Shown: positions 1-64,000 of the stretch, piece after piece | Numbering within the stretch: position 1 is the stretch's first letter | How the letters are laid out: each line of letters opens with the position of its first letter | Assembly (NCBI GenBank): GCA_019058245.1 | Contig: JAHPZJ010000014.1 | Coordinates: 32,001-96,000, forward strand | Length of the DNA: 64,000 nucleotides | Source: Promethearchaeota archaeon | GTDB lineage: Archaea; Asgardarchaeota; Lokiarchaeia; Sigyniarchaeales; SOKP01 | Reading direction: 5' to 3' | Program-made: the position numbers and the translations under genes | Notes under the pieces: model-generated | Told to the model about the DNA's origin: nothing | What the model saw: the letters and a program-made list of their open reading frames with translations, nothing else | Databases searched by the model: none

Positions 1-1
1 T

Positions 2-133
2 AAACAAATAGAAGCAATTTATTTTGAATATGATAGTGCTGTAATACTAATTAAATCAGCGACAAGCTTCAGTAGTCGGTTAGGATATAAAATATTAAAG
101 AAGTTCAAACCTGAAAGAATAATTATGACTTAA
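2..133 (+). CDS. 3' end of a CDS truncated by the window edge (…KQIEAIYFEYDSAVILIKSATSFSSRLGYKILKKFKPERIIMT*)
   Basis: Open frame from the window start to TAA at 131-133, just upstream of the next gene; product unknown. Confidence 0.45.
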   Translation, partial: KQIEAIYFEYDSAVILIKSATSFSSRLGYKILKKFKPERIIMT

Positions 134-171
134 AAAAATTTAATATAAATGTGTCTTTCTAAAATTTAATT

Positions 172-1113
172 ATGGTAAGTAAAATTAAAAGCGTTATTCG
201 ACTTCTACGTATTCGGCAATATTATAAAAACTTCATGATTTTTGTTGGGATTTTTTTCAGTGGTAGATTATTTGATTACTCCCTCTATTTTCCCCTCTTA
301 ATTGGTTTTGCTTTACTATGTTCGGCTTCATCTTTTAATTATATTATCAATGATATTCGAGATATTGAAAATGACAAAAAGCATCCAGAGAAAATAAGGA
401 AGAAACCTCTTGCTTCCGGAGATCTTTCAATTTCTTTTGCCGTGTTAGTTTTAATTATATTAATTGTATTTATAGTGTTAAGTTTGGTATTTATTATTCC
501 AAAGAACTCTACTGTTGGGCTAACACTCATGATAGTCTTCATAATCGTAACAGGCCAGCTGTACAATCATATTTTAAAAAATTTTGCTTTTATAGACATA
601 ATAATCTTATCTACGGGATATTTATGGAGAGCTATAGCAGGTTGTGTTATTATTGGAGAATATATTTCGGGCTGGTTATATTTTGCAATCTTTGAGATTG
701 CTCTATTCTTAAGTATTGCAAAAAGAAAGAGTGATTTAGAATTACTTGGTAAAGAAAGAGCCATTGAACATAAAAAAGTATATGATCAATACTCCCAAAA
801 ATTATTAGATCAATTTTATGTAATGATTGCCGTCTCCATTTTTATGACTTATTCTCTTTATCTCATCTTTAAATTTAATTTGTTTATTCCAGAAGAAACA
901 AGCCTCAATGAGCTGTTTGTTGTCCTAACAATACCAATTTCACTATATATAATTATGAGATTTATGTATCTTACCTCTGCTAAGCCAGAAATCGCTCGTA
1001 GTACTGAAAAAGCATTTCTAGATAAAGGAATGATTATTGCTAGCTTAATTATGTTTATTATTCTCATTTTATCTTTTTATCTTGAAGAAATTGTTGAAAT
1101 ACTAAACCTCTAA
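172..1113 (+). CDS. UbiA-family prenyltransferase (decaprenyl-phosphate phosphoribosyltransferase-like)
   Basis: YIINDIRDIENDKKHPEK..KPLASG aspartate-rich motif, KRKSDL motif, multiple TM helices. Confidence 0.85.
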   Translation: MVSKIKSVIRLLRIRQYYKNFMIFVGIFFSGRLFDYSLYFPLLIGFALLCSASSFNYIINDIRDIENDKKHPEKIRKKPLASGDLSISFAVLVLIILIVFIVLSLVFIIPKNSTVGLTLMIVFIIVTGQLYNHILKNFAFIDIIILSTGYLWRAIAGCVIIGEYISGWLYFAIFEIALFLSIAKRKSDLELLGKERAIEHKKVYDQYSQKLLDQFYVMIAVSIFMTYSLYLIFKFNLFIPEETSLNELFVVLTIPISLYIIMRFMYLTSAKPEIARSTEKAFLDKGMIIASLIMFIILILSFYLEEIVEILNL

Positions 1114-1300
1114 AGGAGAACCCATTTTTTTCCCATTACATTGTTTTTTTTAATTGAGAATTAAAAATCAATTATGATTTGAGAAATTAATTAAAAAAAA
1201 AGGAAAAAACTTATAAGCTTACAAATTTAAAAAAAATTTAATAAATAATCTAAAAAAAATTATAAAATTACTAATTAAAAAAGTGTTGTGATTTTTTAAT

Positions 1301-3022
1301 ATGGAAATGGAAAAGAAAAACTTAGCAATTATAATTTTAGCCGTTGTTCTAGTCGTATCTGGTGTTGGAAATATTATCCTTGGAGTATTAGTTTCAGTAC
1401 CTCAAGCAGCATCACAAAATACCATAATTGCTGGGGAGATGTATGGTCCTGATAATTTAGATCCTCATGAGTTATGGGAGAGTGCAGGCTTCAATATAGA
1501 TCAGCAAATTTACGAAGGGTTATATCGATATGCAATCGAAGATTCAGATATTCCACTTGTTCCACAGTTAGCAAGCGCAATTGGTAATTGGTCATATGCT
1601 TCAGTAGATCCTGAACATAGTATTGCAAATCTAACCATTGCCCTAAGACATGACGTAACTTTCCATGATGGAACTCCATTCACCGCTGCTGCAGTTAAAT
1701 GGAGCTTCGATAGATTAGCATATTGGATGAATGTAACAGGTGACCTTCCTGCTACTGAGACAGTCGCTCAAATAGAATCCCTATATAGATGGCCTGATTG
1801 GACCCCAGTTATTAATGAAACTGTAGTTGTTGATGATTATACAGTTAAATTCGTATTAAATAGACCTTATGGAGTGTTCGATGCTCTCTTATGTTTCAGT
1901 GGTTCATTTATTATGAAACCCATAGATGCCCAGTTGCATTCGAGGATTCAAGTATCACAAGCTTGTGCTCCAGGTGGAAGTGGAGACCAAATCATTGGAA
2001 CTGGTCCTTTTATTTTTGAATCATATAGGGCTGGTGTAGAGACAAGAATGAAACGTAATGACGATTATTATCTAGAACCAGCAGCAGTTGAAAGAGTAGT
2101 TATCACTATCATTCAAGATGCAGATGCTAGAAATAACGCGATGTTAGCAGGTGATATTAATCTTTTAGAATCCCCACATCCTTCGTTCTATGATGAGATG
2201 AGAGCCTCTACTAAAGTTAATCTTGTAGAAGTAGACTCCCCTGCAAGTTCAATTACACAATATCTAGGATTCAATAACAAATTAATTAATAAAACATGGA
2301 GACAAGCAATGTCATGGGCAATTAATTACTCTTACATGATTAATGAACTTTTAGAAGGTTATGCTTTAAGATTAGAATCAGCTATTCCTATGGGAATTGC
2401 ATATGCTAACTATTCAAGTCATGAAGCAGTTTATAATGTTACTAAAGCAAGGCAAATCATGCAAAGCATGGGATTTGGGACTACCTTTACTACAGACACT
2501 CAATGGCAAGGAGCTACGTTTAGATCGGTAAATTATACATATAATATCGGTAATAAATTCCGAGAAGATATGTTGATCTTATTACAACAAAATCTCGCTA
2601 ATATTGGAATTAAAGTCACAGACAATGGTCAAGAATGGACTCCATACCTCGATTTAGTCTATAATAGAACAGCTCCCGGCTATGATGGATTGGAGCTCTG
2701 GTTTATTGGATGGATACCTGATTATAATGATCCAAGTAATTATGTTAATTCTTTGATGTCTAATGTATCATCTGGTAACGCAGCTCAAATTAACGATCCC
2801 ACGTTAGAAGGGCTGCTAAGAGCAGGTCTAGTTGAAACTAATACTACCCTAAGAGCGCAAATCTATAATGAGATGCAACAATATCTTTGCGAAGATCTCA
2901 TGCCATGGGCATGGGGTTATAGTTCCTTAAACAGAGATGCCTTTGCGCCAAATCTAAAAGGATTTCCAACTAACCCATGGGGCTATGTATATTTCTATCC
3001 TTGCTATTTTGTTGTAGACTAG
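1301..3022 (+). CDS. Oligopeptide/dipeptide ABC transporter substrate-binding protein (family 5)
   Basis: N-terminal TM anchor; LDPH, IYEGLY, LRHDVTFHDGTPFTAAAVKWSF, GTGPF, WIPDYNDP motifs. Confidence 0.92.
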   Translation: MEMEKKNLAIIILAVVLVVSGVGNIILGVLVSVPQAASQNTIIAGEMYGPDNLDPHELWESAGFNIDQQIYEGLYRYAIEDSDIPLVPQLASAIGNWSYASVDPEHSIANLTIALRHDVTFHDGTPFTAAAVKWSFDRLAYWMNVTGDLPATETVAQIESLYRWPDWTPVINETVVVDDYTVKFVLNRPYGVFDALLCFSGSFIMKPIDAQLHSRIQVSQACAPGGSGDQIIGTGPFIFESYRAGVETRMKRNDDYYLEPAAVERVVITIIQDADARNNAMLAGDINLLESPHPSFYDEMRASTKVNLVEVDSPASSITQYLGFNNKLINKTWRQAMSWAINYSYMINELLEGYALRLESAIPMGIAYANYSSHEAVYNVTKARQIMQSMGFGTTFTTDTQWQGATFRSVNYTYNIGNKFREDMLILLQQNLANIGIKVTDNGQEWTPYLDLVYNRTAPGYDGLELWFIGWIPDYNDPSNYVNSLMSNVSSGNAAQINDPTLEGLLRAGLVETNTTLRAQIYNEMQQYLCEDLMPWAWGYSSLNRDAFAPNLKGFPTNPWGYVYFYPCYFVVD

Positions 3023-3285
3023 AAATAAATTAAGGAGGATACTTATAAACTAAAAATTAATCAATTTTTTTTTTTAATTTAAAAGAATATTTAATAATTT
3101 TTGAACAATAAAAAAAGGGGATAAGAGCAAATAAAGAAAGTTATATAGAAGAAACTCATTATTTAATGATTATTTTTTATGAAAAAATGTTATTTTAAAA
3201 TTAATAAAAAGACTATTATTTTCAAATTTAAAACAAAAACGATAAATTATTCAAATTAAAACAAATTATCTATAAAATAATCCTT

Positions 3286-3750
3286 ATGAGGACTAAAATT
3301 GATTTTGGCAGGCAAGGAAATTTTATTTTTACTATTCTCATGATCCACTTCTTATTTTTTGGATATATATGTAATGTGTATAAAAAATCAATAGGAGTAG
3401 ATATATTATATTTGCATAAAATTCTATTTAGTCCCTATTCTTTTATTTCAATCATTATTCTTTTTCTATTAGTGTTTATTATGGTATTCAGAGAACAATT
3501 TTTTGAATATGGGATTAGGAATAGTATTTGGCTTACTCCCATAATCATAGGACAATCGTGGTTTTGGTATATCTTTATTAATTATAAATTAGATATATTT
3601 ATCCAGATTGGACGATTTTTTATTAGTTATGAAGGATACCTCACAATTTTTTCAATATTGGGTATTAATTTATTAGCAGCAATTTTAGCTGCTTATGCTA
3701 GACAGAAATATAATGAATATTTTAGAACTACGAAAGAGATTCAAGATTAA
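3286..3750 (+). CDS. Hypothetical 4-TM membrane protein within the peptide ABC operon
   Basis: 154-aa hydrophobic ORF, co-oriented, between the SBP and the permease. Confidence 0.65.
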   Translation: MRTKIDFGRQGNFIFTILMIHFLFFGYICNVYKKSIGVDILYLHKILFSPYSFISIIILFLLVFIMVFREQFFEYGIRNSIWLTPIIIGQSWFWYIFINYKLDIFIQIGRFFISYEGYLTIFSILGINLLAAILAAYARQKYNEYFRTTKEIQD

Positions 3751-3796
3751 AAAAAAATAACAACAAAAAATTATAAAAATTGGTCAGGGTTAAAAT

Positions 3797-4816
3797 ATGA
3801 GTATGCTTAAATATATATTACGAAGACTATTACAACTAGTACCTATATTATTTGGAGTTTTACTTATAACATTTTTCCTTTCTAGAGCAATGCCAGGGGA
3901 TCCCATTCAAGCGCACCTCCCACCAATATATACACAAGCACAATATGAAGCGAGAAGGCATCAACTCGGATTTGATTTACCTCTATGGCAACAATTTTTT
4001 ATATATCTAGGAAACTTATTTGCGGGTAATTGGGGTTATTCTATATCAATTAATAGAGGACAAGATGTCTGGGAACTTATCTGGGAAAGATTTCCAAGAA
4101 CTTTAGATATAGCAATATTATCAATAATTATTGCATCAATCGTAGGCATTAAAACTGGAGTAATATCAGCAACCCATAGAAATAAGGCAAAAGATACAAT
4201 ATTAAGGGGATTTGCTCTTGTGGGGGTGTCTATTCCGGTATTTTGGTTAGGATTACTCCTTCAATTCTTTGTAGCCTATAAGCTAGGTTGGTTACCAGCA
4301 ATCGGATATAAAGATATGAGATATAGTGATCCTCCACTAAGGACAGGTTTCATGGTAATAGATGCTATAATTGCAGGTCAAATGAATTTAGCGATAGACT
4401 ACTTAGTTCATTTGATTTTACCAGTATTATGCTTAGCATTTATATTTCTCGCAACATTCACAAGACAAACACGTTCAAGCATGCTTGAAATATTACAACA
4501 GGATTATATTCGAACCGCAAGAGCAAAAGGTTGTAGAGAAAAAGATGTAATAAAAAAACATGCTAGAAGAAATGCATTAATTCCTACCACAACTGTTATA
4601 GGATTAAGCATTGGTGGCTTATTAGGAGGGGCTATGTTAACTGAAATTACTTTTAATTTACATGGAATGGGTGAATTATTATTACGTGCTATACTTGATC
4701 GAGATTATTATGTCTTAAATGCGATCGTATTTATGACCACAATGATATTCATTCTTGTAAATTTATTTACTGATATGGCATATGCGTATTTAGACCCTAG
4801 AATAACATTTCAATAG
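3797..4816 (+). CDS. dppB: Peptide ABC transporter permease (DppB/OppB)
   Basis: YILRRLL, PGDP, DYIRTARAKG EAA loop, YLDPRI C-terminus. Confidence 0.92.
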   Translation: MSMLKYILRRLLQLVPILFGVLLITFFLSRAMPGDPIQAHLPPIYTQAQYEARRHQLGFDLPLWQQFFIYLGNLFAGNWGYSISINRGQDVWELIWERFPRTLDIAILSIIIASIVGIKTGVISATHRNKAKDTILRGFALVGVSIPVFWLGLLLQFFVAYKLGWLPAIGYKDMRYSDPPLRTGFMVIDAIIAGQMNLAIDYLVHLILPVLCLAFIFLATFTRQTRSSMLEILQQDYIRTARAKGCREKDVIKKHARRNALIPTTTVIGLSIGGLLGGAMLTEITFNLHGMGELLLRAILDRDYYVLNAIVFMTTMIFILVNLFTDMAYAYLDPRITFQ

Positions 4817-4885
4817 AACAGAACATAAAGGAATACAACTAAAAGGACGTGAAAAAAAATTAAACAAGAAACTTATCAAGAAAAA

Positions 4886-5869
4886 ATGGAAGGATTTATC
4901 GAAGAAGAAAAAAAAGTGGGTACTTTAAAAAACATAATCTTATGGATTTTTTCTAATATTAAATTTCTTCTTATACCTGGTTCTAGAATAGAAGAATTAT
5001 CACAGCGGGAATCTGACTATGAAAGAACGGTTAGTAAGAGAAAATTTATTCGGAGATTAAAATCACCCTTAACTATCATAGGAATTTTTATCGTTATTTC
5101 TATCATAACATTAGCAATTTTTGGACATTGGATTTCTCCCTATACCATTGAAGAAGCTGACGGAATGTTAGAGAATTCATGGGCGGGTCCATCTCCAGAT
5201 CATCCTTTAGGGCAAACAAATTTTGGGCGTGATATCTTAGCAAGAATAATATTTGGGGCAAGAAATTCCTTAACGATTGCACTACCTGCAATTACATTAA
5301 GTGTAGTTGTAGGTGTCATAATAGGTGTGATTGCTGCTTATTATGGTGGATGGATAGATACCATTTTAATGAGATTATGCGATATTTTTCTGGCATTTCC
5401 TGCATTGGTTTTTGCTATTATATTAGTGGGAATTTTAGGTCGAAGAATGGATATTATAATTTTAGCTTATGGAATTCTTGGTATACCTTTTTATTCACGT
5501 TTAATTAGGGGATCAGTATTACAGGCAAGAGCGTTACCTTATGTGGAAGCCGCAAGAGTATCTGGAGCAGGTAGTTGGAGAATAATGTTTAGGCATATCC
5601 TACCTAATTCTATACAACCAATCATAATTTCATTTACGTTCGATATTGGTGGAGTTATATTGAGTTTTGCAGGGTTAGCATTTTTAGGATATAGTGATCC
5701 TCACTTAATTGAATGGGGGAGAGACATCGATATTGGGCGTGGTCATCTCGTTAATGCCCCTTGGGCGGCATTATGGCCAGGATTAATGATATTGGTTACA
5801 GTATTGGGTTTTATGTTAGTTGGAGATGGATTAAGAGATGCTCTCGACCCAAGATTAAGAAATTTATAG
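4886..5869 (+). CDS. dppC: Peptide ABC transporter permease (DppC/OppC)
   Basis: HPLGQTNFGRD, YVEAARVSGA, HILPN, GDGLRDALDPR. Confidence 0.92.
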   Translation: MEGFIEEEKKVGTLKNIILWIFSNIKFLLIPGSRIEELSQRESDYERTVSKRKFIRRLKSPLTIIGIFIVISIITLAIFGHWISPYTIEEADGMLENSWAGPSPDHPLGQTNFGRDILARIIFGARNSLTIALPAITLSVVVGVIIGVIAAYYGGWIDTILMRLCDIFLAFPALVFAIILVGILGRRMDIIILAYGILGIPFYSRLIRGSVLQARALPYVEAARVSGAGSWRIMFRHILPNSIQPIIISFTFDIGGVILSFAGLAFLGYSDPHLIEWGRDIDIGRGHLVNAPWAALWPGLMILVTVLGFMLVGDGLRDALDPRLRNL

Positions 5870-5916
5870 CGTTAGACTTATCTCTTGTATAAATTACTAT
5901 TGAGTTGACATAGAAC

Positions 5917-7200
5917 ATGAATTTAACAGAAAAAAAATATAGTAGTGAAGATATTAAAACAGATCAATTTAATTTAGATTTACAAAAGAAATCAGAAATA
6001 CTGCTTGAAGTTAAAAACTTAAAAACATACTTTTATACCGAAGAAGGTATTGTCAAGGCAGTTGATGGTATTTCATTTGATATATATTCAGATGAAGTAC
6101 TTGGTCTTGTTGGCGAAACTGGATGTGGGAAATCAGTTACAGCTCTCTCAATTTTACGACTTGTAAGGGATCCTGGAAAGATTATCGAGGGTTCAATTAA
6201 ATTCAATGGTATTAATATTCTGGCATTAACCGAACAAAAAATGAGACAATACCGTGGCAATCAAATTACCATGATATTTCAAGATCCTCTTAATTCACTT
6301 AACCCCGTAATGACAGTTGGTAAACAAATATCGGAAGTTTTTCTTTTACACCAAAAAGAAGAACTTAAAGAAATTTTAGACAACCGCCTTTTGGATAGGA
6401 GAAAGTTAATAGATGAAAAAAATGAATTAAAGAATGAACTAAAAAATAAAAAAAAGAATGGAATTATATCTGAAGAAGAACAGGAAAATCTTCAATCGCA
6501 AATTGATGAACTTAAAGCTAAAATACCGAAACTACCTATTTTAAAGCATATTGCATTGGAAAAAGCAGAAAAAATTATAAAGAGAGTAGGAATTGCAGAT
6601 GCAGATGGTATAATAAAAAGATATCCTCATGAGTTGAGTGGTGGTATGAGACAACGTATTATGATTGCTATGGCACTTTCATGTAATCCACTGCTTTTAA
6701 TTGCTGATGAGCCAACAACCGCCTTAGATGTTACTATTCAAGCTCAAATTCTTGATTTAATGCAAAAACTGAAGAAAAAAATGAGAACTTCAATCCTTCT
6801 AATAACTCATGATTTAGGAATCATTGCAGATACATGTAACCGAGTTGCTGTTATGTATAGTGGAAATATAGTAGAATATGCAACTGCTGAAGATTTATTT
6901 AAAAATCCTCGTCATCCATATACCAAAGGTCTAATAGCAGCTATTCCTAGTATTGAAACAAAAGACAAAAAATTAAAAACTATTCGAGGGATGGTTCCAA
7001 ACTTGATTTACCCCCCTTCAGGGTGTAGATTTCACCCAAGATGCGACAAGCGATTGGAAATCTGTGATAAAATCAAACCAACTTGGCTTGAAATAAGCGA
7101 TAAATATTTTATTGCATGTCATCTTTATGATCCTAAGTATAAAGATTCTCCGAAATATATGTGGGAAAATGAAGAAGTTGTTGAATCCCATAAAGTATAA
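5917..7200 (+). CDS. dppD: Peptide ABC transporter ATPase (DppD/OppD) with a charged helical insertion
   Basis: Walker A GETGCGKS, YPHELSGGMRQR, ADEPTTALD, C-terminal GCRFHPRC oligo_HPY domain. Confidence 0.92.
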   Translation: MNLTEKKYSSEDIKTDQFNLDLQKKSEILLEVKNLKTYFYTEEGIVKAVDGISFDIYSDEVLGLVGETGCGKSVTALSILRLVRDPGKIIEGSIKFNGINILALTEQKMRQYRGNQITMIFQDPLNSLNPVMTVGKQISEVFLLHQKEELKEILDNRLLDRRKLIDEKNELKNELKNKKKNGIISEEEQENLQSQIDELKAKIPKLPILKHIALEKAEKIIKRVGIADADGIIKRYPHELSGGMRQRIMIAMALSCNPLLLIADEPTTALDVTIQAQILDLMQKLKKKMRTSILLITHDLGIIADTCNRVAVMYSGNIVEYATAEDLFKNPRHPYTKGLIAAIPSIETKDKKLKTIRGMVPNLIYPPSGCRFHPRCDKRLEICDKIKPTWLEISDKYFIACHLYDPKYKDSPKYMWENEEVVESHKV

Positions 7201-7236
7201 CATTAAAATTAAATATATATCAAGATAGAAAGAAAA

Positions 7237-8334
7237 ATGCAGATAGAAGAAGAAAAAATTGACAATGAGAGGAAAGGAAGAATACTTCTCTCTGTAAAAG
7301 ATCTTAAAACTTATTATCCTATATTAGGTGGGTTATTTAAAAGAAAAATAGGGGATGTAAAAGCAGTTGATGGAGTTTCCTTCAATCTTTATAAAAAAGA
7401 AACATTTGGGTTAGTAGGAGAAAGTGGATGTGGTAAAACAACTATTGGAAACACAATTCTAAATTTGGTACCCCCTACTTCTGGAGAGATTTATTTTAAT
7501 AATAAAAAAATACAATTAGTGAAAAAAAAAAAGAAGAAAAAAGGGGAAAGAAATAATGAAATAAAAACTTCAGAGGAAACAGCTAATATTGATGGAAACT
7601 CGACTATTAAATATTCCCAAGAACTCCGTAAAAAAATTCAGATGGTATTTCAAGATCCTGACTCTTCATTAAATCCTCGCTGGAAAGTGGTTAATATTAT
7701 TGGGGAACCTTTAAGAATTCTCCTAGGTATGAAAAAAAGAAGAGAAATTCGTAAACGAGTTCTTGAACTTTTAGAAGTAGTATCAATGAAAGTTGAGCAT
7801 TTAGATCGATATCCTCATGAATTCTCTGGTGGTCAAAAGCAAAGGATTGTAATTGCCAGAGCATTAGCTTGTAATCCTGAACTGATTATCTTGGATGAAC
7901 CAACTTCCGCTCTTGATGTATCTGTTCAAGCTCAAATCTTAAACTTATTAAAAGAACTTCAAGAAAGATTTGATTTATCTTATCTTTTTATAACTCATGA
8001 TTTAAGTGTGATACAACATATCGCTGATAGAATCGCAGTGATGTATTTAGGCAAATTTGTTGAAATAGGTTCAATTGATGAAGTTTTCTATAATCCAACA
8101 CATCCTTACACCAGAGCTTTATTATCAGCACGACCCACATTCGATCCTGGTTCAAGAGCAAACAGAATTATATTAGAAGGAGATGTTCCTAGTCCAATTA
8201 ATCCGCCAGAAGGGTGTCCTTTTTATCCTAGATGTCAAGAAAAAGATAAGCATGCAGGATGTGGTATTGAAAATCCTAAAACGATCCATCTAGGTGGAAA
8301 CCACTATATATCATGTTTACCTTTCAAGAAATAA
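7237..8334 (+). CDS. dppF: Peptide ABC transporter ATPase (DppF/OppF)
   Basis: GESGCGKT, YPHEFSGGQKQR, DEPTSALD, PSPINPPEGCPF. Confidence 0.92.
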   Translation: MQIEEEKIDNERKGRILLSVKDLKTYYPILGGLFKRKIGDVKAVDGVSFNLYKKETFGLVGESGCGKTTIGNTILNLVPPTSGEIYFNNKKIQLVKKKKKKKGERNNEIKTSEETANIDGNSTIKYSQELRKKIQMVFQDPDSSLNPRWKVVNIIGEPLRILLGMKKRREIRKRVLELLEVVSMKVEHLDRYPHEFSGGQKQRIVIARALACNPELIILDEPTSALDVSVQAQILNLLKELQERFDLSYLFITHDLSVIQHIADRIAVMYLGKFVEIGSIDEVFYNPTHPYTRALLSARPTFDPGSRANRIILEGDVPSPINPPEGCPFYPRCQEKDKHAGCGIENPKTIHLGGNHYISCLPFKK

Positions 8335-8452
8335 TATAAATCTTACATTAAAATAACATGAAAATTATTTTAGATTAATAATATTTTTTCTTCAAATATA
8401 ATAAATAATAATTAATTGAAAAATCTTATAATAATCAATCTTTAGATAGTGT

Positions 8453-9652
8453 CTATTCTAATTTTGAATCAATACTCTTTAAAGATTGGTAACAAATATT
8501 TAAACATCCATTCAGATTTTCAATAGAACATTTATCAGGGGTATCTTTCAAAGAGTGTATGAGATGTGAATCTTTATCTGAATGAAAACAGCTAATTTGT
8601 AATTTTTTCCTTGCACGATGAGCATATCTTTTGAACATTTTGTAATCACTTTTCGGTTTAATTGTTTTATCGAATTTAACTAATGGAATTTTTAACTGTT
8701 TTGCTGTTGCTTCAAAAACATCATTTAAATTATCATTTATTTTTCTCCTGAAAATAAATCCTGTTTTATTTAGAAGACCAATAAAGGATCCAACCATATC
8801 GATATTAATATAATAAGATCTATCTAAATTATATTCCTGGCTTAAATTATTGAGGTGATTTCTACAAAAATTTTTTGAGCCTTTCATACCCCATTCTTCG
8901 GCCCCTGTCCAGATAATTAAGAGATCCATGTTATTTAGAGGATTTTCATGAAATAATTTTGCCAGTTCAATTAAAATTGCAACTCCACTTGCGTTATCAA
9001 TTGATCCTGCTGATGGAGTTTGGATGAAAACCAAAAAAAGTATAGGAACTGAAACAAAAACTCCAGTGATTGATGTAAAAGTTATTAACACAATTACTAA
9101 ATTTGATAGAGGAACGATGTCCAAATAATCAAAAATAAAAATTGCTGAAAAAATTAAAATAATCAAACTATAGAATAAGATTACAATTCTATATATAAAA
9201 AATATCATAATTTGTAGTTTGTATGGAATATTCAGAGAAATCGAATCATAATGAGCTGTAAAAATAACTAATGGACGATCTGGAGATTGATCTTTAGATA
9301 ATATTCTGGTAAAGATATTTTTCGATTCCTCTTTTTCTATAAAAGATATATCTCGTGCTCTTTCAAAGAAATTCTTTATAATAAAATAGAGGATGATAAT
9401 TAAAAATAAGCGAAAAAGGATTAGATAGAATAAAATAAGAATATAGCTCATTCTCATCATTATCCTCATAGGACCTGTCCATTCAAAATGTTCAACTCTA
9501 GTTTTAATATTATACTTCTTTAATTCTTTTCCTATGTAATTCAATGCTTCTGTTTCTCCTGTAGTCGTGCTAGTTCGATTAAATGCTAAGGATTTTACAT
9601 GTTCAATAGTATCTGTTTTATTATATAGCTGTATATCTGAAACTGAAATCAT
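8453..9652 (-). CDS. Membrane-embedded M28 family metallopeptidase
   Basis: AHYDS, GSIDNASG, GAEEWG, NIDMVG, HSLKD zinc-ligand motifs with inserted TM helices. Confidence 0.85.
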   Translation of the reverse strand: MISVSDIQLYNKTDTIEHVKSLAFNRTSTTTGETEALNYIGKELKKYNIKTRVEHFEWTGPMRIMMRMSYILILFYLILFRLFLIIILYFIIKNFFERARDISFIEKEESKNIFTRILSKDQSPDRPLVIFTAHYDSISLNIPYKLQIMIFFIYRIVILFYSLIILIFSAIFIFDYLDIVPLSNLVIVLITFTSITGVFVSVPILFLVFIQTPSAGSIDNASGVAILIELAKLFHENPLNNMDLLIIWTGAEEWGMKGSKNFCRNHLNNLSQEYNLDRSYYINIDMVGSFIGLLNKTGFIFRRKINDNLNDVFEATAKQLKIPLVKFDKTIKPKSDYKMFKRYAHRARKKLQISCFHSDKDSHLIHSLKDTPDKCSIENLNGCLNICYQSLKSIDSKLE

Positions 9653-9891
9653 AATAAGATGTGTGCTTAATTTATTTTTTATTAAAAATTATAAGAGAAC
9701 AATTCTATTTTATTTTCTTTATTCAATTTAATTTGTCATAATATTTTGATTAATTCAGATGAATTATAAAAAATATAAAATTATGAATTAAAGCATTATA
9801 AATTCTTAATAGGAGGCATTAAATACTTATCTACGGTTATATTTCCGGAACAAAAAATTAAATATAAGATTTTTAATTTTCTAATTTATCT

Positions 9892-11091
9892 ATGAGTAAA
9901 AAATGCCAAATATTCATAATCAAAACATCTCCCAAAACTGTTCTTGAAGATTATAGTAAATTAATGCATTTATCTAAGTATCAAGAGCATTTTCCTAAAG
10001 TTCTTAAAACAATTATTAAACTTAATCTTAGTTGGTCGAAATTCTACCCTTCATGTTCTAGCCCTCCATGGCAAGTAGAAGGCGTTCTTAAAACCATGAT
10101 TGAGGATGGCTTTGATCCTCGTAACCTTTTTACAGCTGAAAACCGTACTGTTGTAACCAATATTTCAAAAGGAATTACTCAAAATCGCTGGAGTCCAATC
10201 ATTAAAAAATATGGTGCTTGGTTTGTGCCTTTAACAAAAGTTCCTTTTATTTCATATAATGATGATTTAAGATCAAAATTTGAGACCATAAGAGATAGAG
10301 AATTGCATGTATTAGATTCAAAAATTTTTCCAAATGGATTTAGCATACCTAAATTTTATTTAGGAAAGCCTATAATTCATCTACCAACCATGAAAACACA
10401 TGGACATACTGGTTCTGCTGGCGGATCATTAAAAAACACAAAAGATGAGGCGAAAAATGGAGGAATTACATGCGCTATGAAAAATGCTTTTGGAGGATTG
10501 TTAACCAAACGAAGACATTTTTCTCACCAATATATGAGTGAGGTACTAGTTGATTTACTGATAATCCAAAAACAGATACATCCTGAGATAATGTCAATTG
10601 TAGATGGAACAGTTTGTGGTGATGGTGCGGGTCCGAGAACCATGATACCACGGATTAAAAATTATTTACTTGCGGGCTATGACCAAGTGGCGGTAGATAC
10701 TGTTGTTGCAAAAATGTTAGGTTTTGAACCTTTAAAACTGCCTGCTATAAAAATTGCTCACGACGAAGGTTTAGGATGTGGAGATTTTGATCAAATTGAA
10801 ATTGTAGGGGAAGATATATCACATGTTGACTGGAAATTTAGAGTAAAAAGAAGTCTAGTAATTTGGGGTGATCAAATGGTAAGAAAAGGAAAACTCTCTT
10901 TTTTACATCCATTATTCCATAATAAAGTATTTATGGCGTTGCCCATTTTAAGTTCATTAATTTATCATGATATGTTTTGGTATCCTACAGTAGGTAAAAA
11001 AAGAATAAAAGAGTTTATGAAAACTGAATGGGGAAAAATGTTTGAAAATTACCCAGCTGAATCGTCAGGCACAATAAATAAATATAATTAA
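9892..11091 (+). CDS. DUF362 domain protein
   Basis: IKLNL, LPTMKTH, TCAMKNAFG, DG…GAGP, DQVAVD motifs. Confidence 0.8.
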   Translation: MSKKCQIFIIKTSPKTVLEDYSKLMHLSKYQEHFPKVLKTIIKLNLSWSKFYPSCSSPPWQVEGVLKTMIEDGFDPRNLFTAENRTVVTNISKGITQNRWSPIIKKYGAWFVPLTKVPFISYNDDLRSKFETIRDRELHVLDSKIFPNGFSIPKFYLGKPIIHLPTMKTHGHTGSAGGSLKNTKDEAKNGGITCAMKNAFGGLLTKRRHFSHQYMSEVLVDLLIIQKQIHPEIMSIVDGTVCGDGAGPRTMIPRIKNYLLAGYDQVAVDTVVAKMLGFEPLKLPAIKIAHDEGLGCGDFDQIEIVGEDISHVDWKFRVKRSLVIWGDQMVRKGKLSFLHPLFHNKVFMALPILSSLIYHDMFWYPTVGKKRIKEFMKTEWGKMFENYPAESSGTINKYN

Positions 11092-11870
11092 ATGATCTCT
11101 TTTAATATTTCTTCATAATCAAATTTCCCACTAATTCTATTAATTTTATAATAAATTATAAATTCAATGGAACCTCCTTTCCCTAAAATTGGAGATTTTA
11201 TTATTCCATATGGAAATATATCGTTTTTAATACTCCATTCTATCAATTCTTTTAATATATTACACATAATTTTTGATTCTCGAATAATTTTAAATTTCTT
11301 TTCTTTATGAAAATGATTCTCAAAAATAGGTTTTATTAACGCAATTATTACACCATCTGTTTTTACTAATTTTTTTACATTTGGAAGGATTTCTCTTAAG
11401 GAGGTGAAAGTAACATCAATTGTACAAATATCAACTTTTTCTTCTAATTCTATCAGATTACGGGCATCAATACCTAGCATTGGAATAACTTTTTTTCTCA
11501 TCTTTTCACATCTCAGTAAAGGATGCAATACATCAATAGCTTTGTCTATTGCATATACTTTAGAGGCTCCATGTTTTATTAAACAATCTGTAAAGCCTCC
11601 TACGGATGCACCAATATCTAAACATACTTCATCTTCAACTGAAATCGAAAAAATGTTTAACACAGCTTCCAATTTCAGACCACCCCGTCCGACATATGGA
11701 AACTCTTTTAACATTTGAATTTCATGAGAACGGTCGATTCTTTTTCCAGGTTTTATTACCTTCTTTCCATTAATAATTATATAACCATTCAAAATTAACC
11801 ATTGCGCTTTTGTTCTACTTTCTACCAAGCCTCTTTCTACTAGTAGAATATCAATCCGTTCTTTCATCAA
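11088..11870 (-). CDS. tlyA: TlyA-family rRNA 2'-O-methyltransferase (S4 + FtsJ-like domains)
   Basis: RIDILLVERGLVESRTKA S4 domain, YVGRGGLKL, LDIGASVGGFTD, LIKP.FE. Confidence 0.88.
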   Translation of the reverse strand: MMKERIDILLVERGLVESRTKAQWLILNGYIIINGKKVIKPGKRIDRSHEIQMLKEFPYVGRGGLKLEAVLNIFSISVEDEVCLDIGASVGGFTDCLIKHGASKVYAIDKAIDVLHPLLRCEKMRKKVIPMLGIDARNLIELEEKVDICTIDVTFTSLREILPNVKKLVKTDGVIIALIKPIFENHFHKEKKFKIIRESKIMCNILKELIEWSIKNDIFPYGIIKSPILGKGGSIEFIIYYKINRISGKFDYEEILKEII

Positions 11871-12984
11871 TTTTCTTATTTGCTAGAGTTATGATATATT
11901 TCTTCTCAATTTTCAATGACAATTTTCGACTTAATTTACTTATTTGTACTTTAATAGATGCAATTCCACCCCATTTTTTATAAATTGCTCTAAACAATAA
12001 ACCAATAATAATAAATGCAGCTAAGATAAAAAACCAAATATTTACAGCATTTAATCGATTTAAAAATAAAAAATACAATAAATTATGTGTAATGTATATA
12101 GTAAATGAATAATATGAATAATAGAATAAAAATCTATAACTTTTTTCTACTTTGGTTATTAAAAATATTTCAAATATTAATAACAGGGTAAATAATACTA
12201 GATCTATCCCTAAAGAATAAAGTATCCATGAAAAAGTTCTTCGTTCTAAGAATTGTGGAAAAATAAAAAATATCCCTAAAATAATTAAGAAAATTCCAAT
12301 GGCCATAAATGAAAATAAAAAGCTATACCTAAACGAGCGTTTCATGGTTTTTTCATTTTGATCTGAAAATAACGCATTAAAAAGAGTATCTCCAACCACA
12401 GTCCCAAATAGGAAAAAAGGGAAAAATGTTAATATTGGATCTTGGTGAATATTATGATATAAGAAGTAAAATATTAAACCGTATATATTTGTTTCACCTT
12501 CATATTGTAATAATACTGATACTAAAATTTGATTCAAGATTAAAACAAATAAACCAATCACAACCCTAAAAATCCTTGAAGTCTTTAAAAGAGGCCATGT
12601 TATAAAAAGAGATACAGCTGTAGTTAATAATACAAACCAGGTCCAGATCCAGGTTAGATTGTTCAGACTCAATGAAATTGATATATTATAAATAATTGCT
12701 ATTACAAAAATAAAAAAAGCTCGAAGGAGATAAGAATTTCTCACTATGCGTGGATTATAATCCCCAAATTGATTCACCTTAATAGTTCTATTCCTGAAAG
12801 ATAATGTAATACTTATTCCCGATACAAATAAAAAACCAGAGACCCCAATAGGATCTAATATCATTTTGGTAAGGCTATTTAACCAGGAATATTCACTTCT
12901 CAACCACCATTCAATTAAATGAGTTAAAATCATCCAAGCCATACATAATCCGCGAAAAATATCAATACTTTTTAATCTCTTCAT
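11851..12984 (-). CDS. DUF1624 / HGSNAT-like membrane acyltransferase
   Basis: RLKSIDIFRGLCM..M...H motif, FLFVSGIS, ~10 TM helices. Confidence 0.75.
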   Translation of the reverse strand: MKRLKSIDIFRGLCMAWMILTHLIEWWLRSEYSWLNSLTKMILDPIGVSGFLFVSGISITLSFRNRTIKVNQFGDYNPRIVRNSYLLRAFFIFVIAIIYNISISLSLNNLTWIWTWFVLLTTAVSLFITWPLLKTSRIFRVVIGLFVLILNQILVSVLLQYEGETNIYGLIFYFLYHNIHQDPILTFFPFFLFGTVVGDTLFNALFSDQNEKTMKRSFRYSFLFSFMAIGIFLIILGIFFIFPQFLERRTFSWILYSLGIDLVLFTLLLIFEIFLITKVEKSYRFLFYYSYYSFTIYITHNLLYFLFLNRLNAVNIWFFILAAFIIIGLLFRAIYKKWGGIASIKVQISKLSRKLSLKIEKKYIITLANKKIDERTD

Positions 12985-13063
12985 AGATACTCCAAATTAT
13001 TGCGATATCGACTAATTAATATACAGAAAAATCAGGAAAAAATCATAAATTAATAAATTCTCC

Positions 13064-13912
13064 TTATTCTTTAATAATCTCATAAAGATTTGCTGATGAT
13101 TCACTAAGAGAAATTTCACCATCTAAAATTTTATTTATTAATTCCTGTAATTTGTCTAAGTAATTAACACAATTACCAATCTCTTTACTATTACTCCTAT
13201 TATCATTAGGCAACTTGCTCTGTTTAAATAATGTTAGATAATTTGATTTTGTTATTTCAACACCCCTCCTTAGTGCTAATATTAAAGCTGAGAGCTCATG
13301 CTTTGTTTTTACTCTCCTTTTATAATCCTTAATTTTAGTTTTTGATGATTTAGATTCATCAATTAGATAAAGTTTCATTTTTTTCCTTAAATGAAACAAA
13401 TCAAGGATACTTTCTATAAGTTCGAATGTCAAAGATAAAACCCCACTTCCAAACTTAAACTTTAACATCATCAAATTTGGATTATCATTTTGGAAATAAT
13501 ATTCTATATTTTTAATTAATTCTATGAAATCCTTTTTATCATAGAATGTTCGAGAAATTAAAAAAAAATCATCCAAAAATATCACTATTCCAATCTGTTT
13601 TGAACCGGGATCTACAGAAAATATTAATTCTGAATAACTATCTTTATATCCAACTCTATACGCGGCTAAAACTTTTAAAATATAATAGTGAAAATTAGTT
13701 TCTTCTGAACATGGGAGAATTTCTAATTTTTCTGGAATATTTACAAATTTCAATGCTTCCTTAGACGTGGTTAATATTAAAGAGGGAATTTTAGGATTTT
13801 TGATATTTAAATTTAAAATTTCAAACTTGATATTCAATCGATTTAATTCCTTATTTAATTTATAAAAAAAATTTAAATCCTCAGTACTAATATATAAAAT
13901 TTTATTTCTCAA
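13064..13912 (-). CDS. Protein with an RNase H-fold (YqgF/RuvC-like) domain
   Basis: FSVDPGSKQIGIVIF strand-turn-strand motif, IDESKSS, HELSALILAL; divergent from the radB-like gene. Confidence 0.55.
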   Translation of the reverse strand: MRNKILYISTEDLNFFYKLNKELNRLNIKFEILNLNIKNPKIPSLILTTSKEALKFVNIPEKLEILPCSEETNFHYYILKVLAAYRVGYKDSYSELIFSVDPGSKQIGIVIFLDDFFLISRTFYDKKDFIELIKNIEYYFQNDNPNLMMLKFKFGSGVLSLTFELIESILDLFHLRKKMKLYLIDESKSSKTKIKDYKRRVKTKHELSALILALRRGVEITKSNYLTLFKQSKLPNDNRSNSKEIGNCVNYLDKLQELINKILDGEISLSESSANLYEIIKE

Positions 13913-13956
13913 ATTATAATTATAAATATTAGATAAAATTAATAATTTCTAAATAC

Positions 13957-14646
13957 ATGAAATTTCCAACATTAGAGTTAAATAAATATTTTGATTCCAC
14001 TGATTCTTTACAAGGTATTTTTTCTGTATTTGGGGATTTTGGTGTTGGAAAAACCACCTTTAGTCTCCAAACTGCTATAAATTCTACAAAAAGTGGTAAA
14101 TCTGTTATATATATTTTCACTAAACCTAATTTCCCTTATGAAAAGATTATGATGATAAGTAAATTCTCTAAATTTATTGAAAATAATATTCAATTTATTC
14201 AAATATTAAATTTTGTTGAATTATATCGCTTAATCTTTAATTTAGAATTTTTAATACTAGATTATTTGTCCCAGAATAAACCAAAATATAATTTAATCAT
14301 CATTGATTCAATTACTAATTTGTATAAATTAGAACTTAATAAAGATAATAAAGAAAAAAATTATAGCTTAAATTATCAATTAAATCAAATATTAGCTAAT
14401 TTAACTTATTTCAACAAAAAATATGAAATTGACGTTTTAATTGTTAATGAATTAAATAGAAAAATCATTGAAGATCAAATTATTGAGGTGCAAAGTGGTG
14501 GAAAAGTTATGGAATTTTGGGTAAAATATACCTTAAAAATAATTAAAACTGAAAAATTAAATGAGAGAAAATTTTTCTTTACAAATATTTCCCTACAAAA
14601 TTCAGTTGAATTTACCTCAAATTTGGGAGAACAAGGATTTCTGTAA
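13957..14646 (+). CDS. radB: RadB-like RecA-family ATPase
   Basis: GDFGVGKT Walker A, IIIDSIT Walker B, GGKVMEFW; no N-terminal HhH domain. Confidence 0.7.
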   Translation: MKFPTLELNKYFDSTDSLQGIFSVFGDFGVGKTTFSLQTAINSTKSGKSVIYIFTKPNFPYEKIMMISKFSKFIENNIQFIQILNFVELYRLIFNLEFLILDYLSQNKPKYNLIIIDSITNLYKLELNKDNKEKNYSLNYQLNQILANLTYFNKKYEIDVLIVNELNRKIIEDQIIEVQSGGKVMEFWVKYTLKIIKTEKLNERKFFFTNISLQNSVEFTSNLGEQGFL

Positions 14647-14698
14647 TATCCATTAATAAATATTACCTACCTCTAAAAAATTTGATTAATTTTTAACT

Positions 14699-15925
14699 AT
14701 GCTAAAAAAAAAATTAACTTTAATTAAAGAAGGTTCATCAGAATTTTATATTTATAACGTTGATCAAGGACAGATTCCTTCAAAATCAATGAATACATTT
14801 TATAATAAGAAAATGGAGATTAATCGAGATATATCATCTTTAGCCATTAATGCCTATACTGATTTATATGAACAACAAAAACTGATAATTATAGATTCTA
14901 TGGCTGCATCAGGGATAAGCTCTATAAGGATGATAAAGGAATGCAAAAATATTAAAAAAATTTTTATCAATGATATAAATCCTGAAGCTATCAAACTAGT
15001 AAAAAAAAATATAAAATTAAACAATCTGAATAAAGCACCGATTAAAATAATTATAACCCAAAAAGATGCGAATCTCTTATTTTCTGAAATTGCTGTTACA
15101 AAAAATAAAATTTCAAATGAAATACAAAAAAAACCAAATGTTATATCAATTGATCCATTTGGCACTCCTAACCTTTATATTGACTCTGCAATCAAAACAA
15201 TACAAAAAAAAAAAGGCTTATTGTGCATTACTGCTACAGATACAGCTGTTTTATTTGGAGTTCGTCCTAATGTTTGTATTAGGAAATATTTTGCTAAACC
15301 ACTTCATACGGAATATTCTAAAGAGATTGGAAGTCGAATTTTAATATATTTTATCTCTCGAATAGCTAACCTTAATAAGATTGGGATAATTCCTCTTTTG
15401 ACATTCTATTCAGGGCATTTTATTAGAATATTCTGTACAACTTTTAAAAATCAAGAAAAAATTACTAAATATTTTAAAAATATCGGTTACATTATCCACT
15501 GTAAAGATTGTGGACATCGATATTCTTTTGGAAATAATATTTTAGAGGTTTCAAATGAATGTCCTTTATGTAAACGTAAAAAAAATCTTGATTATGCAGG
15601 TCCCTTATGGATTGGTAAATTACATAAATTAAATTTTATCAATAAAATGGTAAATTTAAATAAAAATTCTAAATTTGCAAATAAAAAGAGAATAGAAAAA
15701 CTCTTGTCTTTTATTAAAGAAGAAAATAGTATGCCGATCTCATATTATAATCTTCATAAACTTAGCAAAAATTTGGGACTTAAGGCAGTTCCTAAAATTG
15801 AAGATATTATTAAAATAATAAAAAAAGAAGGGTATCAATGTTCTAGGACTCATTTTAGTTATTTATCAATAAAAAGTGATTTAGATTTATCCTCTTTAAC
15901 AAAAATTTTGATTGATTTAGAATAA
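14699..15925 (+). CDS. trm1: tRNA (guanine26-N2)-dimethyltransferase Trm1
   Basis: FYNKKMEINRD, IDPFGTP, TATDTAVL, CxxC..CxxC, GPLWIG, SRTHF. Confidence 0.93.
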   Translation: MLKKKLTLIKEGSSEFYIYNVDQGQIPSKSMNTFYNKKMEINRDISSLAINAYTDLYEQQKLIIIDSMAASGISSIRMIKECKNIKKIFINDINPEAIKLVKKNIKLNNLNKAPIKIIITQKDANLLFSEIAVTKNKISNEIQKKPNVISIDPFGTPNLYIDSAIKTIQKKKGLLCITATDTAVLFGVRPNVCIRKYFAKPLHTEYSKEIGSRILIYFISRIANLNKIGIIPLLTFYSGHFIRIFCTTFKNQEKITKYFKNIGYIIHCKDCGHRYSFGNNILEVSNECPLCKRKKNLDYAGPLWIGKLHKLNFINKMVNLNKNSKFANKKRIEKLLSFIKEENSMPISYYNLHKLSKNLGLKAVPKIEDIIKIIKKEGYQCSRTHFSYLSIKSDLDLSSLTKILIDLE

Positions 15926-15942
15926 TTATAGATGACTATTAG

Positions 15943-16581
15943 ATGGCTAAAGATCAAGAATATCATAAAAAGGAAAGATTTTACAGGCAAGCTAAAAAAG
16001 AGGGTTATCGTGCAAGATCAGCATATAAATTATTTGATATTCAAAAAAAGTATAATATTTTTAAAAGAGCATTTTATATATTAGATATAGGATGTGCGCC
16101 GGGTTCATGGCTTCAGGTAATAAAAAAATTTGCTGAAGAGAATCTGGGTAAATATAATGATCAATATTATTACCGTGATCACTTTAAAATCATGGGTATA
16201 GATATTGTGAATACCTCACCTATAGAAAATGTTCATATAGTTAAGGCAGATGTCACAAAACCAGAAATCCAAGCAGAATTAGATGTTTTTTTTCATAGTA
16301 AATTAGATTTAATCGTATCAGATGTGTCAATAAAGAAAATTGGAAATAATTTCACTGACCATATAAGACAGTTAGCTCTATGTTATAAAATAATGGATTT
16401 AGTAAAAAGAAATTTAAAATTTAAAGGGAGTCTAGTAATCAAAATGTTCCAAGGTTCGGATTTTAATAAATTTTACCAAGAAATTAAACCAATATTCAGA
16501 ATTGTAAAAGCATATAAACCAATAACTTCAACAAAGAAGAGTAATGAGATCTACATAATTGGTTTACAAAAAAAAAATTAA
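15943..16581 (+). CDS. rlmE: 23S rRNA Um2552 methyltransferase RlmE/FtsJ
   Basis: AKKEGYRARSAYKL, LDIGCAPGSW, K-D-K-E tetrad region, SNEIY. Confidence 0.92.
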   Translation: MAKDQEYHKKERFYRQAKKEGYRARSAYKLFDIQKKYNIFKRAFYILDIGCAPGSWLQVIKKFAEENLGKYNDQYYYRDHFKIMGIDIVNTSPIENVHIVKADVTKPEIQAELDVFFHSKLDLIVSDVSIKKIGNNFTDHIRQLALCYKIMDLVKRNLKFKGSLVIKMFQGSDFNKFYQEIKPIFRIVKAYKPITSTKKSNEIYIIGLQKKN

Positions 16582-17189
16582 ATATCCTTTAATCGAGCTT
16601 CAATATCATCAAAATTTATTTTATATTTTTCTCCATTTGAAGTGATATTAATCCACTCTGTTAACCATTCACAATGTTGTGGATTGAAATTGTCAAGGTT
16701 AGTATCATTACACTTATCCCTAAAAGGGCATATGAAGCATGGTTGCCTAGAAAACATATTCCAAATAAAATCTTTATTATTTTTATTAATTTTTAGTTCA
16801 TTTACCTTAACGTCAATTTCTTCAAGTGCAAATATATGTTTGGTCCAAGAAGCATCAATTAATTCTCGAGTCATCTTGATTTTTGATTGTAATACTAAAA
16901 TATCTAAAATATTTTCTAATTCATTACGTCTCTTTTTGCTTAATTCCAAAAGACGGGTAAATAATATATCTTTTTCACGGTTTATTATATCTAGTATTAA
17001 TTTTTCATCTTTTTTTAGTGTGCGATTGAATTTTTTCTTTTTTTCTTCTATTCTTTCAATTCTTCTTTCCACATAAGATTTCTCTTCTAAAGGGCCTTCA
17101 ACATGCTCTTTTATTTTACATTTATGACGTGATAAATAGGCAAAACTTTTTCCACAATAAGGACAAACTTCTTTTTTTTTTTTTGCCAT
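16578..17189 (-). CDS. TFE-beta / RNA polymerase III C34-like protein with an N-terminal zinc finger
   Basis: C-terminal PCFICP..DKC……NPQHCEWLTEW Fe-S motif typical of C34/TFEbeta; winged-helix-like middle; N-terminal CPYC..LSRHKC. Confidence 0.65.
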   Translation of the reverse strand: MAKKKKEVCPYCGKSFAYLSRHKCKIKEHVEGPLEEKSYVERRIERIEEKKKKFNRTLKKDEKLILDIINREKDILFTRLLELSKKRRNELENILDILVLQSKIKMTRELIDASWTKHIFALEEIDVKVNELKINKNNKDFIWNMFSRQPCFICPFRDKCNDTNLDNFNPQHCEWLTEWINITSNGEKYKINFDDIEARLKDI

Positions 17190-17376
17190 TGTAATGATTA
17201 GGTTTATTTTGATATGATATATTTAACTATTAAAATTAAATGGACAATGATATTATCAATATGAATAGTTTAAAATTAATTTTATGTTTTTTCAGGAATT
17301 AACTTAAATTTCTCATTAATTTTATATTGTTAATTTTAAATTGTATTTAAACTATTGAGTTCATTCATAAATAACA

Positions 17377-18204
17377 ATGACTATTAATAAATTATTAGGA
17401 ATTGGTAAAGATAAAATAATTAAATTACAAAATTTTTATAATCAATCTGCAGTAAAGAAAGAAAATCAGTATATTTTAACTTCAGGAGCTAAGAATTTTG
17501 ATGAAACTCTAGGAGGGGGTTTCTGTAAGGGTAAAAAATATTTGATATTTGGAGCAAATAAGACCGGCAAGACTCAATTGTGTCATCAATTATGCGTCCA
17601 AGCTTATTTCCAATTTTCTGAGTTAATTGATGAGCCTGGAATTGAGAATAAGCAGTTTATTTTTTATTTTGATACAGAAAATACGTTCCGTCCTGAAAGA
17701 ATTAAGGAACTTGCCATAAAATATGATTTGAAACTTGAAAAATTGTTAAAAAGTATTTTAGTATCCAAAATTATGAGCAACTCTGCTTTTTTGCTTTCTT
17801 TAGATGAACTTAAACATTATATAAAAGATAATTCTGTCAACATAATAATTATTGATACTATAAACAATTATTATAATTCTGATTTAGCACAAAAAGAGAT
17901 TACTAATAGTAAAGCAAAAGAAAACTTTTTTAAAATTTTAACAAAAATTAACGAATTATCATTACATAATAATGTCATTGTAATAGCAACAGCACAAATA
18001 ACTTCAAATTTGAATAGAAACGCCCCAATTAAAGTGATGCCTATTGGTAATTATATTTTGAATCATTTTTTTTCAGAGTATCTTTATTTAGATTATAAAG
18101 AACAGGATAAAAGATATATCCAATTAGTAAATTCATTAAATCTTCCCGAAAAAAAATTATTATACCAAATTTCTACTTCAGGAATTCAAGATTATAAAAT
18201 TTAA
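17377..18204 (+). CDS. RadA/Rad51 paralog lacking the N-terminal domain
   Basis: LGGG, GANKTGKTQLCHQLCV, DTENTFRPERI, NSLNLPE. Confidence 0.85.
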   Translation: MTINKLLGIGKDKIIKLQNFYNQSAVKKENQYILTSGAKNFDETLGGGFCKGKKYLIFGANKTGKTQLCHQLCVQAYFQFSELIDEPGIENKQFIFYFDTENTFRPERIKELAIKYDLKLEKLLKSILVSKIMSNSAFLLSLDELKHYIKDNSVNIIIIDTINNYYNSDLAQKEITNSKAKENFFKILTKINELSLHNNVIVIATAQITSNLNRNAPIKVMPIGNYILNHFFSEYLYLDYKEQDKRYIQLVNSLNLPEKKLLYQISTSGIQDYKI

Positions 18205-18206
18205 TT

Positions 18207-19079
18207 TTATTTTAGACAAACTTTAAAAAACTCTTCTATAGAAAGATATGTAAAATTATCCACAATAATATCAGAATTAACAAAATAAATTGGATTTATT
18301 ATCATTTTCTTTAACCATTGGATTAATTCTAACGCATATTGAAGCTTTTTTACTTTAATGGAATTTGCTTCTTGATTTTTTTTTATACTTATTTTAGAAT
18401 ATTTCCCGACAATCTTACCAAAATCCATTCCTATTAGAAATAATCTATGGAATGGAGCAATTAATGTCCGCAGAAAAAAAAGTATTCTATCACCATCAGT
18501 AAAACCACCTGGATTAATTATATTTGATAAGGGCTCAACTTGGGTGGTTCCTATAACATTTTCGAATTTTATTATATCATCTTTAAAATATCTTAGTTTT
18601 TTAATATTATCTCCATGAGCATGTATAATACTAAAACTAGGGTAATAAAATTCTTTTTTTGTAATTCCATCTAAATCTGTAAATATTGCATCAATTTTTA
18701 TTCCCTTTTCTCTTAATAAAACTGAAGCACCATCTGCGGCTAAAGTAATAAAATTTTCAAAAAATAATGATCCCTCTTTTTTAAAAATAATATCTACGGT
18801 TTTTTCTAATGATGGACCACATCCAAAAACTAGAAGTGATGGTTTTGTTGAAATATTTTTTTTAAATAGTTTTAATATATTATTTAACTTCCAATTTTGG
18901 CTTTTATTTAAAAATATAGTTGACAAATAATCACGAGCTTCACAGTCCTTATTATAGTCAAATTTGAAATCCTTTCTTATTTGTTCATATTTATATTTAA
19001 ATTCTTTATAAAAATTTAGTTGAACTTTTAGCTTAGAACTCATATTGCCAAAAAATTTTAATTTATTAAAATCAATCAT
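18207..19079 (-). CDS. mptE: 6-hydroxymethyl-7,8-dihydropterin pyrophosphokinase MptE-like (DUF115)
   Basis: GCGPSL, AADGA, TDLDG, HAHGDN, GTTQ, GGFTDGDR, GMDFG. Confidence 0.85.
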   Translation of the reverse strand: MIDFNKLKFFGNMSSKLKVQLNFYKEFKYKYEQIRKDFKFDYNKDCEARDYLSTIFLNKSQNWKLNNILKLFKKNISTKPSLLVFGCGPSLEKTVDIIFKKEGSLFFENFITLAADGASVLLREKGIKIDAIFTDLDGITKKEFYYPSFSIIHAHGDNIKKLRYFKDDIIKFENVIGTTQVEPLSNIINPGGFTDGDRILFFLRTLIAPFHRLFLIGMDFGKIVGKYSKISIKKNQEANSIKVKKLQYALELIQWLKKMIINPIYFVNSDIIVDNFTYLSIEEFFKVCLK

Positions 19080-19164
19080 AAAATTTTAAATTATTACCTT
19101 AATTAATAAAGACATACTAATCAATTCAATATTATTAAAATTCATAAATTTAGTAAAAAAGAGT

Positions 19165-19566
19165 TTGATGAAAATGACTAAATGGTTTACCAAAACACAT
19201 CAATGGTTTGATGATGCCACAAAAATGGTTGGAATTACTCCTTTTGCTGCAGAACAGCTTGGAGAAATTAGTTTTGTTGATGTAGAAGGCCTTGAAGGTG
19301 CTACTCTTGAACAAGTTAAAATGGATGGAGATGAACCTTCAAGTGACCCAATTGATTGTACTGTTGAATCAAGTAAAGCTGTTGGAGATATTTATTCACC
19401 AGTAAGTGGTAATGTAATTGAAGTTAATTCCGATTTGATGGATGAACCTGAGAAAATTAACGAAGATGCTTTTGCTGCATGGCTATTTAAAATAGAACCA
19501 TCAAATTGGGACGGTGAAAAAGGCAACCTATTAGATGAAGGAGCATATAACGCCCTAATAGGTTAG
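19165..19566 (+). CDS. gcvH: Glycine cleavage system H protein
   Basis: HQW, VGITPFAAEQLG, VESSKAVGDIYSPVSG lipoyl-lysine motif. Confidence 0.92.
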   Translation: MMKMTKWFTKTHQWFDDATKMVGITPFAAEQLGEISFVDVEGLEGATLEQVKMDGDEPSSDPIDCTVESSKAVGDIYSPVSGNVIEVNSDLMDEPEKINEDAFAAWLFKIEPSNWDGEKGNLLDEGAYNALIG

Positions 19567-19768
19567 AATATAAAACTTATTATATCTTTTTTCTAATTTT
19601 TTTTATCTTTTTTTTCTTTTCTTAAATAATTCCAAGAGAATTTAATAATTTGAGTTATTAATAGCAAAAAAATATAGCTTTAATTTATCAAATAAATCTG
19701 AGAATTTTTTAAAAATTATTAACATATTAAATTAAAAGTGGAGAAAACGCCATTTTCCTATTTAAAGG

Positions 19769-20269
19769 TTAAATTTCACCCATTTTTACAGCTATCATAT
19801 ATTGGAGCATTATAAATGTTATAATAATCATTACCATTCCAATTACTAAAATCCAAACAGCCATTCTTTTATTATACACATATTTAGATGCTTGAAATAA
19901 TGCAATAAAACCAATAGAACAAAATAAAATTAAAATAGAGGCCACAATCCCTTCAATAATAAAACTTTCATGGATATCTTTATAGATAAGCACAGGATTC
20001 CCTTGGCTATCTCCCCCTATTGCAGGAGGGTCTCTAACCATAAAATAAACTACACCAGTTTGAAGGATAAATAATATTATTAAGATGGTAATTATACTTA
20101 GGGATCTTGAAGGTGATGGAAATGAAAGTCTTGGAAGTTTTAACTTAGGAAAATTAATCTTTGGTCTCCTTAATGATTTTCCAAAAACCCAAGGTGTTTT
20201 ATCTTTAATCTTCTCAAAAATAGTTTCAGAACCAATAATTTCCTCTTTTTTTGATCCTACTTTCTGCAT
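19769..20269 (-). CDS. Oligosaccharyltransferase OSTC/DC2 (OST3/OST6-like) subunit homolog
   Basis: 3 TM helices; GVVY…DPPAIG and FIIEGIVAS motifs resembling eukaryotic DC2/OST3 (GxxYD…PPxxG, YIMEGL). Confidence 0.65.
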   Translation of the reverse strand: MQKVGSKKEEIIGSETIFEKIKDKTPWVFGKSLRRPKINFPKLKLPRLSFPSPSRSLSIITILIILFILQTGVVYFMVRDPPAIGGDSQGNPVLIYKDIHESFIIEGIVASILILFCSIGFIALFQASKYVYNKRMAVWILVIGMVMIIITFIMLQYMIAVKMGEI

Positions 20270-20338
20270 AGGCTATGAAATAAATATTAAAATAAATTTA
20301 ATAAGTTTTTCAAAGAAGTTCAAAATTACTCGTGGAAT

Positions 20339-21835
20339 TCAATTTAATTTTCTGAGTAAATTAATTAACAAATCCCAGACTTTTGCAACTGACTTAATGA
20401 GTAAACGTTCATCTGGTGAATGCGCACCTTCATTTGTCGGGCCAATTGAAATCATTTCCATTTTAGGAAAAGTTTTTTTTAAAATTCCACATTCTAAACC
20501 AGCATGAATTGCTATAATCTCGAATTCTTCATTAAATAATTTCTTATATGTTTCATTATATTTTTTTAGTAAGTGTGATTGAAAATTTGGAGTCCATCCT
20601 GGATAATCAGAATCTTTTATAATCTTTATTTCTAAACCACTTAAATCTAATAAAATTTTTGTTTTTTCCCAAATTACGTTTTTAAAATATTCACTTAAGC
20701 TTCTTTGGCTTACTTTAAGTTCTATATCATCTTCTCTTGTTGTTATTGTACTAAAATTTGAAGAACTAAATACTAATCCTTCAATTCGAGGATGCATTGA
20801 TAATGGACCGTTAGGTATTAAGTACATTATATTTAATAGATTATCTTGAATATTTTTATTTAAAACCTTATTATTACTATGTGAATCTAATCTCTCTAAT
20901 GATAAAGTTAGATTGGGTTCAATCTCATCGAAAATTACCTTTATCTCAGTAAATAGAGTTTCTATAGAGGATATAATCTCTGAAGATTGATCTTGCTCAA
21001 CATATAATACAGATTCAACTTCTCTAGGTATAGCATTTGGTCTATTTCCCCCATCAATTGAACAAACATAAATTGAATATTGTTTATTTAATTTCCAAAG
21101 AAGTTGACCCATGATTTTTAACGCATTTCCCCTTCCTAAATGAATATCTCCTCCTGAATGACCTCCTCTTAATCCAGATATAAAAACTCTAATTGCTGTT
21201 AATTTTTGCTCTGGCAAGTTTAATTCTATCACATTTTTTTTTATTTCAATAATATGTACTAGACCACCTGCACAACCTATCGTTACTGCATTATCCTCTT
21301 CTGAATCGAGGTTTATCAAGAAATCCCCATCTAAAAACTCTTTTTCAACTTTAAATGCCCCTCTAAGACCCTGTTCTTCATCAACAGTAAATAACAAATT
21401 TAAATCTAATAAGTTAAAATTTAATTCCCTCTTACAAATCTTTTTCATCAAAGTTAAAATATAACATATTCCAACACCATCATCAGCTCCTAAAGTAGTT
21501 CCATCTGCTGTTAGCCATTTATCATTTTCTATTTCTTCAATTTTTAATTTTAATGGATCTCTTGAAAAATCATGAGATACTGATTCATTTTTTTCACAAA
21601 CCATATCCATATGACATTGTAATACAACGGTTGATTTTTGCTTTACTTTAGCAGGTACTATAACAACTAAATTTCCAACAGAATCAATTTTATATTTAAA
21701 TCCCAAACTCTCTGCTTCCTCCTTTATAAATGATCTTATTTTTTCTTCATGCTCAGAACATCGAGGAATTTTAGAAATTTTTTCAAAATAATCCCAAAAT
21801 TCAGAGGGTTCTCCTAAATCTTTTAAATTTAGCAA
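20339..21835 (-). CDS. pepD: Aminoacyl-histidine dipeptidase (M20C)
   Basis: IPRCS, LQCHMDMVCEK, GTTLGADDG, DEEQG, GGHSG, IHAGLECG, HSPDE. Confidence 0.93.
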   Translation of the reverse strand: MLNLKDLGEPSEFWDYFEKISKIPRCSEHEEKIRSFIKEEAESLGFKYKIDSVGNLVVIVPAKVKQKSTVVLQCHMDMVCEKNESVSHDFSRDPLKLKIEEIENDKWLTADGTTLGADDGVGICYILTLMKKICKRELNFNLLDLNLLFTVDEEQGLRGAFKVEKEFLDGDFLINLDSEEDNAVTIGCAGGLVHIIEIKKNVIELNLPEQKLTAIRVFISGLRGGHSGGDIHLGRGNALKIMGQLLWKLNKQYSIYVCSIDGGNRPNAIPREVESVLYVEQDQSSEIISSIETLFTEIKVIFDEIEPNLTLSLERLDSHSNNKVLNKNIQDNLLNIMYLIPNGPLSMHPRIEGLVFSSSNFSTITTREDDIELKVSQRSLSEYFKNVIWEKTKILLDLSGLEIKIIKDSDYPGWTPNFQSHLLKKYNETYKKLFNEEFEIIAIHAGLECGILKKTFPKMEMISIGPTNEGAHSPDERLLIKSVAKVWDLLINLLRKLN

Positions 21836-21931
21836 TATCGTCCCTTATAATTAAAATATATATAATTATTCATTTATAATAATTATAAAATAACACAAAA
21901 TTCTTTATAACTTTAGTTAAAGGCTAATTAA

Positions 21932-23059
21932 ATGAGTTGGAAAGATCTATATTCAGAAGTAAAAAAACGTAAAATAGAAGCACTAAATAAAAAGGATGTT
22001 GTGCAAGCTGTTGAAAAACACGGAAAGATTCTAGCTGTAAGTGGAAGATATGAAAAGCCTAAAAAAGTAATTGAGCATATGTATGCATCCTTGAAGAAAA
22101 TTATCAGAGAAAAAGATATTATGAAAGAAGAGCTTTCTCAATATGATGTAGTGCTTATCGGGTGTCCGGGTAGTGATATTCCTTATGCCGCTCATCCAAA
22201 AGTTAGAGATTTTGTTATGAATGGTGGATGGTTGATAACCACAGACTGGGCTATACGAAGTATAATTGAAAATGTATTTCCGGGTTTTATTCGTTGGAAC
22301 CAAGCTAAAACTGCTGATGCCGTAGTTGCATGTCAAATTAATGAACCAAATCACCCGTTCTTAGAGGGTGTAATTAGTGAAATTCAACAAAGTAAATGGC
22401 AAAAACAATCCGCTAAAAATACAAAAAAAAATGAATTTCGTTGGTGGTTGGAGACAAAATCATTTCCTATTCAAATTTTAAATCATCAGGCTGTAAAAGT
22501 ATTAATTAGTTCATGGGAAATTCAAAATAAGTGGGGTGAATCCCCCGTACTTGTGGAATTTGATTACGGAAAAAGAGCTGGAAAAATAATCCACATGATT
22601 AGCCATACTCATTTACAGAAAGGTGGAGCTAAAGGTAAATATGCCTCTGCGTTAATTTTAACAAATATTCTAGATGAAAAGGTGTCTCAAAAAATGGGAA
22701 TAAAAGAAAAACCAACCTCTAGATATGTCTCAGATTGGCAACAAGTTCAGCCTCAACAGCAGTATAATCAACCGCCTTTAGAAGAACAATGGATTGCACC
22801 TCCATCACAATCAGAATACTTAACACCAGCTCCAGAAGGTAGTGGGTTGACAGAAACGTCCCAAATAATTGAGATTGATACAAATAATCCTAGCTTCTCA
22901 TTTACTAATAAGTGCATTTATTGTAATTATGATTTTACAGAATATAAGGGAACTATATTTGCATGTAATGCCTGTAAAACCTTATACCATGAGCATTGCA
23001 TTAATTCCCAAGTTAATGAAGGAATATGCAAAAAATGTAATAGAATATTATTATGGTGA
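21932..23059 (+). CDS. Class I glutamine amidotransferase-like domain plus Q/P-rich linker plus C-terminal RING/PHD-like zinc finger
   Basis: YDVVLIGC, FVMNGGWLITTDW; C-terminal CxxC…CxxC…HxxC…CxxC. Confidence 0.55.
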   Translation: MSWKDLYSEVKKRKIEALNKKDVVQAVEKHGKILAVSGRYEKPKKVIEHMYASLKKIIREKDIMKEELSQYDVVLIGCPGSDIPYAAHPKVRDFVMNGGWLITTDWAIRSIIENVFPGFIRWNQAKTADAVVACQINEPNHPFLEGVISEIQQSKWQKQSAKNTKKNEFRWWLETKSFPIQILNHQAVKVLISSWEIQNKWGESPVLVEFDYGKRAGKIIHMISHTHLQKGGAKGKYASALILTNILDEKVSQKMGIKEKPTSRYVSDWQQVQPQQQYNQPPLEEQWIAPPSQSEYLTPAPEGSGLTETSQIIEIDTNNPSFSFTNKCIYCNYDFTEYKGTIFACNACKTLYHEHCINSQVNEGICKKCNRILLW

Positions 23060-23175
23060 TTGTCCTACAATTATTATTACTCTCTCATCCTTTCTTTTGC
23101 TAAATTAATTCTTTTAATAAATTAAAAATAGAGAATAAAAATAAAAAAAAGAAAAAATTTTTCTTGTTCTAAAAA

Positions 23176-23373
23176 TTAGTTTTCTATAATTTCAATAGCT
23201 TCTTCTGGACATTGAGTTTCACAAGCCCTACATCCTACACAGTCTTCCCTATTTTCTTCAATAACATTTACTTTCCCTCCCTCCGGTTCTCCAAAGCATT
23301 CAGAAGGGCATACTTCATAGCAAGTACCACAACCAGTACAAGCATCCATATCAATATTAATATCAAAGGACAT
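23176..23373 (-). CDS. 2x[4Fe-4S] ferredoxin
   Basis: CTGCGTCYEVCP and CVGCRACETQCP. Confidence 0.92.
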   Translation of the reverse strand: MSFDINIDMDACTGCGTCYEVCPSECFGEPEGGKVNVIEENREDCVGCRACETQCPEEAIEIIEN

Positions 23374-23554
23374 TGTTTTTTAACTCCTTTCAATTGTTTT
23401 TTCTTATGTTAAAAATTATGATTATTTAATAATAATACTAATTTTGATAATAATATAAAAAATATAAATTTCGTTTTTATTAGGAAAAATTATCAATTGA
23501 TTCTTACATTTTAGATTTAGTACAACTCTTTTAATAAAAAATAATTATTTAACA

Positions 23555-24673
23555 TTGAAAGCTAATAAACTTTGGAATTTTGAATACAACGCCCCTATTC
23601 TTGGAATTGAAGTAGTTGATATCAATAACAATGAACAATTAGAAATTATTGCTTTTACTAAAACTGGAAAGTTATTATTCATATCACTTGATGGTAAATT
23701 GTTACATCAAGAAGTAATCTCGGAGAATTCACCACTTTGGCATATGAGAATACATGATATTGATAATGATGGAAGATATGAAATAATAGTAGGCGGTATC
23801 GATGGGATCGTAAGAATTTTTAAATGCACATTTGCTTATAATTTAGAGCCTCTATGGACTCATAAATTTAATTCCTCTATTAGCGGAATTCTAATAGAAG
23901 ATATAAATAATGATAATATCAATGAGTTAATTATATTTTCACTTGATAAAACGCTACGGGTTTTAAATTCCTTAGATGGTAAGTTAATTTGGGCGCAAAT
24001 TTTTGAAGATGGTATAGGAGATGCTATCGTTTTTAAAAATAATAAAAAAAGTACAAGTAAAGAAGTACTAGCGTGTGGAAATGACGGAACTATAAGATGT
24101 TATGATGGGAAAGATGGAAACTTATTATGGTTCAAAAAATATTCTGAAAAATTGCGAGTTATTACTTATATGAACAGAATTAAGGAAATATTAGTATTAT
24201 CTGGAGGAGATGACAAAAAGCTACATTTTATAAACAAAACAACTCAAAATGAAATTAATACATTACAATTTAATAATTATGTATGGAACTGCGTATCATA
24301 TCCATTTCCAATCTTAAATAATGTTCTCGTCAGTTCTTATTCATTTGCTTTTTTTGATGAATCGACACTAATTCAAAATATTGAATTTACTTCGAAGTTG
24401 GTTTGTTTAAATGAGTCTTTTGAAATAAAATGGGAATTAAATGGATATAATATAGAATTTTTAAAGATAATAAAAATTAATAACACACTTCTTATTATTG
24501 CTGGTACTACTAAAGGTGAGCTTTTGATTATTGAAGAACAAACAGGAAAAGTAAAATTTTATAAAAATTTTAATTCTTGTATTAATATGTCTCAAGTGTG
24601 TATAGAAAAAAGGTTACTCTTTAGTTGTCATGATGATGGAACTATTATGGCCTACAAATTTCAAAAGATTTAG
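23555..24673 (+). CDS. Beta-propeller (FG-GAP/PQQ-like repeat) protein
   Basis: Repeated DINNNEQLE / DIDNDGRYE / DINNDNINE and DG.L.W motifs. Confidence 0.75.
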   Translation: MKANKLWNFEYNAPILGIEVVDINNNEQLEIIAFTKTGKLLFISLDGKLLHQEVISENSPLWHMRIHDIDNDGRYEIIVGGIDGIVRIFKCTFAYNLEPLWTHKFNSSISGILIEDINNDNINELIIFSLDKTLRVLNSLDGKLIWAQIFEDGIGDAIVFKNNKKSTSKEVLACGNDGTIRCYDGKDGNLLWFKKYSEKLRVITYMNRIKEILVLSGGDDKKLHFINKTTQNEINTLQFNNYVWNCVSYPFPILNNVLVSSYSFAFFDESTLIQNIEFTSKLVCLNESFEIKWELNGYNIEFLKIIKINNTLLIIAGTTKGELLIIEEQTGKVKFYKNFNSCINMSQVCIEKRLLFSCHDDGTIMAYKFQKI

Positions 24674-24725
24674 TATGGTTAGATGTTCAAATTTGAAATA
24701 AAAAAAAGAAAAATATAATTAAAAC

Positions 24726-25055
24726 TTAATCTTCTGCCTCTTCAGCTTCTTCAGCAGCTAATTCCTCTTCAAGTTCTTCTAATGGGACAGGTGCGGGAGT
24801 TGTTAACATGCTGTAACCAATCCAAATAGCAATAATTGAGATAAGTAACACAAGAAGCCACATAGGTGCTACTACAAATAATCTCCAATCAAGCCAATCG
24901 ATTCCAAACAAATTAGTCCATGAATCCCATTCTCCAGTAGCGGGGGCCCAAATTGTAGTGAATAAGAGATCTAAGATTGAACCCATTGTATAAATTATGG
25001 CAATTAAAATGCCAACAATCATTACAATGGCACCAATTATTTTATCTTTTGCCAT
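24726..25055 (-). CDS. Small 2-TM membrane protein, DPM2-like pattern, acidic tail
   Basis: MAKDKIIG…IIYT…VVAP…IGYSML; start placed at ATG 25055 after an AAAGG SD-like sequence. Confidence 0.6.
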   Translation of the reverse strand: MAKDKIIGAIVMIVGILIAIIYTMGSILDLLFTTIWAPATGEWDSWTNLFGIDWLDWRLFVVAPMWLLVLLISIIAIWIGYSMLTTPAPVPLEELEEELAAEEAEEAED

Positions 25056-25266
25056 GGTTATAACCTTTCCTTTCAACCTTTTTTTTATTTTAACAATATA
25101 TTGTTAAACATACAATATTATGCTTAATATTATTTTTAAAAAATTATTCAATTAAAACCATTCGATCATCCTATTTGATCATAAATAAAATATGTGGATG
25201 ATCCATAAATAAACTATATAGAAATATTAAAAATTATTAGAGATTAAAAAATCGAATACTCAATTT

Positions 25267-26235
25267 ATGTCTAAAAATACAGGATATGTTCTAATAATTG
25301 GTTCTAGTAATCTGGATTTCATGATTTATTCTAAAAGATTTCCAAATCCAGGAGAAACTGTTACTGGAGGATCATTTAAGCAATATTTAGGGGGAAAAGG
25401 AGCTAATCAAGCAGTAGCTTCGGTAAGATCAGGCTCTATGACTATTTTCATTGGAAAAATTGGAACTGATTTCTTTGGTGATCAAATGGTCTCTCAATTG
25501 ACAGATGAAGGAATTAATATGAATCATATTATCAGAGATTCCAAAGAACCAAGTGGAGTTGCTTTTATTTTAATTGATCAAAATGGTGAAAATATGATAA
25601 GTGTAGCACCTGGAGCAAATTTTAATCTGAAACCAGAAGAGATTAGATCTAGAGCTCAAATCATAAAAAATGCAAATTCCATCGTGGTTCAGATGGAAAT
25701 TCCTATAGAAACTATTCAGGAAATATTTAAAATAGCTTCTGAAGGGAATGCAATCAAAATTCTAAATCCTGCTCCCTTAAAACCCCTCCCAGTTGATATC
25801 TTTAGTAAAGTTGATATTATTATTCCTAATGAAGGTGAGCTTTTTCGTTTATATTCTCTATTAGGGTTTAAAGATATATTAGGGGAGAATACACAAAAAA
25901 TATTCCAAATTTCGAGGGATATAGCAAATTTAGGGTTAAAATTTATCATTACAACATTAGGAAATAGAGGATGCCTAATTTTTGATAAAAAAAATGATAA
26001 GTTTTATCAAGTGGCTACTCCAAAGGTTAAACCTGTAGACACTGTAGGGGCGGGTGATTGTTTTATAGGGGTTTTAGCTAGTCAGTTGAATAAAGGTATA
26101 GATATTGTAAATGCTGCTAAATTTGCCACGGTAGCAGCCTCTATTGCTGTTACTAGAAAAGGAGCGCAAGAATCAATGCCTTTTTCAAATGAAATTCATA
26201 ATAAATTAAAAGATTTGAATTTAAATAATAACTAA
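25267..26235 (+). CDS. rbsK: Ribokinase
   Basis: GGKGANQAVA, LNPAP, PNEGE, DTVGAGDCF. Confidence 0.92.
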   Translation: MSKNTGYVLIIGSSNLDFMIYSKRFPNPGETVTGGSFKQYLGGKGANQAVASVRSGSMTIFIGKIGTDFFGDQMVSQLTDEGINMNHIIRDSKEPSGVAFILIDQNGENMISVAPGANFNLKPEEIRSRAQIIKNANSIVVQMEIPIETIQEIFKIASEGNAIKILNPAPLKPLPVDIFSKVDIIIPNEGELFRLYSLLGFKDILGENTQKIFQISRDIANLGLKFIITTLGNRGCLIFDKKNDKFYQVATPKVKPVDTVGAGDCFIGVLASQLNKGIDIVNAAKFATVAASIAVTRKGAQESMPFSNEIHNKLKDLNLNNN

Positions 26236-26243
26236 AAGGTTTA

Positions 26244-26924
26244 ATGAAGGTGTATACAGAATATATCCCCATTCAAAGAAGTACTTTGTTGAGGAAGACA
26301 GATATTAAGGAATTAGTAATTAAAATAGATCAAAAACATCTAAAGGATATATTCTTAATTAATGGTTCAAATTTTAAAACTGAAGCAATAAAAACTTCAG
26401 ATTTATTAATTAAACCTTATACTCATTACATGATAATAAATAGGGGAAAAGATATACTTGATATTCAATATAATCAAGACATCTTTGATCATCAAGTAAT
26501 ATATGATCCTTATAAATATGAATCATCCCAGAAGAAGTTTTTAGAACCAAATTGGTTTATAGAAAGATATAGTATCCCGAAAGGATATATTGATACACTT
26601 CCCAAGTGGTATAGCTTTAAATTTACTTATCCCGATTATAATTTGATATTTGTTCGACCAGAATTTGGGCTTTCCATCCAAATCCATAAACATAGAAATG
26701 AAACATGGGAATTATTAGAAGGTAAACCTATTATAATTACAGGAAATACCGTACATTATTTTGTTGAAACGGGCTTTATATGTCAAAATCATATTAATAC
26801 TTACCATTCTATCATTAATCCTAATAAAGAAGAAGATAAATATGTACTGATAAAAGAAAGATGGAACGGAGATTTTGATGAAAGTGATATAGATCGCGTT
26901 TTTAATCCAAATGAGTATCAATAA
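26244..26924 (+). CDS. Cupin-domain protein (type II mannose-6-phosphate isomerase-like C-terminus)
   Basis: LSIQIHKHRNETW…H..INP…E…DESDIDR. Confidence 0.6.
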   Translation: MKVYTEYIPIQRSTLLRKTDIKELVIKIDQKHLKDIFLINGSNFKTEAIKTSDLLIKPYTHYMIINRGKDILDIQYNQDIFDHQVIYDPYKYESSQKKFLEPNWFIERYSIPKGYIDTLPKWYSFKFTYPDYNLIFVRPEFGLSIQIHKHRNETWELLEGKPIIITGNTVHYFVETGFICQNHINTYHSIINPNKEEDKYVLIKERWNGDFDESDIDRVFNPNEYQ

Positions 26925-27152
26925 TAAATTTCTACTAGTAAATGAAGTAGATAAAAAGGCGTTTCTTATTTTAGGAATAAACAAAAGTGAGATTTTCTTC
27001 AAAATTACATCTAACACTTATAAGTTTTATGATTTTTGCGTGCTTAACCTAAAAGTTAAAATTTAATTGAATACTAAAAACCTTATCGTAATATGATTTA
27101 TGAGAAAAAATTTACCAAATAATATTAATGGAATAAGTAGATTGGTTAAAAA

Positions 27153-27728
27153 ATGGCTCCAGAAGAAAAATTTGATGAAAAAAAATCTGAAGAAAAGGAA
27201 GAAACGTTAAATAATGATTTAGAAAAAGACTCAAATTCAGAGAAAGGCACTGAAACTGAATCTGAAACAGAATCAACAGAAGTATTAGAAGAAGAACGAG
27301 AATTAGACACAGAAGCAGAGTTAGATAGACTAAGATTCAAATATAGAGGGCATACCATTGATGAATTGAAGAAAATGAATATGGATCAATTCATACAATT
27401 ATTACCAGCCAGAGCCAGACGCTCATTAAAACGAGGCTTACCTCCTAGACAAAAAAAATTACTAGAAAGACTAAGACACGCATATCGTGCTAAAAAAAGA
27501 GGCAAGGATTTAACTACTAGAACACATGTGAGAGATATGATCATATTTCCTGAAATGGTTGGTCTCAAAATTGGTGTTTACAATGGTCGAATTTTTGAAA
27601 TTGTTGATATAAGACCAGAAATGATTGGACATTATTTAGGAGAATTCTCTCTTACAAGGAAAAGAGTACAACACGGTTCTCCCGGAATTGGAGCCACAAG
27701 AAGTTCAAAATATGTTCCGTTAAAATGA
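27153..27728 (+). CDS. rps19: 30S ribosomal protein uS19 with an acidic N-terminal extension
   Basis: [43 protein letters not shown]. Confidence 0.96.
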
Positions 27729-27748
27729 TAATATAATAAACAAGTTGA

Positions 27749-28234
27749 TTGAAATTGCCTAATTGGGGTTATTCTTTTACAGAAGAGAAATATGATGCAG
27801 ATAGATTAGCAAAGGCATCGGGTAGAGATATTAGAATTAAACCAAAACATGCAAGAGAAATATGTGCTGTAATTAAAGGTATGAAAGTAGAACAAGCAAA
27901 ATCATACTTAGAGAAAGTAATCAGCTTAAAACAATCAGTACCTTTTAGAAGGCATAAGAAAAAAGTGGCGCATAGACATGATTTGAAACAATTTAAATGG
28001 TATGCTGGACGATATCCTCAAAAAGCAGCGGCCAGAATATTTGAAATTCTTACATCTGTTGAATCCAACGCAGAATATAAAGGTTTAGATATTGATTTAT
28101 GTAGGATTATCCATTCTGCAACGCATAGAGGTAGAATAATAAAAAGAAATATTCCTAGAGCACATGGTCGTAGCACAGCTAGAAATAAACATCTCTCACA
28201 TATAGAAATTATAATTTATGAGTTCCCTAGTTAG
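27749..28234 (+). CDS. rpl22: 50S ribosomal protein uL22
   Basis: KHAREIC, VPFRRH, GRYPQKAA, PRAHGR; TTG start (27749 or 27755). Confidence 0.96.
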   Translation: MKLPNWGYSFTEEKYDADRLAKASGRDIRIKPKHAREICAVIKGMKVEQAKSYLEKVISLKQSVPFRRHKKKVAHRHDLKQFKWYAGRYPQKAAARIFEILTSVESNAEYKGLDIDLCRIIHSATHRGRIIKRNIPRAHGRSTARNKHLSHIEIIIYEFPS

Positions 28235-28284
28235 GTTAATTTATAATAGATTTAAAAGTATATTTTTAAAGATTTTGAAATAAA

Positions 28285-29076
28285 ATGAGTCCACTAGTAA
28301 AAAACTTTATTGAACAAGGGATTAAGTTGATGCAAATAAATGAATATTTGCGTTCAGAGCTAGTTCGTGCTGGATTTGCCGGAGTTGAATTACAACGTAC
28401 ACCACTAGGGGTACGAATAACGTTAAAAACGAGTCGTCCTGGATTAGTCATTGGAAAAGGTGGAAAGAGAATTCAAGAAATAACAGATGTTCTACAAGAT
28501 AGATTCGGCCTAGAGATGCCTCAGATTGAAGTTGAAGAAGTCACAGAGCCAGATCTTGATGCTCAGATTATGGCAGAAAGATTAGCTTATTCATTAGATA
28601 GGGGACGACATTATAGACGAGCGGGTTATTACATACTCAGAAAGGTAATGGATGCTGGGGCTCGCGGTGTAGAAATTATTATTTCAGGTAAAGTAACTTC
28701 CCAACGTGCTCGAGTTCAAATCTTTAGAGCTGGAACTATGTCCAAAAGTGGTCAAACTGCTCAAGAAGGTGTGGATAAGGGTGTTGCACAATGTATTCAG
28801 AAATCTGGAGTGCTAGGTATAATTGTAAAAATCATGCGAGCTAATACTAAAATGGGTGATGACATTAAAATTAGGGAAAATCTTTTAGCTAAAGCCCAAG
28901 CAGAAGAAGAAGCAAAATTAGCAAAGACACGAGCAGATTATATAATAGAAGAAGAAGAGGGTATTTTAAGTAAAGAGGAAAAAAAATTGCTTGATGAAGT
29001 AGATGAGGAGGATACATCTGAAATCTCATTAAATTCTGATAAAGAAATCGAAAAATTAGAATCAGATGAAGAATAA
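28285..29076 (+). CDS. rps3: 30S ribosomal protein uS3
   Basis: RPGLVIGKGGKRI KH motif, GARGVEIIISGK; acidic C-terminal tail. Confidence 0.96.
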   Translation: MSPLVKNFIEQGIKLMQINEYLRSELVRAGFAGVELQRTPLGVRITLKTSRPGLVIGKGGKRIQEITDVLQDRFGLEMPQIEVEEVTEPDLDAQIMAERLAYSLDRGRHYRRAGYYILRKVMDAGARGVEIIISGKVTSQRARVQIFRAGTMSKSGQTAQEGVDKGVAQCIQKSGVLGIIVKIMRANTKMGDDIKIRENLLAKAQAEEEAKLAKTRADYIIEEEEGILSKEEKKLLDEVDEEDTSEISLNSDKEIEKLESDEE

Positions 29077-29107
29077 CTAGTATATGATTAATAAAGAGTG
29101 ATAAGGA

Positions 29108-29308
29108 ATGGATATTATTACAGCCAAAAAAATCCGAGAAATGGATGATAGAGAAAGAGAAAGAACGTTAATGAATTTAAGAGAAGAATTGATGATGCTC
29201 TACTCAATGCAAACTGGTGGTGGACTTGCTGATAACCCTGCTAAAGCAAAATTATTAAAAAAACAAATAGCGAGAGTATTAACAGTAATAAATGAAGAGG
29301 AACGATGA
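29108..29308 (+). CDS. rpl29: 50S ribosomal protein uL29
   Basis: IREM…LREEL…NP..KKQIARVLTV; operon position. Confidence 0.93.
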   Translation: MDIITAKKIREMDDRERERTLMNLREELMMLYSMQTGGGLADNPAKAKLLKKQIARVLTVINEEER

Positions 29309-29619
29309 TCGATCCAAAATATTTAATATATCATGACTTAATAGGGTTTTCTGCCTATATTAAGCCCAAATCAAAATTAAAAGACAGGGTTTTCTTAGAT
29401 ATAGGTGTTGTAATTAATGATACAAAAAATATGCTAATTACTGAAAAAAATAACAAAATTAAAAAATATATCAAAAAAGATAATATCTTTCGATTTAAGA
29501 TACCTAACTACAAAAGTGAAGAAGAAGAATACTATTTAGAAGTTCAAGGGAATAAAATTGTTGGGTCTCCTATAAATAGATTAAGAAGTTTAAAGAAAAA
29601 GAGATGGTTAAAAACATGA
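29305..29619 (+). CDS. rnp1: Ribonuclease P protein component 1 (Rpp29/Pop4)
   Basis: HDLIG, GVVINDTKNML, G..IVG.P..RL; canonical position before rps17. Confidence 0.85.
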   Translation: MIDPKYLIYHDLIGFSAYIKPKSKLKDRVFLDIGVVINDTKNMLITEKNNKIKKYIKKDNIFRFKIPNYKSEEEEYYLEVQGNKIVGSPINRLRSLKKKRWLKT

Positions 29620-29969
29620 GTGACAATATTGGTATTCCTGGTGTGGTTCCTCCAAAGATCAAACCTGGAGAATGCAAAGATCTTTCTTGCCCTTTTCATG
29701 GTAAAACAAGAATTAGGGGAAAAATTACTCAAGGAATCGTAGTAAGTAAAAAATCAAAAAATACCATCATTATAAGACGTGATTATGTTCAATTTGTTAA
29801 AAAATATCAAAGATATGAACGTCGTAATACACGCTTAGCATGTCATTTAACAGATTGTTTAAGTCATGAAATTCAAATTGGAGATTTAGTAAGAGTTGGT
29901 GAATCTAGAAAGATTTCGAAAACAAAAGCTTTTATCGTGTTAGAAAAAATTTCGAGTAAGGTGGATTAA
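29616..29969 (+). CDS. rps17: 30S ribosomal protein uS17
   Basis: C.D..CPFHG, KYQRYERR, ISKTKAF; ATGA overlap with rnp1. Confidence 0.95.
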   Translation: MSDNIGIPGVVPPKIKPGECKDLSCPFHGKTRIRGKITQGIVVSKKSKNTIIIRRDYVQFVKKYQRYERRNTRLACHLTDCLSHEIQIGDLVRVGESRKISKTKAFIVLEKISSKVD

Positions 29970-30395
29970 ATGGGAACTAGAAGAAAATTGGGACGAAAAA
30001 CATATTCTAAACCTCGTACCAGCTATGGATTATGCAATGGATCTAAAATAAATATTGCTGATAATTCTGGAGCTAAAATAGCTCAAATAATTAATGTAGA
30101 CAGTTTCAAGACGAGATTGAGAAGATTACCAAAAGCCTCTGTTGGAAGTGTATGCACTGTAACAATAAAAAAAGGAAAACCTGAATTAAGAGGAAATGTA
30201 GTAAAAGCTGTAATTGTTAGACAGAAAATGATTTATAGACGTATAGATGGAACTAGATTATGTTTTGAAGATAATGCGGGTGTCATTGTCACCAAGGAAG
30301 GTGAACCTAAAGCTACAGAGATAAGAGGGCCTATTGCCCGAGAGGCAGCTGAAATGTTTCCAAGATTGGCATCAATTTCATCATTAATAATTTAA
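29970..30395 (+). CDS. rpl14: 50S ribosomal protein uL14
   Basis: ADNSGAK, KKGKPELR, FEDNAGVIV, GPIAREAA. Confidence 0.96.
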   Translation: MGTRRKLGRKTYSKPRTSYGLCNGSKINIADNSGAKIAQIINVDSFKTRLRRLPKASVGSVCTVTIKKGKPELRGNVVKAVIVRQKMIYRRIDGTRLCFEDNAGVIVTKEGEPKATEIRGPIAREAAEMFPRLASISSLII

Positions 30396-30409
30396 TCAAA
30401 GGTGTAAAA

Positions 30410-30838
30410 ATGAAAGTAAAATCAAAACAACCAAGAAAGCAAAGAAAGGCACTGTATAGTTACAAAAATCATCAACGGTCAAAATTACTGAGCACAAGGG
30501 TAGCAGATTTTCTTCGAGATGAATATGGAATAAAAAAACTTCCTCTCAGAGTTGGAGATCAAGTTCGAGTATGCAGAGGCGAATTTAGGGATTTTGAGGG
30601 TGAAGTAATTGAAGTAACCAATAATTTAAGATGTAAAATTAAAGAGTGTACATTTGAAAAAACAGATGGAACTCAATTTAATCCTGCTATTCATATTTCA
30701 AATTTAGTGATAACTAAATTTACTAAAGAAAAAAAAATGGATCCATGGCGAGCTAATATGATTGAAAGAAAAGCAATATATGGATTTTATGAAGAGGAAT
30801 TAAAAGCGCCAAAGAAGGAAAAAGAGGTGGAAAAATAA
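30410..30838 (+). CDS. rpl24: 50S ribosomal protein uL24
   Basis: SKQPRKQRK, GDQVRVCRG KOW motif, IHISNLVIT. Confidence 0.95.
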   Translation: MKVKSKQPRKQRKALYSYKNHQRSKLLSTRVADFLRDEYGIKKLPLRVGDQVRVCRGEFRDFEGEVIEVTNNLRCKIKECTFEKTDGTQFNPAIHISNLVITKFTKEKKMDPWRANMIERKAIYGFYEEELKAPKKEKEVEK

Positions 30839-30841
30839 AAA

Positions 30842-31588
30842 ATGACGAGACATGGAGGTCAAAAAACGTTAAAAAGACTAAATACACCCGTTTTCTTACA
30901 AATTAAAAGAAAACATGGTACATTTTTTGTTAAACCAGCTGCAGGTCCACATCCTAGCAGATTTTGTTTACCACTTCTACATATTATTAGAGACATTCTC
31001 AAGATTGTTGAAAATCATAACGAAGCAAAAAAATTAATTGTAGCAGGACAGTTTAAAGTTGATGGAAAAGTAGTGAGAGATAAAGCTTATCCCCTAGGTC
31101 TAATGGATGTATTATCCATCAAAAAATTAAATAAACATTATAGAATATTACCAGATTCTCATCATGGATTAATTCTACATGAGATTTCTGAACAAGAGAG
31201 TGTTTTCAAATTGTGCAGGATAAATAATAAAAAAACTGTAAAGAGAGGACATATACAGTTAAATCTGCATGATGGAAGAAATATCTTGATTAAAATTAAT
31301 GATCCCAGAAATCCAAAAGAAGACACATATCAACGTATGGATGTCTTAAAGATTTCAATCCCAGATCAAGAGATTCTTAAAGTTTTAAGGTTTAAGGAAA
31401 ATAATAATGCAATTATTATGTCTGGAAAAAATATTGGTCAAGTTGGAAAAATTATATCCATTTTGAAAAGATTTGGACCAAAGGCTAGTACAGTTTCAAT
31501 TCAACATAACGGAAGTCATACTGAAACTCTATATGATTATACGTTTGTTTTAGGAGAAGACCAACTAGAAATTTCAATACCAGAATGA
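30842..31588 (+). CDS. rps4e: 30S ribosomal protein eS4; last ~15 codons probably supplied by the integrated island
   Basis: GPH, VDGKVVRD..YPLGLMDV, QLNLHDGRN, GKNIG; a second copy of the C-terminus lies at 36211-36288. Confidence 0.96.
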   Translation: MTRHGGQKTLKRLNTPVFLQIKRKHGTFFVKPAAGPHPSRFCLPLLHIIRDILKIVENHNEAKKLIVAGQFKVDGKVVRDKAYPLGLMDVLSIKKLNKHYRILPDSHHGLILHEISEQESVFKLCRINNKKTVKRGHIQLNLHDGRNILIKINDPRNPKEDTYQRMDVLKISIPDQEILKVLRFKENNNAIIMSGKNIGQVGKIISILKRFGPKASTVSIQHNGSHTETLYDYTFVLGEDQLEISIPE

Positions 31589-31685
31589 ATATATAAGAAT
31601 CAAAAGAATTTTAATTATTTATACAAATAAAAATATTTAATTTCCCTCCTAATAGGAATAACAAAAATATTTTTCCTATATTGCT

Positions 31686-31794
31686 TAAAAATATTAAAGT
31701 TATTTGAGGTAAACTAAAGGTTTATTATTAACCTAAAACTTATTATAGCATAATAATGAAATAAGGGAGGGCATTCCCAAAATCTATTCGAATT
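31686..31794 (+). repeat. Left copy of a 109-bp inverted repeat
   Basis: 104/109 identical to the reverse complement of 34432-34540 by manual alignment. Confidence 0.92.
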
Positions 31795-31851
31795 TTTACA
31801 GATATAGTATATTTATTCAACAAATTAATATTAATTTATGATAATTTCAAG

Positions 31852-33087
31852 ATGAATCATCAAAAAATAGGCAAATTAATTAATTATTCAAATAAAACCA
31901 TTGAGATTGAAAATAGTAACCGTATTGCTATTGTTAAGGTTAAGGATTATAATCCTGAAAATGTTCGAAGTGGATTATTAAGAATCATAGAATTGTTAAA
32001 ACCATCTTTTTTTGACGATGATTTGATTCATAAATCTGTATTACTAAAGCCAAATGTGCTAGCACCTGATAAAATGGCATTTACAAACGAAAATGTGGTA
32101 GAACAATTAGCTGAAATATTAAAAAAGCAGGGTGTAAAAAAGCTTCTTATCGGAGATAGTACAATGACAAAATTAATAACAAAGATGGCTCATAGAAAAT
32201 CAGGATTGGCAGATATAGCTGAAAAACTTGGAGAAAAAATGATAAATTTTCTGGAAGATGAATTTGTTACAATATCACACGATTCATTCAGAGTATCTAA
32301 AGTGATTAGAATTCCTAAGACAGTTTTTAATGCAGATATTATAATTAATTTACCAAAAATGAAGACTCATGCAGGATATGTCTTTACTGGGGCTATCAAG
32401 AACTTTTTCGGATTAATGGAAGATAAAATATCAATGCATAAAATTTACAAGGATAAACTCTTGTTTCAAAGAATGCTGGGAGATATTCACCAAGCAGTTT
32501 TATGTTGCGGAGAAAAAGAACGTATAAAACCAGTTTTACATATAATGGATGCCATAGAAGCTATGGAGGGGAAAGGTCCTAGAAGCGGTAAACATAAAAA
32601 ATATAATTGTTTAATAGGTTCATTCTCCCCTGTCGCTCTTGATGCATTAGCTTTTTCATTAATGGGAGGTAATCCAGAAGATCTAGAAGCTCTCAAATCT
32701 TTGTCCGAGACAAATTTATGGGAAAGGAATGTAAATAGATTAGAAGTAATAGGAGATAATTGGGAAGATTTTAAAGATAATGCCCAGATACCTCCTTTAG
32801 AAACTCTTAATTCCATAAGAACAGGAGGATCCTTAATTGAACGATTTGCTGTACCTCTTATTAGATCATTCCATCCAAGAATAAAAATAAATTCTAAAAA
32901 GTGTAAATTATGTATGAATTGTATATCTCATTGTCCAATGCAAGCATTGTATTTTGATGAAAATAAAAATAAAATTAAAGTTAATCGCTCAAAATGCATT
33001 AATTGTTTTTGCTGTGGAGAAATTTGTCCAAATAATGCTGTACAGCAAAAAAGACCAATATCGAAATTTATTCCATTAATTAAATAG
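31852..33087 (+). CDS. DUF362 protein with a C-terminal 2x[4Fe-4S] ferredoxin domain
   Basis: VLLKPN, INLPKMKTH, TGAIKNFFG, MEGKGP, CKLCMNCISHCP / CINCFCCGEICP. Confidence 0.85.
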   Translation: MNHQKIGKLINYSNKTIEIENSNRIAIVKVKDYNPENVRSGLLRIIELLKPSFFDDDLIHKSVLLKPNVLAPDKMAFTNENVVEQLAEILKKQGVKKLLIGDSTMTKLITKMAHRKSGLADIAEKLGEKMINFLEDEFVTISHDSFRVSKVIRIPKTVFNADIIINLPKMKTHAGYVFTGAIKNFFGLMEDKISMHKIYKDKLLFQRMLGDIHQAVLCCGEKERIKPVLHIMDAIEAMEGKGPRSGKHKKYNCLIGSFSPVALDALAFSLMGGNPEDLEALKSLSETNLWERNVNRLEVIGDNWEDFKDNAQIPPLETLNSIRTGGSLIERFAVPLIRSFHPRIKINSKKCKLCMNCISHCPMQALYFDENKNKIKVNRSKCINCFCCGEICPNNAVQQKRPISKFIPLIK

Positions 33088-33124
33088 AGTCTAAAAAGAA
33101 TATATTAAAAAATTCTTTTGATTA

Positions 33125-34276
33125 TTATGCTAACACAGTTTTTAGTTTTAGCCTTTCTTGTACTCCAGGGATTTCATAATCCCATTTTTCTATAGTAAAA
33201 CTCCAATTATATTTAATTTTTTCAATTATCTCTTTTGTAAATTTATAGTTATTCTTCTTATAACCTTGAATTGATCTTAAATATTTTTTGAGTTTAGGTT
33301 TTACCGTGTCAAATCCATTAAGATTAAACTGAGTATATATGCGATTTAATTCATATATGGGGTTTTCTTCAAGGTTTTCAAACCTTATTTCAATTAGATT
33401 CCTTTTAGGAATCAAACTCTTATTTTGAAAGTAATCTGTCATCATTTTTTTATAGATATTAAAGATATATTTTTCTATTTCCTCATCTGATAATTTTTGG
33501 AGCATGAAAATCTGAATTGCTTTTTTATAAAAATTCTTTGTGGAAAAAAAAACAGTATAAGGATTTCGATAGATATGAATAAATTTTGCTGTAGGAAATA
33601 TTTTTAATAGAATCTTAATTCGGGATGTATTTACTGGACTTTTGAGAATCAATTGTTTCCCTCTCCAATAGTAAGTTATTTTCTTTAATAGAAAAAGATA
33701 TTTTTGTTTCCATAAATTTATTTCTTTTTTTGAAAAATCTTTAAATCGAATAAAATGATCATATTGTTTTGACAATCCTTTTGGCAAGTACCAACCATTA
33801 TAAAAAGAGTATGGAATAAGGTTTCCTAAAGCCATCTCTTCTTCAGTTGGGGAATACACTCTAAGTTCCATATTATCCATTGGTCGAATCTCTGGTAAAT
33901 ATCTCTTAAGAATTGTAAAACATAATTTATTGCTTAAAAATGATTTTGGAAAAGTTGCTTGAAGCATATCTATATATCCAAACTGAGAATCTTGACATAA
34001 TAAATTTTGAAGGTGAGTTGTGCCTGTTCTCCAATGACCTATAATAAATATTGGTGGTTTTGAAAAATTAATATTATTTAATATTTTTCGGTACCGTAAA
34101 GATTCATAGATTTCAAAGGGAGTAAAGATGGGTTTAATTAAATTAATTAAGAAAATTCTAGGGAAATAATACTTAAAATTCTTAATTCCCTCATTCAAAA
34201 ATAATTTCATCCAATTGTGAAAAGAGAGACCAATTGAAGGTCCTAATTTATTCATTATTTCATTAATTTTTGTCAT
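33125..34276 (-). CDS. Sulfotransferase family protein (Stf3 / omega-hydroxy-menaquinone sulfotransferase-like)
   Basis: PIFIIGHWRTGTTHL 5'-PSB loop, RPMDNM, LKSP, FIHIYRNPY…S 3'-PB motif. Confidence 0.85.
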   Translation of the reverse strand: MTKINEIMNKLGPSIGLSFHNWMKLFLNEGIKNFKYYFPRIFLINLIKPIFTPFEIYESLRYRKILNNINFSKPPIFIIGHWRTGTTHLQNLLCQDSQFGYIDMLQATFPKSFLSNKLCFTILKRYLPEIRPMDNMELRVYSPTEEEMALGNLIPYSFYNGWYLPKGLSKQYDHFIRFKDFSKKEINLWKQKYLFLLKKITYYWRGKQLILKSPVNTSRIKILLKIFPTAKFIHIYRNPYTVFFSTKNFYKKAIQIFMLQKLSDEEIEKYIFNIYKKMMTDYFQNKSLIPKRNLIEIRFENLEENPIYELNRIYTQFNLNGFDTVKPKLKKYLRSIQGYKKNNYKFTKEIIEKIKYNWSFTIEKWDYEIPGVQERLKLKTVLA

Positions 34277-34431
34277 TTTTTATACTAACTTCCCCCCCGA
34301 CCCATGAAAGTATATCGTTTTATTATTGACTGAAAATAAATTATGTAATCTATACAGAAACATTTTTGCATTACCTCAATATAAATAAAAATTATTAGGC
34401 GAATGTCTAAAAGTCTATAAATAATTATATT

Positions 34432-34540
34432 AATTTGAATAGATTTTGGGAATGCCCTCCCTTATTTCAATATTATGATATAATAAGTTTTAGGTTAATA
34501 ATAAACCTTTAGTTTATCTCAAATGACTTTAATATTTTTA
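34432..34540 (-). repeat. Right copy of the 109-bp inverted repeat
   Basis: Reverse complement matches 31686-31794 with 5 mismatches. Confidence 0.92.
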
Positions 34541-34761
34541 GGTAAAAAAATCCAAAACTGTATTATAATTTTAAAAAAAAAAGGGCTATAAATTTACTAA
34601 CTTCTAAATAAAAATTTACTATCTTTAATAGACTATTTCTATTTACTCAATTTTACAAAATATTAAATAAAACTTTTGTTATAATAATAGTAATTTCGAA
34701 TGAAATCCAAAGAATAAGATAAACTAATAATTAAAACTTTTAAAAAAATCCAAAATTAATA

Positions 34762-35655
34762 GTGAATGAAATGATTTTTCAAATAGCGGATTCCAGATAT
34801 CTTAACATGATACTTATTATTTTTGTTATTCTAGCATTTATTCTGGTTTTTTGGTGGAAATTAGGGAGATCCATAAAATTGGTGGAATTTCGTGTAATCG
34901 CTCTTTTTTTTCTCTCATTAGGAGTAATGATTGAGGTTGTTATGCTTGTAGATGTTTTAGGTTCTAATCCTCTTATACTCGCCATCGGTTATCCCCTTTC
35001 ATTTGCTTTTATTATTTATACGTCACTATTCATAACTAGAATTGTCTCACAGCAGCGAAAGAAAATAGAATCTAATTTAAAAGCAAGCTCTAAAGCATCG
35101 ATTAATGTAGCAAACATTGCAACCGAACTCGCTGCTAACGCAAATGAAGTTAATGCTGCAGCAGAGGAAATAGCCTCATCAACTCAACAAATAGTAAATG
35201 AGAGTAAAAAGATGACAGTTTCATCCAATGAAATTAAAAATATAATGGATATTATTATTAATATTGCTGAACAAACAAACCTTTTAGCATTAAATGCTAG
35301 TATTGAAGCAGGAAGGGCAGGTGAAAGTGGAAGAGGCTTTGGGGTCGTAGCAGATGAAGTAAGAAAACTCGCTGAGGAATCAAGAAAAGTTGTAAACCAA
35401 AGTGGAACTACAATAACCGATATTATAAATAAAATTCATATAATTACAAGTTCATTGGAAGAAATAAGTGTAGCAACACAACAACAAACTGAATCAATGG
35501 AACAAATATCTTCAACAGCGAATGATTTAGGAGAAATGGCAGAAAGATTAAAAGAAAGCTTTCTTAAAAATGTTGAAGAAATCAAGGAAAAAGAAAAGGA
35601 TTTGAAGACAGATTCTAATTCTATTTATCAAAAAAAAATCATTAAAATGAATTAA
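34762..35655 (+). CDS. Membrane-anchored methyl-accepting chemotaxis-like signalling domain protein
   Basis: 3 N-terminal TM helices; [38 protein letters not shown] hairpin tip. Confidence 0.9.
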
Positions 35656-36210
35656 CTATTGTTTTTTTTAAATATTTTAAATTTGTCGACCAAACTACTA
35701 AATTGAGTTAAAAAAAAGACCTCTTTTCATATTATTTAGCTTTTAAAAGTAGTTTTTACTTATCGATTTTGATTTAACAAAAGACAATTGAAAATATTTC
35801 AAGAAACTGGAAATTTTAACAAAAACAATAAAAAAACAATTAAGAATATAAAAAAGGAAGTTTATTTTAATTATCTTCCCTTCTAAGAGATATATTTTTT
35901 ATTATTTATCATAAAAAATAAATTAAAATAGGGAGGAAAAAACTTGTGAGCATATTAAATTTAGAGTTAAATGGAATATTATTGTTTAAATATCCTATTT
36001 TTTGATTCTAAATCTCATTCTATTATAATAGAGGCCTTGTTATACATCCTAATTTATTATATAGTAAAAAGAAACGGTTACCAAGTATTCTTTGTAATAA
36101 TTTAAAAAAATTAATTAAACATGCTGAATTTTTTATCATTACATATTGAGTAGATTAAGAATAACATATTCAAATTATAAAATATAACTTAGGATTTTTG
36201 GTGTAGTAGC

Positions 36211-36288
36211 ATGGAAACGTTATATGATTATACCTTCTTTGTAGGCAAAGAAAATTCTGAAATAGATATTCCAAAGTTAGAACGTTAA
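36211..36288 (+). pseudogene. Orphan 3' fragment of rps4e (METLYDYTFFVGKENSEIDIPKLER*), probably the displaced original C-terminus
   Basis: Aligns with the rps4e end ETLYDYTFVLGEDQLEISIPE*; stops 30 bp before the rpl5 ATG. Confidence 0.8.
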
Positions 36289-36318
36289 TAAATAATGTAC
36301 AGAATGATGTGAAAAAAA

Positions 36319-36912
36319 ATGTCAAGTAAATCAAAAACGAAAATTTCATCGACTCTTTCAAAAGAATTTGAAGAAAAATGGAAAAACCCTATGAAAAAAC
36401 CATATCTAGAAAAGCTAGTTCTAAATATTGGTGTTGGTCTTGGGGGAGAAGAATTAGAAAAAGCAGTAAACGTTTTAGAAACGATTACAGGTCAAAAGGC
36501 AATTAAGACTAAATCAAAAACAAATGTGAAAGAATTTAATTTAAGAAAAGGACGACCTATAGGTACGAAACTTACTATTAGGGGTCAAGATGCTGAAAAA
36601 TTACTTAAAAGATTATTAATTGTTAATAATAATAAAATATTAAGAAAAAGTTTTGATAATTATGGTAATTTTGGTTTTGGAATAACTGAACATATCTCTA
36701 TCCCTGGTATTGAGTATGATAATGAAATTGGGATATGGGGTTTGGATTGTGTAGGACGAGTAGTTAGACCTGGAATGAGAGTAAAATCTAGACGAAAAGC
36801 TCGAACAAAAGTTCCAAAACATCATTATGTACAACGAGGAGAAACCCAATATTTTTTAAAACAAAAGTTTGGAGTTGAAATTGTAGAAAAATTAGAATTA
36901 GATTATTTTTAA
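36319..36912 (+). CDS. rpl5: 50S ribosomal protein uL5
   Basis: NPM, KLVLNIGVG, IGTKLTIRG, GNFGFGITEHI, RPGMRV. Confidence 0.96.
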   Translation: MSSKSKTKISSTLSKEFEEKWKNPMKKPYLEKLVLNIGVGLGGEELEKAVNVLETITGQKAIKTKSKTNVKEFNLRKGRPIGTKLTIRGQDAEKLLKRLLIVNNNKILRKSFDNYGNFGFGITEHISIPGIEYDNEIGIWGLDCVGRVVRPGMRVKSRRKARTKVPKHHYVQRGETQYFLKQKFGVEIVEKLELDYF

Positions 36913-36931
36913 TATGTTTAGGTGAAAAAAG

Positions 36932-37081
36932 ATACCACAAGGCAAACATTACGGCAAAGGCCAGAGAGAATGTAGAAGATGTCATACTCATAGAGGAGTA
37001 ATACGACGTTATGGATTATATATATGTAGACGATGTTTTTATGAAATTGGGAAAGATATTGGATTTAAAAGATTTGAATAA
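36932..37081 (+). CDS. rps14: 30S ribosomal protein uS14 (zinc-binding), missed by the ORF track; probable ATA start
   Basis: (M)[48 protein letters not shown]; SD AGGTGA at 36920-36925; position between rpl5 and rps8. Confidence 0.93.
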
Positions 37082-37108
37082 ATATTAGAAAAAAGAGAGT
37101 GAATATCC

Positions 37109-37492
37109 ATGACAAATACCATAGCAGATGCATGTTGCGCCCTCAAAAATGCAGAAAGAGCACGCAAAAAGGAAGTTATAATTAGCCCTGCTTCTAAGGT
37201 CCTCCAACAGATTCTTCGAATATTCCAAAGACAAGCATATATTGGAGAATTCGAAAGATATGATGATGGAAGGCAAGGTAAATTTAAGATAGCATTATTA
37301 GGTAAAATGAATGAATGTTCAGGATTAATGAGACTAAATTATAAAGTATCTCAATTTGAAATGTTAGAAAGAAAATTATTACCCGCACCGGGATTAGGGA
37401 TAATAATCCTCACCACAAATCAAGGTATAATGACAATGAGTGAGGCAGAAGAAAACCACATTGGTGGACATACTTTATGTTATATTTATTAA
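37109..37492 (+). CDS. rps8: 30S ribosomal protein uS8
   Basis: NAERARK, YIGEFE..DDGRQGK, LLPA..G.IILTT.QGIM. Confidence 0.96.
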   Translation: MTNTIADACCALKNAERARKKEVIISPASKVLQQILRIFQRQAYIGEFERYDDGRQGKFKIALLGKMNECSGLMRLNYKVSQFEMLERKLLPAPGLGIIILTTNQGIMTMSEAEENHIGGHTLCYIY

Positions 37493-37514
37493 TCTATTAC
37501 GAGGAAAATATCAA

Positions 37515-38093
37515 ATGGTAAAAATTGCGTTCTTCAAAGAAGAATTGGAAATCCCTGCTGATGTTAAAGTGACATTAGAAGGAGGACATCATATTCGAAT
37601 TAAAGGTTCAAATGGTAATATAACAAAAGATTTCTCACATATTAGAGGTATAAAGGTTTCAGTTGAGAAAAATAAAATTATTTTTATAACTAACTTTCCC
37701 AAAAGTGGTACATTAGCTTTAATTAAAACTGTTGTCAGCATTATTAATAATTTAATTATCGGTGTTCAAACAAATTACAAATACGTATCTAAAATTTGTT
37801 ATTCACATTTTCCTTGTAATTGCGAAGTAAAATCTGATAAGAAAGAGATTCATGTAGTTAATTTCTTAGGAGAAAGAGCCCCTAGGAAAGCAAAATATCC
37901 TGATAATGTAAAAGTTGAAGTAAAGGGGGATGATGTATATTTTATTGGACCAGATAAAGAAGCATTAGGTCAAACAGCCGCTAATGTTAAAAGAGCTTGT
38001 CGTATTCGGAAAAAAGATCCTCGAGTTTTTCAAGATGGTGTCTATTTATACAAAAAAATGATTGGAGATGAAACCATCTGGGAAATCACCTAA
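37515..38093 (+). CDS. rpl6: 50S ribosomal protein uL6
   Basis: YSHFP, NFLGERAPR, GQTAAN, KDPRVFQDGVY; start corrected to MVKIAFF. Confidence 0.95.
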   Translation: MVKIAFFKEELEIPADVKVTLEGGHHIRIKGSNGNITKDFSHIRGIKVSVEKNKIIFITNFPKSGTLALIKTVVSIINNLIIGVQTNYKYVSKICYSHFPCNCEVKSDKKEIHVVNFLGERAPRKAKYPDNVKVEVKGDDVYFIGPDKEALGQTAANVKRACRIRKKDPRVFQDGVYLYKKMIGDETIWEIT

Positions 38094-38108
38094 AGTAAGG
38101 TAATTATT

Positions 38109-38630
38109 ATGATACAAGATAAAAGATTATTAGAACTGCGGAAAAAAATAAATAAAACACGACCTTCATTTCGACGGGTAGAATCGTGGCGATATAAGAG
38201 AGTTAAAGATTCATGGCGGAAAGCTCGAGGCATTGACTCAAAAACAAGAAAAAAAAAGAAGTCCGGTGTTAAATCCCCCTCAGTTGGATATAGATCACCA
38301 AAGAAAGTAAGAGGTTTGCATCCTTCAGGGTATATAGAAGCAAGGATTATAACAATCCAAGATTTAGAAAATCTTAACAAAAATAAACATGCTGTCAAAA
38401 TCTCAAGTAAATTGGGTTCAAAAAAACGAATAGCCCTTATTGATTTTTGTCAAAAAAGGGGCTTTAAAGTATTAAATCTTGGTATTTCTCAAAAAGAAAT
38501 TGAGAGTTTAGAGGCACTCGCAGAAGCTCCTTTATATGAGGAGATGGAAGATGAAGAATTTTTAGATAATGATGATTTAGAAGAATCTCTTGAAATAGAT
38601 GATAAAAATGCCAAAAAAAAGAGGCGGTGA
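38109..38630 (+). CDS. rpl32e: 50S ribosomal protein eL32 with an acidic C-terminal extension
   Basis: PSFRR, WRKARGIDSK, GYRSP..VRGLHPSG. Confidence 0.95.
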   Translation: MIQDKRLLELRKKINKTRPSFRRVESWRYKRVKDSWRKARGIDSKTRKKKKSGVKSPSVGYRSPKKVRGLHPSGYIEARIITIQDLENLNKNKHAVKISSKLGSKKRIALIDFCQKRGFKVLNLGISQKEIESLEALAEAPLYEEMEDEEFLDNDDLEESLEIDDKNAKKKRR

Positions 38631-38636
38631 TAATAA

Positions 38637-39098
38637 ATGAATTTAAAACCACAAAAAAGAATGGCAGCAGAACTTCTAAAATGCGGAGAGAATAGAGTTT
38701 ATTTTGATCCTTATTTAATCGAAGATATTTCACTGGCAATAACTCGAGAAGATATTCGTAGTTTAATAAAGCAAGGTGTAATACAGAAAAAATATGAAAC
38801 AGGTATTTCAAATTACCGAAAAAATCAACGACATGAAAGGAAGAAGAAAGGAAGAGCTAGAGGATTAGGAAAGCGTAAAGGTACAAAGTATGCAAGAACA
38901 CCAAAAAAGAAAACCTGGATTAGACGAATACGTCCAATTAGACGAGAACTTAAAAAACTAAGGGACAGGAAATTAATTACTCCCGCTAATTATCGAAAAT
39001 TATATAAGAATGCTAAAGGTGGAATGTTTAATAGTATTGCTCAGTTAAATCGATATATTCGAGAAAAAGAATTAATAAGAAGAGGAAGAGGTCGGTAG
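38637..39098 (+). CDS. rpl19e: 50S ribosomal protein eL19
   Basis: QKRMAAELLKCGENRV, AITREDIR, G.RKGTKYAR, W..RIR. Confidence 0.96.
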   Translation: MNLKPQKRMAAELLKCGENRVYFDPYLIEDISLAITREDIRSLIKQGVIQKKYETGISNYRKNQRHERKKKGRARGLGKRKGTKYARTPKKKTWIRRIRPIRRELKKLRDRKLITPANYRKLYKNAKGGMFNSIAQLNRYIREKELIRRGRGR

Positions 39099-39100
39099 AA

Positions 39101-39694
39101 ATGGCTAAAGGTCCAAGGTATAGAAGATCATTTCGAAGGCGTCATGAGGGTAAAACGGATTTTCATAAAAGATTAAAATTGTTGAAATCAAGAAAACTAA
39201 GAATAGTTATTCGAGCTTCAAATAATCATGTGAGAGTTCAACTAGTTCAGTCCAAATTAGGTGGGGATAAAATTTTAATCTCAGCATTTTCGAAAGAATT
39301 AACCTCTAAATATGGATGGAATGTAAACACAGGAAATATTCCAGCTGCTTATTTAACCGGATATTTAGCAGGATTAAGGGCGAAAAAGCAAAATATTCAG
39401 GAAGGTATCTTTGATTTAGGCGTTTTCTACCATCGAAATCGAGTACTTGCTGCTTGTAAAGGATTAATAGATGCTGGAATTAATATTCCATATCGTGAAG
39501 AATTTTTTCCAGAAAGTTTAGAAGAGCGAATTAAAGGAATTCATATTGAAGATTATGCCAAGACTCTAAAATCAAATGCGCCAGAAATTTATGAACAACT
39601 TTTCTCAGGATATCTAAACAAGAATAAAATAAATCCAATGAAAATAAGTCAAATGATTACAGATTCATCAAAAAAAATAGAAAATCAAATTTAA
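39101..39694 (+). CDS. rpl18: 50S ribosomal protein uL18
   Basis: GPRY..FRRRHEGKTD, NIPAAYLTG, FDLG. Confidence 0.96.
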   Translation: MAKGPRYRRSFRRRHEGKTDFHKRLKLLKSRKLRIVIRASNNHVRVQLVQSKLGGDKILISAFSKELTSKYGWNVNTGNIPAAYLTGYLAGLRAKKQNIQEGIFDLGVFYHRNRVLAACKGLIDAGINIPYREEFFPESLEERIKGIHIEDYAKTLKSNAPEIYEQLFSGYLNKNKINPMKISQMITDSSKKIENQI

Positions 39695-39707
39695 AAATGT
39701 GAATTAA

Positions 39708-40322
39708 ATGAGTCGTTTAAGAAATATAGATGAAGAATGGACCCCAAAGACGCGTTTAGGCGAATTAGTTCAGCAAGGGCTCATGACATTAGATAAAATT
39801 TTTCAAAATAATTTAGTTGTAAAAGAAAAAGAAATAATTAATATATTACTCCCACAACTCAAAGAAGATGTAATAACAATACGTATGATACAAAAAATGA
39901 CCGCTAGTGGCCAGCGTAGCAGATTTAAAGCGGTAGTCATTGTAGGATCTGATGGCTTTCTAGGAGTAGGTGCGTCTAAAAGTAAAGAAGTCGGACCAGC
40001 CATTAGAAAAGCAATTGATAAAGCTAAACTTTCTGTTATTCCAATACTTAGAGGTTGTGGAAGTAAAGAATGTGGATGTGGAGGAACACATAGTATACCT
40101 TTTAAAATTAGAGGCAAATGTGGTTCAGTGAGAATCCAATTAATACCAGCACCTGCAGGAGTAGGACTAGCTTGTGCGGATAAAGTAAAACAAGTTCTAA
40201 AATTATGCGGAATTGAAGATGTGTGGAGTAAAACGTATGGTGATACAAGGACGAGTGAGAATCTAGTTAAAGCTACCTTTGATGCACTAAAAAATGCTCA
40301 TAAATTTAACTTCAATATATAA
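39708..40322 (+). CDS. rps5: 30S ribosomal protein uS5
   Basis: WTPKTRLG, GQRSRFKAVV, RGCGS.EC.CG..HS, LIPAPAG.GL. Confidence 0.96.
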   Translation: MSRLRNIDEEWTPKTRLGELVQQGLMTLDKIFQNNLVVKEKEIINILLPQLKEDVITIRMIQKMTASGQRSRFKAVVIVGSDGFLGVGASKSKEVGPAIRKAIDKAKLSVIPILRGCGSKECGCGGTHSIPFKIRGKCGSVRIQLIPAPAGVGLACADKVKQVLKLCGIEDVWSKTYGDTRTSENLVKATFDALKNAHKFNFNI

Positions 40323-40339
40323 AATAGAGTGGTGTAGGA

Positions 40340-40864
40340 ATGGCTATGGCAAAAAAAAAATCAAAATTGAAGGAAACAAATCTTACTCCAAAATTATATT
40401 TTGCAGTCCGTATTAGAGGTGCTCCTGGTATGAGGAGAAAAATATTGGATACATTAAAGATTCTTAGAATGCATAAAGTCAATCATGGGGTATTAATTTG
40501 GGGTACTCCTTCCTATAAAGGTATGCTTACAAAGTGTAAAGATTATATTGCTTATGGAGTAATTGATGAGAAGACTTTAGTAAGGTTACTAAGAGTTAGA
40601 GGAAGAGTAGAAGGTAACAAGATGCTTACTGAAGAATACATTAAGAAATTAACTGACTATAAAAGCTTTAAGGAATTAGCTAAAGCACTACTTAACGGAG
40701 AAATACAATATCGAGAAAAATATATCTATAAAATTAAACCAGTATTCCGATTGCATCCCCCAAGAAAAGGACATAGAGGTACTATTAAGAAACATTACAA
40801 TGAAGGAGGATCACTAGGGAATGTTGGTCTATATATAAATGAAATAATCTACAAAATGCTCTAA
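40340..40864 (+). CDS. rpl30: 50S ribosomal protein uL30
   Basis: AVRIRG, DYIAYG, FRLHPPRKG, GGSLG. Confidence 0.95.
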   Translation: MAMAKKKSKLKETNLTPKLYFAVRIRGAPGMRRKILDTLKILRMHKVNHGVLIWGTPSYKGMLTKCKDYIAYGVIDEKTLVRLLRVRGRVEGNKMLTEEYIKKLTDYKSFKELAKALLNGEIQYREKYIYKIKPVFRLHPPRKGHRGTIKKHYNEGGSLGNVGLYINEIIYKML

Positions 40865-40881
40865 CCTGAAGGTGAATTATT

Positions 40882-41364
40882 ATTACACGAAAATATCCTA
40901 AAAAAGTTCGAAGTATGAGAGGAAGACGTACTCACGGGTATGGGAGAGTAGGCCAGCATAGAAAAACTGGACAACGTGCGGGAAGAGGAAAAACTACTCA
41001 ATGGAAAAAAAGTAAAAAGACCTATTATTTAAAACAAAAAGAACTAGGGTTTCCAGATCCTGATTGGGATTTTGGAAAGAAGGGTTTTAAAAGACCGCAA
41101 GATATACTCCGAATTTATAAAGTTAATACAATAAATGTAAAAGACTTAGACCAAAAGATTGATAATCTCCTCATTGATAATAAAGCTACGAAATCTGGTA
41201 ATACTTATAGCATCAATATGGATGAAATTAATATTCAGAAACTATTAGGAAAAGGAGAAATTCATAAAGTAGTCAATGTAACCGTAAATAACGCATCGCA
41301 AAAAGCTGTTGAAAAAATAGAAGCTGCTGGTGGCAAAATTACACTACTTTCTCAAACAGAATAA
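40882..41364 (+). CDS. rpl15: 50S ribosomal protein uL15; probable ATT start upstream of the annotated ATG
   Basis: (M)TRKYPKKVRSMRGRRTHGYG…FGKKGF…KLLGKG…EKIEAAGG; SD GGTGA at 40871-40875; exact start uncertain (40879/40882/40915). Confidence 0.93.
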   Translation: MTRKYPKKVRSMRGRRTHGYGRVGQHRKTGQRAGRGKTTQWKKSKKTYYLKQKELGFPDPDWDFGKKGFKRPQDILRIYKVNTINVKDLDQKIDNLLIDNKATKSGNTYSINMDEINIQKLLGKGEIHKVVNVTVNNASQKAVEKIEAAGGKITLLSQTE

Positions 41365-41435
41365 AAAATTATAGATTTTTCATAACTAATTCTTACCTAA
41401 TTATATTTTTCAATCTAAACCTCAGAGAAAATGCA

Positions 41436-41573
41436 ATGGATGTTGAAGATTTAAATCTTAATGAACAAGAAGATGAGAGAAGAAAAAGAAAAATATGTCT
41501 ATTAATTTGTTTAATAGTATTATTAGTTATGATGCTACCATCAACAATAGCCTTTCTAACTATTTTTAAATAA
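41436..41573 (+). CDS. Small tail-anchored membrane protein (45 aa), missed by the ORF track
   Basis: MDVEDLNLNEQEDERRKRKICLLICLIVLLVMMLPSTIAFLTIFK*; fills the gap up to the convergent gene. Confidence 0.55.
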   Translation: MDVEDLNLNEQEDERRKRKICLLICLIVLLVMMLPSTIAFLTIFK

Positions 41574-41583
41574 TGAGTTTGAT

Positions 41584-42228
41584 TTAATAGAGCATCTTTT
41601 TTATTAACTGGATTAACCCCGGTAATATAAAGATAAATCCTAATGTATTTCCAATAATATGAACGACAGTGAATATTAAGCCAGTCATTAAATAAGGTAC
41701 ATATTCATCAAGTGTACCAAAATAAGATAAAACTTCTACTAAAGCAGATAAGAATTGAAAACTCGAAGTAATAAGTGCCCCTATAACACCAAATAATGTC
41801 ATAACTGAGGGTTTATACAAATCATCATTAAATTCGAATACTCTTCTCTTCTTGAAAAGAATACCTATTATGCCTCCAACCAAACCTGTAATTGAATAGT
41901 GTGTTAATTGAAACGCAAAAAGTGGTAAAGGAGATGCCCCTAAAGGATTAAAAAAACAGAAAGTAAATGAACTTAAAAATCCCGTTATCATACCATCTCT
42001 TTTGCCAAGAATAAAACCTGCCAAAAATATAGTTAAGGTAAATAATTCGATATTGGGAATATATGCTAATAGATAACCTAAAACTATTGCTAATGCTGTA
42101 AAAGTACTAATTAAGGCTATTCGAAATGACCTTTTTTCCAACCATATGGAATAATTTGCTCTCTCTTGCTCAGTATCAAGTATCTCCAATTTGTCACTAG
42201 ATCTTTTTACTTCTGATTTTGTTGCCAA
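41584..42228 (-). CDS. ECF transporter S component (CbrT/cobalamin-type candidate)
   Basis: ALISTFTALA…IPNIELFTL..FLAG…G..G; 6 TM helices; divergent from the DUF4430 gene. Confidence 0.75.
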   Translation of the reverse strand: MATKSEVKRSSDKLEILDTEQERANYSIWLEKRSFRIALISTFTALAIVLGYLLAYIPNIELFTLTIFLAGFILGKRDGMITGFLSSFTFCFFNPLGASPLPLFAFQLTHYSITGLVGGIIGILFKKRRVFEFNDDLYKPSVMTLFGVIGALITSSFQFLSALVEVLSYFGTLDEYVPYLMTGLIFTVVHIIGNTLGFIFILPGLIQLIKKMLY

Positions 42229-42293
42229 TCTTATTCAATCTTATAAAAATATTTTTGGGATAATTTTTTATAATCAAACATGTTTTTTAAATA

Positions 42294-42489
42294 TATAGGT
42301 TAAGTTTCCTACAGAGCATATGACCTCTACTCTTTAAAAAATGAGAGTAGAAAGGGTAGATTTTTTAATGCTTAATAGCATTGAAGAAGTCTATATTAAA
42401 TATATCAGATTAAAAAAGAAATCGTAATATTAAAAAATGAGTTAAGATTATTTTTTATAGGATAAGTTTCCTAGGTAACTTATCCTATA
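42294..42489. promoter_or_regulatory. Putative transcription-factor operators: three TAGG-N8-CCTA boxes, two fused into a 34-bp palindrome
   Basis: TATAGGATAAGTTTCCTAGGTAACTTATCCTATA at 42456-42489 (one mismatched pair); a 17/18-identical copy of its left half at 42294-42311. Confidence 0.65.
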
Positions 42490-42534
42490 TTTATTAATAA
42501 AAAAAAATAAAAACTCAAAATATATCGATTTTCA

Positions 42535-44319
42535 ATGAAAAACATAAAAAAAATAGCATACTTCTTTGGTGCTTTAATATTTGTACAATTATTTTATTCT
42601 GGATCTATTCCAATAGTCAAAGCTCAAGGTGAAAGTTCGAATTCTTACTTTCAAGATCTTGACTATACTAAACCCTATGTCTACGAAGTAATACAATTTG
42701 GGGACTCAGCTGGATGGTACAATTTCTCTGCATGGCCTAATTCTTTTGAAGGAAATTGGAAATCTAACGCTAGTGGTCAAATCCGAATAAATTTCAATGG
42801 CTTCTATGATAAAGATCCAAATGATTGGGGAAATATTTTTGGAGATCCAATTCCTTGGTATGACATAGAAATTTACGAGAATAGTCTTGGTACTCTCAAC
42901 TTGAATTTCACTTTAAGTAATAGATCTAATAGTGAAGTTGCCAGAGCATTAACTTTAGGTTACAATAATTTTCAGCCCGGATTTTTAATACCAAATGGGA
43001 ATTTAACAAATGTGAAAGAATTAGCTTTGAATCAATCAGATCCGGGAGGACTATATGATATTGTAGGAGATATAGATATTGAAGAATCATACAATTTCCT
43101 CTATATTGATTTTGAGCAAAATGATGGGGGTCAAAAAACCTCATTGATTTATGATAGATTTAGTGGATTACTCGTCTGGGCAAAAACCAATATTTTTGGA
43201 TACTTACTTGAAATTAATTCACTAAACTTTACAATAGAAGATAGCCTTATTTATAATGTCATCAAATTTAGTGGAGATACAGGTTGGTATAATTTAACAG
43301 GAGGTTTTGAAGGAGATTGGAGTACCAATTCTGGAGGCCAAATTATTGCTAATTTAACTGGATATTATAGTAAGGATCCCAATGATTGGGGTAATGTAAT
43401 AGATGATCCTATACCGTGGTTTAACGTGGAAATAATAGAGAATGAGACTGGTATTTTAACAACAAATTTTACAATAGCAAATAGATCCAATAGTGAGTTA
43501 GGATGGACTTTTATTCTAGGATATAATTTCTTCCAACCGGGGTTTATTCTACATATTATTGATAATTTGACAAGAGTTAAGAAATTAGCAATAAAGGAAT
43601 CATCAGGATTTGCAAATGGCTTAGTTTTAATTTCAGAAACACCATTGACGATGAAAATTGCATTTGAGCAAACAGATGGAAATGGAGACCAAGAGACAAG
43701 CATGATTTACGAAAAACGGACGGGAGTATTACTTTGGGCATATACATCAATAGGAGATTACTCACTTGAAATAAAATTAGATGATTATATTCCCTGGGAA
43801 TCAACGGAAACAGATACTCGTCCAGGTCTGAATTTTTTTTTAGATATTTTTCCTTATATTCTTGTCGCTTTAATTAGTATTCTTATAATTACCACGTCTC
43901 TTATAGCCTCAAGATTCAAGACAGACCTAAAGAAATATAATAAATATATATTAGTTGCTGTAATAGCTGTAGCCAGTTTTACCTCATTTTTCATTTTTTC
44001 TTCTAGTATAAAAATTAGCGAAGAAAATGAACCGTTAAGAGAAGTTAATGATTTAATTCTAATTGTGGATTATGGAAATGGAACTGAAACAACTTGGGAA
44101 TCTTTTGATTTAACAAATTATAACACAACGGCATTTGATGCTTTATCTAGATGGTGTAAGGTTGAAATAACTGATTATGGTGAAAGGGGCATTATTGTAG
44201 AAAGTATTAATGGGCTTAAAAAAGGCTGGCTTTATACCGTTAATGATATATCTCCAGGAGTATCTGCTGAAAAATACAATTTAAAGGATGGAGATATTGT
44301 TAAATGGACCTGTAACTAA
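42535..44319 (+). CDS. Secreted/membrane protein with a tandem-duplicated ~190-aa domain, 2 TM helices and a C-terminal DUF4430 (transcobalamin-like) domain
   Basis: Repeats YEVIQF…KDPNDWGN..DPIPW…GYN.FQPGF; C-terminal VDYGNG…TAFDAL…IVESING…W.Y.VN…Y.LKDGDIVKW. Confidence 0.72.
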   Translation: MKNIKKIAYFFGALIFVQLFYSGSIPIVKAQGESSNSYFQDLDYTKPYVYEVIQFGDSAGWYNFSAWPNSFEGNWKSNASGQIRINFNGFYDKDPNDWGNIFGDPIPWYDIEIYENSLGTLNLNFTLSNRSNSEVARALTLGYNNFQPGFLIPNGNLTNVKELALNQSDPGGLYDIVGDIDIEESYNFLYIDFEQNDGGQKTSLIYDRFSGLLVWAKTNIFGYLLEINSLNFTIEDSLIYNVIKFSGDTGWYNLTGGFEGDWSTNSGGQIIANLTGYYSKDPNDWGNVIDDPIPWFNVEIIENETGILTTNFTIANRSNSELGWTFILGYNFFQPGFILHIIDNLTRVKKLAIKESSGFANGLVLISETPLTMKIAFEQTDGNGDQETSMIYEKRTGVLLWAYTSIGDYSLEIKLDDYIPWESTETDTRPGLNFFLDIFPYILVALISILIITTSLIASRFKTDLKKYNKYILVAVIAVASFTSFFIFSSSIKISEENEPLREVNDLILIVDYGNGTETTWESFDLTNYNTTAFDALSRWCKVEITDYGERGIIVESINGLKKGWLYTVNDISPGVSAEKYNLKDGDIVKWTCN

Positions 44320-44385
44320 AAATAAACTCTTTTTTCTTTACTTTTTTTTTTAAATTAATTTAAAACCAGAGAACAAGTAAAAATA

Positions 44386-44829
44386 TCAATAGGTCATATC
44401 TTTTGTCTCAATTTTCTGTAAGACAGGTTCCATTTCTTTGAAAGCTTTTCGAATCTTATGGAAATAGTAGCCCAATTTATAGCCTTTTTTGCAATTTGTA
44501 AATAACATAAAATTATTTTCAGCTGACCCTACAAGAATAATAGTATATCCTTTGGTTCCTCGAATCACAATATCCCTTAATTCACCTTGTTGTAAACCCT
44601 GACTAATCTTCTCTCCTAACGAAATTAATGTTGCGGGACTAGCACTGTAAATATCCCATACAACATCAGCAGTTTCAGAACTTGCAATTCTTAGACCTGT
44701 TTTTGAAACAACAGCAGTTCCTTCTAAATCAGTTGAAGCTTCTAAATTTTCTAAATTACGCATCAATTCATCCAGGATATCCTGGCTGATGTTAATTTCA
44801 GATTCTTTTGCTTGACCTATTTTAAACAC
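44386..44829 (-). CDS. Roadblock/LC7 domain protein
   Basis: LEGTAVVSKTGLRIAS…L.QGEL.DIVIRGTKGYTII…KLG pattern. Confidence 0.8.
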   Translation of the reverse strand: MFKIGQAKESEINISQDILDELMRNLENLEASTDLEGTAVVSKTGLRIASSETADVVWDIYSASPATLISLGEKISQGLQQGELRDIVIRGTKGYTIILVGSAENNFMLFTNCKKGYKLGYYFHKIRKAFKEMEPVLQKIETKDMTY

Positions 44830-44860
44830 CTCTGTTAAGATAATATTAATTTTTGAGAAT

Positions 44861-46303
44861 TTAAATGTTTTTTAGTCGAATACTTCTTAATTCTTTTAGA
44901 AAAACAGGATCTCCTTTCTTTACCTGTTTTCCATCAGACTTTATCCCTACTATAACAGCACCTTTCGTACCGAATGTATCTAAAATTTTTGTAAATGGTG
45001 GTTCTAATGACTTCCCAATTATTTTTTTTGCTCCAATAGCACTCTGTGCCAAACCATTACAGACGATTCCTTGAGGATGATTTGGATTCTTAATGGTTCC
45101 TTGTTTTGTTTTATATTTATATAATAAGGGTGGTTCTTTATATATCTTTACCAACACTGCTGATCCCAATATTCTTAAAGTAGTAGGAGGTAAATCTAAA
45201 CGACTAAGAAGCATAATATTTTTTTCTTTTCTTATTATAACTTTTTCCTTTAATAATATAATTGCCCTAAATCCCCTATCTTTATTTGAAACAGTAGTTT
45301 GAATTTTCTTTCCATTAAGTTCATAATATGGATAAATATTTCCACTCGTAGTTACCATTCCTATAGTGATATGGATCTGAGTTCCGAATCCTGTTTTTGG
45401 TTTAAATAACTTATTATTATTCACTTCTACTTCTAAGATATTACCATAATCAAAAGCCCTAGGGTTATTTGTTGCATAGCAACCCCGGTAAACCTTTTTC
45501 AACTCTAATCCCTTTATATTTAATCCTACTCTATCACCTGCCTTAGCAATATCAACATTCTGGTGGAATATTTGAATGCTTTTAACACGCCCAGATGTCT
45601 TCACAGGTATAATTTCTAAGTTTTGATTTACTTTCAATGTCCCATTTAAAATTGTACCTGTTAAAATGGAGCCCATTCCTTTTATTGGAAAATGATGATC
45701 AATAGGAATTATTATACTCCCTTCAGTTTGTCTTTTTATTTGCAAAGAATTTATTGTGTTTAATATACCTGTTTTTAGATTTTCAAATCCAACCTTATTT
45801 TTCGCTGAAACAGCAAAGATTGGCACATCAGATCCAAAAATAGTAGACCCGAAAAATTCTCTGATTTTTTTTATTTCATCATCAACATTTTTAGAGAATA
45901 AATCAATTTTATTAATCACTACAATTATTTTCTTGATATTAAGTGATTCAATTAGAATAAGATGTTCTCCAGTTTGAACCTGAGGTCCTTTATTAATATC
46001 AAGAACAACTATAGCACAATCAATAATTTCTACGGATGATGCACTAATTTTTATCAAATCCGCATGACCCGGACTATCAACTAAAGTTATAATAAATTTA
46101 TCAAGTATAAAACTAGTAAAACCTAAATCAATAGTAATTCCTCGTTCTTTACTTTGAGGATGCGCATCAATACCTGCGGTGGAGATGAATTCGCTTAGTA
46201 CTTCTGCTATTGCTGTCTTTCCAGAATCGATATGTCCAAACAAACCAATGTGTATAGGGATTTTCTTTTCAATTTCCATCTTTAAGTACTTTAAAAATGA
46301 CAT
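44861..46303 (-). CDS. selB: Selenocysteine-specific elongation factor SelB/EFSec
   Basis: GHIDSGKT, D.HPQSKERGITIDLGF, DSPGHADLI, QTGEH, DHHFPIKGMG, archaeal-type C-terminal FGTKG; tRNA-Sec nearby. Confidence 0.9.
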   Translation of the reverse strand: MSFLKYLKMEIEKKIPIHIGLFGHIDSGKTAIAEVLSEFISTAGIDAHPQSKERGITIDLGFTSFILDKFIITLVDSPGHADLIKISASSVEIIDCAIVVLDINKGPQVQTGEHLILIESLNIKKIIVVINKIDLFSKNVDDEIKKIREFFGSTIFGSDVPIFAVSAKNKVGFENLKTGILNTINSLQIKRQTEGSIIIPIDHHFPIKGMGSILTGTILNGTLKVNQNLEIIPVKTSGRVKSIQIFHQNVDIAKAGDRVGLNIKGLELKKVYRGCYATNNPRAFDYGNILEVEVNNNKLFKPKTGFGTQIHITIGMVTTSGNIYPYYELNGKKIQTTVSNKDRGFRAIILLKEKVIIRKEKNIMLLSRLDLPPTTLRILGSAVLVKIYKEPPLLYKYKTKQGTIKNPNHPQGIVCNGLAQSAIGAKKIIGKSLEPPFTKILDTFGTKGAVIVGIKSDGKQVKKGDPVFLKELRSIRLKNI

Positions 46304-46443
46304 AAATATATAGATTATTATTCAAATTGTTTAAAAGTTGAACAAAAAATATTAAACATGAAAAATCGGACTCAATTAATTTTATTTATAAGTTTGATTT
46401 AAAATAACATATAATTTAGAAACTAAATTTATAAGATGATTGA

Positions 46444-47310
46444 ATGAGTCCAAAGTTTTGTCCCTATTGCGGTAATCCTGTAAAACAGACAGATAAATTT
46501 TGCATCATATGTGGTAAGCCTATGCTAACGGATATCCCAAAATCAGAAAAAAAACCAGAAATTACAGAGACTAAAAAAGAGAAGGAAATCCAAGTCATTG
46601 AGGAGAAACAAGAAGATATACAACCAGAGGAAGAAGCTATAGAAATTGAGACAAAAGAGGAAACAAAAATAAAACCAGAAAAATTAAAAGAAAAAAAAGA
46701 AATTAAACCTCTCCCAGATACAGTTAAAGAACAAATTGATTTATATATTGATTATAATGATGTTCAATTAAATAAAACAATATTAAGTGAAAAATTAACT
46801 GAATTATCAAAATCCACTAAGGATGCCAGATATGAATATGATCTCGATTTTAAAAAGGATGTAAACATAAAATTAGAAGCGTTAAAAACTCTAATAAGTG
46901 AATTGAAGGAAAAAGAAAAGGAAGTTAAACAAAATTTAGAAGAACCATTTATTGTTCAGAGAATTAATAGTGATATTGAAACAAAGATATTCCAACTTGA
47001 GAATTTAACAAGAGAACATAAATTAAAAAAAGTAGATAAAGAATCATTTGAAAAACTAAAAGATAAATATAAACAAGAAAAAGAGAGTCTAGAACAAGAA
47101 AGAGACGACTTAGTCTCTGGAATGAAATTATGGATTCAAGATTTAAAATTGGAAAAAGCAGAGATATCCGGAGAGAGAAAACTTACTAAAGGGAGACTAC
47201 ATTCAAAAGAACTTACTGAAGTAGAATTCGCAAAAGCAGATAAAGAATTTGACCTTAGATTAAAAAAAATTGATACGAAAATTAAAACATTAGAAAAATT
47301 AACAAAATAG
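46444..47310 (+). CDS. Zinc-ribbon plus long coiled-coil protein
   Basis: FCPYCG…FCIICG N-terminus; E/K-rich heptads. Confidence 0.7.
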   Translation: MSPKFCPYCGNPVKQTDKFCIICGKPMLTDIPKSEKKPEITETKKEKEIQVIEEKQEDIQPEEEAIEIETKEETKIKPEKLKEKKEIKPLPDTVKEQIDLYIDYNDVQLNKTILSEKLTELSKSTKDARYEYDLDFKKDVNIKLEALKTLISELKEKEKEVKQNLEEPFIVQRINSDIETKIFQLENLTREHKLKKVDKESFEKLKDKYKQEKESLEQERDDLVSGMKLWIQDLKLEKAEISGERKLTKGRLHSKELTEVEFAKADKEFDLRLKKIDTKIKTLEKLTK

Positions 47311-47361
47311 ATAGAATAGTGAAAATATTTTTACTATGTAATATTATAGAATGCTAGAAAA

Positions 47362-47487
47362 ATGAGAAATAAAATTATCGCTATAATTATTCTACTTATT
47401 GGATTATCACTGCTAACAATTGGAATTATTCAAGGACAAAATTTATTAATAGATATATTATATGATAAAATGGCAGCAGTCCCTTAA
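47362..47487 (+). CDS. Small membrane peptide (41 aa), missed by the ORF track
   Basis: MRNKIIAIIILLIGLSLLTIGIIQGQNLLIDILYDKMAAVP*. Confidence 0.45.
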   Translation: MRNKIIAIIILLIGLSLLTIGIIQGQNLLIDILYDKMAAVP

Positions 47488-47490
47488 TAA

Positions 47491-47787
47491 TCAATCCCAT
47501 TTTCCTTTTCTAATAGCTATAGAATTATCTAAAAAACCCTTCTTCTGAAAAATCTTATCTTGTGATTTTCTATATTTATTAGATTGATTATAATGAATTT
47601 TGCACAAATAAATTTTATGTCGTGAATTTTCTTTATATTTTAAACCTGAATTTTCAACATACGGTTTCCACGCATTTTCAGAAAGCGACCGAATTGCAAC
47701 TTCACTACAACCCTTAATAGAACACAGTCTTTTTTTTTCAGATCCGCCAATGTCGCTTTTATCTTTAAGTTCCTTCGGAAGTTTCAT
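47491..47787 (-). CDS. Small zinc-finger-like protein
   Basis: CSIKGC…AIRSLS…YLCKIHY; start moved to MKLPK to remove the overlap with the Nudix gene. Confidence 0.6.
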   Translation of the reverse strand: MKLPKELKDKSDIGGSEKKRLCSIKGCSEVAIRSLSENAWKPYVENSGLKYKENSRHKIYLCKIHYNQSNKYRKSQDKIFQKKGFLDNSIAIRKGKWD

Positions 47788-47872
47788 AGGTAAACACTTG
47801 CTAAAAACTTTTTTAGAATCAATTATTATGTATTTCAAATTATTTATCATCTTAAAATTTTTGCCAAAACTC

Positions 47873-48583
47873 ATGGATAAATTAAACTTGATTTTCAATG
47901 GAAATTTAATTAGGAAATCTGTTTATCCATTTGATTCACCTTTAAGAATCTCTATAAAAGATGATTTCTTTACCTCTTCAGCTGTTCTTTTTTCAATAAT
48001 TCCCCATGAAAATAAGACATATGAATTAATACTAATCCATAGATCTGATCGAGGTACAAAACATAGAGGAGAAATGTCTTTTCCTGGAGGCAAATTTGAC
48101 CCTCAATTAGATTCCTCATTGAAAGATACAGCATTAAGAGAAACAGAAGAAGAAATTGGTGTATCTCCCAAGAACATTAAAATTTTCGGATGTTTAGATG
48201 ACTTTCCTACAATGACCCGATATATTATTACCCCATTTGTAGGTATTATTAATAAAGATCAAGTTTTAATTAAAGATAATAGAGAAGTTCAGAGAATCTT
48301 AAAGATTCCAATTAGTTTTTTTACTAGCAAAATACATTTTAGAGAAGAAGCTGTTGATATAGAAAGAAGAAAATTTCCTATTTTTTATTATAATTATATT
48401 GATGATTCTAGTGGTCAAAAATATACTATATGGGGAGCTACCGCTTATTTAATAACAGTATTTATTGAAAAAGTGTATGGATTTAATATGTCAGAATCAG
48501 GACTAGAACGTTTCCAACTTAAAACAATTAAGCAATTGAAAGAGTATATCAAAATTAGAAATCAAATAACAAAAAAATTTTAA
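47873..48583 (+). CDS. Nudix hydrolase, CoA pyrophosphatase (NudL/PCD1) type
   Basis: SAVL, HRGEMSFPGGK, ALRETEEEIG Nudix box, IWGATA. Confidence 0.88.
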   Translation: MDKLNLIFNGNLIRKSVYPFDSPLRISIKDDFFTSSAVLFSIIPHENKTYELILIHRSDRGTKHRGEMSFPGGKFDPQLDSSLKDTALRETEEEIGVSPKNIKIFGCLDDFPTMTRYIITPFVGIINKDQVLIKDNREVQRILKIPISFFTSKIHFREEAVDIERRKFPIFYYNYIDDSSGQKYTIWGATAYLITVFIEKVYGFNMSESGLERFQLKTIKQLKEYIKIRNQITKKF

Positions 48584-48623
48584 CCCTTAATTATGAAATC
48601 CACAGAATTTCCAGAAAAAATAC

Positions 48624-48776
48624 CTATTTTATTTTTCTAACTTTGTATAAATAATCTGGACAATTCTTACAATCTGGAATCTTACATAAAAAACGGATTT
48701 TAGGAAGTATACATGATGAAAAAAAGGGACATTCAATTAACTCTAAATCTGATATTAATTCAACATCACTACTCAT
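48624..48776 (-). CDS. Small Cys-rich protein (50 aa), missed by the ORF track
   Basis: MSSDVELISDLELIECPFFSSCILPKIRFLCKIPDCKNCPDYLYKVRKIK*. Confidence 0.55.
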   Translation of the reverse strand: MSSDVELISDLELIECPFFSSCILPKIRFLCKIPDCKNCPDYLYKVRKIK

Positions 48777-49040
48777 ATTATTTTCACTTTATCTCATTTT
48801 GATTTAAATAAAATACCCAATCTAAATATATAAAAAAAAAAGCAGTCTAAGTTTAGTAATTCAGTAATTAAGTTGCTTTTATTTTGAAATGGATTTCTTC
48901 TTATTTGTTATAATATTTAAAAAATAAGCTTAATAAAAAAGAATTTGAACAATTTTTTGAACTATAAAAATCATGCATAATATTCATTTAGTAACATAGA
49001 CTATGTATATTAATTTTACAAGAGGAAAAGAGATACTAAT

Positions 49041-50255
49041 ATGAAATATCGAAAAATGGGCTCCCTTAATTGGGAGGTGTCAGCTCTGGGATTTGGTGCT
49101 ATGCGACTCCCTATGAAAGATCGAGTAAATGTCGATGAAGAAGAGGCTATAAAAATGATTCGCTATGCTATTGATAATGGCGTAAACTATGTTGATACAG
49201 CATATCCTTATCATATGGGTCAAAGTGAAGTAATAGTGGGAAAAGCTCTCAAAAATGGATATCGTGAGAAAGTTACTCTTACTACAAAATCACCTATATG
49301 GTTTTTGAAAACAAGAGAAGATTTTGATAAATATCTTAATGAACAGATCGATAGATTACAAACAAACCCTGATATATATTTATTCCATGGTTTAACTAAG
49401 GAACGTTTAGAGAAAATCAAAAAATTAAATCTAATTGAAAAAATGGAAGAAGCACGGAAGAAAGGATTAATTAAATATATAGGCTTTTCGTTTCATGATA
49501 GTTTTAAGGCTTTTAAAGAAATTATTGATTACTACAATTGGGATTGCTGCCAAATACAATTCAACTATCTTGATACAGAATACCAAGCAGGTCTAAAAGG
49601 AGTAGAATATGCGGGAAGTAAAAATATAGCATTAATAATTATGGAACCTATTCGAGGGGGAAAATTAGCTATTCCAATGAATAAATTAGATTCGAAACCT
49701 GAAATAAAAGATGTTTTAGAAAAATCAAATACCAATAGGACTATGGCTGATTTGGCATTACGATTTGTATGGAACCGTCCTGAAGTCTCTGTTGTATTAA
49801 GTGGAATGAGTAATATGCAACAAGTCATAGAAAATGTCGAATCCGCAAATAACTCAGCAATTAATAGTCTATCAGCAGAAGATTTGCAAATAACTTCTGA
49901 ATTAAAGAAAATGTATGAAAAATATGAGCTTGTGCCTTGTACTAGTTGTAGATACTGTGAACCTTGTCCAAATGGGGTCGCTATTTCATGGATTTTTAGA
50001 CTATTAAATGAATTATCATACTGGGGTCAAGAAAGGATCGCTAGAGTTCTATTTTTCTATAATAGATATGCGAAAACACCGGAAGAATTGGAAAAAAGGC
50101 GCTCCGCAGGAGAAGAACCAGAAGGAGTGGCAAGTTTATGTATTCAATGTGGTGAATGTCTTGATAAATGTCCTCAACAAATTGAGATCCCTGATCTTAT
50201 GAAGAAAGCTGCTGCTATTTTTGAAGAAGGAAAAAAACTTTCAGAAGTTTTCTAA
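49041..50255 (+). CDS. Aldo/keto reductase with a C-terminal Fe-S domain
   Basis: SALGFGAMRLP, DTAYPYH..SE, GFSFH, MEPIRGG, CTSCRYCEPCP, CIQCGECLDKCPQ. Confidence 0.9.
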   Translation: MKYRKMGSLNWEVSALGFGAMRLPMKDRVNVDEEEAIKMIRYAIDNGVNYVDTAYPYHMGQSEVIVGKALKNGYREKVTLTTKSPIWFLKTREDFDKYLNEQIDRLQTNPDIYLFHGLTKERLEKIKKLNLIEKMEEARKKGLIKYIGFSFHDSFKAFKEIIDYYNWDCCQIQFNYLDTEYQAGLKGVEYAGSKNIALIIMEPIRGGKLAIPMNKLDSKPEIKDVLEKSNTNRTMADLALRFVWNRPEVSVVLSGMSNMQQVIENVESANNSAINSLSAEDLQITSELKKMYEKYELVPCTSCRYCEPCPNGVAISWIFRLLNELSYWGQERIARVLFFYNRYAKTPEELEKRRSAGEEPEGVASLCIQCGECLDKCPQQIEIPDLMKKAAAIFEEGKKLSEVF

Positions 50256-50522
50256 TAATTTCCCTAGCATATATTATTTTTGACCTTTTTTTTTATATTC
50301 GAAAAGCTAAGTTGAAAATTATAATAAAAAAATCAACTTATATAGGATTACTAATGGAAATTCTATACCTCTATTTTTAAAATAATTATACAATCTACTT
50401 ATAAGATAAACGTATAATTCTAGAGAGGATTAATAAACAAATTAAATATAGAATTTTATTAAACAAGTTTACAATCTAAACCATAAATTTCTTTTACAAC
50501 CGTATACTTAATTATTTAAATT

Positions 50523-50679
50523 GGCCCTTGACGGTCGGAATTGCTTTGAGATTACATCAATCTCCAACGATAAGTGGTCTCTGACGCTAGGCTTCAAACC
50601 TAGTTATCCTGCGGAGGGATAGGAGTTCGATTATGGTTGGAAATTTTCTGATCTTCGAAAATCTCCTCGAGGGCCGCCA
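50523..50679 (+). tRNA. selC: tRNA-Sec (UCA) with two BHB introns (50540-50573 in the D arm; 50632-50661 in the T loop), encoded CCA
   Basis: 9-bp acceptor GGCCCTTGA/TCGAGGGCC, 7-bp D stem with 4-nt loop after splicing, anticodon arm CTAGG-CTTCAAA-CCTAG, long variable arm, 4-bp T stem, G73; 33 bp upstream of SepSecS. Confidence 0.92.
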
Positions 50680-50712
50680 ATTTTTCATTAAAAATAATAT
50701 TCGGGCGTAAGT

Positions 50713-52080
50713 ATGGTCGATTTTGATAAAATTATTGACTTCTTTAATAATATGGATATTCCTAAAAATATGCTTAATAGAGGTCAACTGGTTTTAAATG
50801 AGTTTATGAATCCAATAAAAATCCTCTTTCAACAAAGATCTGTACCTCAAGAACCTTGGGCAGATGATCAAATAGAATTCCTCCTCCAGACGCTTTCAAA
50901 TATGGATACAGATAAAGATAAGAATGCTGCTAGAGTAGGTGAACGAGAAGCAAGAATTGCTTCTAAACTTCATTTAAAAACGTCAGCTGGATTCTGTCAT
51001 GGTGTTGGAAGAAGTGGTTTTTTAACAGCTCCTCAACCTAAAGCCCCTGGAGGTTCTATAATGTATGAACTTTCCAACTATTTAGCCAGAAATATTTTAA
51101 AAAATTTTGGTTTACCAAACATCAAGGACGCCATTGTAGTTCCATTATGTACTGGAATGTCATTATCCTTATCATTAGGGGCTCTAAAATCGGCTCAATC
51201 TAAAAAATCCTCTCATATCAAAAGAACAGTATTAGTACCCCAAATCGATCACCAATCGCTTCTGAAATCAATTAATTTACTGGGTTATAAAACAAAAATT
51301 ATCGAAGGGAAAATTTTTGGAGATGCTGTGAGGATTCCAGTTGAAGATATAACAAGTAATTTAGATGAGGACTGTTTTGCGGTAATCTCTGTAACTAGTT
51401 TTTTTCCACCCCGAGAGCACGATAATATTAAGCAAATAAGCAAATTTGCTAAAGAAAATAATCTTATTCATATCGTCATAAACGCATATGGTGTACAAAG
51501 TCCCGAATGGATGGCACTTATTAAATCTGCAATTGATGCGGGGAGAGTAGATGCAATAATTCAATCAACTGATAAAAATTTTCTTACCCCTGTTGGTGGC
51601 TCGTTAATAGCCTCACCAATCAAAGAAAATATAGTCAAAATAAGTCAAGCATATGCAGGTCGTGCTTCAGCAACTCCAGTTGTAAATTTTTTGATTTCAA
51701 TGTTATCATTAGGAATTTCTGGTTATCAAAAATTAATTACAGAGCAACAGCAGAATCGAAAAATTCTTGAAAGTAAACTAAGAGAAGTAGCTGAAAATAT
51801 TAACGAGAGAATACTTGATGTCTTCAATCCAGTTGCGGTAGGTATATCACTAAACACTCTAAAACAAGACCAATTATACGCACTTGGTGGAGCTTTATAT
51901 AATTTGAGAGTTACAGGACCAAGAGTATATAATCCTAATGAAAAAGCATTTGGAACATGCTGTAATAATTATATTACTCCTTATATTGTAATGAATGCTG
52001 CAATTGGAGCAACTGAAAACGATATTCTGTCTGCTGTTGAGAGATTTAAAAAAGCATATAGACAAATTGTTAAAAAATAA
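50713..52080 (+). CDS. spcS: O-phosphoseryl-tRNA(Sec) selenium transferase (SepSecS)
   Basis: MDTD, VGEREAR, HGVGRSG…QPKAPG, TGMSL, NAYGVQ, QSTDKNF.TPVGG, YAGRAS. Confidence 0.95.
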   Translation: MVDFDKIIDFFNNMDIPKNMLNRGQLVLNEFMNPIKILFQQRSVPQEPWADDQIEFLLQTLSNMDTDKDKNAARVGEREARIASKLHLKTSAGFCHGVGRSGFLTAPQPKAPGGSIMYELSNYLARNILKNFGLPNIKDAIVVPLCTGMSLSLSLGALKSAQSKKSSHIKRTVLVPQIDHQSLLKSINLLGYKTKIIEGKIFGDAVRIPVEDITSNLDEDCFAVISVTSFFPPREHDNIKQISKFAKENNLIHIVINAYGVQSPEWMALIKSAIDAGRVDAIIQSTDKNFLTPVGGSLIASPIKENIVKISQAYAGRASATPVVNFLISMLSLGISGYQKLITEQQQNRKILESKLREVAENINERILDVFNPVAVGISLNTLKQDQLYALGGALYNLRVTGPRVYNPNEKAFGTCCNNYITPYIVMNAAIGATENDILSAVERFKKAYRQIVKK

Positions 52081-52205
52081 AATTACTCTCATAAATTTTA
52101 AAATTCTATTTAAACAGAAATAAAAATAAATAAAAACTAGAAGTTCTATCTATATTTTAATAAAAATTATTTAAACAATGCTAAATTGGTAAGTGGGGAA
52201 TCGCA

Positions 52206-52886
52206 ATGGAAAACAGGCTGTTAGACCAATTTAATAATGTTATTATCCCTCAATGGCCTTCTAAAAAAATAGAAGAGCCATATAATCCTTTAAATGCTCG
52301 GGAATTGTTCGAAATAGCTTATCACTCTGTTAATTCGGTGTCTATGAGAAATATTTACATTAAACAATCACCAAATGAGAATCAAGGTGGATCTAAAGCA
52401 ATTTTTTACTCTAACAGCAAAAAGTTCATAGCTATAGAAGGTTTAGAAAATAACTTAATAATTACTAAATATTTTAATGAAGGGACTACTGGAGATAAAA
52501 TTATAACAGAAATCCAACCTTTATTTATTCGAAGAAAAGAAAATTTTGCTAAAAAAGAAACGGAAATGAAAATTCAGATTTTAAAAAGCATTTTAGTGGA
52601 GAGAAAACTTGATGAATGTACAAATTTAGTATTGTTAAAAGGGATTAATCGAAGAATTTATTTTGCCATAGGTGATGCGAGAGAATCTGCTGCGGTAGTT
52701 CCAATCTTTATGGAAGCTGAAGGAGCTAGTCTAGTTCAATTAGCTTTAAATAAATGGATGGAAACCGCTCAAAGATTAGAACAAGAACATAACTTTCCTG
52801 ACAATCTTGTTACCGGAATTCTGAAAAATCTGACACAGATAAAAAAATGGCTACTTGATTTGGTCAGCTCATTTTTAGATAAATAA
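52206..52886 (+). CDS. Hypothetical protein
   Basis: 226-aa ORF with an SD-like GTGGGG; no motif recognised. Confidence 0.7.
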   Translation: MENRLLDQFNNVIIPQWPSKKIEEPYNPLNARELFEIAYHSVNSVSMRNIYIKQSPNENQGGSKAIFYSNSKKFIAIEGLENNLIITKYFNEGTTGDKIITEIQPLFIRRKENFAKKETEMKIQILKSILVERKLDECTNLVLLKGINRRIYFAIGDARESAAVVPIFMEAEGASLVQLALNKWMETAQRLEQEHNFPDNLVTGILKNLTQIKKWLLDLVSSFLDK

Positions 52887-53041
52887 AAATACCTTATTTT
52901 TCTATCTTTCTTTCTGAATTCAAATCTCAAAATAAGACGCCAGTATATTGTGAGATATTATTAAGATATATAAAAAAAAATGTAAATGGATGTTTCACGA
53001 TCTTTAAATTTCAAACTAATAAAATTAAAGATTCAATTAAA

Positions 53042-53246
53042 TGGGCCATCGGGGATTTTCATGCTCAACCTAACCAATCGAGCCAATTTGAACCCCGGAT
53101 TTCCTGTATAGAAGATAATCCCTCCTAAATCTCAGGTTTTTACTTTCTCGGACATCATTTTTTTGTGCGTCCGATGGTCATTTATAAGACCTGCGCTTGT
53201 TGACCAAGCATACAAAACCTCGTTAACCAAGCTAAGCAAATGGCCC
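53042..53246 (-). tRNA. tRNA-Ile (UAU) with four introns
   Basis: Exons 53246-53224, 53198-53182, 53137-53131, 53100-53087, 53055-53042 join into a canonical 75-nt cloverleaf GGGCCAT TT GCTT AGCTTGGTTA AAGC G CAGGT CTTATAA ACCTG AGATC CGGGG TTCAAAT CCCCG ATGGCCC A. Confidence 0.88.
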
Positions 53247-53387
53247 AAGTCAATTGAAAATGTTTAATTATTATAAACTAATTAAATCAGAAAAAAGATA
53301 AAAATTTTTATCTTTTTAATTTATAATTGAAATAATAAAAAGAGACTTTAGTTAAGTACAAAAAATTTTTGAAGTTGTTGATATACA

Positions 53388-53807
53388 ATGGCTGAAATGT
53401 TAACAGACCTCCTTCAGAATATTTATAAAAGAATTGCACAATTAGGACAAGCAATTCAAGAGCTTAAAAGAACTTTAGATGAGCTAAATCAAAATATTGA
53501 ACAAAAAATTTCAAATTTAACAGAAAAATTAGAAGAATTTTCTAATGAGATTAAAGTTACTCAAACTAAGCATGTCGATGCTGTATTGGAAATAGGAAAA
53601 GATACTACAAAAGAATTGAAGACTATTCAAGAAGGTTTGGGGTTAGAAGCTTTAAAAAATCTAATTAAAAAACTTGAAGATTTTGCTAAACTTTCTGAGG
53701 GTGTTCTCAATCAAGATACAGTAAATTTACTATTATCTGAAGCAATTGACTCTGTTAAAAATCTCAAAGAATCTCTCAAAGAAGAAGAACAAGAGGTAAT
53801 GGAATAA
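53388..53807 (+). CDS. Coiled-coil protein
   Basis: Heptad pattern throughout; N-terminus resembles the next gene. Confidence 0.7.
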   Translation: MAEMLTDLLQNIYKRIAQLGQAIQELKRTLDELNQNIEQKISNLTEKLEEFSNEIKVTQTKHVDAVLEIGKDTTKELKTIQEGLGLEALKNLIKKLEDFAKLSEGVLNQDTVNLLLSEAIDSVKNLKESLKEEEQEVME

Positions 53808-53833
53808 ATAAATTTAAATGTAATCAAAATAGG

Positions 53834-54262
53834 GTGAAAAAAATGGCTGAACAGTTATTAGATGAGATGATACAGAAAATAAATCAAATTATGGCTTCTT
53901 TAGATGGAACTATAGCACAAATTAACCAAATGAGTGGAGCTATTAATCAAATGACTCAAAACTTTTCTGAACAAACAGTTGCAATGACAGAAAATATTAG
54001 ATTAATTGTAGAAGTCTTAAAACAATTTAGAGTACAATCTAGTAAAAATTTGCAGGAACTTTCAGATGATTTTAACCAAAAAGTCAAAGAACTGTGGGAT
54101 AAAAAATCTATCGAAGCAATTACAGAAGAAGAAAAGAAAACAATTGGGATTATAAAAAAAGCTTCAAAAGCAGTGACCGATAATCTCTATTTTGCTCAAT
54201 TACTAAACATCATACAATCTATAAGAGAAGAAACAAATAGAATAATTAGTGCTAATCAATAA
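53834..54262 (+). CDS. Coiled-coil protein, probable paralog of the preceding gene
   Basis: MAEQLLDEMIQKINQI vs MAEMLTDLLQNIYKRI; same length class. Confidence 0.7.
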   Translation: MKKMAEQLLDEMIQKINQIMASLDGTIAQINQMSGAINQMTQNFSEQTVAMTENIRLIVEVLKQFRVQSSKNLQELSDDFNQKVKELWDKKSIEAITEEEKKTIGIIKKASKAVTDNLYFAQLLNIIQSIREETNRIISANQ

Positions 54263-54337
54263 TAAATTTTTAATTTTTTTCTACTTATTCTCAATTTAGA
54301 TTAATAAATAAAACATAAAAAAGGTGGAATTTTACTC

Positions 54338-55243
54338 ATGCCAATGGGGTGTTTTGTGATACTGCTTCCCAATGACGCTGATTATAGGGTATTGGGATAT
54401 TATTTTAAGGAGAGTAAATCAGAATTTGAAATTTCAAATGATTTATTTCTTAGACTTAATCTTGATCATTCAAAAAATGAATATAATTTATTAAAATTGA
54501 AGGATTATCAAATTTTCTCATATCTCCATAGTTTTAAGGGTAAATTAACGCGAAAGGCATCTGGACTTATCATTGGTCTCCTCTTAAATGAGAATGATGA
54601 ACTAGAACAATTCCGATCATCTCTTAAAGCAGGAGCAGAAGCATTTGAAATTCCAAGTCTCGATATTTTAACAAAATCCAAAGATGAATTTGAAATGCTG
54701 TTAAAGGATATTTACTTAGAACATTTAGAACCCTTAATGGATAGCTTAGAACCTGAAGCTCTAAAAAATAACGTTATTAATATCACTAAATTTATGCTTA
54801 GTGGCGGAAAAAAAGAAAGAAAAACTGCTCAAGAGCTCCTCGAAAAAATTGAAATAGGAGAACATAAAAAAATCTCAGAATGGTACGAAATAGCTGAAAA
54901 TGCGATTAAAACGTTAGATTATGAGAAAGCAGGTAAATTTTACTTAAAAGCAGCTGAAATGGCTGAAGCTTTATTTGTAATGGATATTGCAACCTTCCTT
55001 AAAGAAAAAGGTGTTTTTTCTAAGCAGTTTCCCGATCTATTAAAAGAAAGGGAAAAAATTGTACAAGAGGCTCGAAATGCCCTTAGAAATGAAGATTTTC
55101 ATCAAGCATATACCTTTTACAGAAAAGCAAGCATAATTTCTAAAAAACTTATCCAATATGATAAAGAAGAGGAATATAGGTTAAAATCAAAAGCATTAGA
55201 AGATTTTTATAAAATTGATGAAAAATATAGAAAAAATAAATAA
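54338..55243 (+). CDS. Hypothetical protein: possible longin-like N-terminus plus two MIT/TPR-like helical repeats
   Basis: MPMGCFVI… beta-rich start; A.NA….DY/F..A..FY.KA repeated twice. Confidence 0.5.
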   Translation: MPMGCFVILLPNDADYRVLGYYFKESKSEFEISNDLFLRLNLDHSKNEYNLLKLKDYQIFSYLHSFKGKLTRKASGLIIGLLLNENDELEQFRSSLKAGAEAFEIPSLDILTKSKDEFEMLLKDIYLEHLEPLMDSLEPEALKNNVINITKFMLSGGKKERKTAQELLEKIEIGEHKKISEWYEIAENAIKTLDYEKAGKFYLKAAEMAEALFVMDIATFLKEKGVFSKQFPDLLKEREKIVQEARNALRNEDFHQAYTFYRKASIISKKLIQYDKEEEYRLKSKALEDFYKIDEKYRKNK

Positions 55244-55310
55244 ATTTCTCTTGCTTAATTTGATATAAATACAATCTACATACACTCTTATTTTTTTCTC
55301 GATTAGACAC

Positions 55311-56141
55311 ATGGTAGGTTTTAATCAAAAGGTAATTTGTTTACTGACTGATTTTGGCTTAAAAGGACAACATTATATTGCAAGTATGAAAGCAGTGATT
55401 TTAAAAATAAATCATAATATTACAATAATTGATCTTTCTCATCAAATTACTCCTTATTCTATAATCGAAGCCTCTTACATATTAAAAACAACATATAAAT
55501 ATTTTCCTGAAGGAACTGTATTTATACTTGTAGTGGATCCTGGAGTTGGAGGATCTCGAGAAATATTAGCATTTAAAACTGTGTCAAACTATTATTTTAT
55601 TGGACCAAATAATGGTATATTTTCAGAAACTTTTACCGATATCATATCTGAATGTGTAGAAATTCAAAATGATGAATTCTTTCAAACACCAATTTCTAAT
55701 ACATTTCATGGGAGGGATATCATGGCTCCTGTTGGAGCATATTTACTCTCTGGTATTCCCTTAACTAGATTTGGACCACAATTTAACCCTTGTAATATAA
55801 TAGAAACCCCTAGTGTTTACAAAATAGATAGAGATATGAAATCCATTCAATGCATAATTCAATATATCGATTCTTTTGGAAATGGGACTACAAACATTCC
55901 AATTTTGAATAATAAAATAGTAAATAGTGAATTAGTGCTAAAGGAAAATACAAAAATAAAAGTAATTATCAAGGAAAATACGTATGAAGGACAAATTGTC
56001 TCTCATTTCTCGAATATTCCAATTAAATCAATGCTTTTACTTATTGGATCAACAGGTTTTCTTGAAATTTCACTTAATCAGGCAAATGCTTCAAAAGAAT
56101 TAGGTTTTAACGTTGGTGATACTATAACAATAAATTTTTAG
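55311..56141 (+). CDS. SAM hydroxide adenosyltransferase (DUF62, chlorinase/fluorinase family)
   Basis: LLTDFG, VVDPGVG, GPNNG, SNTFHGRDIMAP, IDSFGN, GFLEIS. Confidence 0.92.
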   Translation: MVGFNQKVICLLTDFGLKGQHYIASMKAVILKINHNITIIDLSHQITPYSIIEASYILKTTYKYFPEGTVFILVVDPGVGGSREILAFKTVSNYYFIGPNNGIFSETFTDIISECVEIQNDEFFQTPISNTFHGRDIMAPVGAYLLSGIPLTRFGPQFNPCNIIETPSVYKIDRDMKSIQCIIQYIDSFGNGTTNIPILNNKIVNSELVLKENTKIKVIIKENTYEGQIVSHFSNIPIKSMLLLIGSTGFLEISLNQANASKELGFNVGDTITINF

Positions 56142-56158
56142 GGAGGAATTATAAACCT

Positions 56159-57292
56159 ATGGAAAATGAAATTCTGGCATGTATAGAAAATAAAAATAAA
56201 AAATTTTTAGAATCAGGTCAAATTTCAAAATATATTTTTCCATTAGAACGTTCAGAGGCTCATAAAAAAAAAATCTGTCATCTAGTTACTAGGTTTTTTA
56301 TAATATCACAAAATTCGAAAAAAAATCCATTTTATCTTATCCAAAAGCGAGGAAAAAATAAAAAGGAATTTCCTGGATATTATACAGACTCATCTTCTGG
56401 ACATGTAATTTGGGAGAAAAATTTGAATCTAAATAAAATCAAGCAGAATGCTATAAGAGAACTTGAAGAAGAATTTGGTATTCCCCCTAAAGCGATTCAA
56501 AAGATGAATTTTTATAATATATCTGATGAAGGAGACGAAATAGCCTATATTTTTTTAGGGATTGTTGATAAGAATATTCCATTAAAACCTAATCCAAAAG
56601 AGTTAGATGTTAAAGCAAGCAGGTTTTATAGTAGAACTGAACTTAATAATTTGCTAAAGAATGAAAAAAATGTTGACCACTCAAGAAAAATATGGAAAAC
56701 TCTATTGAATACGGATATTATATCTCTTTTTAAGAATGAAAGTCAACATTCTTATGAGAATAAAGGCTCTGTTGCATTATTTATTGGCAGGTTCCAACCA
56801 TTACATCATGGTCATATTTATGTGCTTAACAATATTTTAAAATATTACAAAAAAGTTAAGATTGGAATAGGGAGTTCTCAACTTTCTTATACTCTAAATG
56901 ATCCCTTTTCAAGTGAAGAAAGAAATAAATTTATTATTACCGCACTAAAAAAAAGAAATATTTCCTCTAAACAATATGAAATATTTCCTATCCCTGATAT
57001 ATTCAATGCTAAAAAATGGGTGGATCATGTAATCTCTATTGTGGGGCAATTTAATTCAGTAATCTCTAATAGTGATTGGGTAAGAGAATTATTTTATAAT
57101 AAAGGGATTAAGATTGAGAAGAAAATAACCATATTTAAAAAAAAATTTAATGGAAATCACATCAGAACATTAATGGTAAAAAATGATAAAAAGTGGAGAA
57201 ATTTAGTTCCCAAAGAAGTAATCAAATTAATAGAAGAGTTTGGGGGAATTGAACGATTAAAATCTTTATATGAACAAAAAAATAACTTATGA
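56159..57292 (+). CDS. Nudix (IDI-like) / nicotinamide-nucleotide adenylyltransferase fusion
   Basis: N-terminal IQKR..K..FPG..SSGH…AIRELEEEFGI; C-terminal FIGRFQPLHHGH, IGIGSSQ, DPFS..ER, W..LVP. Confidence 0.85.
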   Translation: MENEILACIENKNKKFLESGQISKYIFPLERSEAHKKKICHLVTRFFIISQNSKKNPFYLIQKRGKNKKEFPGYYTDSSSGHVIWEKNLNLNKIKQNAIRELEEEFGIPPKAIQKMNFYNISDEGDEIAYIFLGIVDKNIPLKPNPKELDVKASRFYSRTELNNLLKNEKNVDHSRKIWKTLLNTDIISLFKNESQHSYENKGSVALFIGRFQPLHHGHIYVLNNILKYYKKVKIGIGSSQLSYTLNDPFSSEERNKFIITALKKRNISSKQYEIFPIPDIFNAKKWVDHVISIVGQFNSVISNSDWVRELFYNKGIKIEKKITIFKKKFNGNHIRTLMVKNDKKWRNLVPKEVIKLIEEFGGIERLKSLYEQKNNL

Positions 57293-58350
57293 ATGACTCA
57301 GAATTTTTAGAAATTGATGGATCCTTTGGAGAAGGTGGGGGTGCTATACTTCGATTAGCAGCAGGTCTTTCTATTCTAGTTAAACGCCCAATCCGCATAA
57401 AGAATATTCGTGCAAATAGACCCAAACCTGGATTAAGATTACAACATCTAGTAGGATTAAAGACACTTGCAGAATTAACTAACAGCACCTTATCTAATTG
57501 TAAGGTAGGAACTGGAGACATTACATTATATCCTAAACAATCACTTAAAAATAAAATAAATGTTGAGATTGTTACAGCTGGGAGTATAGGGTTGTTACTT
57601 CAACCGATTCAAATTGCTTGTTTGGGATTTAATAAACCAGAAAAAATAGAGGTTCTTATAAATGGAGGGGGGACATTTGGCAAATGGGCTCCAAGTCTTA
57701 ATTATCTCAAAGAAGTAACGTATCAGATTTTTCAAAACCATGGTTTTAAAGTCGATATTAATATAGATAAACATGGATTTTATCCTAAAGGAGGTGCGAG
57801 AGTTAAGTGTACGTTATATCCTCCCAAAAATGAACTTAAACCAATAGTTTTAACGAAACTTGGAAAAATAGAAATAATTCATGGTAAAATAATTGTGACA
57901 AACCAATTAAAAAGCAAAAAAGTTGGAGAACGAATAAGACTCTCTGTCATTAACCAATTGAAGAAAGCATTAGATTTTGATATTAAACTCGATATTACAT
58001 ATGTAGATTCTTTAAGCTCGGGAGCGGGTCTTTCATTGTGGACATATTCAGATACAGGGGCTATTATTTCTTCAGGAACAATATTAGGTGAACGTCATAT
58101 TTCTTCAGAGAAGCTTGGAGAATTAGCTGCCAATGAACTTCTTAAATGTATTAGAAATAATATCCCTGTTGACAATTACTTAAGCGATCAACTAATTCCT
58201 TTCATGGGGTTCGTTAAAAAGCCATCAAAAATAAAAGTACTTGAGGTTACAAGTCATACTAAAACTAACCTGGAATTATTAAAACTCTTTTTTAAAAGAG
58301 ATTTTCTTATAAAAACAAAAAACACTTATTCTATAATTGAATTTCAATAA
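57289..58350 (+). CDS. rtcA: RNA 3'-terminal phosphate cyclase
   Basis: IDGSFGEGGGAILR, IRANRPKPGL..QH, GFYPKGG, DQLIPF, TSHTKTN. Confidence 0.93.
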   Translation: MNDSEFLEIDGSFGEGGGAILRLAAGLSILVKRPIRIKNIRANRPKPGLRLQHLVGLKTLAELTNSTLSNCKVGTGDITLYPKQSLKNKINVEIVTAGSIGLLLQPIQIACLGFNKPEKIEVLINGGGTFGKWAPSLNYLKEVTYQIFQNHGFKVDINIDKHGFYPKGGARVKCTLYPPKNELKPIVLTKLGKIEIIHGKIIVTNQLKSKKVGERIRLSVINQLKKALDFDIKLDITYVDSLSSGAGLSLWTYSDTGAIISSGTILGERHISSEKLGELAANELLKCIRNNIPVDNYLSDQLIPFMGFVKKPSKIKVLEVTSHTKTNLELLKLFFKRDFLIKTKNTYSIIEFQ

Positions 58351-58487
58351 TAAGTAAAAAATATGTGAGTAAAAAAGACTATTCAAAGATTATTTTAATT
58401 TAGATTTAATACAAAAATTAGAAGAAATTTTTATAAGATTATTTTATTATATGATTATTATAAAAATTATTAAATTTCCCTAGAAGA

Positions 58488-59435
58488 ATGTCTCAGACAG
58501 TTGCTGCATTTCAGCGTTGTCCTAGATGTGGAAATGAGAATAGTGCCGATATTTTTGCATGTAATTTCTGTGGATATCGATTAAAAATTGAAAAAATTGA
58601 AAAAATTAGTTTTTTTAGGAGATACGAAGCAGAATGGACTACGCCAGATCCATGGTATAAGAAAATTTTATATCTTATTATAAATCCCCCAAGAGCCTTT
58701 CACGATATTAATCATAAAAGAAGTCAAGCTCCTGGGTGGTTAATTTTATTATTTATTGCACTATTATATGGGTTAATGGGCCTAGCTTTCTTTTCACATT
58801 TTAATATTGTGGCAATCTCAGATGATCCCCTTCGAGAATTCCTGTTTAATTTGAGTTTTTTTGTGTCTTTCTTTGTGTTTGGCTATATTTTTCATTTAAT
58901 TTATTTTGCAATTCTAATTTGGTTATTCACAAAAGGAGCTAATTATGCTGTAGGATTCTCAGATAGATTAGAAAAACGTTTTGGAGGAGTAAAAGAACAA
59001 AGGGATAAATATAAACAAACAGATGTGAGTCCGTTTAGTATTTATAAAGGGGGTACTATGTTACAATTGGAAGGGGCATATAAATTTAGAATGATGTTAT
59101 GTGCATTTATACCATTCGTATTAATATATGCTATTAAAATTCTAATTATCCTTGTTGGTTTTCAACCCGTGACCATTGGTGATGAAGATCTAACGGCTCA
59201 ACAAGCACTTGATAATATCCCTATTTATTTTGATCTGATTTTCAATTCTCCAACCTGGGCTATTTTCGATATAATCGATGCGGTAATTATTGCATCTTGG
59301 GTACCAATTCTAATGACACTAGCAATAAGAGAACTAAGCAATTGTTCTACGACACGAGTGCTTGTCTCCACTATTATCATTGGTGTTATTGTAGCAATTA
59401 TATTCTATTTTCTGCGTCCAACATTATTTGGTTAA
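58488..59435 (+). CDS. Zinc-ribbon plus Yip1-like membrane protein
   Basis: CPRCG…CNFCG; LIINPPRAFHDI (the Yip1 P..F..I motif); 5 TM helices. Confidence 0.65.
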   Translation: MSQTVAAFQRCPRCGNENSADIFACNFCGYRLKIEKIEKISFFRRYEAEWTTPDPWYKKILYLIINPPRAFHDINHKRSQAPGWLILLFIALLYGLMGLAFFSHFNIVAISDDPLREFLFNLSFFVSFFVFGYIFHLIYFAILIWLFTKGANYAVGFSDRLEKRFGGVKEQRDKYKQTDVSPFSIYKGGTMLQLEGAYKFRMMLCAFIPFVLIYAIKILIILVGFQPVTIGDEDLTAQQALDNIPIYFDLIFNSPTWAIFDIIDAVIIASWVPILMTLAIRELSNCSTTRVLVSTIIIGVIVAIIFYFLRPTLFG

Positions 59436-59506
59436 ATTTATTAGCTCTTAATCCAAAGGATATATAAAAATCTGATTTTATTTTTTATTCTTTAACGAAG
59501 CACAAC

Positions 59507-60127
59507 ATGGGAGAAGATAATAATATTCCAGAAAATAATACCAAAATCGAATCTGAGCTTTTCGCTCTAGTAAAATCTATAACAAACCTAAACAAAAAAT
59601 ATCAAAAAGGTATAGTGAATGATAATTTTTTTAGGAAGGCTTTAAAAAACACAATGAATAATTTAGTAAAGCTACATATGATTTTAAAAGAAAAAAATAT
59701 TCAGATGACAGGACTCTTACAAAAAATGAACCTTTCTCAAGAATACAACTCGATAATAGAAATCATAAATCACATGTCTTCTCTAAGTGTAACTGATAAT
59801 ACTGATGAGATAAAAAATAGAACATTTTTAGAATTGCCTGGTATTACCTCAGAAATCACCTCATCATTTATAACACTTATGGATGCATTAACATTAGATG
59901 GATTAAGAAAGAAAGATTTAATTTTGAGATTATTTGAAGAATTAAATCAAAGTTTAAATAATTTTCCTGGATTAGATGATATTTTATCTGAAAGCAGGTC
60001 AATTCAAAAAAAAATTCAGTCTCATTTTGATGAATTTGGTGTAGATACAACCTTGAAGAAGGAAGTAATAGATAATCTTTATCTATTATTTAAAGAATTT
60101 CAAAACAGGTTAAATCTAAAATCGTAA
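59507..60127 (+). CDS. vps28: Vps28-like ESCRT-I subunit
   Basis: N-terminal SELFALVK…L.KKY.KG; C-terminal TSEITSSFITLMDAL.L matching the Vps28 FITxMDxL signature. Confidence 0.72.
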   Translation: MGEDNNIPENNTKIESELFALVKSITNLNKKYQKGIVNDNFFRKALKNTMNNLVKLHMILKEKNIQMTGLLQKMNLSQEYNSIIEIINHMSSLSVTDNTDEIKNRTFLELPGITSEITSSFITLMDALTLDGLRKKDLILRLFEELNQSLNNFPGLDDILSESRSIQKKIQSHFDEFGVDTTLKKEVIDNLYLLFKEFQNRLNLKS

Positions 60128-60212
60128 ATAAAATAATAAAATTAATATTTTTTTAGTAATTTAAATCCATAGAAACTTAATATTCAATACAGAAAAAAAA
60201 AAGGTAATATCA

Positions 60213-60482
60213 ATTCCACGTCCCGGCTTACGATCAAAAGCTCAAGCAAGAAAAAAATTGAGTACTCCAGGGAATAAAAATGTTACTCATTACTGGAGAA
60301 AAAAACCTGAAAGAGCAAAATGTGCAATTTGCAAGAAGCCACTACAGTCAGTTCCAAGATTAAGACCTTCTAAAATGGTAAAAACGCAAAAAACAGCAAG
60401 AAGAGCAAATAGAGTGGAAAGTGGAAGGTATTGTGCAAAATGTCTCCAAACCTTGATAAAAGAAGAAATTTGGAGTCAGTAA
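60213..60482 (+). CDS. rpl34e: 50S ribosomal protein eL34; probable ATT start
   Basis: (M)PRPGLRS…TPG…HY…AKCAIC..PL..V…R..G..CAKC; the conserved PRP N-terminus lies upstream of the TTG used by the ORF track. Confidence 0.93.
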   Translation: MPRPGLRSKAQARKKLSTPGNKNVTHYWRKKPERAKCAICKKPLQSVPRLRPSKMVKTQKTARRANRVESGRYCAKCLQTLIKEEIWSQ

Positions 60483-60542
60483 TTAATATCTACTATTCTC
60501 GATAATCAAAGTTATTTTCAGTAAAAATTATACGTCATAACT

Positions 60543-61088
60543 ATGATCTTATCCATTTCAGGTCTTCATGGAACTGGAAAATCTACAATTGGAAAGTTAT
60601 TAGCTGCAAAATTGGGATTTCAATATTATAGCACTGGTCAGGCTTTTAGAGACTTAGCTCAAGATATGAATATGACATTAGAAGAATTTTCAAAATTTGT
60701 GGAAAAGAACCCTGAAATCGATAAAGATTTCGATAATAAAATAATAAAAATTGCTCAAGAAGGAAATATCATTGTTGATAGTCAACTAAGTGGACACCTC
60801 CTAAAATCTATTGCTGACTTTAAAATTATGTTAATTTGTCCTGTAGAAATCAGAGTTAAACGAATGGCTGAAAGAGATGGCACTTCATACCAACAAAAGT
60901 TAAAAGAAACTCAATTACGAGAGAAATCGGAACTAGAGCGATTTAAACATCTCTATAATATAGATTTAAGTGATCAAAAGGAAATCAAAAAACTCTATAA
61001 CATAATTATAAATACTGAACCTCTCACTATTGAAGAAATTATAGAAAAGATAATCTTAGCTTTAGAAGAGAATAAATTAATTACTTAG
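60543..61088 (+). CDS. cmk: Cytidylate kinase (archaeal type)
   Basis: ISGLHGTGKST, STG.AFR, ID…D, RMAERD, RF…YNID; rpl34e-cmk-rpl14e synteny. Confidence 0.9.
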   Translation: MILSISGLHGTGKSTIGKLLAAKLGFQYYSTGQAFRDLAQDMNMTLEEFSKFVEKNPEIDKDFDNKIIKIAQEGNIIVDSQLSGHLLKSIADFKIMLICPVEIRVKRMAERDGTSYQQKLKETQLREKSELERFKHLYNIDLSDQKEIKKLYNIIINTEPLTIEEIIEKIILALEENKLIT

Positions 61089-61216
61089 TTTTAAAAATCA
61101 TAAAAATTTTATTCTTGTTAATATTTTTTAAAACACTAAAAATTGTATTTGTATACTGGTGATGTTAAATAACCAGTTATAAATAAGTATCTAAAAATAA
61201 TTTGGTGACAAATTAT

Positions 61217-61489
61217 ATGAGTGTATATGATATTGGAAGATTATGCGTAAAAACTATGGGAAGAGAAGCAGGGCATTATTGTGTCATTGTTGATATAATA
61301 GATAAAAATTACCTGCTAATTGATGGTTTAAAGGTTCGAAGAAGAAGAGTGAATTATAACCACATAGAACCAATAGCAGATGTATTGGACATTAAAAAAG
61401 GTGCTTCACACGATCAGGTAGAAGCGGCGATTAAAAAAGCTAAATTAAAAAAAAAAATGAGTGAAACTGTATCTATCCCCATCAAATAA
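61217..61489 (+). CDS. rpl14e: 50S ribosomal protein eL14
   Basis: IGRLCVK..GREAG..CVIVDIID, VRRRRVN..HIEP. Confidence 0.94.
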   Translation: MSVYDIGRLCVKTMGREAGHYCVIVDIIDKNYLLIDGLKVRRRRVNYNHIEPIADVLDIKKGASHDQVEAAIKKAKLKKKMSETVSIPIK

Positions 61490-61539
61490 ATTAATAAATT
61501 CGCATCCCAAATATTCTTTTATTCATTATTTTTTTTATT

Positions 61540-61670
61540 GCAACGGTTGCCTAGCCCGGTACGGCGCCGGCTTGGAGATAAATTCTTCCCAAAAAGCCGG
61601 TGTGGGTATCCACTCGGGGGTTCGAGCTATGAGGAAATTCTTCTTATAGGAATAAATCCCTCCCGTTGCG
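61540..61670 (+). tRNA. tRNA-Ser (GGA) with two introns (61578-61594 at canonical 37/38; 61626-61655 in the T loop)
   Basis: Acceptor GCAACGG/CCGTTGC, anticodon stem CCGGC/GCCGG with GGA at 61574-61576, long variable arm GTGG-GTAT-CCAC, G73; BHB helices TTGG/CCAA and GTTC/GAAT. Confidence 0.9.
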
Positions 61671-61697
61671 TTTTTCTATTTGTATATCCGAAAAATC

Positions 61698-62303
61698 TTA
61701 CACGTCCGGAAATTCCAAAGCTTTTGCTTTTTGTCCCGCAAACATGCCGCCCATTCCTCCAGAAGCTTGAGATTGAATCTTCAATAATCTTTGAATAAAC
61801 GTATTGATTCCCAATGAACATAAAAAATACCATGCTGTAAAATTAATCCAAATTTTTCCCGCACTTATAAGACCTCCAATAAGAGGAATATCGTTTGCAT
61901 GCATCGGAGAAAGTGCCACCGGATGTCTCCCAAAAACAACCGAGTTCAAAATTCCAAAAATTATTATCATTGGAAGAAACGTTACACAAGAAGGCTTTAA
62001 TCTTTGAAGTGACATCCGTTGCTGGGTTTTCTTGACCATAATATCTTTACGTTCCCATCTTTTTCGAGCTTTTCTATATCGTTCAGGGTCGGTCTCTGCT
62101 AAATCAATTATCTTTTGTTTTTCTTCGTCATGTGCTTTGATTAATGCTTGTTTACGGTTAGTTTCTTCTGTGTCAACTAACCATTTGGTTAAAAATGTGC
62201 TAATTAGTGCAGTTGCTGTAGATAGCAGTAATACAAATAGCATTGAACCAGGGGGCGTTCCTATCAAATTCACAAAGTCATTTTCAAAAAATAAAGATAA
62301 CAT
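61698..62303 (-). CDS. EMC3/TMCO1 (DUF106) Oxa1-superfamily membrane insertase
   Basis: TM-coiled coil-TM topology, KP..VTFLP, WYFLCS; follows secY. Confidence 0.85.
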   Translation of the reverse strand: MLSLFFENDFVNLIGTPPGSMLFVLLLSTATALISTFLTKWLVDTEETNRKQALIKAHDEEKQKIIDLAETDPERYRKARKRWERKDIMVKKTQQRMSLQRLKPSCVTFLPMIIIFGILNSVVFGRHPVALSPMHANDIPLIGGLISAGKIWINFTAWYFLCSLGINTFIQRLLKIQSQASGGMGGMFAGQKAKALEFPDV

Positions 62304-62474
62304 CTCTATCTGTATTTATATTGGAATTATTATAAAGTTTTCATAATATAGGCTATTCTTCTTGAAATGGAGAGTAATTAATTAATATGGATTTATCACT
62401 CTTTTTAATCATAGTTATTATTGTATCTAGAATATTCTTATCAAATTAATCAGTAATAAGTATAAAGATGTTAA

Positions 62475-63965
62475 TTAATCCATGCCAAGCAATGCACGCA
62501 TGCCAGGATACTGACTCGCAGCTAACTCCTTCGATATCGTCTCTGCATAATTATGGATTATCCCTATAGCGATCAAAAGCCCCGTACCTGAAGTCAATGC
62601 ACCTAATGAATCTGCCGAGAAACTTAAGATTGCGATAATTATTCCGTTGAGAATAACTAAAGTAGGGATGTACCGCTTAAGAATTCGCTCGATGATTTTG
62701 GATGAGCTCCTAAACCCAGGAACCTGCATTTTCGAATCTAATATTTGCTGAGCTATATCTCTCGGTGCAAGACCCGAGACTTCGACCCAGACACGACCGA
62801 GTACTATACAAAGGTATATAAATATAACAAGATATATCAGTGCTTTCGCTGGGTAATCAATTAACTGCTGATATCCCAATGGTGGAGTCAGTAACCAAAC
62901 CAAACCCCCATAAGGCACTAATTGATTTCCTTGACCTCCACCTCCGGCTGATACAGAATGAAATTTCCCTATTAAATCAACCCAAAAATCAGGGACGCCC
63001 CACGAACGTAACCAACCCGATGGTCCAGCCAATAATTGCCCAAAAAATAAAATGTTCGCATATAATGCATTAACTAAAATAACCGGTATATTGGAAACAT
63101 ACAGGAGTTTCATTGGATATTTTCCCTTAAAACCTCGATAGCCTCGATATGCAAGTGGGATCTCAACGCGCGTAGATTCGAACCATATTACTAATAAAAA
63201 GATAACTATAGTGGAAATTATGCCTAAAAGTGAGGGCAACCGTGATCCCCGTAAAAAAAGCCCTCCTACATTCGTCCTAGAATCTCCATCAAATATGGCA
63301 GTAAAAAATGCGATAACAATTCCTCTGGGAAGATAGACATTCGGAATACCTTCAACCTGAGTGGGAGCAAAACTAAAACAGTTCCAAAATATTTGACCAG
63401 CAACTCCTGCCGCGATAAATAGAGAAACTCCACTCCCTAATCCCCATCCTTTTTGAAGAACCTCATCTAAGAGAATAATAACTATTCCTGCAAATAATAA
63501 CTGGAAAAAAATAAAAAATGCATTATCTAATCCTAATTCGTTCGCCTTACCAAAAGCCCCTCCTATAATATAGGAAACTGCATTAAAGATTGTCAAAAAA
63601 ACCGACATAACCTTTTGTGCTCCACTAAACATAGCTCTATCGTACGGATCAGACATATTTACATTTATTAACTTTGATCCCATAAGCAATTGCATGATAA
63701 GACCCGCTGTGACTATTGGTCCTATCCCTAATTCTGTTAAAGTGCCTCTCTGACTTGCTAGAATAACTCGAAGCCAATAAAAGTAATCTGTTGATTGTGC
63801 TAGATTTACTCCATATAAAGGAATATTACTCATTATCAAATAAATAATAAGGACAACAGCAGTCCAAATAAATTTCTCCTTAAAAGAAACCTCACGCTGT
63901 GGTTGTTTAATTTCGGGCATTACTTTTACAAAAGGGGTAAAGAACCTAAGAAATTTACCAGCCAT
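62475..63965 (-). CDS. secY: Preprotein translocase SecY / Sec61-alpha
   Basis: KFIWT, GTLTELGIGPIVTAGLIMQLL, KGWGLGSGVSLFIA, YPMKLLYVSNIP, RYIP, GTGLLIA. Confidence 0.97.
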   Translation of the reverse strand: MAGKFLRFFTPFVKVMPEIKQPQREVSFKEKFIWTAVVLIIYLIMSNIPLYGVNLAQSTDYFYWLRVILASQRGTLTELGIGPIVTAGLIMQLLMGSKLINVNMSDPYDRAMFSGAQKVMSVFLTIFNAVSYIIGGAFGKANELGLDNAFFIFFQLLFAGIVIILLDEVLQKGWGLGSGVSLFIAAGVAGQIFWNCFSFAPTQVEGIPNVYLPRGIVIAFFTAIFDGDSRTNVGGLFLRGSRLPSLLGIISTIVIFLLVIWFESTRVEIPLAYRGYRGFKGKYPMKLLYVSNIPVILVNALYANILFFGQLLAGPSGWLRSWGVPDFWVDLIGKFHSVSAGGGGQGNQLVPYGGLVWLLTPPLGYQQLIDYPAKALIYLVIFIYLCIVLGRVWVEVSGLAPRDIAQQILDSKMQVPGFRSSSKIIERILKRYIPTLVILNGIIIAILSFSADSLGALTSGTGLLIAIGIIHNYAETISKELAASQYPGMRALLGMD

Positions 63966-64000
63966 AGTTTATCAATAGTGTGAGTCAATTAAATAATTTG

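Follow-up and report, generated by a model that had tools for sequence, protein, structure and literature searches.

An island between two eS4 gene tails in a Lokiarchaeia genome is the probable relic of an intron-free homing element

WHO elements, found at FBA1 in yeasts of the genera Torulaspora and Lachancea, are homing elements for which cleavage has been demonstrated (Coughlan et al. 2020, PMC7282813). They are intron-free, occupy an essential gene and bring in a diverged 3' end (PMC7282813), while the former 3' end is displaced downstream and left as a fragment that starts near one position; trees of the 5' part of the gene disagree with those of the 3' part, and both the nuclease gene and the fragments decay. 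We found the same traits in a family of elements of Lokiarchaeia at rps4e, the gene of ribosomal protein eS4. Unlike the WHO protein, which is an intein-derived LAGLIDADG-zinc-finger fusion, the protein of the rps4e element consists of helical repeats and a PD-(D/E)XK-like domain and is encoded convergently; Pfam gives no match to a LAGLIDADG-zinc-finger protein in the rps4e element, and the predicted fold differs. The rps4e family also departs from WHO in its archaeal host, ribosomal protein target, cargo of up to 38 kb and conserved non-coding right end, and in that its cleavage is predicted only.

Hybrid genes are also made by the mobile endonuclease ORFs of fungal mitochondria, at atp6 in Allomyces and at atp6, atp9, cox2 and nad3 in Glomus (PMC3630166). 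These share with the rps4e family the foreign C-terminus, the endonuclease ORF (putative for rps4e) and a displaced native C-terminus that is closer to relatives, but they encode LAGLIDADG or GIY-YIG enzymes, measure about 1 kb, are organellar and have not been described with large cargo (PMC3630166). The free-standing homing endonucleases of T4, mobE and seg, likewise lie beside a conserved gene with neither intron nor intein and co-convert their flanks, but T4-type nucleases sit between genes, have no duplicated gene end and are of the HNH or GIY-YIG type (PMC2790892). ICEs and IMEs at the 3' ends of rplL, rpsI and rpmG leave a ribosomal protein gene working, as here, but they carry an integrase gene and have direct repeats, 12-54 bp long, that copy the gene end exactly (PMC4701971). 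Aloposons, HeimV1/V2, HeimM2 and Yucahu-i resemble the rps4e family as integrated, cargo-bearing elements of Asgard hosts; in the available parts of their descriptions (PMC8813620, PMC11529989), they differ in using tRNA sites, rRNA-linked sites or an 11-bp att motif with an integrase, and those parts do not mention an rps4e site or gene-end replacement. By analogy, the rps4e family most likely works like WHO elements or the fungal mobile ORFs and is a member of neither. A literature search, mostly of non-subscription papers, returned no paper on an rps4e element, and both this target and its nuclease family appear undescribed.

The window (the whole stretch of DNA analysed, 64,000 nucleotides of a Promethearchaeota archaeon) holds the following features at rps4e.

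30842-31588, + strand: rps4e (eS4), 248 aa, Pfam S4e
31523-31588, + strand: replacement 3' tail of rps4e (codons 228-248), with the element signature at 31571-31582
31686-31794, + strand: left arm of a 109-bp inverted repeat, upstream of the DUF362 gene, with a TATA-like motif
31852-33087, + strand: DUF362 and 4Fe-4S dicluster protein, cargo, 411 aa, by Pfam
33125-34276, - strand: sulfotransferase, cargo, 383 aa, by Pfam
34432-34540, - strand: right arm of the 109-bp inverted repeat, upstream of the sulfotransferase gene
34762-35655, + strand: membrane protein with MCP signal domain, cargo, 297 aa, by Pfam
35960-36203, no strand: conserved non-coding right end of the rps4e element family, with an invariant 23-mer at 36101-36123
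36214-36288, + strand: displaced host 3' end of rps4e, codons 228-251, eroded, with an in-frame ATG at 36211
36319-36912, + strand: rpl5 (uL5), downstream host boundary, by Pfam

A first-pass annotation of this DNA had described the second eS4 tail, 4691 bp downstream of the first and with its stop 30 bp before rpl5, and we found it at these positions; it is the sole other match of the eS4 tail in the whole genome (tblastn, E 3e-4). The two tails are identical at 42/63 nt and have the reported 13-bp stretch in common. Their differences had been called largely synonymous or conservative, which holds in part: codon 236 of the downstream copy encodes F, a residue present in 0/99 host alleles, and this suggests decay. 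The same annotation had named the cargo as DUF362-ferredoxin, a sulfotransferase and an MCP-like sensor, on which Pfam agrees (DUF362 with 4Fe-4S, sulfotransferase and MCP signal domain), and had noted that no integrase ORF lies between the two tails, which is correct.

To identify the native tail, we compared relatives. In all 49 other congeneric genomes with both genes (29 counted from sequence and 20 from coordinates), rps4e lies directly before rpl5. Congeneric eS4 proteins are nearly all 250-252 aa, and the displaced copy fits this host-type length and the spacing to rpl5. Compared with the nearest relative, G070, nucleotide identity is 90% for the downstream tail, 73% for the upstream tail and 85-93% for the gene body, and the downstream tail pairs with G070 in the tree at 98/96 support. 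Judged by identity, tree pairing and congener adjacency together, the downstream tail is the displaced original host end of rps4e, as had been proposed.

The upstream tail has another origin. In the tree, rps4e codons 167-227 group with G070 and codons 228-247 with element tails, which the window's tail joins at 88/87 support on a long branch from 60 columns, with L181 and L182 among the 10 'element' rows assigned by layout and not by nuclease gene. Codon 245 is TCA in the window's rps4e and in 8/8 nuclease-linked alleles, and TCN in 0/99 host alleles. D232, invariant in the 99 host alleles, is altered in 6/10 replacement alleles. By these comparisons the working rps4e is chimeric, host-type to about codon 227-234 and element-type beyond; tail signature and tree thus uphold the earlier idea that the working eS4 ends in an element-derived C-terminus. 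We rejected a normal allele borrowed from another genus as the source of the foreign tail, with the signature motif in 0/40 alleles of other genera and families. As a change to eS4 the swap is slight, and the ribosome is probably unaffected by it.

A possible Asgard mobile-element family or hotspot at this gene had been suggested from the window, and sequence comparison supports the existence of an rps4e-targeting family in Lokiarchaeia, with members in four further genomes and on several contigs from metagenomes. Searching 154 genomes of the order with a tail profile, we found second eS4 tail copies, and hence a split rps4e, in G110, G112, G129 and G130. Family members range from 3 to 38 kb. 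The intact layout runs from a replacement 3' end, which starts at about codon 162-167, is up to 250 bp long and is about 30% diverged, through a convergent 669-aa gene, variable cargo and a right end of ~250 bp to the displaced host 3' end. All four genomes have a 247-aa rps4e followed ~56-60 bp on by the convergent gene (669 aa where complete), and in G110, G112 and G129 a displaced fragment from about codon 164-166 precedes rpl5. G130 has one empty and one occupied rps4e allele on separate contigs, and these are 90-96% alike before codon 166 and 72-75% alike after it. The G129 element, bounded through a 141-bp overlap of two contigs, is 38 kb.

The 669-aa gene and a split rps4e also occur together at metagenome loci L091 and L115. 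Among 80 metagenome loci we found a decay series from L115 (4.8 kb, intact gene) through L145 (3.1 kb, truncated gene) to L158 (gene remnant), in the last of which the displaced rps4e fragment was not found; L182 may be the final stage. In the tree, the host sequence of L115 is of the type of the window's own genus.

The right end ties the window to this family. Positions 35960-36203 are 76-81% identical (E to 1e-40) to the sequence that immediately precedes the displaced fragment in L115, L145 and G110, and partial similarity is found in G129, G112, L127 and L135. The 23-mer occurs at exactly three places in GTDB contigs, all of them such right ends, and viral contigs hold neither the 23-mer nor a relative of the eS4 tail. 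As to function, a structured RNA was rejected, the consensus fold being weak (-6.5 kcal/mol); for an outward rpl5 promoter there was no seeded-TATA match, with a matrix that scores the rps19 upstream region poorly, and a sigma-70 scan gave chance level.

The 669-aa protein has six helical repeats of ~65 aa, an HTH and a C-terminal PD-(D/E)XK-like domain with invariant E, D and K residues. The model of the C-terminal domain has a pLDDT of 91, and nearly all of its top structural matches have the restriction-endonuclease fold (PD-(D/E)XK), at modest Z-scores of 4-6; the full-length model gives HTH-type matches only, and the protein matches no Pfam family. The modest Z-scores and the missing Pfam match weigh against homing. 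On the strength of the models, the protein is a probable site-specific nuclease, and the array of helical repeats points to a recognition site that is long and modular. Its reading as an integrase was dropped, with no support from Pfam, PDB sequences or Foldseek. The nuclease domain is present in 63/161 genomes of the class, usually abutting a housekeeping gene, and a displaced fragment accompanies 2/20 other members of the nuclease family, most abutting housekeeping genes without one, which again speaks against homing. Atlas feature matches were below 0.9 and are leads only.

The hosts of the family form two clades about 80% alike, and one genome bears on how the element spreads. In G112, codons ~96-165, the displaced codons 166-195 and a 557-bp part of the right end derive from the other clade; this is two-sided flanking co-conversion, in one clear case, as expected of homing. 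Since the WHO model predicts two-sided conversion (PMC7282813) and site-specific integration gives none, co-conversion favors homing. In the mechanism that we propose, the putative nuclease would cut empty rps4e alleles near codons 162-175, homologous-recombination repair from an occupied allele would copy the element in, and eS4 would be kept whole by the diverged, presumably cut-resistant replacement 3' end. The window's own allele would, by prediction, have become sensitive to cutting again.

The window has both the shared right end and an element-type tail on the working gene. The 669-aa nuclease gene has no match between the tails or in this genome (76% complete), and because this convergent gene is absent we read the locus, from its sequence features, as a nuclease-less relic of the rps4e element family. 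At a probability of roughly 0.7, the island is the relic of an intron-free, nuclease-driven homing element on rps4e. The window has also lost displaced host codons 166-227; since codons 167-227 of the working gene are host-type, one further recombination is needed, and this extra step counts against homing. The middle section of rps4e could have become host-type again by gene conversion in place or by a later crossover in the conserved stretch of codons 228-234, and the 13-bp region may mark such a late homologous crossover.

We also favor, with somewhat less assurance, a broader statement: that undescribed homing nucleases of Lokiarchaeia, with helical repeats and a PD-(D/E)XK-like domain, swap the 3' third of rps4e, cross species with co-conversion and, needing no integrase, bring as much as 38 kb of cargo into the S10-spc operon, the window being a late stage of decay. 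Such a family would place a WHO-type gene drive in Archaea and supply a concrete candidate enzyme. Because this enzyme is concrete and its predicted target narrow (rps4e codons about 162-175), the homing claim is testable in vitro. If homing is the mechanism, kilobases of cargo could enter a conserved operon by this route with no need of an integrase. Phylogenomic studies often use eS4 as a marker, and where its gene is occupied, the 3' third has a history that differs from that of the rest.

The same family could have spread by nuclease-independent homologous or homology-facilitated recombination, with incoming DNA anchored in rps4e and the 669-aa gene a passenger. Co-conversion fits any homologous recombination, the window itself lacks the nuclease, and further gene ends are duplicated in this genome, at lpdA, a GH57 gene, a 497-aa gene and a 352-aa gene. 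The lpdA duplication has the same architecture with a convergent 1335-aa ORF, in which HNH-like motifs were seen by eye and not confirmed by Pfam; this locus counts in favor of homing. This giant convergent ORF is at lpdA only; the other duplications have no nuclease, which favors passenger status and weighs against homing. We nevertheless consider spread of this kind unlikely: the nuclease gene is the only gene common to elements of 3-38 kb and is always at the replacement end, in two genera the breakpoints fall together at codons 164-167, and immediately beyond the break the replacement alleles show systematic differences.

Less probable still is that a tyrosine or serine recombinase, supplied in trans, inserted the island at an att core within rps4e. 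The first-pass annotation had read the two tails as attL and attR of an integrase with a 13-bp core, and the gene-restoring geometry fits this, as do the streptococcal ICEs at the 3' ends of rplL, rpsI and rpmG (PMC4701971). However, the 13-mer is present in 41/99 ordinary host alleles, so this core was set aside as conserved coding sequence, and the intact relatives break elsewhere, at about codons 162-167, with ragged junctions that share no more than 8 identical bp. At codon 166 the relatives share 5-8 bp, and the 8 identical bp of G110 and G129 are a possible recombinase overlap. One or two tyrosine recombinases are encoded elsewhere in host genomes, but none of either type was found on the element contigs (PF00589, PF07508), nor was one found in the window or among the 28 ORFs of the bounded elements G129, L115 and L145 by these profiles and a Pfam scan. 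Weak PHROGs matches among the 28 ORFs, to a 'DNA transposition protein' and DprA-like, may be ATPase and SLOG domains. The flanks are co-converted, which is not expected of site-specific integration, and no empty-site or circle joint was present in four contig sets, though such contigs drop rare variants. Of the earlier alternatives, decay or mobilization in trans, decay stands, as the nuclease has been lost, while the integrase in trans loses ground with relatives in whose elements no recombinase was found.

The arrangement itself is real, since unitigs of two runs span both junctions. In X1 and X4, a possible source of the analysed DNA itself, the left junction lies inside single unitigs (to 31739) and the right junction inside single unitigs (34487-37171 and 34487-36806), all at even depth; a marsh run from another study, X10, spans the right junction as well (36071-36267, 4 differences). 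Misassembly or a strain chimera, raised earlier as a concern, is very improbable given these crossings and a right end homologous to elements in other genomes, even though unitigs of X1 and X4 do break within the island, only in the internal 109-bp inverted repeat.

The cargo was probably captured and has no part in mobility, as suggested by an 82% nucleotide match of the DUF362-sulfotransferase pair and MCP gene to a cluster at an unrelated locus of another species, G065, and by the failure to find close orthologues in most of the congeners searched. At the protein level, the DUF362 protein is 78% and the sulfotransferase 80% identical to their G065 counterparts, and the two genes adjoin there too. 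Relative to the MCP gene, the pair is reversed in G065 compared with the island. The arms of the inverted repeat beside this pair are 95% identical, their sequence is present only twice in the genome, and the TATA-like motif of the left arm scores 13.9 with the seeded matrix.

The convergent DUF362-sulfotransferase pair of the window's island is bracketed by an inverted repeat:

31686-31794 and 34432-34540, inverted-repeat arms of 109 bp, 95% alike, with a TATA-like motif within

The cassette between these arms is possibly invertible. In G065, a Lokiarchaeia genome with window-like cargo elsewhere, the pair has the opposite orientation relative to the MCP gene, and its flanking repeat seems to be a different one, direct rather than inverted.

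At the island's right end, the displaced host 3' end of rps4e includes an in-frame ATG:

36211-36288, displaced stub, a 25-codon ORF ending 30 bp short of rpl5

This ORF could preserve translational coupling to rpl5, but neither L115 nor L145 (related elements with an intact and a truncated nuclease gene, respectively) conserves an in-frame start of this kind. Codon 232 of the working rps4e (31535-31537), close to the codon at which the stub sets in, encodes D in 99/99 host alleles and E or S in 6 of the 10 replacement alleles (two of the 10 classed by layout, without a nuclease gene), and is possibly a second recoded putative nuclease site.

In G110, which carries an rps4e element, codons 211-240 of the working copy are 91% like its own displaced copy (L077, L076), a likeness that we read as a sign of gene conversion between them. 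This genome has a second insertion:

G110:C109:27050-36960 (L076, L104), 9.9-kb insertion in rps8

The initial 25 codons remain upstream, followed by a 1360-aa ORF and then full rps8; a HerA/VirB4-like ATPase and an M50-like peptidase are among the cargo products. The rps8 insertion is a 5'-end replacement.

Gene ends are also duplicated elsewhere in the window's own genome (G000):

L316:576-6850 (G000:C6:129575-135820), lpdA with duplicated 3' end and convergent ORF
G000:C14:115937-129820, 137-nt 3' duplication around a 12.6-kb cargo block
G000:C28:232700-243936, 620-nt 3' duplication around a 9-kb cargo block
G000:C26:55449-57207, 190-nt 3' duplication around a 0.5-kb cargo block

At lpdA, the duplication spans 176 nt, and the convergent ORF encodes an acidic, 1335-aa protein with two HNH-like motifs (read by eye) and a wHTH. 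Relatives' lpdA genes resemble either one tail or the other, which suggests that the tails were swapped repeatedly. No nuclease was seen in the C14, C28 and C26 cargo blocks.

The intact-nuclease rps4e element at L091:688-7656 carries as cargo a row of genes that resemble housekeeping genes and are short or incomplete (PfkB, V-ATPase C, TPP enzyme, cation ATPase and a piece of PEP carboxylase), and the decayed element L158 encloses an AbrB/MazE-like and PIN toxin-antitoxin pair (L158:10575-11376). The window's ribosomal cluster (27153-41364) runs from uS19 to uL15, and three of its proteins (uS19, uS3 and eL32) have acidic extensions, as in relatives.

What the first reader, a model, noticed from the sequence alone, without database searches (positions are those of the whole stretch)
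53042..53246. tRNA gene split by four bulge-helix-bulge introns, including a 7-nt exon
Seen in sequence: this GC-richer intergenic stretch on the minus strand becomes a complete 75-nt cloverleaf only after four segments are removed. They are 53223-53199 (25 nt, position 21/22, central helix TGGT/GTCA), 53181-53138 (44 nt, 38/39 or 37/38, relaxed motif TTAT/GTAA), 53130-53101 (30 nt, 45/46, CCTG/CAGG) and 53086-53056 (31 nt, 59/60, TTCA/TGAA). Cutting after the second base of each 3-nt bulge gives exactly the expected junctions. Established: multi-intron archaeal tRNAs are best known from Thermoproteales, where I know of up to three introns, so four would be at or beyond that extreme. Inference: intron 3 carries CAGG, which competes with the 5' anticodon stem for exon 3, so splicing probably needs ordered refolding and a broad-specificity endonuclease. 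Standard tRNA finders would probably miss this gene.
Basis: partly seen in the sequence, partly recalled or inferred. Interest (0 to 1): 0.9.

Follow-up and report, generated by a model that had tools for sequence, protein, structure and literature searches.

The report
Four-intron tRNA-Ile(UAU) with ACA-box intron
This is a real isoleucine tRNA gene of an Asgard archaeon cut by four introns, a load already reported in this group, but the intron beside its anticodon is always kept and folds back into a conserved hairpin ending in "ACA" that probably calls in the pseudouridine enzyme Cbf5 to modify the tRNA's own anticodon, which may explain how archaea lacking the usual enzyme TiaS read the AUA codon.

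Summary
Confirmed. Removing the four segments gives a perfect 75-nt tRNA-Ile(UAU). A blind search recovers the same model, shuffles never do, and relatives lacking introns 1, 3 or 4 fix those junctions. The host is a Lokiarchaeia archaeon with an (αβ)2 endonuclease and RtcB, and TiaS was not found. Four introns is no record: a 2026 preprint reports up to five in Asgard, and I found at least 15 other four-intron genes. Earlier notes of this scan already found UAU with TiaS loss on other DNA.

The new point is intron 2. It is present in every Ile(UAU) gene I retrieved (83 in this family, 25 other Asgard, 58 Nanobdellota). Its 5' arm pairs back on nucleotides 29-32, leaving the anticodon in a loop. 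Exactly 13-14 nt later comes ACA (78/79 in this family, 10/10 in five other Asgard families, 17/58 Nanobdellota, 0/23 CAU controls). This matches the box H/ACA ruler and the T-arm-to-CCA spacing that Cbf5 reads. Inference (about 0.6): the precursor directs its own Ψ34, perhaps also Ψ36, before intron 2 is spliced last. No RNA or enzyme data.

The parts
53042..53246 (-). pre-tRNA-Ile(UAU) gene, 205 nt, 75 nt after splicing; CCA not encoded
53224..53246 (-). exon 1 (positions 1-21)
53199..53223 (-). intron 1, 25 nt, position 21/22, strict BHB; absent in some other family members
53182..53198 (-). exon 2 (positions 22-38) with the anticodon
53184..53186 (-). anticodon TAT (U34 A35 U36); proposed pseudouridylation target
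53138..53181 (-). intron 2, 44 nt, position 38/39, relaxed BHB; anticodon-loop intron kept in every ortholog retrieved
53176..53179 (-). GACC arm of intron 2, complementary to tRNA 29-32; closes the anticodon into a hairpin loop (G opposite C32)
53169..53174 (-). 5' strand of the intron-2 stem (P1-like), TCGGAC
   Evidence: 90 compensatory cells vs 27.5 in shuffles
53164..53166 (-). ACA box, 13 nt after the G opposite C32
53148..53153 (-). 3' strand of the intron-2 stem, GTCCGA
53140..53143 (-). GTAA, intron strand of the BHB central helix of intron 2 (pairs 33-36); alternative to the hairpin fold
53131..53137 (-). exon 3, 7 nt (positions 39-45): A39 is the last bulge base of intron 2's 3' site, CCTG is intron 3's central helix, AG is intron 3's 5' bulge
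53101..53130 (-). intron 3, 30 nt, position 45/46; present or absent among congeners
53087..53100 (-). exon 4 (positions 46-59)
53056..53086 (-). intron 4, 31 nt, position 59/60, strict BHB; present or absent among congeners
53042..53055 (-). exon 5 (positions 60-73, discriminator A73)
53271..53277 (-). TATA-like box 25-31 nt upstream, inside a stretch conserved upstream of orthologs; may also serve the divergent gene at 53388
   Evidence: separate hits of query 1-34 (inference)

Best explanation
SHOWN (sequence and comparison): the gene encodes the AUA-reading tRNA-Ile(UAU) of a Lokiarchaeia archaeon whose lineage lacks TiaS. Its four introns sit at BHB motifs. Introns 1, 3 and 4 are optional passengers gained and lost among relatives; intron 2 is always kept and has a conserved second fold. 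INFERRED (splicing): the (αβ)2 endonuclease cuts each BHB and RtcB ligates. Intron 2's GACC holds the 5' anticodon strand, which frees exon 3 for intron 3's helix, so intron 3 leaves before intron 2 and intron 2 leaves last. INFERRED (function of intron 2): in its second fold the anticodon loop caps a 12-13-nt helical stack followed by NN-ACA. This copies the T-arm/acceptor-stem/CCA spacing of a tRNA (G to ACA equals C61 to CCA, putting U34 where U55 is) and the lower half of a box H/ACA guide (U34 about 14-15 nt from ACA). Cbf5, probably with Gar1/Nop10, docks on the stem and ACA and converts U34, possibly also U36, to pseudouridine in cis. The RNA then switches to the BHB fold and is spliced. 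The modification would sharpen AUA over AUG reading and keep U34 away from wobble-U modifying enzymes, replacing agmatidine.
For: Gene and junctions. TiaS not found in 0/61 relatives or 0/77 family genomes, against 163 other Asgard genomes that have it; the UAU arm is in 73/77 family genomes; AUA is 37.3 per 1000 codons. An anticodon-loop intron is present in all 83 family genes, all 25 other Asgard genes and 58/58 Nanobdellota genes, nearly all found by exon-only patterns. ACA at 13-14 nt: 78/79 distinct introns in the family, the exception being AUA; 8/12 f2, 1/1 f3, 10/10 in f8, f17, f18, f21, f26. The spacing holds although the arm pairs with the intron's 3' half in Lokiarchaeia and with tRNA positions 21-32 elsewhere. 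G opposite C32 in 58/58 Nanobdellota. Stem covaries. Controls: 0/23 CAU-tRNA anticodon introns in TiaS-bearing genomes, 0/38 other introns of this genome, chance about 6% per intron. The two folds are near-isoenergetic, mean difference -0.9 kcal/mol. Cbf5 is in this genome and in 56/58 of those Nanobdellota, where no full-length Pus10 was found. Precedents: PUA domain binds P1+ACA, n+15 ruler, and one guide makes two pseudouridines in an unpaired UVUN only with ACA (PMC7075261); guide-free Cbf5 acts on T-arm-like hairpins (PMC6138745); yeast pre-tRNA-Ile(UAU) gets intron-dependent Ψ34/Ψ36, and the intron blocks ncm5U34 (PMC11408192).
Against: No RNA, modification or enzyme data. ACA is not universal: only 17/58 Nanobdellota (NCA 28/58), and absent in 4/12 f2 and in the single f4 and f7 genes, although those genomes have Cbf5. 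There is no 5' guide strand, upper stem or K-turn. The loop is 6-8 nt and lacks the T-loop C56, and U33 could be the target instead of U34. Positions 29-32 are invariant within the family, so that helix shows no two-sided covariation, and its one-sided changes are also transitions. Genomes are related, so counts overstate independence. Nop10 was not found in this 76%-complete genome. Mycoplasma mobile reads AUA with an unmodified U34 (PMC3575796). The folding model gives intron 1's helix probability 0, so its order predictions are soft.
Confidence: 0.6

Rival explanations
1. The intron-2 hairpin is protective only: it hides U34 from wobble-U modifying enzymes or delays splicing, and the mature anticodon is unmodified UAU, with AUG rejected by the ribosome as in Mycoplasma mobile.
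For: The hairpin (G opposite C32) is universal while ACA is not. Unmodified U34 works in M. mobile. In yeast the intron blocks ncm5U34.
Against: Does not explain a fixed 13-14-nt spacing to ACA kept across six Asgard families with different pairing partners. Protection would end once the intron is spliced.
Confidence: 0.15
2. The element directs anticodon modification, but by another enzyme (Pus10, TruA or TruD/Pus7 type), or in trans from the excised intron or a second precursor, as the Haloferax tRNA-Trp intron does.
For: This genome has Pus10. The known intron-borne archaeal guide acts in trans (PMC11408192). Yeast uses a stand-alone Pus1.
Against: No full-length Pus10 in the 58 Nanobdellota genomes that carry the hairpin. 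In most lineages the lower stem is made with the tRNA's own 21-32 strand, so the excised intron has no stem. ACA is the known Cbf5 anchor. TruA/TruD were not surveyed.
Confidence: 0.15
3. Intron 2 is merely old. Its motifs are inherited remnants or serve splicing only (outer helix and a folding timer), and the whole gene is an ordinary multi-intron Asgard tRNA.
For: Intron 1 is also conserved in sequence within the genus. TGAC doubles as the outer BHB helix in some orthologs.
Against: Stem and loop sequences have turned over completely between families while the G, the spacing and ACA stay. No intron-less allele in 166 genes, whereas the other introns come and go. CAU controls lack the motif.
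Confidence: 0.09
4. The four-intron model is a chance construction or a pseudogene.
For: No transcript evidence could be obtained.
Against: Nulls never approach it. The mature sequence is almost invariant across congeners while introns diverge. It is the only AUA reader found in a genome with 3.7% AUA codons.
Confidence: 0.01

Closest known systems
Multi-intron tRNA genes of Asgard archaea (Valentin-Alvarado 2024, PMC11291895; bioRxiv 10.64898/2026.10.13.758758)
   Same: Several short BHB introns at non-canonical positions, repeated gain and loss, no copying between tRNA genes, (αβ)2 endonuclease; up to five per gene reported.
   Different: Their focal classes are Jordiarchaeia and Atabeyarchaeia; the main text does not mention Lokiarchaeia, Ile, UAU or TiaS and assigns no function to any intron.
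tRNA-Ile3(UAU) of TiaS-less archaea: Nanoarchaeum equitans, Ca. Korarchaeum cryptofilum, ARMAN-2/4/5 (PMC6000648, bioRxiv 10.1101/614032, PMC3239211)
   Same: UAU anticodon replacing agmatidine-CAU; anticodon-loop intron in Korarchaeum and ARMAN-2.
   Different: Here the intron is at 38/39 with three more introns. The papers read report no back-folding hairpin, ACA box or modification route; by my survey the element extends to these lineages.
Eukaryotic pre-tRNA-Ile(UAU), intron-dependent Ψ34/Ψ36 by Pus1; three-intron gene of Cyanidioschyzon merolae (PMC11408192, PMC9602550, PMC3728597)
   Same: Same isotype, retained anticodon intron that pairs with the anticodon region, anticodon intron spliced last in C. 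merolae.
   Different: Eukaryotes use the stand-alone TruA-family Pus1; the archaeal intron carries an ACA at Cbf5 spacing instead. Modification here is predicted, not shown.
Box C/D guide inside the Haloferax volcanii tRNA-Trp intron (reviewed in PMC11408192)
   Same: A tRNA intron carrying the information to modify position 34 of its own tRNA.
   Different: That is a C/D guide for 2'-O-methylation acting in trans; here no conserved C/D boxes, an ACA-type signal, and probably action in cis.
Archaeal box H/ACA sRNAs, including those guiding Ψ35 in Sulfolobales pre-tRNA-Tyr (PMC2651775), and guide-free Cbf5 activity on T-arm-like hairpins (PMC6138745)
   Same: Lower stem followed by ACA, target U about 14 nt from ACA, anticodon of an intron-containing precursor as target.
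   Different: No separate RNA, no two-sided pocket, no upper stem or K-turn; guide half and target are one molecule.

Membership tests
Archaeal multi-intron (BHB) tRNA gene | Spliced product is a complete cloverleaf | tested here: met
   ARAGORN tRNA-Ile, 21/21 stem pairs
Archaeal multi-intron (BHB) tRNA gene | BHB or relaxed BHB at every junction | tested here: met
   4/4 central helices; intron 2 has no exon-side helix and only a weak intron-side one
Archaeal multi-intron (BHB) tRNA gene | Inserts absent from compact homologs at the same junctions | tested here: met
   Met for introns 1, 3, 4; intron 2 is never absent
Archaeal multi-intron (BHB) tRNA gene | Broad-specificity EndA and RtcB encoded | tested here: met
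   alpha subunit with the loop Lys, beta subunit, RtcB (PMC5829648)
Archaeal multi-intron (BHB) tRNA gene | Spliced RNA detected | not testable with these tools
   No RNA holder listed
tRNA-Ile3(UAU) of TiaS-less archaea | Genomic TAT anticodon on an Ile-type body | tested here: met
   TAT, A37, A38, A73; identity elements from own knowledge
tRNA-Ile3(UAU) of TiaS-less archaea | TiaS lacking | tested here: met
   Not found in G000, 0/61 relatives, 0/77 family genomes
tRNA-Ile3(UAU) of TiaS-less archaea | tRNA-Ile2(CAU) lacking | tested here: inconclusive
   Only one CAT gene, elongator-Met-like, among 30 tRNAs of a 76%-complete genome
Box H/ACA guide RNA | Lower stem followed by an ACA/ANA box | tested here: met
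Box H/ACA guide RNA | Target U 14-16 nt from the box | tested here: met
   U34, if U33 faces the base before the G; counted against the n+15 rule in PMC7075261
Box H/ACA guide RNA | Two-sided pseudouridylation pocket | tested here: not met
   Only the 3'-side pairing (29-32) is conserved
Box H/ACA guide RNA | Upper stem with K-turn or K-loop; separate trans-acting RNA | tested here: not met
   No such element in alignment A1; the element is part of the precursor
Box H/ACA guide RNA | Cbf5-dependent pseudouridylation of the target | not testable with these tools
   Cbf5 gene present; activity untested
Intron-encoded box C/D guide (tRNA-Trp type) | Conserved C and D boxes in the intron | tested here: not met
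   No conserved C or D box in the consensus of 61 orthologs

The most novel reading that the evidence does not exclude
Across TiaS-less archaea (many Asgard lineages, Nanobdellota, Korarchaeota) the anticodon intron of tRNA-Ile(UAU) is a cis-acting half-H/ACA element. It makes the anticodon loop mimic a T-loop and recruits Cbf5 to write a ΨAU or ΨAΨ anticodon. This would be a self-guided tRNA modification, the missing AUA-decoding mechanism of these archaea, a function for an archaeal tRNA intron, and a possible forerunner or parallel of the intron-dependent ΨAΨ anticodon of eukaryotes.
Probability: 0.5. Interest if true: 0.85.

Novelty: new variant of a known kind. Interest (0 to 1): 0.66.

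Why it matters
The intron count is within what is now reported for Asgard archaea. The retained intron bears on two open questions: how archaea without TiaS keep AUA (Ile) apart from AUG (Met), and whether tRNA introns do anything. The model names an enzyme, a target base and three mutable features (ACA, the G opposite C32, the 13-nt spacing), and it can be tested with purified archaeal Cbf5 complexes or with RNA from cultivated Ca. Lokiarchaeum ossiferum, which carries the element. If true, eukaryote-like AUA decoding with an intron-dependent pseudouridylated anticodon already exists among the closest archaeal relatives of eukaryotes, by a different enzyme. I found no paper describing the element in the library searched, which lacks most subscription journals.

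Tried and rejected
ARAGORN and Rfam on the raw window: nothing. Sequencing runs: no RNA holder was listed, so no reads were laid; this is no evidence either way. Four introns as a record: rejected. Copying of these introns from other tRNA introns of the genome: no match above shuffles. 37/38 register for intron 2 in this gene: rejected on pairing. Box C/D guide in intron 2: no conserved boxes. Cross-pairing of intron 2's TGAC with intron 1's GTCA: not consistent across orthologs and absent where intron 1 is missing. Nested introns in the 59-nt Leu(GAG) insert: no strict two-intron split found. Pus10 as the common enzyme: disfavoured (the weak hits there lie on the Cbf5 gene). Correlating ACA loss with Cbf5 loss: not possible, Cbf5 is in nearly all genomes. 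One search used a structure string misplaced by one column and is replaced. The metagenome scan and the covariance model contained ACA in the query, so they show breadth, not frequency; frequencies come from exon-only patterns. The bacterial promoter scan does not apply. tRNAscan-SE was not available.

Full report
1. The observation. The joined 75 nt are called tRNA-Ile with anticodon TAT by ARAGORN, all stems paired. ARAGORN and Rfam see nothing in the raw window. Each junction has a 4/4 central helix and 3-nt bulges; introns 1 and 4 are strict motifs, intron 2 lacks the exon-side helix. A blind search combining a general archaeal tRNA profile with BHB-gated skips returned the same four introns. 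On reversed and shuffled genomes it never exceeded 13 of 21 stem pairs, and 1000 shuffles of the locus reached at most score 25.8 against 43.2.

2. Comparative proof. Orthologs were found in all 36 congeners searched. In 30 loci aligned without using the motif, the mature sequence is nearly invariant, introns 1 and 2 are always there, and introns 3 and 4 are present or absent with clean read-through. Other family members lack intron 1. Further optional sites occur (17/17a, 58/59), and 12 orthologs have a 6-nt exon. The 7-nt exon is the smallest that lets the two neighbouring motifs form without sharing a base: one bulge base, four helix bases, two bulge bases (what the sequence shows).

3. Host and machinery. 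The neighbouring SepSecS matches Promethearchaeia (Lokiarchaeia) genomes. The genome (76% complete) has two endonuclease paralogs: an alpha subunit closest to Aeropyrum pernix alpha, keeping the loop lysine and the Tyr/His/Lys triad, and a beta subunit without the histidine. Asgard (αβ)2 enzymes with this loop are described in PMC5829648. RtcB, Cbf5, Pus10 and a weak Gar1 match are present; Nop10 was not found. My census found 30 tRNA genes, 25 with introns, this one the most interrupted. Its introns resemble no other intron of the genome.

4. The intron count is not new. PMC11291895 reports multiple introns in over half of the tRNA genes of three Asgard genomes. bioRxiv 10.64898/2026.10.13.758758 reports up to five in one gene. 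I found four-intron Ile(UAU) genes in at least 10 other family members, two in family f21 at 21/22, 37/38, 45/46 and 59/60, and three four-intron CAU-anticodon genes in family f27.

5. The anticodon. UAU is rare in archaea (2 of 167 genomes, PMC6000648) and goes with loss of TiaS (PMC3239211). TiaS was not found in 61 relatives, in 77 genomes of this family, or in families f2, f4-f8, f17, f18, f21 and f26, but is in 163 other Asgard genomes. The UAU arm is in 73/77 family genomes. AUA makes up 37.3 per 1000 codons, twice AUG. Earlier notes of this scan reached the same reading on other DNA.

6. Intron 2 is different. It is longer (44-57 nt in the family) and present in all 83 family genes, in all 25 genes from other Asgard families and in 58/58 Nanobdellota genes found by an exon-only pattern in a phylum sample where TiaS was 0/151. 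Its layout is fixed. A G near the intron start faces C32 and the next bases pair with 31-29, closing the anticodon in a 6-8-nt loop. Thirteen (69 cases) or 14 (9 cases) nucleotides after that G comes ACA in 78 of 79 distinct family introns; the exception is AUA. Between them lies a stem with strong covariation (90 two-sided cells against 27.5 shuffled), while the BHB helix is also kept (99.6% paired), so both folds are conserved. The folds differ by -0.9 kcal/mol on average; in this gene the hairpin fold is favoured, -15.8 against -12.9, and it is the minimum-energy fold of the whole precursor.

7. The element is wider than this family. ACA at the same offset occurs in 8/12 f2 genes, including Ca. 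Lokiarchaeum ossiferum and Harpocratesius, in 1/1 f3, and in 10/10 genes of five families outside the class. Outside Lokiarchaeia the arm pairs with the tRNA's own positions 21-32 instead of the intron's 3' half, yet the spacing is the same. Metagenome hits with the motif lie next to proteins assigned to Korarchaeota, Woesearchaeota and Nanoarchaeia. In Nanobdellota the G is invariant (58/58) but ACA is in only 17/58, NCA in 28/58. It is also missing in 4 f2 genes and the f4 and f7 genes. Controls are clean: 0/23 anticodon introns of CAU tRNAs in TiaS-bearing genomes, 0/38 other introns of this genome, chance about 6%. Relatedness inflates these counts; the recurrence across families with different stems is the stronger argument.

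8. Mechanism (inferred). In a tRNA, 13 nt run from C61 to N73 before CCA, and U55 is the second base of the loop (own knowledge). In the intron fold, 13 nt run from the G to ACA and U34 is the second loop base. [quoted passage not shown] The anticodon U34-A35-U36-A37 is such a UVUN. Cbf5 with Gar1 modifies T-arm-like hairpins without a guide (PMC6138745), and H/ACA complexes can modify a pre-tRNA anticodon (PMC2651775). In yeast the Ile(UAU) intron is needed for Ψ34/Ψ36 and blocks ncm5U34 (PMC11408192). Cbf5 is the enzyme shared by the carriers: 56/58 Nanobdellota have it and none showed a full-length Pus10. I therefore propose cis-directed Ψ34, possibly Ψ36, by Cbf5, followed by a switch to the BHB fold. 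The folding model gives intron 3's helix a probability of 0.75-0.79 while intron 2 is present and 0.02-0.14 after it is gone, which suggests intron 3 before intron 2 and intron 2 last, as seen for the C. merolae Ile(UAU) gene (PMC3728597). The same model fails to form intron 1's helix, so this order is tentative.

9. Membership and verdict. The gene is a member of the multi-intron BHB tRNAs and very probably of the tRNA-Ile3(UAU) class. The intron element is not a member of the box H/ACA family: it has no two-sided pocket, upper stem or K-turn. It plausibly works like the lower half of one. No RNA holder was listed, so expression, splicing and modification are unshown. Literature searches found no description of the element, nor did the scan's notes name ACA or Cbf5, although one noted a conserved, unexplained structure in this intron. 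Four introns alone would score about 0.3; the conserved, testable element raises the finding to 0.66.

Noticed in passing
window 61540-61670 (+): A second tRNA missed by ARAGORN: tRNA-Ser(GGA) with two introns (37/38, 17 nt; 58/59, 30 nt).
   Followed up: partly
genome G000, 30 tRNA genes: Most non-canonical introns are 28-33 nt AT-rich hairpins unrelated in sequence, which suggests a length-setting insertion process; Leu(GAG) and Leu(TAA) carry 59- and 52-nt inserts that may be double introns.
   Followed up: partly
L239 around 1693 on the minus strand (G100, family f21); L238 around 1711 (G093, family f18): cbf5 is frameshifted after the GTLD motif by a 35-nt (L239) or probably 41-nt (L238) insert with a BHB shape whose removal restores the frame, like the crenarchaeal cbf5 pre-mRNA intron.
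   Followed up: partly
L018, L021, L027, L028 and others: Orthologs with introns at 17/17a and 21/22 leave a 6-nt exon, so the two motifs share one base and cannot form fully at once.
   Followed up: partly
L218, L221, L222 (family f27): CAU-anticodon (Met-like) tRNA genes with four introns and a conserved 56-57-nt anticodon intron; several CAU anticodon introns share a short AAGGG/AGGC-like motif of unknown role.
   Followed up: no
G010 (C359, C5), G027 (C189, C566), G047 (C777, C1092): Two different Ile(UAU) genes in one assembly, most likely bin contamination.
   Followed up: no
window 50713-52080 (+): SepSecS gene 1 kb from the tRNA; my census did not recover tRNA-Sec in this assembly.
   Followed up: no
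window 53388-55243 (+): Divergent genes: two helical proteins of about 140 aa and a 301-aa protein without a confident Pfam match; other scan notes read them as a longin-TPR module.
   Followed up: no
L408 (G407, contig 490,885 bp): A genome of the size of Nanoarchaeum equitans (own knowledge) has a 19-nt Ile(UAU) intron with a strong back-folding hairpin but no ACA.
   Followed up: partly
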